The notes under the pieces: generated by a model
Told to the model about the DNA's origin: nothing
The model's input: the letters and a program-made list of their open reading frames with translations, nothing else
Databases searched by the model: none
Part shown: positions 1 through 64,000 of the stretch, one piece after another
Layout: each line of letters starts with the position of its first letter
Position numbering within the stretch: position 1 is the stretch's first letter
DNA from: Mytilus trossulus
Taxonomy: Eukaryota
NCBI RefSeq assembly: GCF_036588685.1
Contig: NC_086381.1
Location: forward strand, 67,022,001 to 67,086,000
Reading direction: 5' to 3'
DNA length: 64,000 bases
Translations under genes and position numbers: made by a program

Positions 1-816
1 ATAACTAGAGACAATATGATAAGAAAGTGACAAATATCTACGGGTCAAATTAAGAAAAAAAAGTCAGGAAAACGCAGTGAAAATCTTTATTTTGGTCTGA
101 TAATGTTTTTATTATTTTAAGGTTTTACATGAAGGCTGAAGTAAGTTTTAAACAAGTCAGTTAATAATTTGATGGTGTAAGTATTTTTTACTTGCTTTAA
201 AATAAATACTGTTACATCACATTTGAATTTTCTTTCCAAATTTTGATTATCTCCCCTCATGCTGCTCCAAAATTTATCTTTTTAGATGCCCTGTTATTTC
301 TTTTTACAATCCCTGAAATTCTCATTTTTTTTGTGCTGTTTTTTTCTGTCAAAATATGTCTCAATAGATACAAGAAGATGTGGTTTGAGTGCCAAGGAGT
401 CAACTCTCCGTCCAAGTTACAAAATTTGTAACAGTAAAACATATTTATCAAATTATAATATGTTGTTTACATGTAAGTCATGGTATTGACAGTCAATGAC
501 AGTGATGTACTATTTCAAGTGCAATATTAATCTCAAGAAGTTAAAAAAAAACTCTACCATGTCTACTAAGCACATATAGCAAGAATCTGCAAAAAAATTC
601 TTAAGTTGTTCCCTAGTATTCAACACGTTTAAAAGGATTGTAAAAAGCAGAATTTTCAGAAAAAAACACATTCATATGAATGAGATTAGCATACTGTCCA
701 TGTTGTTATAATTCTTAGAAAAAGAAGAACAAATTTTGAAGACAGACATTGTATCTGAGTTATCTACCTTTAATGATTTTCTAATTATATTAATTATAGT
801 TTATAGTGAACTTCAC

Positions 817-3800
817 CTGTGTCAAAACTGTGCTCTAATGTAAATGTTCTCAATCCTTCAAACTCTTCATCAGTCTAAAAGAAATAAAACATTTAAAAAA
901 ATGTCATATTTAATACATCATGTACATATTTGCAAACAATTTATATTTAATAGATGGATTTAGAAAAAGATCTTTCTATATTTTATCCACTATTATCAAT
1001 GATTATATAGAAAATAATTAGATTGTTCATGTTATGAAATGATTGATAAGATTACTCAATATATTTTCTATGTTTCAATGTTTCATGTTATCCTATAAAT
1101 TTGGACCAAATAAGTATCTTTGTTCAGATAATCATTCAGTCTGCTGTGAGTATTTTTAAATTTTGACTTTTTTAACCCATATTGAGGCAGGAAGGCCTCA
1201 AAGCAAATATAATCAAGGAGAGCTAAGTGCTTTCTACAGCTTTTGAAATGGGCAGTGTAATTTTTTTCTAAGAAGGCACTCTAAGCATGATTGGCTATAT
1301 TTTAAGGCCACACGTTTCGCAGAAGACGGAATAGGGATTAAATTGAATATACCATTGTTTAATACTTATTGGTAAGATGAAGATATGTATAGGTTGTTAA
1401 TTTTGAAGAACAACATTTTTCTGAGTTATCTCCCTTTCTTGTTTGTATTGTTGTCCTGTTATGTAATGTAGTCATTAAATTTTAATGTTATATTTTACAG
1501 TGCTATAAAAGTGGGAGGTTTCGCTAGCCACAAAACCAGGTTCAACCCACCAATTCTTAGAATGCTCTGTACAAAGTCAGGAACATGGCCATTGTTATAT
1601 TATCATGATTATAGTTCATTTCTGTGTGTGTTTCATTTTAGTCTTTCTGTTGTGTTATTGTTCTCCTCTCATATTTGATGTGTATCCCTCAGTTTAAGTT
1701 TGTAATCCTGATTTATTTACTTCTCAATCTATTTATGAACTACGAACAGTAGTATACTACTGCTGCCTTTATATAATTCCTTTCATTAATAAAATTATCA
1801 CTTTTAGACTCAGCTTATCAGAATCTTGATGATGTTCATATTAAAATTGTGCAACTGGCTCATTTCAAATAATTACTCCAGTTAATAAGGAGGTTCGCGG
1901 GTATAAGATTTTCAGAAAAAAATAAACTTTTATTTTACATTACAAATTCTGTCAATTACCTTCAGTAGTTGTTACTTTATCATTTGGTACAAAAATTATT
2001 CCAATAAATCAATTCGTGTTGACCCCAGCTGTACATAAACTAAATAATTGTAAAATTTAAGCGATTTCTGTAATTTAGTTCTTTTTTTATTTCGATATTA
2101 CCGCTATTTCTCCTATTAGTTCAACAGAAAAAAAGGACATTAACAAAAATGTATGCTTCTTTCAACGGCAGATTGTGAGCGTAAATGAAAGATGACCCCA
2201 TTTTTTTATTTCATTTTTCTATTAAGGATAAGATAAAGTTCATTTATAGAAAAATATATAGAAATCTTATATTAAATAAAAAAAATCATTTAGACCCGCG
2301 AGCCCCCTTAAGTTCAATACGGGACCACTGAGTCTGATTGTGTAAGAATGTGTTGTGAAAGTAGACAAGAGCAAATGCAATGCACCACTTTTTAGATGCA
2401 CTAATAAAGAAGTGCTAAATAAAATACCTTTCTGATATCGTATGTTTAATCCAATCAAAGCTACCTTGGCTCATAACTGTATAAACTAGTTTAAGGATAT
2501 TCATAGATTTGTATAGCAATACAATGCAAGACTTACATGTACTATACGGTACATATATCTTTTTTACATACATGTAAATGGGTGTTAACTGTTTTTATAT
2601 ATTTTTTTTGTTGGATTTTTCGTACTATTCAAATAATTATGACATCTTGCAAGGCTACATACATTGTACATGTTGTATTTTAATTTTTGGACTTCACAGA
2701 AAAAAATTAAATGACCTTGCAAGACATCATAATTAATTGGACTAGGCAGTAGGTAATATACAGCAAAGCTTTTTATTTTCCTATATATACATGTATTAAA
2801 AATACATGTATATGGTCAGATGTTATGTATGTTTTTGAAAAATGTCATATGAATTCGTACTATGTATGATTTTTCAATGTAAATTGAGATGTCACTAGCC
2901 ACAATGCATTCTTTATAGCATGAAAACCCATCACTGGCATGAGACAAGGAAATTCCTTTAATATTTCCAAATAGAAGAGCATACCTGTCAACCTGTGACG
3001 ATGAAAATGCAGGGTATGACCTGCATTGAAGCATCAAATCTCAGGTCATAACGCGTACGAAATTTTTCGAGCTAAATTTCAGTATTTATGGTACATTTTC
3101 TTATATTGTGTATCAAAGATACCAAAACATCAATGCATGTTCACTTGGTTAATTTATTTCAAATCCTATTAAATATTATTTCATTGCACTTCAAAGAATT
3201 TTATAAATATGTGTATCACAGTCTTACATTCTTTACTTATTGTTATAATTTAAACAAGGATTTGTATACTTAGAATTTACTTTACAGAGGTGATATTTAA
3301 ATGTTTGAGACACTGGCTATGCAGCCTTAAAAAATATCAACAATTACTTTATGAAGATTAGACTATAATAAAGGATTAAACACATTTTTTCTAGAGGTTA
3401 TTGATGTGTAAACCGGGGCGGTTAACTCACAAACTGAATAAATGTCCGAAGGACTTTTTTCATGTTTATGTCAAGTTTGTGAGTTAGAGACCAGGTTTAC
3501 ACATCAATAACCTCTAGAAAAATTGTGTTTAATCCTTATAATTCTTCAGCCAAACATACGCGATTATTAATTTACATTATTACTATGATGGCTACTATAT
3601 GTACCATCAGAAGCACAATGACATGTCATAACTAAGGAGTACGCCGCCATCTTGACTTTCTAAAAAACTTAAATGTTTGATGAATGTAACAGAATCTAAA
3701 ATGAACTAGCACCTACCTCAAAAACTTCATTTTAATTAGATATTTTCCGAATTTGAAGCGTACAAGTAACGAAATAATCTACCGTCTGAAAGTTTTCAAT

Positions 3801-6560
3801 CGTATGACGTCGTGTTTTGCCATGACGTAAATTCGCCAAATCATTCGTGAAATTTCCCGGAATTCTATTTAAATCTTATTTTTATACATTTTCGAAGCTT
3901 TAGTGCATTTATTTTATTGCATTTTTTTTTGGTTATATATGCATTAGAACAGAAAAATGTTATGCAATTGTTTATAATCTCAACTTGCTGAAAATCCGAG
4001 TATCCCTGCAATAATGTGTATCGCACATGAATAGATTACAAAAGTCGTTTCAGAGACATGGTTTATCGAAGTGTAAACCAAGAGAAAAATTCTACTTGAC
4101 CAATCCAATTCAAATATTTATAATTATGCAAATGATATAAGAGTTATTAATATATAGTAATACAGTTAAAGGAAGTATAAATGTAAAATATATTTTACAA
4201 ATTTTTTTTTTTAAATTGTATAAAGGTCTAAAAATAATGAAAAGTTATTTTTCAATATGTATTTAAATTTTATATTTTCATGATTTAATCTTTTTCACCC
4301 AAAAAACGTAAATATAAGGAATAATTTTGAATGGTTAAAAATAAGGGGAAGTAACTGTCTTGTTGAAATATGTTTGATTACACACCAATAATGCAATTTA
4401 TTTACAACCTAAAGCTAAGGTAATTGGTGTTAATTAACAGTGTGTTTGACACCAAAGCTGTCAAGTGAAGCCATGCACTTAATGGGTCACTTAATTTGAC
4501 AGTTTAAATAGCTAGATGATCTTCCTGTTCATGGAAGAATTACGAATTTGCCGATATTTCAAAGAAATATTACTTATGAAATCAATCTCAAGGCTAAGAA
4601 ATACGGGTGAAATCGGGTCATTTTCAGAATTCCCGGGTTATTTCAATGACTCAGCGGGTGTTCCAGGTGATTCCCCAGAATTGTGAAAATCTCGGTGCAC
4701 ACCCGCAGAAAACGGGTCACTTGACAGGTATCGAAGAGGGTGGTAATGGGGGTACCTTCATAAAGAATAACGGTAAAAATTCTTGCCAAATGAATTAAAC
4801 AGTAATTTTTGGAACATGAACATGATGAAGATAAAATGTACACTTTCATTAAAATGATAAAAAAAATTGACTGATTTTGAGGAATCACGTTATTTTTTTC
4901 CTAATTTTGACGGTAACCATAACTATTTAAAATCTCTGACGAATAACAAAAGGGATATCTTGAAGAATCACAGTAAAATTATAACCATTTTTACGCTAAG
5001 GATATGACCGTTTGAGGCCTGACAAGAAAGAGGGTTTATAATACTACCCTCATAAAAGTTTGTCCACACTGACAAATGGCTGAGGTACATGTTAATGGTC
5101 GGGTGTAACATTCTTATTTTATTTTTGTCTTTGCTTTGTAATACACTCTCCAATAGGAGGCTAAGAAACTATATATAAATTACTATATTAGCTGTTAAGA
5201 CGAAATGTCCACATAAACCTTAAATACACCTTATCGCTATTTAGTCCATTCCTGGAAAAACAGTCATTTATACAACTTCCGGTTTAGGTCACGCGGGCCG
5301 AAAATTGAGGTCATCAGCAGTGAGCTGAGGGAGGAAAAACTTTAGAAAGTGATCATCAAGAAACTTTGAAAAAGTATGGTCCACTTTTTTCGAAATTAAA
5401 ATTGAAGTAAAAAAATATTTTGTTTGAAGTATTTACGGTAGTTTAAACAGATCTTATTAAAAAGTATCATGCATGGTGAATTGTTTAAACAGGGTCCCAG
5501 ATAGCTTCAACTGGATGAAAAAGTTGTGTAATTTTAGAACTTTTCCGGAATGGAATAAATAGCGATTAGGTGTATTAACAGTCAAGGGTCTAACTTAAAT
5601 AAGTTATCAGGGGAAAATAACATGCATGTTGTTATTACAGACACTTTCATGAGTTGTCTTCTCTTTTTTCCTGAATCTGTAATAACATATGTTGGTTATC
5701 AGTGAAATATATCAAAAATGTTTTATCTTTAATGGATACTTGGGAATTCTTAAAAACTTTTGCGCAGTAGCTTAATAAATTACCCTGATAACTAATTTTC
5801 TAATTCCATTAATACAATTATGATTAACCATGGTAAATCAAAAAGACAAGGCTTTTAAGGGCAAACTAAGCTGTAATAACAAGGCTTATGTTATTACAAG
5901 CATGTAATTTACTATATCAGAGTAAATGAGACACTTGGAATCTTGCACAGTGCCTCATTACAAGCTCTGATCATCATTTCTTACAATGAATTGAAATAAA
6001 TTTTTATGCAAGTTAGAGCAAAGTCTTTAAAGAGATATAGAGAAGCTGCAATAACACCCATTCGTTATTGCAGGAATGTATTTTCTGTAATAACATAGGT
6101 GTATTATGCATGATTGGTAAACTATGAGCTGTTATATATTTGCAAAGATTAATATACATAAAGAAAATTATAAAACAATGAAACTTGAGAAAAATTTAAC
6201 AAAATAAAGGTTGTATATTTCCCCCTTTGAAACATGTAACACACATATGTTATTACAGTTTTTTGATATTTCAGCTCACAATAACAACATGTATGTTATT
6301 TTCTCTAATAACTTATTAAAGTTAGACCCTTGACCATGTTGACTGATTAATGTGGGATGATTTTTAAATGTTAAAAACAGATATTGTGCGACAAAAAATC
6401 AATAGTGTCTTTAGTGACGGTACTAAATGCGTGGCATGTGAGTATCATATTGTATCTACACCTGATACTTTTAATACTTAGAATTACGCACTATGACACC
6501 AATAAACGAGCTCAGAAATAGAATAAGAGCCAGCAGGATATTTTCCATGGGCGCAGACAT
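817..6560 (-). CDS. EMC10: ER membrane protein complex subunit 10-like, first two exons (6560-6492, 874-817); gene continues past position 1
   Basis: Exon 1 encodes the signal-peptide-like MSAPMENILLALILFLSSFIGVI and ends at donor GTGCGT (phase 0). Exon 2 (tttag|...|GTGAAG) encodes TDEEFEGLRTFTLEHSFDT. LEHSF close behind a signal peptide is the N-terminal motif I recognise from EMC10. Missed by the ORF track. Confidence 0.7.
1889..2307. mobile_element. Non-autonomous DNA transposon (Kolobok-like MITE)
   Basis: Imperfect TIRs GGAGGTTCGCGGGT...ACCCGCGAGCCCCC, flanked by ATAA/TTAA. Confidence 0.55.
3371..3537. repeat. Long imperfect palindrome, probably the head of an interspersed repeat extending to ~4145
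   Basis: aaggattaaacaca-ttttttctagaggttattgatgtgtaaacc is inverted at 3493-3537; the inner arms aactcacaaact/agtttgtgagtt also pair. Confidence 0.7.
5227..5572. mobile_element. MITE with TA flanks
   Basis: TIRs CACCTTATCGCTATTTAGTCCATTCC / GGAATGGAATAAATAGCGATTAGGTG, with TA on both sides. Confidence 0.65.
5581..6334. mobile_element. MITE with ~55-bp TIRs in intron 1 of the EMC10-like gene
   Basis: GTCAAGGGTCTAACTTAAATAAGTTAT... inverted as ...ATAACTTATTAAAGTTAGACCCTTGAC; internal TAATAACA/TGTTATTA motifs. Confidence 0.7.
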
Positions 6561-6779
6561 CTTTAATGAATTAGGGTCATGTAAGGTCAAATTTTAGATT
6601 AACCAACAGCTACCCCCGTTATAAATAATAAGACCAATCAAAATTAGTTTGTTTGCACGTTTCGGAAATTGTTTGAAAATGGATGCTGGATGAACAATAT
6701 GCCTAACCAAATAATGCTAATTTTATCGTAATTCCAGACTTTAATTTTTAATTTTAAGTTCTCTCCCACTGACTCAATC
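6561..6779. promoter_or_regulatory. Putative bidirectional promoter between the EMC10-like and SDR genes
   Basis: 219 bp separate the divergent ATGs. Contains a CCAAT box (gaccaatca, ~6632-6640) and GGGTCA-tgta-AGGTCA (6574-6589). Confidence 0.55.
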
Positions 6780-9700
6780 ATGAATACTAATATTGATTAT
6801 GACGAATATTTAGATGATGACATTATTTTCTATTCTATCTTGTATTCCAGTGTAACTGTTCTGTTTGCCATGGCAGTTCTGTCAAAATTTTTGACAAATG
6901 AATTTCGATTTGGATTTAGATCTGTATTAAGTTTAGCTGTGCTGTTTTTAGGAGAACCCTTATGTCAGTTCTTCATTAAGGGACCTAGCGGTGTGTTTGC
7001 ATTTGCAATGTGTTGTCTTGTTATCTACTCTATCTTGCCTGCCAGTCATCTTCCAGTAGGAAATAAAGCTGTACTCGTTACAGGTAGATACAATGTATTT
7101 TGTTCAAAAATAATGTAATTATAGATTATCATCACAGTACTCTTCTCAGAAAAAAAAAATCCTACATACCTTTATATAACACAAGGTACTGAATTAACTC
7201 ACGATTTATGAAAAAAGTTATCCAGTTGCGAAATTCTGTTATATGCCAATTTCTCAGCTGTCAAACTGACTAAAACTTGTTATTTCATAAATCTAAATTG
7301 ATTTATCTTCTCAATGGTGTATAGCATGCCTACTCTTGTTGTCAGAATTATCCGTATCCCAGTATTACAAGATTTACGACATAACAAAATATAAAAAAAT
7401 CATTTAGTAGATATAGGAAGATGTGGTGGCATATATTATATCTTATTATATAAAATAAACCATGCTAAAAAAAAATCATTGTCAAAGCATATCATTTTGC
7501 ACATGAAACAGAAGAAAAAACATAGACAGCAAACACTATCATGACTATAGACAATAGAAGTCTAAATATGGTTCAAAAACCAAGACAGACCATTAATGTT
7601 GTAATATCTCTGGAAGTAGCTGGGATGCTGTAATGTCTCCGCTTATATTATATATATACATGTACAGATAATTACATTCATGACATTTAAACATTTAAAT
7701 TGGTGAATTCATTTATCACTGTTAATAAAGAATACATGTAAGAGACTGATGAAATTGTTATAAACGATCCATTCACTCACAATCAAAATTATTTTTGTTT
7801 GAATACCAATTTATATGATCAGCACTATGGATTAAACACAATACATACAATATAAACACACATGCAAGCCAATCATTATATTTTTTCACACAATTGTTTA
7901 TTCTACGTGTTCTATGCTTCAAATTGATACACAATGTATTCTCAATTAAAAATTTGACGAAGCATTGAAGAATCATCTCCTGGAGATGATTACATTTGAA
8001 TTTAAATCTCCTGAAAAAAAAGTTATATATTATATACATGTACATGATATATAAATAGAGATTGGTTTTTTTTTGTATTCCAGGATGTGACAGTGGCTTT
8101 GGTAACAGTTTAGTAAAGAAATTAGACAGCATTGGCATGAGAGTGTTTGCCACATGTCTCAGTTTAAATAGTCCTGGTGCTGTGTCCTTACAGTTAGCTT
8201 GTTCAGGAAGGTACTTGTACCAAGTTTCAAAATACCACTGAAATCATTATTTAATATTACAGCTGTTCCTAGATCATCATGATCATGAACACATGTATAA
8301 AAACAATAACTTTTAATTCCTTATATTTGATGAAATATACCAAAATGTAATCTTTCAGTCCTAATCAGTTATCACATACATGTACATTGTGTCAGTTGAA
8401 TGCATTATAAAGAACGATATATAACAAGGTAAAATGCCACAAGGACAATTGTTTACCAAAATATCAACAGAATAAAAAGATATGTGGAGTAGTGTCAATG
8501 AGAATGATGAGAAAAAATACTACAGATTTAGAATAAAAAATTGTTATTGAGGTGAAATTCATTGGAATTAATTACTGTTTAACTATTTTCATATGTATTT
8601 TGCAGTGTTCTTCCTAGAATTTTGAATAGCACCAATACATGTAGCACTGTTTAAAAAAGAAAGATAAAGGTCCCTATGCATTCTACATATATTGTATACT
8701 CAAAATTTCAATTTACCAGTATTTGCTGGTATTTACCAGTATTTACCACTGGCTTGGTCAACACTAGCTATATATATATAGTATTGATCGCTTTTTTACC
8801 AACCTTGCATGACATCATCAAACTCATAACCAAGGGACTTTCACATTAAAGAGATCAACACAGATGGATACTCTTTATAAGCCAAAACTATACTGAAATT
8901 GAAAAGCATTTAAAAGTGAAAATGTTCAAATTGTTTTGCCTACCTGACAAAGACCTTCTATGCCATTGTGTTGATAAACCTAAATGCTTCAAATGATTTT
9001 AACATTTTTCATATAAAATCTTAATTTACAAAATATTGACATACATGACATATATATCTGATTTAAATTTTATTTTGTATTTCATAGGGTTCATTTGTTA
9101 CAACTGGATGTAACATCACAGAAGGACATTGAAACAACAGTAGAATATGTCAAGCAGCATACAGGAGGAGAAGGTATACGTATAATATAGTAAATTAAGA
9201 ACTTGTACATGTTGTATCATCGCAAATGAAAACTCTTCACCAAAAGACCAAATGTCATAGAAATTGATAATTAGAGATCACTGTTCATGCTGTAGGACCT
9301 TAAACAATGAGAAAAGCACATTTGGCATAGATTTAATCATACATTCATTCTACAATTTTCAAAAATCCAAAGATGCTCTTACAGATTGCATAAGTTTGCA
9401 TAAAAATGATATGCTAATACATGTATTACTTTTGTTTTACCCCTGCTTCGTAAAAACAGAATTGTACTTTACCTCTCTTTCAGTTATTGTCGAGCCTTCG
9501 ACTTTAGTCGAAAAAGCGAGACATAGCGATTCTACATTCCGTCTGCGTCGGCCACATCCACAAATATTCACTTTGTGGTTAAAGTTTTCGAAATTTTAAT
9601 AACTTTCTTAAACTATCCTTGAATTGTACGAAACTTGGACAGAAGCTTGTTTATGTTCATAAGATAGTATCTAGAAGTAAATTTTGTAAAAATAAAATTC

Positions 9701-12700
9701 CATTTTTTCCGTATTTTACTTATAAATGGACTTAGTTTTTTCTGCTAGGAAACATTACATTCACTCTGTGGTTAAAGTTTTTAAAATTTTAATAACTTTC
9801 TTAAACTATCCTGGAAATGTACAAAACTTGGCCAGAAGCTTGTTTATGATCAGGAGATAGTATCCAGAAGTAAATTTTGCAAAAATAAAATTCCATTTTT
9901 CCCGTATTTTACTTATAAATGGACTTTTTCTTCCAGTTAACATTACATACAGTCTGCAGTTAGAGTATTTGAAACATTTTTAAGATTCTTAAACTAGCCT
10001 GGATTTTTACCAAACTTGGACAGAAGCTTCTGACAATCAAAAGATAGTATCGAGAGGAATAATTATATTGATTTTTTTCATCATTTTTGATGAGTGTGTG
10101 ATTAACAGCAAAAGTAGGCGAGACACTGGGTTCCGCAAAACCCTTACAAATTTTTTTTTGCACCATAATAACATTCTACTGTGTGTTTATCTCAAAAACT
10201 ACAAATCATTTAGTACCCCAGCATATCCATGATATCTTCTTATTGCAAATAGTTGTTTGCCTGTTTTCTATCTTCTAGAGGCACATCTACATCCGTTTTC
10301 TTCTCCATGGATTATCATCAGAATTTTTTCAGGATTTCAGTAGTCTTTGTTTTAATGTTTTTGTGCGTTACATTTGAATTATAGATTAGAAATGATTGAG
10401 GGATCTACTTTACATTCTTTATTATAAATTATATCTTGTATTTAATACTTCAAGTCAAGTTTGAAAGTTTTTAAAAATCTGACAAAATTTTGTGTCCTTC
10501 TACATGTTCTATAGTCTATAATAACATTAACGGTTTCAATTTTCCTGCACCAGATGAGCATTTCGACAATACAAGTCTCTTCAGTGATGCTCGTGGCCAA
10601 AATATTTCAAATCCAAAGCTAAATATAAAAGATGAAAAGCTATAATCCAAAAGGTCCAAAAAGTATAGCCAAATCCTTGAAAGAAATCAAAGCTTTGCAT
10701 GAGGGAGATCAATACATTCCTTAATTTATAATAATTTCTAAAATTTGGTAACAGCAAATTTAAATAACATAAAAAATCTGTATTCACCAATATACATATA
10801 TTTTTGGTTATCAAATTACACAAAATTGTTTAATTTGTTTTATTTTACAGGTTTATGGGGACTGGTCAACAACGCTGGTGTATGGTACTATTCTGAATTA
10901 GAAACAACATCTGAGACAATATTCCGTAAAGTTTTAGAAATAAATTTGTTTGGTGCTATCAGACTTACAAAAGCCTTGCTGCCACTTATACGCAAATCAA
11001 AAGGACGAATTGTTAATGTTTCCAGCTTAATGGGTAATTTATTTCGGTGATATGCACTGTGTGTTTCTTCTATCATTTTCACAATATACAGATGGAAAAA
11101 AAACAGCAGAAATATTTGGGGATGATGATCCAAATTTTTCATAAATGATCAGAGGCTAAATTGAAAAAATGTATCTTGAATTTGAAACAGCTTAGGTTTT
11201 ATTTTGATCTCGTTTTTAACAGCATTCTACAAAGCAGACCAAAGAAACTTAAGTCTGAACTCACACACACCTGGGGTGATCCCAGGTCAAATAAAAATGT
11301 GGTACAATTATAGACAATTAAAAAACAACCAACACAATGTGTAAAGAAAGAAAATGCAAAAAAATATGTATAAACAGAATCTGAGAAAAATAAGTAAAAA
11401 GTATCACCTCAAAAATCAAATAGCAACCATACAAACATACAAAATATTTTCTCAACCTTTGAAAACATTTCTTTCCACAATTTGAAAGCATTTCTTTAAA
11501 TCAAAAAGCAATAGATTCAGTTGCATATAATTGTGTCTTACCCTGTATAAAGTTTGCTGGGCCTGACAAAGGTTTGCCAAATAGTGCCCTTTAGTCCCCT
11601 ATCCACGAAGTTGAGAGGACTTTCGGTTTTCACTCCATCTGTTCAGCTGTCAGTCAGGCAAAGAATTTTTTCAAACTTTTTTTCTGCATAGAGATATTTA
11701 TTTGATTTTTGGTGTATTGTTTACAGGGATTAGACTTAAGACTTTGGCAATTGTAGACCACATATATATATATATAGTCCTATACAAGAAAAGCATAAAT
11801 TTAAGTAGCCCACACCAAATTTTAGGGGCCATTGATGAGTGGGGCCCTGCTAAATTCAAACCCTGGTTTAATAATGACAAGTTACAGTTAATCATTCATA
11901 CAAATGTTTTAATTTTACAGGACGTTTAACAATGGAAGGCAATGGTGCTTACAGTATGTCCAAACATGCATTACTGGCTTTCTCAGATACACTTAGACAA
12001 GAAATGAAAAAGTGGGGAGTACATGTATCAATAATAGAACCAACAGGATTTTATACAGGTATTTATAGATAAAACAAAGGTTACTGTAGACAAACAGAAC
12101 TCCACAAATTGCTTGAAAGTATATGAAATTGTGAGCGTAAAAATGAAGCTCTGAATTTAGTACTGTAAATTCATCATTATAAATATAGATATAAAAAGAT
12201 GTGCTATGGATGCCAATGAGACAAATCTCCATCAAATTTGTTAAAGTAAACTGCAACTGCTAGCAATTAGGTTCCTGACTTTAGAAATCTGCAAATAAAA
12301 GCATCGATTTTAGACATTTTAAAGGTACCAACCTTCACCCTTACCTGAAACATAGTGTTAATCACAAAATATAAATTTTTTAGAGAAATTCATGGATATG
12401 TTAAATAAATTTGACTAAAATACAATTTTCCTTTTATCTATGAAAATTGATACCAATCAATTGCTAATGAAAGTAAATGAATTCACAATAGTGATAAAGA
12501 AATATAACTACAATTTCTTAAAAATTTATTGATCAATTACTTTCAAAAACTATGTGATTATTTGAACAAAAAATGATATAATTATGTTTAAAAACGTGCT
12601 TATTAATTTCTAAGCTACCGGTATACAGTTTAATTTATCAATTAAAGGGAGAAAAACTTGAGATCAGTTTATAACGTTTTTGCCCAAAAACCTTTTTTTT

Positions 12701-13982
12701 AAGGTGGTATGGGAGTCTAAAATAAAAATGATAGAATTTGTTCATACTTTGCCAAAACGTAGTATCTATTGATATATGTTGAAAAATATAATAAAAATGA
12801 TAGGTCACCGTGCGTTTTCTCAAGCTACAGGATGTGACAAAATGACACATTTTGTATGGATTATACAGGGAAAAACACCATTTTGTTATTAGAAACTAAA
12901 CAAAATGATAGAATTGTTCAATACTAAAGGAAAAGATAGCTTTCAGACAATGCTTTGAGAATATCAAAAGAAAAGATAGGGTCACCGTACGTTTTTTCCG
13001 GCTAAAATACAAAATAGGAAAATTCCATGCAGAATCCTTTAGAAAATGCACTGTTTAGAGTTCATTCCCCTTGAAATGCCAATTTAAAAAAAAAACAAAA
13101 AAAAAACAAAATAATGAACATTTGCAAAGATATTTAATAATTATAAGTTATATTCTTATAAGGGCTGTTCCAGAAAATACTATGTCCCCCCCAGGGACGG
13201 CACTTTTTTTTAACCCCCACCACCCACAGAAATAAAATTTAATTAGAACAGCACTCCCTTTGCATTTTGGTATTTCAAATACAACCACCCACATAATATT
13301 TAAAAAAATTGCCTTCCCTGGGGGGGGACATAGTATTTTCTGGAACAGCCCTAAATTGGTTCTTTTAAATGAACATTCACATTTAAAATCTTCATTCCCG
13401 CATCAAATTTTGCTAACTTGATAGAAAATCTGGACCTTTGGTTCTCTGTTTTTTACAATCCAAGATGGAGGAAGACACCCATACCACCTTAAAGACCAAT
13501 GTTTAATTATTTATCACTATTTTAGGCAATTTCATACTAGCAAGTTATATTATAAATGTTGGTTTTTTTTCATATACATTCAATCATAAAAGATTGCTGT
13601 CATATTATTTACTCTATTAATATTTTTTAAATTATGTAATTTTCCAGAAAATATGAAAGAGCATGTGATAAATAGTAGAAAAGCAGAATTATGGGATACA
13701 ATGGACGAAGAAACAAAAATTACGTATGGACAGAAATATTTTGACAGTATATACGATAGCATCATTGAAGGTTCTAATCGTTATCCAGATGATCTGACCT
13801 GTGTAATAAGAGCCATGAGAAGTGGACTGTTGTCCAAGCGGCCAAGAAATCGTTACCCCTGTGGAACAGGAGCCGATTTCATCATGATGCTTTATCCATT
13901 ACTGCCAGTGTGGGTGGCAGATAAATTAATTTCACTTATTAGTATAATGCCAAAAGATGTTAGACCTGCTGGTCTGGATTAA
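6780..13982 (+). CDS. Short-chain dehydrogenase/reductase, SDR9C-type (BDH1/HSD11B2/HSD17B2/RDH-like), 390 aa; exons 6780-7083, 8084-8210, 9088-9173, 10851-11033, 11921-12058, 13648-13982
   Basis: All introns are GT-AG and phase-consistent (1173 nt CDS). Motifs: [37 protein letters not shown], catalytic [15 protein letters not shown]. Hydrophobic N-terminus. Confidence 0.93.
9488..10146 (+). mobile_element. Non-autonomous Helentron/HINE-like element with ~193-bp internal tandem repeats
   Basis: Repeat units start at 9568 and 9761, with a partial third. GCGAGACA motifs near both ends and a terminal hairpin gggttccgcaaaaccc. Related copy at ~26015-26410. Confidence 0.6.
10547..10590 (-). ncRNA. 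Type I hammerhead ribozyme motif (retrozyme/Penelope-derived repeat)
   Basis: Minus strand reads GCATCA-CTGAAGA-GAC ttgtatt GTC-GAAA-TGCTCA-TC-TGGTGC; core intact, stems I and II pair. Confidence 0.65.
12703..13488. mobile_element. Kolobok-like non-autonomous DNA transposon
   Basis: TIR GGTGGTATGGG...CCCATACCACC with TTAA on both sides. Confidence 0.7.
13162..13351. mobile_element. PIF/Harbinger-type MITE nested in the Kolobok-like element
   Basis: Near-perfect TIR GGGCTGTTCCAGAAAATACTATGTCCCCCCC; TAA target duplication at 13159-13161 and 13352-13354. Confidence 0.8.
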
Positions 13983-16900
13983 ATTATGTTAAATTTTAAT
14001 ATTATTGTTATAATTCTGATACTAAAGCTGGAATAGATTTTGTTATTTCTAATAGTCCATTTTGGGCCCTTTTTTTAGCCTTTCTGGTCCCCTAAAATTT
14101 AAATTCAAATTTTGTTAAAGATTCAAAAGATTAAGTTATTTTCTAAATTTGTCAAGGTTTGATTCCTGTGATGATGAAAGAAAAAGATATGATATGTTTA
14201 TTTCATAAGGGGGAAAAGGGGACCATCTAAAAAAAATCTATATCCACCAAGGACCATACTTTGACAAAAAATGGCTATATTTTACCTTTATACATAACTT
14301 TTTAAGTGGAGGGATACCCAACTAAGTAAACATTGTCTGAATCTGTGCATGCCCACCATGGACAGGGAATTTTAAAATCCACCTAACCTATAGTGTAAGT
14401 ACAATGTATGTGTGTCATAAAGTGTAAAACTGTTATATTTTAGTGAAAAATTGTTGTTGAAGAATTTTGGAAAATAAAGTGAAATTTTATTTCTAAAACT
14501 GAATATTTTTCAGTTGATTGTTTTAATTAACTATTTAGCTGCAGACAACACCATTTAATCCCATAACTGTCAATGTATTGTAAAAAAAGCTTTTGAAAAA
14601 AACAAAATATCTTTGTAAAGCATGAATTTAGAATTTGATTGTGTCTGATTGGTTGACTGAAATCTGACAGGAGTACATTAAAATACCAATCAAAATCCAA
14701 TCTAAACCATATCATAAATCATAGTAAAAATTCCAAAAAAAACAGGTATTGAGAACAAAAATATCATGATGTTTTAAAATATTAAAAAACTGCTGTTGAT
14801 CATTCGTCCATTATTAATTAATTTGAAATTAAATGTTTATTGATCATCAATGTAAAGTACCTAATCTAAATTTTAACAAATAATCATGAACTTATATAGG
14901 GTGGAATGTTATTTATTTGATATTCAGCAGTCGATCTGCATAACATGTGTTCATTAGATAGAAAAAAATAATATTCAAAATTCTTAAAAACTTGTTAATA
15001 CATGTATCAAATACTGTACTATATCATGTATTTGATTTTGAAATTCATAGAGATAATGAATGCTTTTTATGAGGTGCATAAATTGAATGATTTAGGAAGC
15101 TCAAGACATAATCATAATATTTTTGTTAATCTTTTTATTCAGAATCTGACAGCACTGCTTAATCATCATAATTATTTTCATATACATTTGTATAACTTAA
15201 AAAGTATATTCAATAATTCTAGATGAAAGTTAAAAAATGATAATTCAACAAGCTGAAAGTTAAAACATTTTATTATGACTTGTTATTTGTTTTTTTCCTT
15301 AAAGATTAGCAGAAATTTAACATTGAAACTTGGTTGTATGATATATCGTCAGTAACATTTTTTTCTCCTATTTTTTCTCCTCCTAAATAGCAGTTTTCTA
15401 TGGTTCCCGTTTGTATTATTTTCATATTTTTCCACATTTATTTGGCTTTATATACTTCATTTAATTGGATATCTAATTTGACTATTTGAGTATCACTGTA
15501 ATTCTATCAAGTGAACCAACACGTGAAGTGGTTATTGTGTGGTAGGGTAAAAACGAGTGGATACCGCTGGGTGTTCACAGTTGTCTTGAAATAAAATATT
15601 GTGACACATATTTGAGTATCATTTTAATCATAATATTGACTGAAATATACCACTTATTAGCTTATATCGTCTTTAAAAGATGTTGACAATGCAAGGGATA
15701 AGATTTTAATTATCATTGTGCAATTTTGCCAGAAGTGTTCAACTTTTCCAAACAATTGAATTTCACATTGCAAGGGATATTTTAGGTGAGCTAGACTCTA
15801 ATATTTTATCAGTACATACATGTATACGTGAATTTTTAAAATCAAATAACTATCCAATACACATTTATGAAGGATAATGTACAATTTTTGACTTATTCAG
15901 CATTGCAATTTCACCCAAAAATATATTTGTATAATATTAATTTACCAGTGATATTCACATTTTCATGCAGGGGGAATTGGGAGGTATTCATAACTTGTAT
16001 TTAAGAAGATAGTATTTTAAAACAAGTAACATTATACATATAACTTCTTTTTTTACATTAAACCAATATATACTAAACATGTTAAAAAGAGTGAAAAAAA
16101 ATAAACCTTCAAAAATATAGTTTGAAAAAGATGATAACCATTCAGATTGAATGTTTATTTTTACTGTTTTCCATAGATTTTCAGCAAACTATATGCTATT
16201 GTGATCTGTATGTGAATGAAAATTTAAGTGCTTATATTATTCCAAGTTTGATAATTTGTTCAGAAAAATAGATTAAAACTTCAGTCTTTCATTATTTTTA
16301 GACAGATAAATTTTCAGCATCCTAATATTGGTTTTCATTTTCATTCAACTATTTAGTTATAATTGTGTAAATTTTCAGATGTATTATAATTTAAAGGATA
16401 AGTAATTTATATCCAATGTGTATGTGATAGATACATTTTATGAACAAAGAATTTTGAAAGAAAATTAACTTAGGTTTTTAAGAAGGTTTTGCTGTAAGGT
16501 GACCTAGAAATTGTTTGGTGTTCTCGAGATGTCTTTTATCAATTTGTTCTGTTGGTTTATTTTCTTGTCTATGCTGTGGCATCTTTTTTATGCCCTGTCT
16601 AATATATTAGCAAAAGATAATTAGCCCTGGTCTATGCTAAATAAAATTGAGAATGGAAATGGGGAATGTATCAAAGAGATAACAACCCCACCATAGAAAA
16701 AAAACAACAGCAGAAGGTCACCAACAGGTTTTTCAATGTAACGAGAAATTCTCGCAATCGGAGGCGTCCTTCAGCTGGCCTCAAAACAAATATATACTAG
16801 TTCAGTGATAATGAACGCCATACTAAATTCCAAATTGTACACAAGAAACTAAATTTAAAATAATGTTCATAAGTTTGTTTGATTGCCTGTTGCAGTTTAA

Positions 16901-19900
16901 ATTTTGTTAGACTAATGTTTTAGTCACATCAACTTTAAACATAGGAAACAAGTAAATCTTGTGATGTTGACCGATTAAAAATTGTTGAATTACAATTCTG
17001 ACCTATATCTTCTGGTTCACCAAACATGGACATGTGACAATGTGAGCAGGGCATGTTGTACTATGGACAAATATTTTTGGACGGCTCTTATCTTACACTA
17101 TAAAAGTATTCAAAAACTATTATTTTGTTACCTGGCTTGTTAATGTGTATGTATGTGTAAAAAGTGCTGCTTTAAAAAGGCCAAAATGTGATAATTTGTT
17201 GCATGAGATTACATTTGTTTTAAATCTTGCTCTCCACTAGAATTTGAATGAGATTTTTTTTATCTTTCAGATTTTGTTAAATGTATGAAATATTGTTGAT
17301 GTTTTTGCAAGAGCTTTTCAGTACTAATTTATATGTGGGAAAGTGATTATGCTTTTATATTTATGACTAAAGTATACTTATTTTGTTGTTTAAAAGTTGA
17401 GAAAGGTGCTTCATTAGACGTTAAGAATCTTTAGTTACTTTTGACACCATGATTTTACAATAAAAATAAGGCATATCATTTGACAAACTTTTTTAAAGAC
17501 CAACTTACAATGCAATTTTATGTTATTCAATGCAAACTTATCTTTTTTGTGTCATATTCGTTAATAGTTGAACTAATGTTGATTATATTGTGTTTTTTAT
17601 TTGTTTTTGAGGGTCTGATTGGGCGTTCATTGCTTTATTCTTTTGTATAATTTTTCTCTGATCTTTATCTTTTTCTTTCATAATTCTGTTTTCTTAACAC
17701 TCCAATATTCTCTATTATTACATTGGTTGCAAAGAATTACTTTGATTTCCCAGTGAAATAAAAACTGATAATTTCACATGTGAAATAAACATAGTTACTT
17801 CACTCCTCTCACATCATACACAAATAGGCATTGTCAATAACGTCAGATCAAAACAAATTGTGAATGCCTAGAAAAAAATTAGTTCCTTACATTTCTACTT
17901 TAATTTCATACAATAATCATTCACCAATGTTATAAAAAAAATAACTAATAAAAGATCTTAAATATCAAAAAATATTCAACTCATGACCACATATTACTGA
18001 TAATTAACTCATGCACTATGCGCATTCGTGAATTAATATATTGCTTGGTCAGTTGTGAATATTTTTCGATATTTGAATTCCTCAATTAGTTACTCTTTGA
18101 TTATTTAAGGTTTTGGATTCTTATTCTGCCCCTTTTAACAATTATTTTGTATTTCAGGAAACCCCAACCAGACCCTTTTTTTTATCTATGTACTAATTCA
18201 GATAGTGAGGGTGTATATATATTTATGTTTATATTTGTTATTTGTTATGCATAGATCAATTTCTAACTCTCAAAGTCACCTTAGTCAATGGCTGTATAGC
18301 TGTCTACTCAGTGAGAGGAGACAGCAGATAGACTTTACATTAAATGATTTGTGAAATGAAATTGTACTGGTATAAGTCCATAAATGTACTTTCAGAATTA
18401 TATTAAGGTTCCATTGTTGAGAATATCAATGAATTTACTATAAAAGCTTATTTGTTTGCTAATTTTCAGTGCAAAAATTGTAAAACATTATAAAATTGTT
18501 GTTAAACTAAACTGACAAATGTAAACTTGACCCTATACAATTTTGGTCACTCTAGCATGTCTAGTAAGGTCGTTGTGATTTGAATGTTCTCAAATGATGA
18601 TACTGTGGATATCTATGTTATTTTGTGTTTATCAGATTTTCTTGGATTGAAGAAAACAATATTTTTTGTGGGTTTGCCTAAGAAATATTAAAGGCTATAG
18701 AAAATTTGTACTTGTTTGAACATTTAAATGTGGTTTATCTTTTTTCCCACATAATCAAATATGAATAGAAGTGAATCCACAGAGTAAATACCTTTTAGTC
18801 ACAAGTGTAAATGACGAAATTTTTGTTAGAAACATGAGGTGCATGTGCACAGAAAATGTATTTTTTTCTCTATTTTTTTTTCGGTGGAAGAAGGGGATGT
18901 ATTTTCTATAATCAGTAATGAAATAGAATAGACACTGCATAATATTAAATGGATATGAATGTGAATTTGGTGTATTTAAATCGCAGGGCTTTGCAGTTAT
19001 CAAGCAATTGATGTAGAAAAAAGTGCTCCAACATCTAATATTTTGACTAACAAAAATAGTATTATATATAGATTGTCCTTGACCTCATTTCCTTGTTCCA
19101 ATGATCATGTTAAGTGCATTTTAAAAATTGATTTTATTTGGTTCAACTGTTTGTTTGTTGTTCATCAGGCATATGACTTTGAACTCATCTTCAAGGTTTC
19201 TTAAAGGTCATTTTTTTGCAGCCGAAATCAAAACCTTACCATTTCAGTATGTCATCCTACTAACTTGGTTATTTTTTTTATACAATTAAAAAGAGAATAT
19301 TTAGATTTTCTAACTTTCTTTTTACTTTAAATGTCTGGAGTGCATTCCATAATGAAGGTTCCATTGATTGTTCTTCAAATCTGCCACCCTAGTTATTGTC
19401 TTATTAATGGCAGACAAACAGTAATGTAACAATTGTAGTTGTTTAAGTTCCGCTAGTGTATTAAGGTAGTTTTTACCTCCAATAGTTTAAACATATTTAT
19501 TTAGAGTGGATTGGGAAACAAGTTTTGCAACTTATATTAATCCCTTTCCACTTTGCGGGTGAAACCTTTCTAGTGGTAATTTATTCCTTAGATTAATGAA
19601 GAATGGAGAACACACTTGCACCTATTATGTAATTTATCTAGTAATGAATATGTATTGTAATGGTGTTAATTTTTGTACTTTCTGAAAGTTAAAATCTTTC
19701 CATAAGGTTATGGTTCTGAAAAGAAAACACAAATTTATTTATCTATTTAATTAATGCACTCAGAGTTAGTAAAAAGTTATATGAAACATGTTAATCCCTC
19801 GAATTTCCAATTGACAATGCCTTAGGAGAAAAGTTATATGTATGTACTATGATACTTCTAAATGTCACTCATTTTTTTCAAAAAGAAAGTCTTAAAAATA

Positions 19901-20118
19901 ATTATGATTTGTTTAGCACTTGCAGCTGTGATATGCATGTATGTTAAATGCTTTATGCAGTGCTACTGTGCTTTATACTAACATAACATTATATATTATA
20001 TCTAAAATACAGATTGTGTTTATAGATTATAGAATATCTTTAACAATTAACATTGAAATGACAATTTTACAATTTATCCTGTAATTAAAGTGCTATCCAT
20101 ATAATTAGGAAGGTATAA

Positions 20119-21655
20119 TGTAAATTCAGAAATTTTTGCATGCATTTATTATTGCGGTTTTGTCCTTTTCGACGTAAATACAATTTAAATATTTGTGACA
20201 TTGTGAAACATCCTGTTTATTTGATATAAAAAAAAACTAAATGCAAGTTGAAATTATTGCAATTATAACCCTGTCTCATTTTTAGCTCACCTGGCCTAAA
20301 AGGCCATGTGAGCTTTTCTTATCACTTGGCGTCCGTCGTCGTCGTCTGTCGTCGTTAACAATTTTTCAAACATCTTCTCCTCTGAAACTACTGAATGGAT
20401 TTGGATGAAACTTAGCATGATTGTTCCTTAGAGTATCCTGCACGAAGTGTGTGCTTCGATTTTTGATCCGTCAAAAAACATGGCCGCCGTTACTTAAAAT
20501 AGAACATAGGGGTCAAATGCAGTTTTTGGCTTATATCTCAAAAACCAAAGCATTTAGAGCAAATCTGACAAGGGGTAAAAATGTTAATCAGCTCAAGATC
20601 TATCTGCCCTGAAATTTTCAGAAGAATCAAACAAACCATTGTTGGGTTGCTGTCACTTAATTGGTAATTTTAAGGAAATTTTGCATTTTTTGGTCATTAT
20701 CTTGAATATTATTGTAGATAAAGATAAACTGTAAACAGCAAAAATGGTCAGCAAAGTAAGATCTACAAATAAGTTAATATAACCAAAATTGTCAACTGAC
20801 CCCTTAAGGGGTTATTGTCCTTAAATGACAATTTTTCACAATTTGTTCATCATATTTGCTAAATTTAAAAAATCTTCTCTGAAACTACTTAATGGATTTG
20901 GATGAAACTTAGCATGATTGTTCCTTAGATTATCCTGCACAAAGTGTGTGCTTCGATTTTTGATCCATCAAAAAACATGGCCGCTGTTACTTAAAATAGA
21001 ACATAGGGGTCAAATGCAGTTTTTGGCTTATATCTCAAAAATGAAAGCATTTAGAGCAAATCTGAGATGGGATAAAAATGTTCATTAGGTCAATATCTAT
21101 CAGCCCTGAAATTTTCAGATGAATCAAACAACCCATTGGTTGCTGCCACTTAATTGGTAATTTTAAGGAAATTTTGCTGTTTTTGGTCATTATCTTGAAT
21201 ATTATTATAGATACAGATAAACTGTTAATAGCAAAAATGTTAAGCAAAGTAAGATTAAAATAAGTCAATTTGACCAAAATTGTCAATTGACCTCTTAAGG
21301 AGTTATTGCCCTTTAAAGACTTTTTTCACAATTTGTTCATCATGTTGACTTACTTAAAAAAATCTTCTCCCTTGAAACTGCTGTATCAATTTCAGCCAAA
21401 CTTAGGCTAAATGAGTTTCAGAGTATCTAGTATAAATTTTATATTTCATTTCCTTTATGTCAAGAAACATAGCTCCTATGGCTAAAATAGAACATAGGAG
21501 AAAATAGGACGATTCAAAGAACATTTAATTAAATTGAAAAGCCAAAATAATCATTGATGAGAGATTAAACCAAAAAAATTCAGGTGAGCGATTCAGGCTC
21601 TTGAGAGCCTCTTGTTTGCAATAATAACAACATTGCAATAATTTCTGAATTTACA
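20119..21655. mobile_element. Small MITE split by a Helentron-like insertion
   Basis: 22-bp TIRs tgtaaattcagaaatttttgca (20119-20140) / tgcaataatttctgaatttaca (21634-21655), one mismatch. Confidence 0.65.
20281..21615 (+). mobile_element. Non-autonomous Helentron/pearl-like element with ~0.5-kb internal tandem repeats
   Basis: 5' AGCTCACCTG...GTGAGCT, (GTC)n microsatellite, repeat units at ~20371, ~20871 and ~21361, 3' CAGGTGAGC plus hairpin AGGCTC-ttga-GAGCCT; inserted in a T-run. Confidence 0.8.
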
Positions 21656-22539
21656 GTATTGTATTTTTTCTCAGACAATGTCCAGGGGATATCTGTTTAA
21701 ACAATGAAATGGTATAAGGTTAAATAATATATTGGGAAATAAAGTTGAAGCTGAAATTAAACAATTCCTATTCTATATTGCATCATGTTTAAGTTGTTTA
21801 GTATCTGAACTGCTTGAACCTACTTTATTGTAATTTATAGATTAAAACAGTAATTAACTGACTTAAAAAAAGCTGCATCTCTTAACTCATTGTTCTTTTT
21901 TTATTATTGTCGTTTTTGTTATTTTTAAATCTTAATACCATGCTCATAAAAACGATTTAAAATGGAATCTGACCTACTTTTCTACTGTAAAAGAAAACAA
22001 TTTTATTTTCAATCATAGTGTTGTGGAATAAAGATAAACAAAGCATTACAATGTTGTTTGTGTTTACTGTTTTGATCGCTAGATGTCAGACTGTTTAACG
22101 ACAAGTATTTTAAAGCATATGTTCTTAAAAGTTACTAAACTTCTGACTATAGTACTATTTGTAATTCATTAGCAAAAAGTATGTGAACGCAGAAATAATT
22201 TTTAAAAAAAAGTTTACTAATACATTAGTTGTGATTGACACAATCATTTAAACAGGATTTACTCATCTTTTGAAGAGATCTACATGCACAAATTCCTTTA
22301 TAAATTTGCCAACTTCCAGACTGCTAGAATTTAGAAAGAGTTGTAATCTGAACGATTTTAATTTATTCATGTCTTGACTTTTTCATCACTTCTATCTAGT
22401 AAAGATCTCTTATCAATAGATATACAAAAGATGCGGTATGTGTGCCAATGATACAATTCTCTATCCAAGTTACAATTTGTAAAAGTTAACCGCTATAGCT
22501 CAAAGTACAGTCTTCAACAGAGAGCCTTGGCTCATACTG

Positions 22540-25500
22540 TTACTGTTACTGTAACTGGTATGTTCCTCCTATCTAAGGAGCACTCCCGAAGGATAATAAT
22601 ATTATTATATTTACATGTATATGAATATTTACAGGGACCTGTTAGTAGCACCATTACCCATATAAAAGCCATCACGCTGTACAATATATTCCTCAAGTTC
22701 TGATGTCCTGATTACTATAATACGACACAATCTTTATATATACAATGTCTTTTGATACTTGTTACTCTTTCAGAATATCCTTCCCTTTGAATTGTCATTT
22801 TGATATAAGGTATACTGCTCTTATGTAAAAAATTTATAATCCAATCAAGCCTTGGTCTGGTTCAATATAGTACGTTTTATATGAAGGCTGTAACATAATG
22901 TTCTTGTTATTGCTTCAATATCTTAACAGTTTGATTTCTTCAGATTGAATAGCTCTTTCAACTTTGTAGCTGATGGATTAAGAATGAATAGAACAAGCAA
23001 TCCTTGTGACTCTACTTTGTAAAATGTTCCAACTGGTGTGTTGTTCTTCAAGTAGGATTTAAGAACTGACAAATGCCTATCTCGCTCTGTCTTTAAGGCA
23101 GTACACGTTATCAGAAAGTGATTTTTATCTTCACGGGTTGTTTCACATAGCAGGCAGTTGTCACTTTCTCGACCTCTTGTGAATTTTTCTCTGTCAGATT
23201 GTTAAGTGTAGGTTCTTGTAATTAACCTTGCTTTAATTTCAGCCTTTTTCACTTCGATAGTTGTATTGGGTACTAGCTGCCAGATCTGATGAGGCTTTCC
23301 GATAGGAAGTGGATTTATTTCCAGATATTGATTAGTGGTTTTATTTTCTTTCACTACAAACCACTGTTTTTCCCAATGTATGTTTATTGCCTTTTTTACA
23401 GTCCTTTTCCAGATCTCTTTTGTTGGTTTATTGTTCATTATTTCTTGTGCCTTTGGTAAACTATATTTATCCAAAATTTCTTTTAATTTGTTTATAAAGT
23501 TGTTACTATTTGATGGTGACATGCATAATTGCCTTTCTATGATGATGCTAGTACGATCCTGAATAATGCCTCCGAAAAAAGTAAGGACAATACGATCGAC
23601 AGTGGCTTGTACTGGCTCTACCCCAAGCATAACATATGTGGCGGCGTTTGCTGTTCTGTTCGGCAGTCCCTGAATTTGTATACAGACCTGTTGTTGTAGT
23701 CTTTTAAGCTTCAGAATGTCAGTTTTTGTATAGTTCATTATCTCTATTCCATATAGAAATCTTGGGATTGCATATGTTTGCCATACTTTAAGTGCTACTA
23801 TAGGTGACATTCCTTTTCGTGTGTGGAGGCCTGGGCCTAACATTGCATAGACGGTTTTCCTTGCGGTTTTCAACCTATCCTCGATATTCAGCTTATTTTT
23901 GGAGTCTCTGACTAGTCCTAGATGTTTTGTTTCTGATTTTTGATCTATAATATCATTTCCAAGTTGAACAGAATTTTTTTTCACATTTTGTTGTTAATGG
24001 CACTAAATCAGACTTATTTGGATTTATTGTCACAAGGTCTTTCTTTGTGCTATCATGCACAATATCTAAAATTGCTTGAATCTCATGTTCATGACTAGCT
24101 AGCAGCGCTATGTTGTCTGCGCTTGTTGGTGCACGACGCTTATGTTGCCTATTTTTGCCCCTATATCAGCTCGATTTAAAGCATCTAAGATATTGTTGTT
24201 GTACCTTTTGTAAAGTATCGTGGAAAGCTTTGCTCCTTGCCTTACCGCTTGTCTCTGAATAAATTGATCTGACAGAGTATTATCCCATTTTACTTTAACT
24301 GCAACATTTTTGTACATATTTCTAAGCAAAATCCATATGTTGCCAGTTATGCAATCATGGTACAGTTTATTGAAGAGTATCTCATGGTCTAATTTGTCAA
24401 ATGCTTTCTTGGCATCTAATGTCAGGAGAAAAACCTGTGCAAGTATCTCTTTGTAGAAGTCAGTACATTTGGTTACAATGAAGGCTGCATTAACCGAAGA
24501 TGATTTTTCAGTAAATCCACGCTGCAGTTTACTTTGTTGTTGTAGACGCTTAGGTTCTATTCTGTCTTTAAGTATACTTTAAATCAATGTAGAGAAGCAG
24601 TAAGTCACTGTTATGCCTCTGTATTTTTCAGGATATATCTTATCTTTTCCACTCTTCTGTACAGGAGTAACCACGCCTTCTTTCACATTTGAATGTATAC
24701 ATCCTTTTCTGCGAATATAAGGTTAATAATGTTAATGATATATTGCAGTAGTTCAGTTGGCATATTCTTGAGGTGTTCGGCTGATATTCCATCTGCACCT
24801 GGACTCTTTCCAGTTTTAAGCTTTTGAATGGATAAATTACTTCCTTCGTTTGCTTGTTTTATCTCTTCGTTCCTATTGATTTCTATTTGTTCAATTAGAT
24901 CATTTTGCATAGTGGCAAGAATAAGCCTCTCGTTGTTATATTTTGAATCGTCGTCAATTTTGTGGCTTCTGTACAGGTCTTCAAAGTAGTTTTTCCAACC
25001 TGTAGGTATATCTTCAGGTTCTGCCTGTTTTTTTGCGTTAAATATCATAACAGCTGTGTTCATTTTTTTGACATCCCTTTGATTTTGTATCAGCTGATGG
25101 AATAGCGTGTTGTCGCTTTGAGAAGCCATCATAATTTGCTCTATGAAGGTGTTTTTTTCTTAGATGCATTAGCCCTTCGTTGCGCACTTCTTAATAGCCG
25201 TTTAGCTTTTACCATTTCCTGCTTTTTTCCCGTGTTTTGACTATCAAATTTCCTTTCATAAAATACTATTTTGGAGTGTTTTGAAGCCTGACTAATCTCT
25301 TCATTCCAAATACCATTTCCGATCGCTCTTGAAGTTACTTGTTTCCTGTAATTTGGTATGGAATCTTTTCCTGCCATATGCAATATATTTGTTAATTTTT
25401 CTATTTCTTCGGCTGCTGAACTAAGATTGTGAATGTTAATTTCATCAAGGCTTTTCAGAATGGAGGCCTGATAACTGTCCTTGTCGCACCTTTTCCAGTT

Positions 25501-25829
25501 TGGCCTTTTAAGCACTTTTGCTGTTTTTCTCTTTGTTCTTATAACTTCTGTTTGCATAACTGCATATACGATTGTATGATCGGAGACATTAAGTGGTTCC
25601 ATATCTAAAATTTCCATTTTATAATCTAGTGTTCCAAAGTTGCTCTTGTGCAGAAAATAATCTATCTGCGAGTTGTATAGACCATTATGATGGTAGAAAG
25701 TGTTTTTTTTTGGAAAATTTTCTACTAATTGTATTTGGTTCTCATCTTTAAATTTTTTGAAAGTTATATCTCTTGCTCCGTTATTCCTAACAAGAGAAGC
25801 ATTCATGTCTCCACAAATTAAGATATAAA
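22540..25829 (-). mobile_element. 5'-truncated, inactivated non-LTR retrotransposon (APE endonuclease + RT + C-terminal CCHC-like motif; clade uncertain, possibly RTE-X)
   Basis: Endonuclease motifs ICGDMNA, IDYFL, SDH. RT motifs KSPGADGI, VRQGAKLS, and SADN (dead ADD). CLLC...HFLITC near 23100-23157. Many frameshifts and stops, an (ACAGTA)n tail, and TSD CATACTG at 22533-22539 and 25830-25836. Confidence 0.9.
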
Positions 25830-27098
25830 CATACTGAACAGTAAGCTATAAACATGATAAAGGGTCCCAAATATTACCAGTGCAAAAATATACAAATAGG
25901 GAAAATCAATGGTCTAATCTACATAAAAAATAAGAAAATGTGTTTCAGCCTTTGGATCTGATCCATTTGACTATGATGGACTTTTTGTCTTTATTTTTTG
26001 TTATTCTGCTTTTTGTCGAGTTGCAAAAGCGAGACATAGTAATCCTACATCTGGTCGTTGTCGTTAGTCAGCGGCCGTGTCCGCAAATATTCACTATGTG
26101 GTTAAAGATTTTGAAATTTTAATAACTTTCTTAAATCATCCTAAATTTCTACCAAACTTGGACAGAAGCTAGTTTATGATCAAAGGATAATATCCAGAAG
26201 TAAATTCCTCCAGTAAACATTACATACCGTCTACTGTTTGAGTTTTTAAAACATTTATTAGATTCATAAACTGTACTTTAATTTTACCACACTAGGACGG
26301 AAGCTTCTTACAATCAAAAGATAGTATCTAGAAGGATAAAAATATATTTTTTTCGCGATTTTTGTTGAGCCTGCGACTAACAGTAGAAGTCGTCGAGAAA
26401 AACCTTTACACATTCAATTCTTAAAACAAATTTGAAGTGATTTACTCTCAATATTTGAATGTAAGATCCCGAAGCTCACATGTTGAAAAACAAATAATGC
26501 CAATTTCCCATACAGAGGTTCGTAGGTCAAATTTTAAAAGTGTAATAGCCACCAGAAATTCGGGTATTTAGAGTCTACACATTTTTCAGAATGTATCGTA
26601 GGTTTTAACTGCAATAAAAAAAAAAATTAAAATCAGTTACCGCACAGCCTTCTAGCTTTGCATGTTGGAGGTTATGGGCGCAATCATTACCTAGGTTAAA
26701 CTTAAGACTGAACATGTGTGATAGCCGTTTCTCCGGAAACAAAAACGCACCATGAAAGATGCTGGTCGGTTGGAAGTCAGAATTGTGTGTCCGGATAGGA
26801 TGACGTCTTCTTGTGGTCTGTTACCTTGTTAACTTTCATTTTACAAAACATGCCATTCGTTATCATCATCCATTATTGAAATATCACAAATAGACACGAT
26901 AATCTTGATGTCAATACAAACGATTGTTGATATGGAACAGTTCATGTGAAAATGGTGAAAATTAACTTAATACTACAACATAACTGACAAGGAGCCGACA
27001 TAGAGATTTTAAAGTCAACACTGAAAAGATTCACAACTGCAATCAAACGTGTTTTACATTCTCTGATTTGCATCAACTTTTAAAAAAATAATATTTGA

Positions 27099-27142
27099 GC
27101 GTCACTAATGAGTCTTTTGTAGACGAAACGCGTGTCTGGAGT
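27099..27142 (+). ncRNA. Degenerate hammerhead ribozyme motif (core CTGATGA mutated to CTAATGA)
   Basis: gcgtca-ctaatga-gtcttttgtagac-gaaacgcgtgtc-tggagt; same family as the 41357 and 45402 copies. Confidence 0.55.
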
Positions 27143-28702
27143 ACATATGAAATTTCAATCCTGGTATCTATGATGAGTTTATTTTCATAATATATATAAA
27201 GTTAAAAATCGCTACATTTCACCCTGAAAAGAACAAAAAAATAACATAATAAAGTTTTTTTAACCTATCACTTCAAATTAAAATAAATACGACAATGTAC
27301 TATTTTTGAGAAAATAAAAAACATGACCTGGTGTATTGAAAAAATCTTTCAATTTGTCTCAAACGTAACAAAGAAATGTAACAGTAAGTTCATGAATACC
27401 ATAATATTATAACGTTATTAAATTATCGATCCAAAATATCCCAAAAAATGACGGTTCTGATTAATTTATAAAGATCTATTGATTTTAAGTTTCTAAAACA
27501 AAGACAATTTTTTTTTTTAAATCAATTCATCAAAATAATATTCGATGGAATAAATAAGTGACTTTATAAATGGTTATGAAACCACTAGTGAGAGTATACT
27601 ATAAAATCAAGAAATGTGTGTAGTATATTATGTTACTTCTAAAAATAACGATGCTTAAACAACAATACGAACTTTCAGTCACGGGTAACACTTTTCAGCC
27701 CATACTTTAGAATAATATTATTCTAGTGTCACATGCACTTACAATTTACTATTGATTTTATTACAACTGACCTAAAGGTAAAATATATAACTATATCAAC
27801 GCATAAAAAAAGAGTACACAACAACTCCAAATACAAAAAAGTAAACTATAAATGTAATTATTTTCAATTATTTTGGATAACAGATATCCTTCTTCAGTGA
27901 GATTCTGATGTTAAATGAATCATCTTTACGTCTTCTTATATTAAACTATAACAATCTTGAAATTTATACAATAAAAAAGTTAAACCGAACAACAGTTAAG
28001 ACGTTTGCACCATTCTAAAAATTTGTCAAACATGACATAGGTTATATGGATAATTACAAAAGAAGGTTTAAATATACACTTTAAATACAAATAATAATGT
28101 GCGATATGAACTAGGCAAATTTCTAAAATTTTACCGGTAATTGGCAGTTATGATGGTACAAGATCTAGAACGATTACGTCCATTAAAGTACCAAATAGAC
28201 AGCACTGAAACGATCTAAATTTAGAAAGATTTCAAATTGAGTAGAGACGCTACACTAGAGTCTGTGTATTTAAACACCGCAAACAAACGGTCGTTAAAAT
28301 GTAATAAATAGTTTTGACCAAGTTTAACTAGTTGAACGTGGCTTGGTACTGTTACATCCCTCGAAAAGTTAAGCAATTTAAATTAGTATCTTCAATAAAT
28401 TTATTTAATAGTTGAGCAAGGCAAAGAAATATAAACAGACTGTAATAATAAGTATTATTGTAAAGCAATGTAATATTTCCCATAGAACGTAACCAAAAGT
28501 TAGCGTGCAATAAATTCTAATATTGCACTAGTGCAATAAATCTAAGTAATTTAACCTATATATATATATATATTTTGATAAATAAAAAGTCCTTGGTACA
28601 GACAATATAATTTAAAACATATATATATATATGTGTGTATATAAAACACATATACAATATTTCTGTAATGCATAAAATATGAGACGTCTCGAATGATTCT
28701 AT

Positions 28703-28860
28703 GTTATAAATAGAAAGCATTGAACTTGAACAGGAAATTTGTTTACAAAAGTTTAATGTTCATACAAGCATGACAATTTTTCAAAGTGTACTAGTATTGT
28801 TCAAAGGACATCTTTTTATCATTTATTCAGATTGATTAATCGAATTTCAAGTGAGGTAAG
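28703..28860 (+). promoter_or_regulatory. Candidate TATA box and non-coding first exon of HEPN gene copy 1
   Basis: TTATAAATAG at ~28703 and a strong donor GAG|GTAAGA at 28855/28856; the first coding exon (29981) is preceded by an AG acceptor. Speculative. Confidence 0.25.
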
Positions 28861-29980
28861 AGTGATATTAAATAAATGATAATTTATTTAGATCACATGG
28901 TAATAATCTAAGTTATAATGGTTAGAATGTATATAAGATAGTATGTCAAATACTTAATCACATAATTATATTATGTAGGTAGGTGTTATATTTCGCTTAC
29001 TGGGATCAATTCAGAAAGGAAAGTCAATTTCCAGTTTAATTTGACTTCTTTTTTTATTCGAATCAGAAGTCGTGGTGAAAACGATTTAGTAATGAATTTT
29101 CTCCAATTTTTGTGCTATTTTCACATTTCTTGTCCGGTTTGGGAAAAAATATCCTTATTAGTCTCAGCAAATGATTTGTCGAATTTTATTCATGACTTAA
29201 AATTTTCTTGATTTTTTCTAAACTCCCTATTGTGACGAACGGAAAAGGTGGCAATGCTTGATGGCTTAAAGAACACAACTTTCTGCAAACCGTTAAAAAG
29301 GAAAGTTAACAGTAATTAAAGAAACAGATTCCATCAATATAACTCGTGTTGTATGATAATTATCCACGTTCAACTGTTATATTTTAGTTATTCAATAAGC
29401 TGGACAAGCCTCGCGCTTTGAATATTAATAGTGTGAAGAAGTATCGTAACTCACTTGCTGCATTGGTGGAATCAATATATTTCTAAAGAGCATATAACTG
29501 GATGCGTCAACCTTTTCATTACTTTTTTTTAACAATTATCATTCGAAAAACTATCTCAGACCTGTAATCCTTAAGAATAACAAGGGTCTTCACCGAATGA
29601 GATACCTGTACATTCTCATCATGCATGAAGACTACAATGAAACGTTTATTACGATACACATACGATTTTATAGGTAGGTAATATTTTGCACCACGGTAAG
29701 CATGTACGTAAAAAATAAAAAAACATCGAACTCCAAGAGAAAAATAAAATAGTACGTCTGTTAAATAATAGACAAATCAAAACCTCAAACACATCACAGG
29801 ATTGGAAAGCAGTAACAATGATACTAAACACACAAAATGATATATGCACCAATGTACGTATCATTGGACAATATCAAATACCTGACTGGTTGATCCATAT
29901 ATTACCATATCACCTTTTTTCATTTGATAACAGATTATTCAGCACACTTTATTACTGTTCATGTTGTTAAGACACTGTAG

Positions 29981-31777
29981 ATGGAAATGGCAGTGTCTAC
30001 ACTGAGACTTACGGCAGAAGAGAAAAACTACTGGAAGTTTTGCATGCTCAATGTCAGGGTTGTACCAGGTGCACTGCGCAGTTACTTTGACGGGCTAATA
30101 CCACCTACATATTTAGCTACCACAATCAACAACTATTCATCAACGATTCTAAACCTTGTAACATGGAAAGTTATCAACGCTGCACAACTCAATATACTTC
30201 AGAGAATACCTGGAACAATATGGCCATCCAAAGTCACTCCAGTACCAATTGGATCTACAGGTATGTATATTCAAGTGTTGTGTTGTTTTTTACCAAGTCT
30301 AGTATTGTTGATGAGTTATTGTAAAAAAAAAGAAAAATTAGAAGCCTTAACAGTAAATTTTATCTGTTAATTAAGGTGGCACCAAAAACCTTGACTAAAA
30401 TTAATTGGGCTCGTTCAGTGTATTTTTACTTGCCCCTTTAACAAACATATCCAAATCTAAAAAAAAAAAATTTAAACAAACTTTATCGGAAACACTTATA
30501 ATCAGACATTCAGAGCTAGTACCAGTACAATTACTGTGTGTTTTAAATATCGTATATATACTACCCTTGTCTCATCTACACTTATTTTTGCATTAAAACT
30601 TGAAAATTTGCCTCTCGCCTTATATAGATATAGGAAGATGTGGTGTGAGTGCCATTGAGACAACTCTCCATCCAAATAACAATAAATAAAAGTAAACCAT
30701 TATGTCTGATTTGTAGATACAATATGATCAAGTGATGTCTTGCCTATACTTTCATTTTGGTATTGAACAGTGTATATCGAAATAATTCTCCACCGTTCTC
30801 TAAAGAATGGACAAATATTTGAATATATTTAAAATGTTTTACGATTAAAAATGAACATTGATATAAAAATAATAGTAACGACTGAATTTATTTAAAACTT
30901 GACTCTAAATCTTTACATTTCGAGAATCATAGTTTGCGTGCATAAAAAATACAGCTGATTTGGCCATAGCGGGTTATGAATTAATGTCATGTACCTTATA
31001 TCACTTCCACATTTATTTAAATATTAGTAACACAGATGTGCAATAATACATATCGTTTCCTTTTTAGATACATTCTCCGCACATTTTGATGTGACATTGA
31101 TGGTGTGCTTACTAAGGAACATAACATTACCAGGAATATCCCAACCAGTGACAGGATGGGATACTCTCCCTAACCCTAATGACATTTGTCCAGGGGCGTA
31201 TTTAGCAAGAACAAAATACTATCGCAATGAGATAGCGCATTCAACTGAACACACATTGAATACATTTGACTTTCAGGATAAATGGAAAGCATTGAGTGAG
31301 GTTTGTTTTTTATACATATGGCTGTGTGATCGAAAATTATTGCGCATGTGAAAGAATATTTTAATTTGAATAAATGTAACAGTCAGTCTATTTTTCTATA
31401 AAACGCTTTGTTAACACAATTAACTGGAATGTTTCTCCTTTTGATGTCCATATTATGTAAAAAGATGTAAATTATTTTGAATTTTTCTTATTCTTGAAAA
31501 ATTGCTTTCCATTTTCAGGCAATCAAATTCTTTAATGGTGGGTCTCATCCTAACGACATTTTAGATATTTGGCATTGCGACCTGGATGGATCACATAATG
31601 GTGATGTTGTTACAGCCTTGTCTACTGAAATCGATGAAATCAAACGTGACCTGACTTTGGTTGAAGTCGAAAACAATCAAATAAAAAAAGACCTCAAACG
31701 AACTAAATTACAACTTGAAGATGTTCGAAATAACTTTGCTCATTATAAGCGTAACACCCCACCAAAAAGAAATTTAG
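29981..31777 (+). CDS. HEPN (DZIP3-type) + coiled-coil module, paralogue 1; exons 29981-30260, 31068-31300, 31519-31777
   Basis: Open frame across three GT-AG exons. FDVTLMVCLLRN, GWDTLP and RNEIAH (31223-31240). Homologous exon by exon to copies 2 and 3. Confidence 0.85.
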
Positions 31778-32056
31778 GTTGGTAAAATTAATATACAAGT
31801 TAATACGAGATGACTTTTGAAAGGAACACGTGTTGGATAATAGTTCGCATTTGCCCCTTTGTATGTCGGTCGTTGAAATAACAAAAATGTCAACTTTCTA
31901 CTCGAGTTCGCATTATCCTTTTTGATTCCAGCGTCTTTGATGAGCATTTTGAAATCAAAATGCTTTTCTTGAATTTAAACCAAAGGTATTTTTTGTATTT
32001 TGTTATAGCATCTAAAACACGAGAAACACTTCATCGTAAATAAGATACATATAACA

Positions 32057-32416
32057 TAGATAAAAATTGGAGCAGGACAAGACATTAAAAGATGCAAAGC
32101 ACATAATTCAGGACGATCCTTTCGGGAAAGAAATGGTTACACTCTTAAATTTCTTTGTTTTATATTACCTGCATGAATATTCTTTTTTTAAGTTTTTCCA
32201 TAGTAATAAGACAATTGATATTCCAGATAGAGAACGTGATGCACTACTTCATGCTGTTGTCGCGATTGAAAGGCAAGAGGACAGCATAGAATTTGCAAAC
32301 ATGCTTTTGGAAAGCGGTGCTGTAACTTTTTTTCTAACAACATTGGTTATCTACCCGCTGATATTGCCTTTCTGCGAATGTCGTACAACATAAAACGCTT
32401 CCTGGACAAAATGTGA
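32057..32416 (+). pseudogene. Frameshifted remnant of the last ankyrin repeats of the large exon
   Basis: IDIPDRERDALLHAVV...MLLESGA [frameshift] NNIGYLPADIAF aligns by eye with copy 2 IDIPDKEGNTRLHAAA...MLLERGANP...NNNGCLPADVAF (~51600-51970). Confidence 0.8.
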
Positions 32417-32603
32417 AATTAATAAATTTGGTTATGACAAAAGTTGCGTACATATATAAGTATATGATATCAGAATGGGTGTTCTTTTCATTGCTATACT
32501 CACAAAAATAATAAAAACCCGTAACAACCTTTGCATTTACAGTTGATGCTACTACTTTTATAAGAAATAATCCATCACGAATTACATGTTGTTTCTGTTG
32601 TAG

Positions 32604-34766
32604 CTTTCAAACATATAAGGGTATTTGTAACCTATGCTGATGACAGTAAAAAACACTTACAAAAGGTGTTAAATCTATGTCGATGTCTGGACAAAAATAG
32701 TTTCAGCTGCTGTTTGGATGTGTTTGACAAACGAATGCCACAGGAGCATATGTTAAACAGACAAGGCTGGTGTGCTCATCAGTACAATGAGGTATGTATC
32801 AATAAATAGGTTGATATGGATTTTTTCTTCACGTATTATGTTATTAATAAACACAAATAAAGGACCTAGCGATCACAGAAAAAAATCCAAAAGAAATCTG
32901 GATTGGTCCATTACAGATTATGTAATATTAATGGAAGTTGACTTGGGATACAGCAAATTCAATATTACCAAAATCATCCCTGAAGTATTGATCATGCCCA
33001 TGGTTGGTTGTTATGACCCCCGAATCAATGTGCAGGGCCATTTTAACTTTCCGAGGTCATTATTAATAGACATGGCATTTTACAGGGCAAATGTTAAAAA
33101 ACTTCATGTATTGATTCTTTTTTAATCAACTTATTACATGAGCAGTTTTCTAGTCATGTGTCCAAATGCAGCTGTCAACGAATCTATAACAGGAACATTG
33201 CATATTCTGTCAGTTGATAACACTTTGATATAATTGTTTTAATTATTCGATTTAACTAAGAGTAAGAAACTTACGGTGCAGAAAAAAAACATGAATTCAA
33301 CGGTGAACTTGTCAATTCGCATTCACGGGTTTACATCCGAGTACTTACTCTATGCTATTTCAATTCATTTTATCAGGCAAATATAAAGTAGCCGAGAAGA
33401 ATAACTTAGACAGTTCACTACTCTTGGGTAGTCTGCGTTCTTATGATTGATCAACCGAAATGAAACAGTGGAAAAATTGGAAAGTATTCGAAAGGCTATA
33501 AACATTTCCGCTTCTAGACGTTACAAAAACCAACAATCGTTTTAACCTTTTGTATGATATGTAGTTAACACAACAGTTAAAAGCTGTAAAATAAACGTCA
33601 ACATCATGGGAATTTCGTAATGCACGGATGTGATTTTCGTAATTCATGACTGAGATTTCGTAATGACTAACTGTGGCAAATTCTCAGTTCACAGTTACAA
33701 GTTCTCGTTCCATTTATAAAGCATGAACATTTCTGTATATATTTTAACAAGTTTGTTTATAAATATGAATAAAAAAACCTCATCAGATATACCAGGCATA
33801 TAATTTTTAACACTAGATGCTTGTACCACGAGAGAGCGGTTGTTAAGACTATCAAGTATCTGCCATCAGCACCAAATTAAAAAAAAATGCAAAGATGCAT
33901 GGACAAAAGACAACCAANNNNNNNNNNNNNNNNNNNNNNNNNNNNNNNNNNNNNNNNNNNNNNNNNNNNNNNNNNNNNNNNNNNNNNNNNNNNNNNNNNN
34001 NNNNNNNNNNNNNNNNNNNNNNNNNNNNNNNNNNNNNNNNNNNNNNNNNNNNNNNNNNNNNNNNNNNNNNNNNNNNNNNNNNNNNNNNNNNNNNNNNNNN
34101 NNNNNNNNNNNNNNNNNNNNNNNNNNNNNNNNNNNNNNNNNNNNNNNNNNNNNNNNNNNNNNNNTACAGAACGAGGTTGAAGACCAACCTGAAATTCTAT
34201 TTCAACACTTATGTGAGCATCCCGTGTGATGCTTTTTAACCTCCATTACTCTTCTTCCTGTTTATCCAATGATTAAAATTGGACGTCTCATTTGTTAATA
34301 ATGACTAAAAAAGCATTTGCAAATGCTACCGAACTCATAATTTTGTCTATGCTATTTTTTGTAGTTTTTGCAACAACAACACAATTAATGTAAATATTCC
34401 TTTTTTTCACAGGCTGATTTCATTATTATGTGTGTGTCGGAGCAGTACAAAACAGAAATTGATATGTATGAATGTGAAAGTCAAATAGACGACAAGGAAC
34501 TACACATTCAGTTTATTTATAGCCTCATGTTGGCTGAACTTAAACAGAACGGAAATAAAAACTCCAGAGTTATTCCCCTTTTGTTTAAGGGTTGCACTGA
34601 AGTTAATATTCCACAATGGTTGGAACACACGTATGTTTATACTTGGCCAGGGCAGTACAGAGACTTGTTATGGTGTCTAACAAAACCACACACAAGGATA
34701 AAACTACAATCACAGCGAAATCATAGCACGTCTACGTCACATGTTAACGGACCACACAGTATATAG
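32604..34766 (+). CDS. SEFIR domain, CIKS/Act1 (TRAF3IP2)-like; exons 32604-32791 and 34413-34766, probably spliced to the HEPN exons upstream
   Basis: First exon encodes RVFVTYADDSKKHLQKVLNLCRCLDKNSFSCCLDVFD...GWCAHQYNE; second encodes ADFIIMCVSEQYK...LHIQFIYSLMLAE...NSRVIPLLF...IPQWLEHTYVYTWP. This follows the CIKS SEFIR pattern as I recall it (KVFITYS...LHTKYIHRMMQIE...RFIPVLF...VPTWLQNTHVYSWP). Phase-0 junction is consistent. Confidence 0.88.
33918..34164. other. Assembly gap (247 N)
   Basis: Run of n inside the intron between the two SEFIR exons. Confidence 1.
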
Positions 34767-36383
34767 TATACAGTAGTTAAAAAGTGTCATTGTTATTTAT
34801 TTAATTGCACAGATTTCTGTATGATTTTCTTATTTCTAAGTGTCTTTTGTATTGCTTTTATCGTCTCACCGTGAATACAGGATTCAAATCGGTGGCAAAT
34901 AATATTTCAAAAAGTATATATTTGTAGGGCTATTGCTGATGTAAGGCAAACAAAAAAACCCAGAAAAAACACAAGGTAAAACACTTTTGATATTGATCAT
35001 TTCAATGTGTTGTTCACTTGAATCCACGAAATTAAGACACGAAAATGGTACCAAAAGAAATACAAATGAATCCAAATTGTATTATTTACATGTGTTGCAT
35101 TTTAAATATTATGTTAAGTATACAATATTGCAAAATTATTCAGCTTTCAAAATTTAAGGTTTCTGATCAATGATTAGCTGAGGAAATTTTAATGTAAGTA
35201 TGGCGTACACAGTATTATAACTTTTCACCAATTCCGAAAAACGTTGAACGATCGGAATTATGTATAAAAAATTGGTGAACATAGTTTTTCGTTTCTTTTA
35301 TTTGCTAATGACAGGTTATCAATATAAGGCCATCACGAGATTGTTAAGGAATATCCGTTTTACAAATGTTAACGGGTATGTTCAAATTGTGGTAGCTACA
35401 ATCCAATCTACGATTGTGACCTACCGAATAAGACTTATCGCCGGGTTTGTAGAAACATTAGCAAGACGATCTACATATGGAGTAGGTCTTGTTACCTTAC
35501 AGAAGCACCTGAGAACCCCGGGGCTTTTTAGGGGTTTGTGTTGTTCAGCTATTATTTTTCTGTGTAGTGTTCTGCATAACAAGTAAAATGGCAACAAAGC
35601 TGAACTCAAAAACAAAAATTCCTTAATACATGGCAAATTAAGAGCCATTATATTAAATATAGCGAAGGAAAACAGCTGTCATTTTCAGGATTTGGTGCAG
35701 GCAATCCCTAAGGTGTTAAGTCTTTTTTTTTTTTCTTTTTGCCATATCGTTGTCAGTTTTTTTTTCGACTAAAGAGTTTAAAAGTTCTTATGGTATCACT
35801 CGCAACTCTCTTTATTTGATGTTTGACAAAAAAGAAAAATGAACTCGTAGAAATGTCACAAATGTGCATGGTTTGTTATACAATGGTGTTAATATTTCTA
35901 TACAATATTATTAACAAGAATGATAACGCAAAACGAAATTTGGAATCCTACGTTAAAAACAGTTGGTTGACGTTTATCTTCAATATCTTCAATACTTACC
36001 ATAGTTGCTCGGTTTTGCAAGATGTTCTTAAGCTTGTGTGTATTCTTATTTGACATTGATATTTTATTGAAATATTGTGTATTAGCAATGTTACAGTCAG
36101 TCTAAGTGTGTAAATATTGATCTTCTTTGCAGCTCTTTTTGTGATTGTTTTGCGAATACAAAGGTTATATACGCTGTTTAATACAAAGTTTTAAACACCC
36201 CACAAATGATAGCGGTCTTAAGTTTGATGGCCCCTATTGTAGGCATGTGAATTATGGATTTTTAAAGTGTTACAATATCAATACAGTCCAATAACAAAAT
36301 AAAAGTGACATGCCATTTTGAACATATTCCAAAGGGCAATGTTGTTCAATACTTTTGAAATTGTCATTGCATTCAAATTCAAA

Positions 36384-36602
36384 ATGGGATTTGGTTGAAA
36401 ATAAAGTCAACACTTTTACCAAACAAACCCAGACTTTATTAGAACTTTTTGTTTGAAAATTGAAAACATATACTACCCGCTTGTTTGTTCATGGGATTTG
36501 GTTGAAAATAAAATCAACACTTTTACAAAAACAAACCCAGATTTTATTAGAACTTTTTGTTTGAAAATTGAAAACATATACTACCCGCTTGTTTGTTCAT
36601 GG
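36384..36602. repeat. Tandem duplication, 2 x ~107 bp
   Basis: atgggatttggttgaaaataaa...cttgtttgttc starts at 36384 and again at 36491. Confidence 0.9.
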
Positions 36603-37478
36603 TATTTTAGTGTTTATCATCTATAAAGAAAAGATATTATAAACCTTGACAATCCAACAAACCTCGCTTGAGTCGAGTGCATCTAAGAAGGTGTACTTAA
36701 AAAGGTTCCAAGTCATGAGCCTCTGGCCTTTGTTAGTCTTGTATAATTTCAATTTTAGTTTTTTGTGTACAATTTGGAAATTAGTATGGCGCTCTTATCA
36801 CTGAACTAGTATATATTTGTTTAAATGTGTGATGGTCGTAACTTCTAGTATAGTATTTTGGGTGATGGTCGTAACCGACACAAGATGGTCGTAACTTTGA
36901 AAGATGACCGTAACTCGAGTATTTAGACAAACTTTTATTAATGCATTTTAATTGTAAAGGTAATAGACTCAGATGTAATATTTGATTTGCTAAAAACAAT
37001 ATTATTTGTTACTCTTGAATGATATGCAGAAATTAAGCTAGAGAATTATTAAACATACACATTTCTGACGGATTTCAAACGCCCATCATTTAGGAGCAAC
37101 AGTGAAAACTAATCAACTCGCATTAAGCAAAAAGTAGGGTTGAGAATTGATATATTTTTTACTGAACGTTAAGGCATGAAATTTATTAAATGCACGTGTA
37201 TTCCCTTATATTTGTTTTTAGTGTTTTGTTATTTACGCCTTCTTTTTTTTTTTATCTGCAATCAAGTCGGCAGATGAAATTATTAAACGCACAATTCTGA
37301 ACAATCATCTTCAAATCATCTATCACAGTTCTTATAAGTATTTAAGTCTTTGAGTCTTTGTTTACTCCTTGACTTTAAATTGTAATTGTCTTATAAACTA
37401 TTGGCCTTCAAATATTCGTCTTTTGGTCGTTCATGAGGAAATAGAATCTACAAATGCACTTCTTCTGAGTCAGAGTTG

Positions 37479-37598
37479 AGTTCAATATCGTAGCTGTTAC
37501 GTAGTGCTACGTAGATTTTGACTATTGAACATGTAGCTATAAGACTAGTTGTTACATAGATATTGATAGCGGCTACGTAACTGCTACGATTATGAACT
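37479..37598. mobile_element. Small foldback/MITE remnant
   Basis: agttcaatatcgtagctgttacgtag is inverted as ctacgtaactgctacgattatgaact. Confidence 0.5.
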
Positions 37599-40500
37599 TT
37601 ACCCAGGATTTTATTACGTGTTGTCGTTATTTTTTATCGATTACATAACGATTATATATTGCTGTATATCATTGATATTAGTTCTAAGTATTGGTACGGA
37701 ATGAAAACTGAATCCATGGTGTCGTAGTGAACATTGTGTTTACCTCGAAAGTAGGAATATTGTTGATATATATTTTACACTGCTACATGCACTGAATGTA
37801 ATACTAGTTTGTAGCCAGGCTTAAGCTTGTAGCCATGATAATGTAACAAAGACTTAGGTCAAACTAAAATTATGTACTGCGGCAACTATTAAATTCAAAG
37901 TTATATGTTTACATTGTATGAACGGCTACAAGCTACTCATGGACTTCGTCATTGAACATTACTGTGCACCTGATTATCAGCTTGATATCACCAAACAACA
38001 ATATGACGTCTAAGCATCCAGGCTAAAAATAAAGCGTATGTTCTTTACCTCAAGTAAGAACCTGCGAATTCGCTGGTATGCTCTAGTCTCGATAACGACC
38101 TTCATAACCTATCAATATTTTTAGGCTTTTTTTTACTCCTTATTAATGCTCTCTCGACTTAATGTATCATGCATTTCAAATTGAAGATTTAAAAAAAAAT
38201 CAACTAGTAGGTAATCCTCAAAAAGGTTATGTTTTCAATATATGCGAATTCCAAAGAAGAAGAAAAATCAGGATACTGTTATTTCATGTGATGTCCAAAA
38301 TGCCTTTTCTTAAAGTCATGTATTTTGTAATTAAAACAATTATTTGATACATTTCGTGTTTTTTTTTATTTCTAACTAAGAATTATCATAACCAGAGCTG
38401 TGTTCCTTGTTTTAAAATGAATTCTCCACTTTTGAGAAATTTATATTGTTAATGAATTTAACCGCTTACATTAATTCAACTATTTGCCTCTTTGTTAGTT
38501 TTATACATTAAATTTTCAGAATATATGACTGTTAGTGTTCATTTCATTTTGTTTAGTTTCGTTCGATTCATTCCAATTTTCTTCTTTACAGGTATCCCTC
38601 TCTTCATTTAGTTTTTTTATTATTTGGTGAAAACAACTTCACAAATATATAATATGATACATGACATATTAATATAACAAAAGACACGTTTAGAACTCTT
38701 GGCTAGTTCGGTCCAAGACATTTGAAAAATTTGGAATTTTAAATCGAACTTTAATTAAAATTCCCCCAAAACTAATATTTGAAAAAAAAAAATGAATTGA
38801 TAAGTGTTACACGCATTGAAATTGCTTTAGTTTACATTGTATGTAAAAAAGGAAAAACATTCTTCAGAAAAACATCATATAAAATACTAGTATGCATATA
38901 ATAAAAGACATGTTTAAAACTCTTGACTTGCCTTATTCGGTCTTATTTTAAACAAAGTTACGAACATCACAAATTTACGAGCATCCTTAATATTTTTATT
39001 TTTAGTTACGACCATCATGCTTGAATTTTTTAATGACTATTTTACGAAAAATGAAATGTTTTTATGCATCAAATTTGGTTTTAATATCACCGGACTGCCG
39101 ACTAGTATGTAAGAGACAGGCGGTTTGGTTCAAATGAACCTTTTAGTGCACGAAGATCGGAAAAGAAAAACTTATCCCTAGAGTTGTCTCCCATCTCCGG
39201 ACCATCCGCTTACCACCAGTGAAATTAAATAAATCAAGAATTCAAAATTGATACTTTAAGCTGGAAGAGTATTAGTATAGTTAAAATATTGATAGGTCGT
39301 GGATCTCCTTTTCGAGATATTTTAGTTATATAATATGTTGGTGAAAAGGCTAACTTGGACTTTTACCTAATATTTGCATAGGTATTATTTGGGTCTCAAA
39401 TCAAAAGAGAAAAATCAAGAATCTGCTTATCTTTTGTCAACATTATTTTTATGGTTCAGTATTTGTACAGGATATCCCAGTTAGATTATATATTTGAAGA
39501 CTTATCAGTAAACCAGTAAAGAAAGACTTAGTCGATTTTTTACATACATATTTTTAAAAGCGAATCTATCACTGTTAATTTTATAAAATCAACTCATTTA
39601 TTTTTGCGATATACATATGAGTATGTTCAGACAATACACAGCTAGATAATCATACAGATTTATAAAGTTCTAAATGTATATCTCCTGCACAAAAAGACGT
39701 TTCAGATAGATTTGGCTATTTTTATTTTTCGTGATATAGCTCTTCAATTGCTTCGGTTTAAGTACACCCGTGGCTTTATATTTCTTAACTGTGAGCGTTT
39801 TTTGTGAAGTTGAATCTAGGAAAGCGCATGGAATTTATAACGTGTTGTTTTACTTTTATATCACTTGGTCAATTTCTCTTCCGGTAGACTTTCAGTCATC
39901 GAGGGTTTAATTAGTTAAATGTTATATCAGAAAAAAACTTTCTAAAGTTTCTGATTACAAATTGAAAATTGAGAATAAACTAAATTGCTCAGCCAAAACC
40001 GATAACAGATAGATTTGACTATTTTCTTATTTCCCTTTCGACATAAAGCTCTCAGATTGTTTCTAATCTGCATCTGAATATTCGGTTTGCGCGTTACTAA
40101 TTAAGGCAAACCCAGGATAACGCTTCATATGCATGTAACAGTACTAAATCAGAACAAACTTTAAATACCAGATGGAACTGATTGAAATGACCATAATGGC
40201 GAACTACCATAAACAACATATCGAAATATATTACAAAGAGCCGTTAAAAGTGTACTCGTTATTGCTCAGAACTAGTTCAAGCCTAATAGAACTTATTGCA
40301 ATATTGTGTTCTCGCAGTCTATACATGTAGTATCAGGCAAAACCATCCTTTATGATCAGATCAACTGACGATTAAATATTAAACCCATGTTTGGTTTATT
40401 CATCTTAGTTTGAATATTATATAAAACTGGAAAACAACTTCGAGTTTAGAAAACAGTATGGCGTTCATTATCACTGAACTAGTATATATTTGTTTAGGGG

Positions 40501-41119
40501 CCAGCTGAAGGACGCCTCCGGATGCGGGATTTTCTCGTTACATTGAAGACCTGTTGGTGTGCAAGCATGGAATAAGTGAACGTTATTTGCCTTCGTCCAT
40601 GCATGCATGGAGTACGCTTAGTTCCCAAGATTTCATGTTTACATAAAATGAAAAGATTCAGTCATACTAATAAGTGTTTGCAATTTATTTCGTAATGTAA
40701 ATTGTATTGCACAATATGTTTTTAAATATATTTTGAATATGAAAAAATCAACTAAAAAGAAATATATATATAGTTACATCAAACAAAAAAATAATTGAAC
40801 TAACATCGTAAAATTAGGCGGTAAAAAGAAATGAAGGTTTTCTAATTCTAATGTTGATGTCCAGTTTTATTTAAGACCTTGTTTCTAGTTGAAGTATTCT
40901 AGTATTGCTAGATTACAAAACTTAACTGCACTAAAGTATATTATTTTGTCATTGTTCTCTGTCGTATGTACACAGTTGTTAGCATCATTCCCTTCTTCCA
41001 CTTGATTGTTTTTCCTTATTTCCTTACATTGTCCAGATTGATCGTGTCGGTCATACTTCCGTCAATTGTTTTGCATATTCTATATACGTTGAGTAGTATT
41101 GGCAACTTGGTATTACTTA

Positions 41120-41436
41120 ACCCACAGATATCACCAGCCCAGTGGTCAACACTTCGGTGTTGACATGAATATCAATAATGTGGTCATTTTAATATATTTC
41201 CTGTTTACCAAACTTTGAAATTTTCGAAAAACTAAGGATTTTCGTATTCCATGCATAGATTACCTAAGCCGTATTTGGCACAACTTTTTGGAATTTTGGA
41301 TCCTCAATGCTCTTCAACTTTGTACTTGCTTGGCTTTATATTTTTTTTTTATATGAGCGTCACTGAAGAGTCTTATGTAGACGAAACACACGTCTGGCGT
41401 ACTAAATTATAATCCTGGTACCTTTGATAACTATTT
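41120..41436 (+). mobile_element. Retrozyme-like monomer with type I hammerhead at 41357-41400
   Basis: GCGTCA-CTGAAGA-GTCT tatgt AGAC-GAAA-CACACG-TC-TGGCGT; flanking segments recur at ~27150, ~45885 and ~46890. Confidence 0.7.
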
Positions 41437-44400
41437 ACCTTATAAAGCTTTATCAAAGATAGATTATTGAAGACAGCAATAATTTTGTCTTGTTGGTACT
41501 AGTTTCTCTTGAAAGACTGGAAGTATTTAGGATAAACTTTTTTTCTTGTGCTGTTCTTGAGATCAAGATTTACCTGTAAGTCAGTGGTTGTCGTTTGTGT
41601 ATGTGTTACAAATTTGTTTTTTGTTATTTTTTTACATAAATAAGGCTGTTAGTTTTCATATGACATGTGATAAAATTAAGTGTGTGGCGTAAATTTCTAA
41701 AACCAAAGCACTTAGAGCAAATCTGACAAGTTTAGAATTGTTCATTACGTCTAAATGCAGGCTATCGGTTGTTGGGTTACTGCTCCTGAATTGGTATTTT
41801 TTAGATAAATTTGCAGCTTTTGGTTATTATCTTGAATATTATCATAGATAAAGATAATTGTTACAGCAATAATGTTCAGCTAATTATGGCCTACAAAAAA
41901 GTTAACACAACATGTTTATTATAGATGGAGATGATTGTAGGCAGCAAGAATGTTCAGTAAAGTAAGATCTACAAACACATCGCAATCACAAAAGCACAAT
42001 TGTGTCAGTTAACCATCTGTGTCCTTCGTTCAAGATGTACATAGATCAAGGCCGCTAGTTTCCTCGTATGAATTATTTTACATTGTCTTATCAGGGCCTT
42101 TTATAGCTGACTATGTGGTAAGGGCTTTGTTCATTGTCGAATGCCGTACAGTGACCTTTAGTTGTTATTTTTTGTGTCATTTTAGTCTTTTGTGGATAGT
42201 TGTCTCATTAGCAATCATACCACACCTTCTTTTTTATATTGAGATAACAAAATGTGAAATAGTTAAAAGAATACTTTTTTTTAAATACAAAACAAATATG
42301 GGAACAACAATTAACTATAATCAACTGAGAAACAGGTTTCTGATTTTGGAAAGGCACATATTTATAATGCCGCGTGAAAAAAAAATATGTTTAAATAACA
42401 AGACAGAGCATAAGAAAAAAATGAAAATCAGTTTCAACTGACTTATCAGGTAATTTTGAAACAAAACATCACTTACAAGATTTCACAAATAATCAAAGTA
42501 CAGATTTCAGATAACTCGCACTGACTAAAAGCTATTTAAATCCGAATACTACTAATGCATGATTCATTTTCTCCCCATAACAAATAATCAATCAGTATAC
42601 ACACAACTACGTTGCATAAGTAGTCTGCAAAAGCATAGTATTTTACAATGCCAGATTATGAGCACTTATTATCGAAGATTGAAGGACCATACTTTTCATA
42701 ACTGTCCAAAAAACAAGTATATGTTTGATTTATCAAAAACTTATTACTACTGATAAGAAATAATACAGATACAACGAATCTTCTAAAACAAATCTGTGTT
42801 TTATGAAAGCTTTACGTAAAAGATACGTACCAGACAACTAAGATACTTTGGTAACGAAATTCATGACTTCATTTTCAGTGCTATACATACACTGAAATCG
42901 GTATTACAATTAAAAAACAGAGATTATAGGATATCCATCCATGACATCAGTACAGGCACAGCAAAAAAAACCCACATAATTAGCAAATGAACAGCGCTAT
43001 ATTGCTGCTTTTTTGTCTCAAAGTCAAAGCGAGGCCTTTAACATGGAGCAAAAAATGTCCATCCCATTGCAAGTGATAAACAGTTTATATGAGCGAAATT
43101 CTTTCCCATGATAGTTTTGGTTGATTTTTGTACGATGTAACACCAACAAATCTGCCCCGAGCAAGCATAAACATCCATGAATTTTAGTACAGATTTTAAA
43201 GCAAAATAATTCCTACGCATATATATAGTAAATATAGCACTATGCGCAATGTGTATACAAATTCAGTGAATGCTAATTATTATAGTGATCTTACCGACAT
43301 ATCTAAAATCTATCTCTACTGTATCACCCGAATTAACCTGTCTTTTTACTTCCCATTATATTCAACCGATGTAAAATAATATTCTACGATTGAATAAGGA
43401 CTAAATTGTAAAAAAAAATAGAAAAAATAAAGGAATGTGATGATATAATGTGCTTAAAGAATCATCGATCCAACTAAAAATGAACAGTTCTAAACTTGAT
43501 AATTTATTAAAATATTTCATGAAAAGAATATTATACAATCTTCATTTTAAATTCTTTTTAAAAGTGCATTTGCAAACATAGCAACTTCTAAATATTGATA
43601 CGAAAATCTTATTAACCTTCAGATGTAATACGTATATATGCATTCAGAAGAAATTTGTAAGATACGAATTGCAATAATACAACCAGTAAAGATATTCGAT
43701 AAAAAGATAGGCGAAAGATATCAAAGTGAAATTCAAACTCATAATTTGTAAACAAACTGACAACACCATGGCTAAGAAAGAAAAGAACTAACAGACAAAC
43801 ACATTACACAAAACAAAACTAGTCTCTTCCGGAAAGGTAAGCAAATCCCGCTCCCCGTGTGACACCCATGTTGTTGATGATTGGTAGTGTGACTACAAGA
43901 AAAGGCGGACCCCAGAAAATAAAAGAAACACATCCTTGAAAAACTGATTCAGTTTGACAATATATTGTCACAAAAAGCGTTAGAGAAAAATATTTCATCA
44001 CCGCATTTCATGTAATACAATTTTTTTTTTAACTCTTGAAATTGCAATTTTGTAAATCTACAGTCATCTTTCTCATGAAAATAAAATGTTAAGTATGAGG
44101 TGTAAAACTCGGTTATATGGATAACTTAACCTTTCATTCATTTTCACTTGTATGAAAGTCGCATAAAATTTCATTATATTGAAACAATATGCGAACAATA
44201 CAAACAGACATAATCGATAATAATGTCAAACATAGGGGAACAATCATCAACTTTGTGTCTTCAAAAACTTATTTTAAATCTTATCAGTCCGTAAAAGAAA
44301 TTTGCAGACTTTAGGCTGATATATCTTTATTATTAACGTTTTGAATAACATTTAAAAGACTTTTTATTGATTATATATCGCATTACGTAGGCATAACATA

Positions 44401-45401
44401 TATATTTCAATTATGAACAAACTATGACTGAGTGTGATCTGCGTTATAGATAGAAGCACTTTAAATTTGTAATACATATTTTGCTGGCTAGAGTAGGTCT
44501 TAAAATACATAATCATGTTTTGAAATCATGGCCTTTACGTCATATTATCTACCTTGACATTTATTGATTATATTTTGAATTGCGATATTCTAAACCATAT
44601 ACATTTCTTTTGTGAATAAAATGTATACGATTGGATGCATGGTTTTGTAATTATAAATATTTGTTATTACATTATACGATCAAACAAATCAGAGGGACAG
44701 GATGGGGTTTACAGAATATAAAGTAAAGTTGAAAATTTAGAAATAAAAAGGTAAAAAGATTCAAGAAAAGGTAAAAAGATTCAAGAAAAGATAAAAAGAA
44801 TAGTTAATAAAGGCGTGCATTAATTTTGAAAATAAAAAATATTGAACAAACAGTATATAGGATAGAGATAGAGACAAAAATGCACCAAATTTAAAGAACA
44901 CAGAATTGAAGGACCCCAATTCAGACCTTCAGGTACAGAAAGGTAACAGAAAGACTTGTGCGAGTTAAACGCTGGAGTTGGAGCAGTGAGAAATTTATAC
45001 CGTTGATTGCCATAAAACAAGATGATGTGGTTCTCTTAGAATTTTGTGCCATACATTCTTCTGAAGACATCATTGGAAAATTTCACGGGTATGGAAATGA
45101 AAAAAGATAAACTATAATGACTGTATTTGCTGGATGACATTCAACATATAAGGTATAGAGCGGATCAAATATATTTATGTCAGGTGTGGAAACTTACTTC
45201 AGGTACCGAAATATTGAAATGATAATAAAAAGGTAAATGGAAGTCAAAAACGTTTAGATAAAAGAACATCATTATTATTTATGAGAGTGAGTGTAACAAC
45301 AGTCTGCTATATCATTTTTTTTTTTTACTATTTTTTTATTAAATTTTCTTTTAATTAAGAATAAACTCATCATAGATACGAGGAATAAAAAATTAATATT
45401 T

Positions 45402-45445
45402 ACGCCAGACGCGCGTTTCGTCTACAAAGGACTCATCAGTGACGC
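45402..45445 (-). ncRNA. Type I hammerhead ribozyme motif, intact core
   Basis: Minus strand reads GCGTCA-CTGATGA-GTC ctttgta GAC-GAAA-CGCGCG-TC-TGGCGT. Confidence 0.75.
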
Positions 45446-45500
45446 TCGAATCAAAAATGTTATAAACTGGTTTCAGAATCTATCAACTTTATTTTAGAAA

Positions 45501-48500
45501 ATGGCAATGTCTTCACTAAAGCTGACTGTAGAGGAAAAGAATTACTGGAAGTTTTGCATGCTTAATGTCAGGGTTGTACCAGATGCACTTCGAAAGTATT
45601 TTGACGGTCGTATACCACCTGCAAACCTGGCTACCACAATCAACCAAAACTCCACGACAATTGTTAATCTTGTTAACAGACGAGTTATAAATTTAGCCCA
45701 GCTTGATATATTGCAGAGAATACCTGGCACAATATGGCCACCAAGATGTCTTGCAGTACCAACTGGATCTAGTGGTAAATAAACAAAAAATATTTACAAA
45801 ATGTCATTAGAATAATTTCTAAGTAATATTTTGTATCTTATGATAAGTCTCATTATGGTAGACCTGTTACGTGTTTCTATTTTTTTAATCCTGGTACCTT
45901 TGATAACAATTTATAACTTTTTGAGATTTAATTTAACCCAACTATAATTAGAAATAAGATAAAAGACAAAGTGGAATGATTATCAATGAGACATCAATTC
46001 AGCAATATTTGTTTAGAGGTTTTGTTATCTCAACCAGAACCGATCAAGTATCGATTATCGTTCGTCATCGGAGTACAAAGTCCTTCGGAAAAAGCAAAAT
46101 AAGAACAGAAGTAATTCCTTCTCGTGCTGATTTTATTGGTGGAAATCGTGTTGCTTAGTCTTTTGCTATGTATGTTGTGTCTACTGTACTATTATTTGTC
46201 TGTTTGTCTTTTTTAATTTTAGCCATGACGTTGTCAGTTTATTTTCAATCAATGAGTTTGACTGTCCATCTGGTATCTTTCGTCCCTCTTTTTATCATCA
46301 TCGAAAATGACCACTTCCGGTCTATCATATATAAGGCAACATCTCGCTAGACAATGTTTATCATTAGTTGTTATCATAATAACAACGAAAATACATATAA
46401 AAAAACACTTTTATGTATGATTCAATGGTTGTCGTTAATTGCTGCCTGATATCTAGTGGTAGGTTTATTATTTCCAAACACATCTTATCATCTTTTATTA
46501 ACATATTGCTTGAGATCCAGTATATTTAACCCTACCACATTCTGTGTTATGTGCCTGTCCCAAGTCAGGAACCTGTAATTCAGTGGTTCATTCAGTATAG
46601 GCATTGCTCCTTGTTGAAGGCCTTCCGGTGTCGTTTGGTCTCTTTGGTAATCATACCACATCTTTTTTTTCTTTCATATTTACTGTAACTAGTTCAAATT
46701 ACTCTTGGCAAAACTCTTCACATCTAGAAGTAGTCAGGGTTGTCTCATTTGAACGTCTTACATTAATTAGTTATCTTCTTTGTAATTATTAAATAATTTC
46801 GAGAAATATACGAAAATCACTCAATATAAATAAACAAATTTATTGTAAACTCATATGTGTTTCTCGAAATTTGTTATCTTCATTTAGTAACACTAGGTCG
46901 ATGCAACTGCTGATGGAATATTAATTCCACGTGGTATCTTCAGCTCAAAAGCTTCTTCGGTACTGACATGATTTATGACATACTTTTCATAACATGTTCT
47001 ATTGATTTTTATTAATCACAACATAAGGTTTGAACTGTCTCCTTCCTGAGTTATCATATATGTATTTTGATGTGTCTTGTGAACTTAAACCTCATCTGGT
47101 ATTAAGGTATTCGTACATCCTTGTGAATATTATTATCATTTTTTTTCATCTTTTTAACAACATATAACTCACTTGCTTTTAAAATATCAAACTTCTAGAC
47201 AACAGTAAGAAAATGAGCTGGCTTTGGTAAAGTCAGAAACTTCCACAAACTTACTCTTTAATATTAAGACTTTAATCAAACAAGACTTATCATTTAACAA
47301 GATCTTAAATATTTACAATAAACAAGAAGATATTGCCAATGTGACAAATAATCATTAGAGACTACTACACGTAGTATATTTATTCAATCACAGATATATT
47401 GTCTTTGAAATCATGCGTTATGAACTGTTCTACTCGCGTTGTTAGTTTCAACAAATCCGGGGCTGCCGCCGCAATGCTTTATTTCGTTTTCAATTCAATA
47501 ACTTAATAGTTCTTGTGTTGAAAAAAAATATAAAAGGAATATTAATGTTACTGTATAACGAATATGACTAGCCGTACAGCTATTTTAATTTTGCGGCAGA
47601 TTTCCAGTGTTCCTGCAGGAGGTCAGTAGTTCACTTTTAATTCTCATGTTTACTCAAACAATTACAACAATGGTAATATGCGTGTGTGATCGGGTGTCGT
47701 AATACACCACCAAATAATTAAGCAAGATGTCTACTTATATTACATTCTTGTTTTAGCTACTTCTTCAGCAGATTTTGACGTTACCTTGATGGTGTGTTTA
47801 CTGAGGAATATACCATTACCAGGGATATATCAACCTGCTTCCGGATGGGATAATTTACCTATTCCTAGTGACAAATCGCCAGGTGCTTACCTTTCAAGAA
47901 TAAAGTACTATCGAAATGCGATAGCACATTCAACTGAAAACAAATTGAACACATTGGATTTTCAGGGCAAATGGAAAACAATCAGCGAGGTTTGTATATA
48001 CTTTTTAAGTTGTTACCAATTGAATGATATTTCAAAAGCTTATAACATTTTGGACTTTGTCAGCGATACTTATGTCTTTTATCCCGATTTTTGTTCTCGT
48101 AAGTTAGGAGCATGTAATCCAGGGGTTGGTACTCGTTGCCATCTGTGTTTTCTGGTTTCCTTGGCAATCATATTATTTATTCTTATGTTTATGCAGAAAT
48201 CATTGTTCCTTTTTTATATACATATTAAACATAAAAAAAATTAATATATTATCATTTGTGAACTTAACATATGAGATAAGATCGGATAACTCGTTTGCGC
48301 TGAAATACTTTCATGATATTTACATTTTTCGCTAAGTGCTATAAAATCGCATTTTGCTATTTATTTCAGGCAATAACATTCTGTAATGGTGGGCATTGTC
48401 CGAATGCAATTATGGAAATTTTGCATTGCGACTTGGATGGTTCGCAGAATGGTGTAAATGTTACTTGCTTAATGACAGAGATCGAAGCTGTTAAAGGGGA

Positions 48501-51500
48501 TCTCCAAAGGACTGAACTTCAACTAGAGAATGTCCAAAGTGACTTTCACTTTTATAAGGATGGGCACTTGCCAAAAAACATTGCAGGTATTAATTTAAAC
48601 AACTTGTGCATCCGAACTGTATAATTAAATTATTAAACACGACTGTAAAATATCAATTCTAAAATAAAGACCATGTACATAACAATGTAATCGAGGTACA
48701 TTGCGTTCGTTAGACAGCAAAAACAGAGCAACACATTGATTGGGTGGAAAATAAGAAATTATCAAGATAATAATTAAAAAAGACAACAGACGGGAAGCCA
48801 ATAGGAAATGTTAGACTGTTAAATATCTTGAAAAAGTTATAATATATTAAAATACGACAGGGTGTCAAATGTGCAGAGAGACGTCACTCATCTACTTCTA
48901 ATATTTGTATAAAGCAGACATAAGAACAGGAGCGGCCACTTATTTCAATTCTAGATCAAATTAATTTTTTGAAAAGTATTATTCTTCGGATTTAGGAACA
49001 TCTTACATTGTGTTCAGCAAAGGTTAAATATAATTAGGCAATGCCATCTTTAAATCATTCTAATGTCACATATCTAACACATTGACAATTTATTTGGATA
49101 CAAAGAGGACTGAAATGTTTGTTTTTTATTTGTTTTCAATTCAAATCATATACATAAAAAGTATAATCACAAAAATACTGAACTCCGAGGAAATTTCAAA
49201 AAGGAAAGTCTCTAATCAAATGGCAAAATCAAACACATCAAATGAATATAGCATTTAAATTATGGTTAATAATTATAATCAAATGTTTTAGACAACATTA
49301 ATGAGCTAATCAACAAATGGAGGATAGAAGATAAACCCTTTTTCTTTACTAGAGCAGGAAAACTGGTATACGATATGTTAGAATCTGAAAATATTGTCAT
49401 GATAATTGGACAATCAGGCTCTGGTAAATCAGCAACAGCTCGACATATAGCATTAAAATGGATTTCAAACGGTTACGATGTTGTTTCAGTGGAATCTGTT
49501 GAACAAATATTGGGATATAGATGCAAAGGAACGAAACAAATCTTTGTGATAGATGATGCAGTTGGGAAATATTCAGTAAACGGATCTTATGTCAATCAGT
49601 GGGAAAGGCTAGATTCGAAACTGACAACGTTATTTGATGACGATAACGCGAAACTTATTTGTACATTACGGAAGGTTGTGGCTATTGATTCAAAATTCAA
49701 GGCATCAAAAACGTGTTTGAGTGAAAAAGCTTATATCGTTGATTTAGACCATGAAGACAACTGTCTTCTGTTGGAGGAGAAAATGTCAATTTTGAAAAAT
49801 CATTTGATTAGCACTGACAGACAAAATGATATAAGCGATGAGGAATGTAAAGACTGTTGTAAAGGTAACTTTGCCTTTCCACTATTATGCCATGTTTTTA
49901 CAACAAGTAATGGCCTCTTTCTGCGCAAATCTGATTTCTTTCAAAAGCCGTTTAACTATTTGAATGATGAAATAACAAAATTACATCAGCGAAACAAAGA
50001 AGTCTATTGTTCATTAGTTACATGTATGATATTTTCTGGGAAGTTGAAAGTAAAATTGTTTTCTCTTTCTGATGATTCCGACGAAGAACAAGAGAAAAGC
50101 GGGCGTATAATTGGTATGATAGCTGAAGCGTGTGGCCTAAATAGAAATATTTCCAGACAGACATTACTTGATAGTTTGCTCTCCGTTGAAAGCGTATATG
50201 TAAAATCATATTGCGGAGTGATAAGTTTTCTACACGACTCTTTCCTAGAAGCTATTAGTTTTCACTTCTCAAAGGTGAATCCATATGTATTTTTAGAATG
50301 TTGTGATATTGCATTTTTGAAGGAAAGAGTTAGGGTGATTTCATCACAGGTAAACGACGATGAAAATGTAATTGTATTAAACGATGAGTCATTCGGACTT
50401 TTAGCAAATCGATTTATTGCAGAACTGAAGGCAGGGGAGTTCATGGATGTATTATGCAGCCATCCAATTAGGAATGAGAAATTTATCAAAGTGATGGGCG
50501 CTATTATCGACGGTGGACAACTGATAACCCGACAAAAGCTTGTGGAAACGGAAATCTCCTGTGTGGCTTATATAAAATGGAAGCATTTTGATCCTATATA
50601 TAAACAAGAAGACAATGTAGAAGCAGTAGCAGCAATCATGGAAATTTTCCCGGCTGGTAAAACATTATTACATTGGCTCATAGCCACTGGCTGCAATTAT
50701 TTCGTAGACTTTTTTTTTAAACGAATGTCACGAAAGCAACAAAACAAATACATTCGATCAGATAAGTCTATTTTCTCACTAGCTTTATTAGGCGGTTGCA
50801 AAGAAATCATTCAATCAATGCTTGAAAAAGGTGCAAATGTTAATTCTCTTGAAAGTCAGTATGCTTTAAAGAAACTAGTTATTAATGGCAGAGATACCAA
50901 ATTATTAGAATGTCTTAAGTATTATGGAATTGGAATGCACTTCATCGACTATCAAAGAAAATCGCTGCTTTTTTATGCAATAACGTCTAAAAATCTGAAA
51001 ATTCAGACATTTTTAGTTGAAGAAGATTCACAGCAACACGCTTTACATGAGGCTGTTTTTTATTCAAATACTGAAAAGCTAACTAATCTTCTTAGTAGTC
51101 ACGGCATTAATTTGGTTTCAAATAACGGTTGGTCGGTTATGCATTTTGCTGCATATAAAAACGACATCGCAATGATGGGAATTATATTTGAAACCGCGAT
51201 GAAAAATGAATTATCTGTTTTGGACAAAAGAGACAAGATTGGCTGGAGTCCTCTTCATTTAGCTTCTATCTTATCTAATTATAAAGCAGTTGATTTTCTT
51301 ATGAGCAAAGGTGCTAATGCTAGTTCAATCGACAATGACGGAAAAACACCTCTACATATTTCAGGCAATGAACAGATAACCAGTTCTTTATTGCAATACA
51401 ATCGTTGTTCAATTGAAATGTCGACTAGAACTGAACGTCATTCAACTGAATTACGACACCAGCACACAACAAACAATACGAACGATATAAATAAAACGAA

Positions 51501-52980
51501 AGACATAGCAATAGATATCGAAGATGTTCATACTGAAATGGCAAACACACTCTTCTTCTCGATTAAATTCATTGGGGAAAACAACATTGAATTTAAGCAA
51601 GATGAAGATAAAAATTGGAAGCCACATGTAAACAATTATCCAATACATCAGGACATTGTGAATGAAATTCCAGAAAAAATGAAGAATTGGCACCCCTCAT
51701 TATTATCTTTGATCCATGTAACCTATATGAATTTTCTTTTCTGGTGTTTTTCCATTGTAAAATTCCGAAAGAACATTGATATACCAGACAAGGAAGGAAA
51801 TACACGTCTGCATGCTGCCGCATCGATGGAAAATCAGGATGACAGCATATCATCTGTGAAAATGCTTTTGGAAAGAGGAGCTAACCCCCTTTTCTACAAC
51901 AATAACGGCTGTTTGCCAGCTGATGTTGCGTTTTACAGGCACTCATATAAAGTTAAACTTTTCCTTGATATCTGTGCACTACATGCAGCGAAAAGGGGAC
52001 TTGGAATTCTTGTTTTGACTTTAATTATATCGTTCCTTTCGGTCATTTCTCTTTCCTTAGCCGCTTACTATATCTGTCCTAATTACACAAATAGTAACAA
52101 TTTGAATAATATTTCTACCAGTAACTTTACCAATATATCAAATGACACTTTTCAAAGTGACACTAACATTTGCTTAGACAAAAACAATGTTTCAATCTTA
52201 TGTGAAAATAGAACAGGAGACGTCTATCAACACATGTACATACATCCCTTCAATTTCGTTCACCCTCTGGCGATTGCATGTGTATTGTTTATTAATTTAT
52301 TTTTTGCGTTGAGTAAAAAACTACTATGTCGACAAAAATATTCTACTTTTGAAGGTCTTTATTATATGTATGTACATTCGACTTTACTTTTGAAATTATC
52401 ATCTATATGTTTTTCTAATCGTAGAAAATTCAAAATATTGGAAAACTTGATTTTTAATTTCTCCTTAATGAATGTGGTAATTTTATTAATTGATGTAATT
52501 ATAAGATTGAAACAAAGGTATTATCCAGAATGGTTGATATTCACTCGGATTCCATTGCAGTTTATTTTATGTTCTAGTAATATATTTATTATAGTAATTT
52601 TCCATGAACCGTTCCGTAAGATACAGGCAAGAATGTTTGATATAAGATTCATGTTAAACAGTCTATCATGTTGGTCAATAATGTCACTTTCATTAAGCTT
52701 TATCTTCATTTTCATTGCATTATATATATATATTAATATCATTCCGTTTTGTACATATGCGATTTTGTTAAAGATGTGGGGAAAATGCAAGGGTTTCCGT
52801 CGACACTTCTATCAAATGCAATTTGTAATCTTCAAAGTGGCTTTTGAGAGCCCCGTAAGGAAACAACCCCGTTATGGCAACCCTTCATTTACATGGAAAA
52901 ATATTTTCCAAGCTATACTCATCTTAATTCTACTCATTTTTGAAACAATCGTGTTTTATGATTATTACCACATTGACTAA
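45501..52980 (+). CDS. HEPN(DZIP3-type)-coiled coil-STAND (nSTAND3-like) NTPase-ankyrin repeats-multi-pass TM protein, 1470 aa; exons 45501-45774, 47757-47989, 48370-48586, 49292-52980
   Basis: 4413-nt uninterrupted CDS, GT-AG introns in phases 1/0/1. RNAIAH at 47912-47929, Walker A GQSGSGKS at 49408-49431, Walker B IFVIDD at 49540-49557. Ankyrin motifs GKTLLH, GWSVMH, GWSPLH, GKTPLH, GNTRLH...LLERGANP. About 6-7 hydrophobic segments after ~51997. Confidence 0.9.

Positions 52981-64000: not shown

Follow-up and report, generated by a model that had tools for sequence, protein, structure and literature searches.

Gene model and transcripts

The window analysed here is a 64,000-nucleotide stretch of Mytilus trossulus DNA. 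Between positions 45501 and 52980 of its forward strand lie the four coding exons of a single gene, which is intact and spliced: all introns have GT..AG ends, and the joined exons encode 1470 aa with zero internal stops. The first-pass annotation had described an intact coding sequence of this length with an RNAIAH motif, Walker A and B motifs, ankyrin repeats and a hydrophobic C-terminus, and the exon model, Pfam and hydropathy agree with that description (Table 1). The gene (copy B) is flanked by two broken tandem copies, A and C, and the remnant of the last ankyrin in copy A is frameshifted.

Table 1. Positions in the window of the gene, its domains and its tandem copies
Feature	Position	Strand	Basis or content
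Tandem copy A	29981..32410	+	HEPN (RNEIAH) and coiled-coil exons intact; STAND, most ankyrins and tail missing
5'-UTR exon	44972..45152 (start approximate)	+	contigs of X15, X1 and X4 join 45152 to 45498, GT..AG
Coding exon 1, N-terminal HEPN helices	45501..45774	+	joint to exon 2 in X1 and X4; aligns with HEPN-bearing homologues
Coding exon 2, HEPN_DZIP3 core (RNAIAH 47912-47929)	47757..47989	+	Pfam PF18738, E=1.4e-22
Coding exon 3, linker (heptad coiled coil 48460-48546)	48370..48586	+	heptad positions; length steps among paralogues
Coding exon 4, nSTAND3 to end of tail (stop 52978-52980)	49292-52980	+	
nSTAND3 nucleotide-binding domain	49339..49806	+	PF20720, E=3.5e-29, 153/155 positions
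Helical domain 1, winged helix and helical domain	49807..50655	+	invariant motifs; AlphaFold2 secondary structure
Main ankyrin-repeat array	50656..51380	+	Pfam Ank_2, E=4.4e-27
Conserved semi-hydrophobic helix and last, detached ankyrin beside the tail	51697..51939	+	best stretch of Pfam Ank
Multi-pass tail, 6-7 predicted helices	51997..52980	+	hydropathy
Sequon-rich loop of the tail	52081-52254	+	sequon count against shuffles
Tandem copy C	61081..64000, with ~3.6 kb more past the window end	+	same layout; two in-frame stops, frameshift near the end

Contigs assembled from runs X15, X1 and X4 skip the 5'-UTR intron (45153-45497) and introns 2 and 3, and those of X1 and X4 also skip intron 1; unique stretches of the introns have little or zero read depth. 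These runs are not recorded as RNA, so their status was read from the spliced joints, and on that basis transcripts exist. Coverage of the gene is by contig pieces from different runs that together bridge the breaks in exon 4, with no single spanning contig, and in all three runs contigs extend without a break over most of the tail or its whole length. In the raw RNA-seq run X24, of which about 19% was read, there is nearly zero depth on the unique exons, which suggests that this sample either lacks the gene or does not express it.

The database annotations differ in how the gene ends. An uncharacterised Mytilus trossulus protein is identical to our model over exon 4 up to aa ~1031, and the RefSeq model (P0003) has 1011 aa, with 51628-52425 spliced out, so that the last ankyrin and the tail are lost and the protein ends early. 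A RefSeq protein of M. edulis (1514 aa) has the full layout from HEPN through the tail. The working product might be the soluble 1011-aa form, the tail being a little-used or decaying extension, and the splice-like GT..AG ends of the interval removed in P0003 agree with this. However, among the joints listed, contigs X15-12, X1-5 and X4-18 cross 51628-52425 unspliced, and the tail is conserved, with an open frame of 346 codons and dN/dS below 1; we regard the soluble form as extremely unlikely to be the working product. Automatic gene models can drop such tails, and the clade described below may have been hidden that way.

Domains of the encoded protein

A profile check with PF18738, PF20720 and Ank, suggested along with the first-pass annotation, returned all three families. 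HEPN_DZIP3 scored 80.5 bits against a Pfam cut-off of 27. Across 22/22 aligned proteins the R, N and H of RNAIAH do not vary; the Rx4-6H motif is intact, and RNxxxH is kept in all 19 HEPN exons read from the 20 fetched near related loci. By domain and motif the HEPN is a putative RNase. The accessible text of a bivalve study reports no DZIP3-type HEPN that cuts RNA and calls the RNase site of these domains putative (PMC9646362), which leaves room for a non-immune or non-catalytic receptor or scaffold whose HEPN binds RNA or partners, or for a housekeeping role with membrane-bound RNA. We consider this improbable, as the invariant R-N-H, the large lineage-specific expansion and the frequent broken copies do not fit it.

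The linker in exon 3 carries V,I,L,L,F and L,V,T,V at its heptad positions, and between paralogues the length of the coiled coil changes in steps of exactly 7 or 14 residues. Two copies of the first 250 aa were modelled with the M. coruscus orthologue as query, which is 86% identical to the gene studied here. The model scored 0.43, where the best of 3 controls reached 0.00, on a measure whose pass mark is reached by 7/16 animal homodimers and 0/30 eukaryotic monomers and which coiled coils pass easily. Separate runs agree in at least 80% of contacts, with pLDDT of at least 77. The confident contacts involve residues 191-246 (the coiled coil) and residue 16, with nearly none in the HEPN. This supports a pairing of two chains through the linker coiled coil, in a model that does not address the HEPN active site.

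The match to nSTAND3 scored 101.9 bits against a curated cut-off of 27.2, and the expected motifs follow in order: Walker A GQSGSGKS (49408-49431), Walker B IFVIDD at 49540 (49540-49566), a sensor-1-like LICTLR (49654-49671), an FPL motif (49867-49887) and the winged-helix FLHDSFLE (50227-50250). F418, P419, F535, H537 and D538, that is F-P and F-x-H-D, are invariant in 37/37 rows. The AlphaFold2 model of this part shows five core strands, helices and a wing hairpin (526-535) followed by a helix, with a mean pLDDT of 75. On the profile score, the Walker motifs and the winged helix, the P-loop is that of a STAND protein of the nSTAND3 class, as the first-pass annotation had proposed. Fold searches with the 1011-aa model returned, among the matches listed, only ankyrin-containing entries and no STAND entry (ankyrin matches had Z up to 19.3, with rmsd 2.0 over 122 aligned residues), and a phmmer search of the STAND part against PDB sequences gave nothing useful.

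The first-pass annotation had also called the protein NLR/Avs-like. The effector-STAND-repeat architecture behind that name holds; strictly, the protein is neither. A bona fide NLR is defined, in the accessible portions of two surveys, by NACHT plus LRR (PMC3879445, PMC8260672). Here NACHT (PF05729) reached 18.1 bits against a cut-off of 26.7, over 28 residues only, and no LRR family matched at E<=0.1 in Pfam, the repeats being ankyrins. By these scores the protein is not a bona fide NLR. It is also not Avs/AVAST: no Avs model in PADLOC matched at E<=0.01, and this is an animal gene with introns. The PADLOC matches were PDC-M72A (to the ankyrins), PDC-S73 (to the STAND part, E 3.7e-12) and mad8.

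The tail has six hydrophobic windows between aa 1147 and 1464 (Kyte-Doolittle at least 1.6), the fifth long enough for two helices; the membrane helices are predicted from hydropathy windows only. It is kept in four homologues at 32-48% identity, and is also present in the full-length M. edulis RefSeq protein. We considered whether the tail could be AT-rich read-through and rejected this, because its open frame far exceeds those of shuffled DNA (mean 51 codons, maximum 141 in 2000 shuffles) and it is also conserved. The first loop, after helix 1, contains 7 sequons where shuffles give 2.7 (p=0.003), and the loop of one homologue contains 6 (p=0.02); the excess is absent in 4/6 loops of the focal clade. 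In the sister clade introduced below, the loop is rich in Cys and in sequons (61 against 24.9 expected, over 14 related loci). Counts of Lys and Arg fit a topology with the N-terminus inside, except at the third loop, which is predicted outside and has 4 Lys/Arg. The N-terminal part is thus predicted to be cytosolic and the sequon-rich loop to be lumenal or outside the cell, and the tail, given its 6-7 helices and its loops of glycosylation type, seems to be more than an anchor.

Searches with the tail led to no known family. There was no Pfam match below E=0.3 to the focal tail, and the 6 focal and 14 sister tails had no Pfam match beyond ankyrin. Among 1.84 billion representatives, a profile of the tail picked out just 7 proteins, each a close relative. 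In the Atlas, the best result for the focal tail was 0.76 to TMEM117, a weak lead and no usable match, and the M. edulis tail had no match. The AlphaFold2 model of the tail, built from 6 sequences, is poor (pLDDT 41.7), and a fold search with this unreliable model gave at best Z 7.2, with rmsd 2.5 over 68 aligned residues. By these searches the tail is a predicted membrane region without a match to a known family.

The tailed clade and its evolution

A first look across the genome gave 595 nSTAND3 and 582 HEPN_DZIP3 candidates. We checked 80 STAND loci, namely 20 other top nSTAND3 matches and 60 from a set of 113, including 20 of the closest. A multi-pass tail was scored as at least three hydrophobic C-terminal windows in the longest open frame only. 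By this measure at least three windows were present in 14/80 loci, one in 4/80 and none in 62/80. All 14 multi-pass loci fall in one subclade, which is sister to the focal subclade on STAND trees (support 98, 99, 98), and none of the 61 loci outside the clade has such a tail. Five loci inside the clade without a multi-pass tail are broken or below the threshold. The first, larger trees carried a warning that long branches meet at the join of the two subclades; in a 27-row tree free of long end branches the join persisted, with support 98.

The conserved semi-hydrophobic helix and the last ankyrin are common to both tailed subclades. After the last ankyrin, the tails of the two do not align and homology was not detected (HHalign probability 0.3%, with 0.9% in a reversed control). 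The tail may have arisen once or twice, though the STAND modules group together. Annotated members of the clade combine HEPN, nSTAND3, ankyrins and tail in a single chain. The named tailed homologues are all from Mytilus (five species), and oyster and abalone relatives are without the tail. That the tail is unique to the focal gene can be rejected, given the 14 other tailed loci in the genome and the tailed Mytilus homologues. The first-pass annotation had called the membrane tether unusual; the tether is rare in the family as a whole, but is common to the whole Mytilus clade. It had further described such proteins as common among bivalve predictions, which agrees with published work, as far as the accessible text goes (PMC9646362, PMC3710099). 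What is new is the mussel clade whose members end in a multi-pass tail; the HEPN-STAND-repeat core is ordinary for bivalves. The sister-clade Walker A, SxSGxGKT, was considered as a degenerate form; it is not clearly so, A/SxxGxGKT being common family-wide.

Between copies B and C, dN/dS is 0.26 in the helical and winged-helix part, 0.32 in the ankyrins and 0.58 in the tail (TM2 to the end; CI 0.37-0.83). Over 66 pairs in the sister clade it rises from 0.28 in the nucleotide-binding domain to 0.67-0.75 in the tail. There the membrane segments have identities of 0.27-0.30 and dN/dS of 0.69-0.75, and the helical and ankyrin parts have identities of 0.59-0.61 and dN/dS of about 0.4. By these ratios the STAND module is under purifying selection. 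Among 40 of the 350 rows, residue-changing allele differences number 2/10 in the STAND and 7/8 in the last ankyrin and tail (Fisher p=0.015). No dN/dS above 1 was found in the pairwise NG86 estimates, the only ones used, and neither positive selection nor an arms race is supported. As far as such ratios can tell, the comparison shows a tail that is constrained but is the fastest-evolving part.

Could the tail form a pore or channel, opened by oligomerisation of the STAND, with the HEPN as a second or accessory effector? In TRP channels and plant ACD6, ankyrins adjoin several membrane helices, and the focal protein likewise passes from ankyrins directly into several helices. Anthozoan NLRs with channel-forming connexin-like domains offer a further parallel, in the available part of that report (10.64898/2026.06.13.731801). 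However, neither the focal nor the sister tails match a Pfam family beyond ankyrin, and conservation would be expected of a pore, yet no part of the protein is less conserved than the tail, which cannot be aligned between subclades. We think a pore very unlikely.

Two paralogues have tails that are 98-100% identical and STAND DNA that is only 85-87% identical, which points to an exchange of tails between paralogues. Birth and death of tandem copies, hundreds of paralogues and exchange of segments are typical of immune receptor families, and we count all three in favour of an immune receptor reading here.

Known systems and a proposed mode of action

Expansions of HEPN-STAND-repeat proteins in bivalves and cnidarians have been published with a putative RNase role, according to the accessible parts of four papers (PMC9646362, PMC3710099, PMC8260672, PMC8195603). 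Like those DZIP3/hRUL138-like proteins, the mussel protein has an N-terminal HEPN with RN-x-x-x-H, a central STAND and C-terminal repeats, and belongs to a large expansion with changing copy number whose function is only hypothesised. Unlike them, as far as these sources describe a NACHT with LRR, TPR or WD40, it carries nSTAND3 and ankyrins and ends in a multi-pass tail, a feature that these sources do not bring up (PMC9646362, PMC3710099, PMC8260672). We found no description of a HEPN-nSTAND3-ankyrin protein with such a tail in the literature searched; subscription papers and supplements, above all those of PMC8195603 and PMC9646362, lay outside the search and may hold such architectures.

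A tested system with this kind of switch is bacterial. In the available portion of one preprint, nSTAND3 is the switch of the experimentally tested Avs5, where it likewise lies between an enzymatic effector and helical repeats, and Avs5 goes to the membrane-bound site of infection (10.1101/2025.07.08.663546). We count this in favour of the receptor reading given below. Avs5 differs in being prokaryotic and in having a Sir2 NADase and TPR/Sel1/PPR repeats, and the word transmembrane is absent from the text of the preprint (10.1101/2025.07.08.663546).

STAND receptors are mostly cytosolic. An animal STAND protein with several membrane helices has a likeness in the anthozoan connexin-like-NACHT-LRR proteins, and the membrane-bound animal NLRs described in the accessible text have helices that are N-terminal and connexin-like (PMC3879445, 10.64898/2026.06.13.731801). 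Those anthozoan helices number 3-4 and take the place of the effector, whereas in the mussel protein the helices come after the sensor repeats, and the HEPN is kept as a separate effector. TRP channels, Kidins220 and ACD6 share the arrangement of ankyrins beside several membrane helices; the matches to TRP channels and Kidins220 cover the ankyrins only, and no link to the tail sequence was found.

RNase L and IRE1 have a HEPN-type RNase activated by dimerisation, with an ankyrin sensor in RNase L and a membrane tether and lumenal sensor in IRE1. The two are an analogy only, as they have a kinase-fold switch and a C-terminal KEN-type HEPN, without a STAND. They form the KEN family among HEPN domains in the accessible Table 1 of one survey (PMC3710099).

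Our main reading, to which we give about an even chance, is that the gene encodes a membrane-embedded NLR-like immune receptor whose HEPN cuts RNA once the STAND switch has been triggered. The behaviour of other STAND and HEPN families suggests that at rest the STAND module would be closed. A ligand met at the membrane may be bound by the ankyrins, and its binding would lead to nucleotide exchange and oligomerisation of the STAND. Within the oligomers, HEPNs paired by the coiled coil would place two RxxxxH motifs together in a single active site; RNA nearby would be cut, leading to a translation stop or cell death. The tail would set the place of RNA cleavage. Beyond the anatomy, every step, including ligand triggering, oligomerisation, RNase activity and the immune role, is our inference.

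Several observations run against the main reading: the tail model is poor and its helices come from hydropathy windows only, X24 is nearly without reads, the sequon excess is patchy, the third loop departs from the predicted topology, no dN/dS exceeds 1, and the confident dimer contacts, in a model of an orthologue, lie in a coiled coil, with few in the HEPN.

A different role for the tail is that of the sensor itself, a glycosylated multi-pass domain that detects an outside or lumenal ligand or membrane stress and passes a signal by way of the last ankyrin to the STAND and on to the RNase, in the manner of IRE1. The tail is the most divergent part with the highest dN/dS, its allele differences together with those of the last ankyrin are mostly residue-changing (the 7/8 above), and paralogues with near-identical tails have diverged STANDs. 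A pure anchor would need only one helix, as about 3-4 other loci appear to have. However, the dN/dS of the tail stays below 1, membrane segments tolerate change and align poorly, and the ankyrin array is retained; a sensing tail seems to us rather unlikely. Equally doubtful, and more far-reaching, is that these mussels have a class of multi-pass STAND receptors in which a fast-diversifying, glycosylated tail of new fold would sense the outside or lumen and fire a STAND-HEPN RNase in the cytosol. Such an outside-in circuit would be IRE1-like and assembled from NLR parts, and its tails would be swapped among paralogues.

A clade with a C-terminal multi-pass tail beside an intact RNase effector would mean either RNA cleavage at a membrane or a STAND that reads outside signals. 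The gene, well defined, intact and spliced, is also a case in which to ask whether the DZIP3-type HEPN-STAND proteins of bivalves, which number in the hundreds, are RNases that can be induced.

Hydrophobic ends and gene models among related loci

The sister clade, the other tailed HEPN-nSTAND3-ankyrin subclade that joins the focal subclade on STAND trees, gave 28 matches in the genome, and its tails carry a second loop, rich in Cys and sequons, late in the tail. Outside the clade formed by these two subclades, single terminal hydrophobic stretches were found in four STAND-ankyrin frames of M. trossulus (L021, L025, L029 and L082). These stretches are possibly independent tail anchors, and the hydrophobic end of L082 may be intron read-through. 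In the M. galloprovincialis protein model P0005, the last ankyrin of one gene is joined to the first exon of the tandem copy that follows it. This fusion, in the same gene cluster, was likely created by the annotation.

Other features around the focal gene

The SEFIR exon lies between the broken tandem copy A and the focal gene, just past the N stretch. It is probably part of a separate gene of IL-17-pathway type. Two open frames, which resemble exons of a short-chain dehydrogenase-type gene, gave no match above the cut-off in a Pfam search. The dispersed repeat of the 5'-UTR intron has copies at dozens of places that are 88-96% alike, and several of its matches are paired, with a spacing of about 360 bp.

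Positions of the accompanying features
Feature	Location	Strand	Basis or remark
Open frames resembling short-chain dehydrogenase-type exons	window 6732-7115 and 13590-13979	+	no Pfam match above cut-off
LINE-type reverse transcriptase fragment, broken	window 23205-25845	-	by inspection
SEFIR-domain exon	window 34389-34763	+	Pfam E=1.4e-7
Dispersed repeat, ~107 bp	window 45360-45467		within 5'-UTR intron of focal gene
LINE-type reverse transcriptase fragment, broken	window 56201-57514	-	Pfam RVT_1 E=1.7e-28
Sister-clade tailed HEPN-nSTAND3-ankyrin genes	loci L039-L057 (C3, C4, C6, C10, C11, C13, C38)
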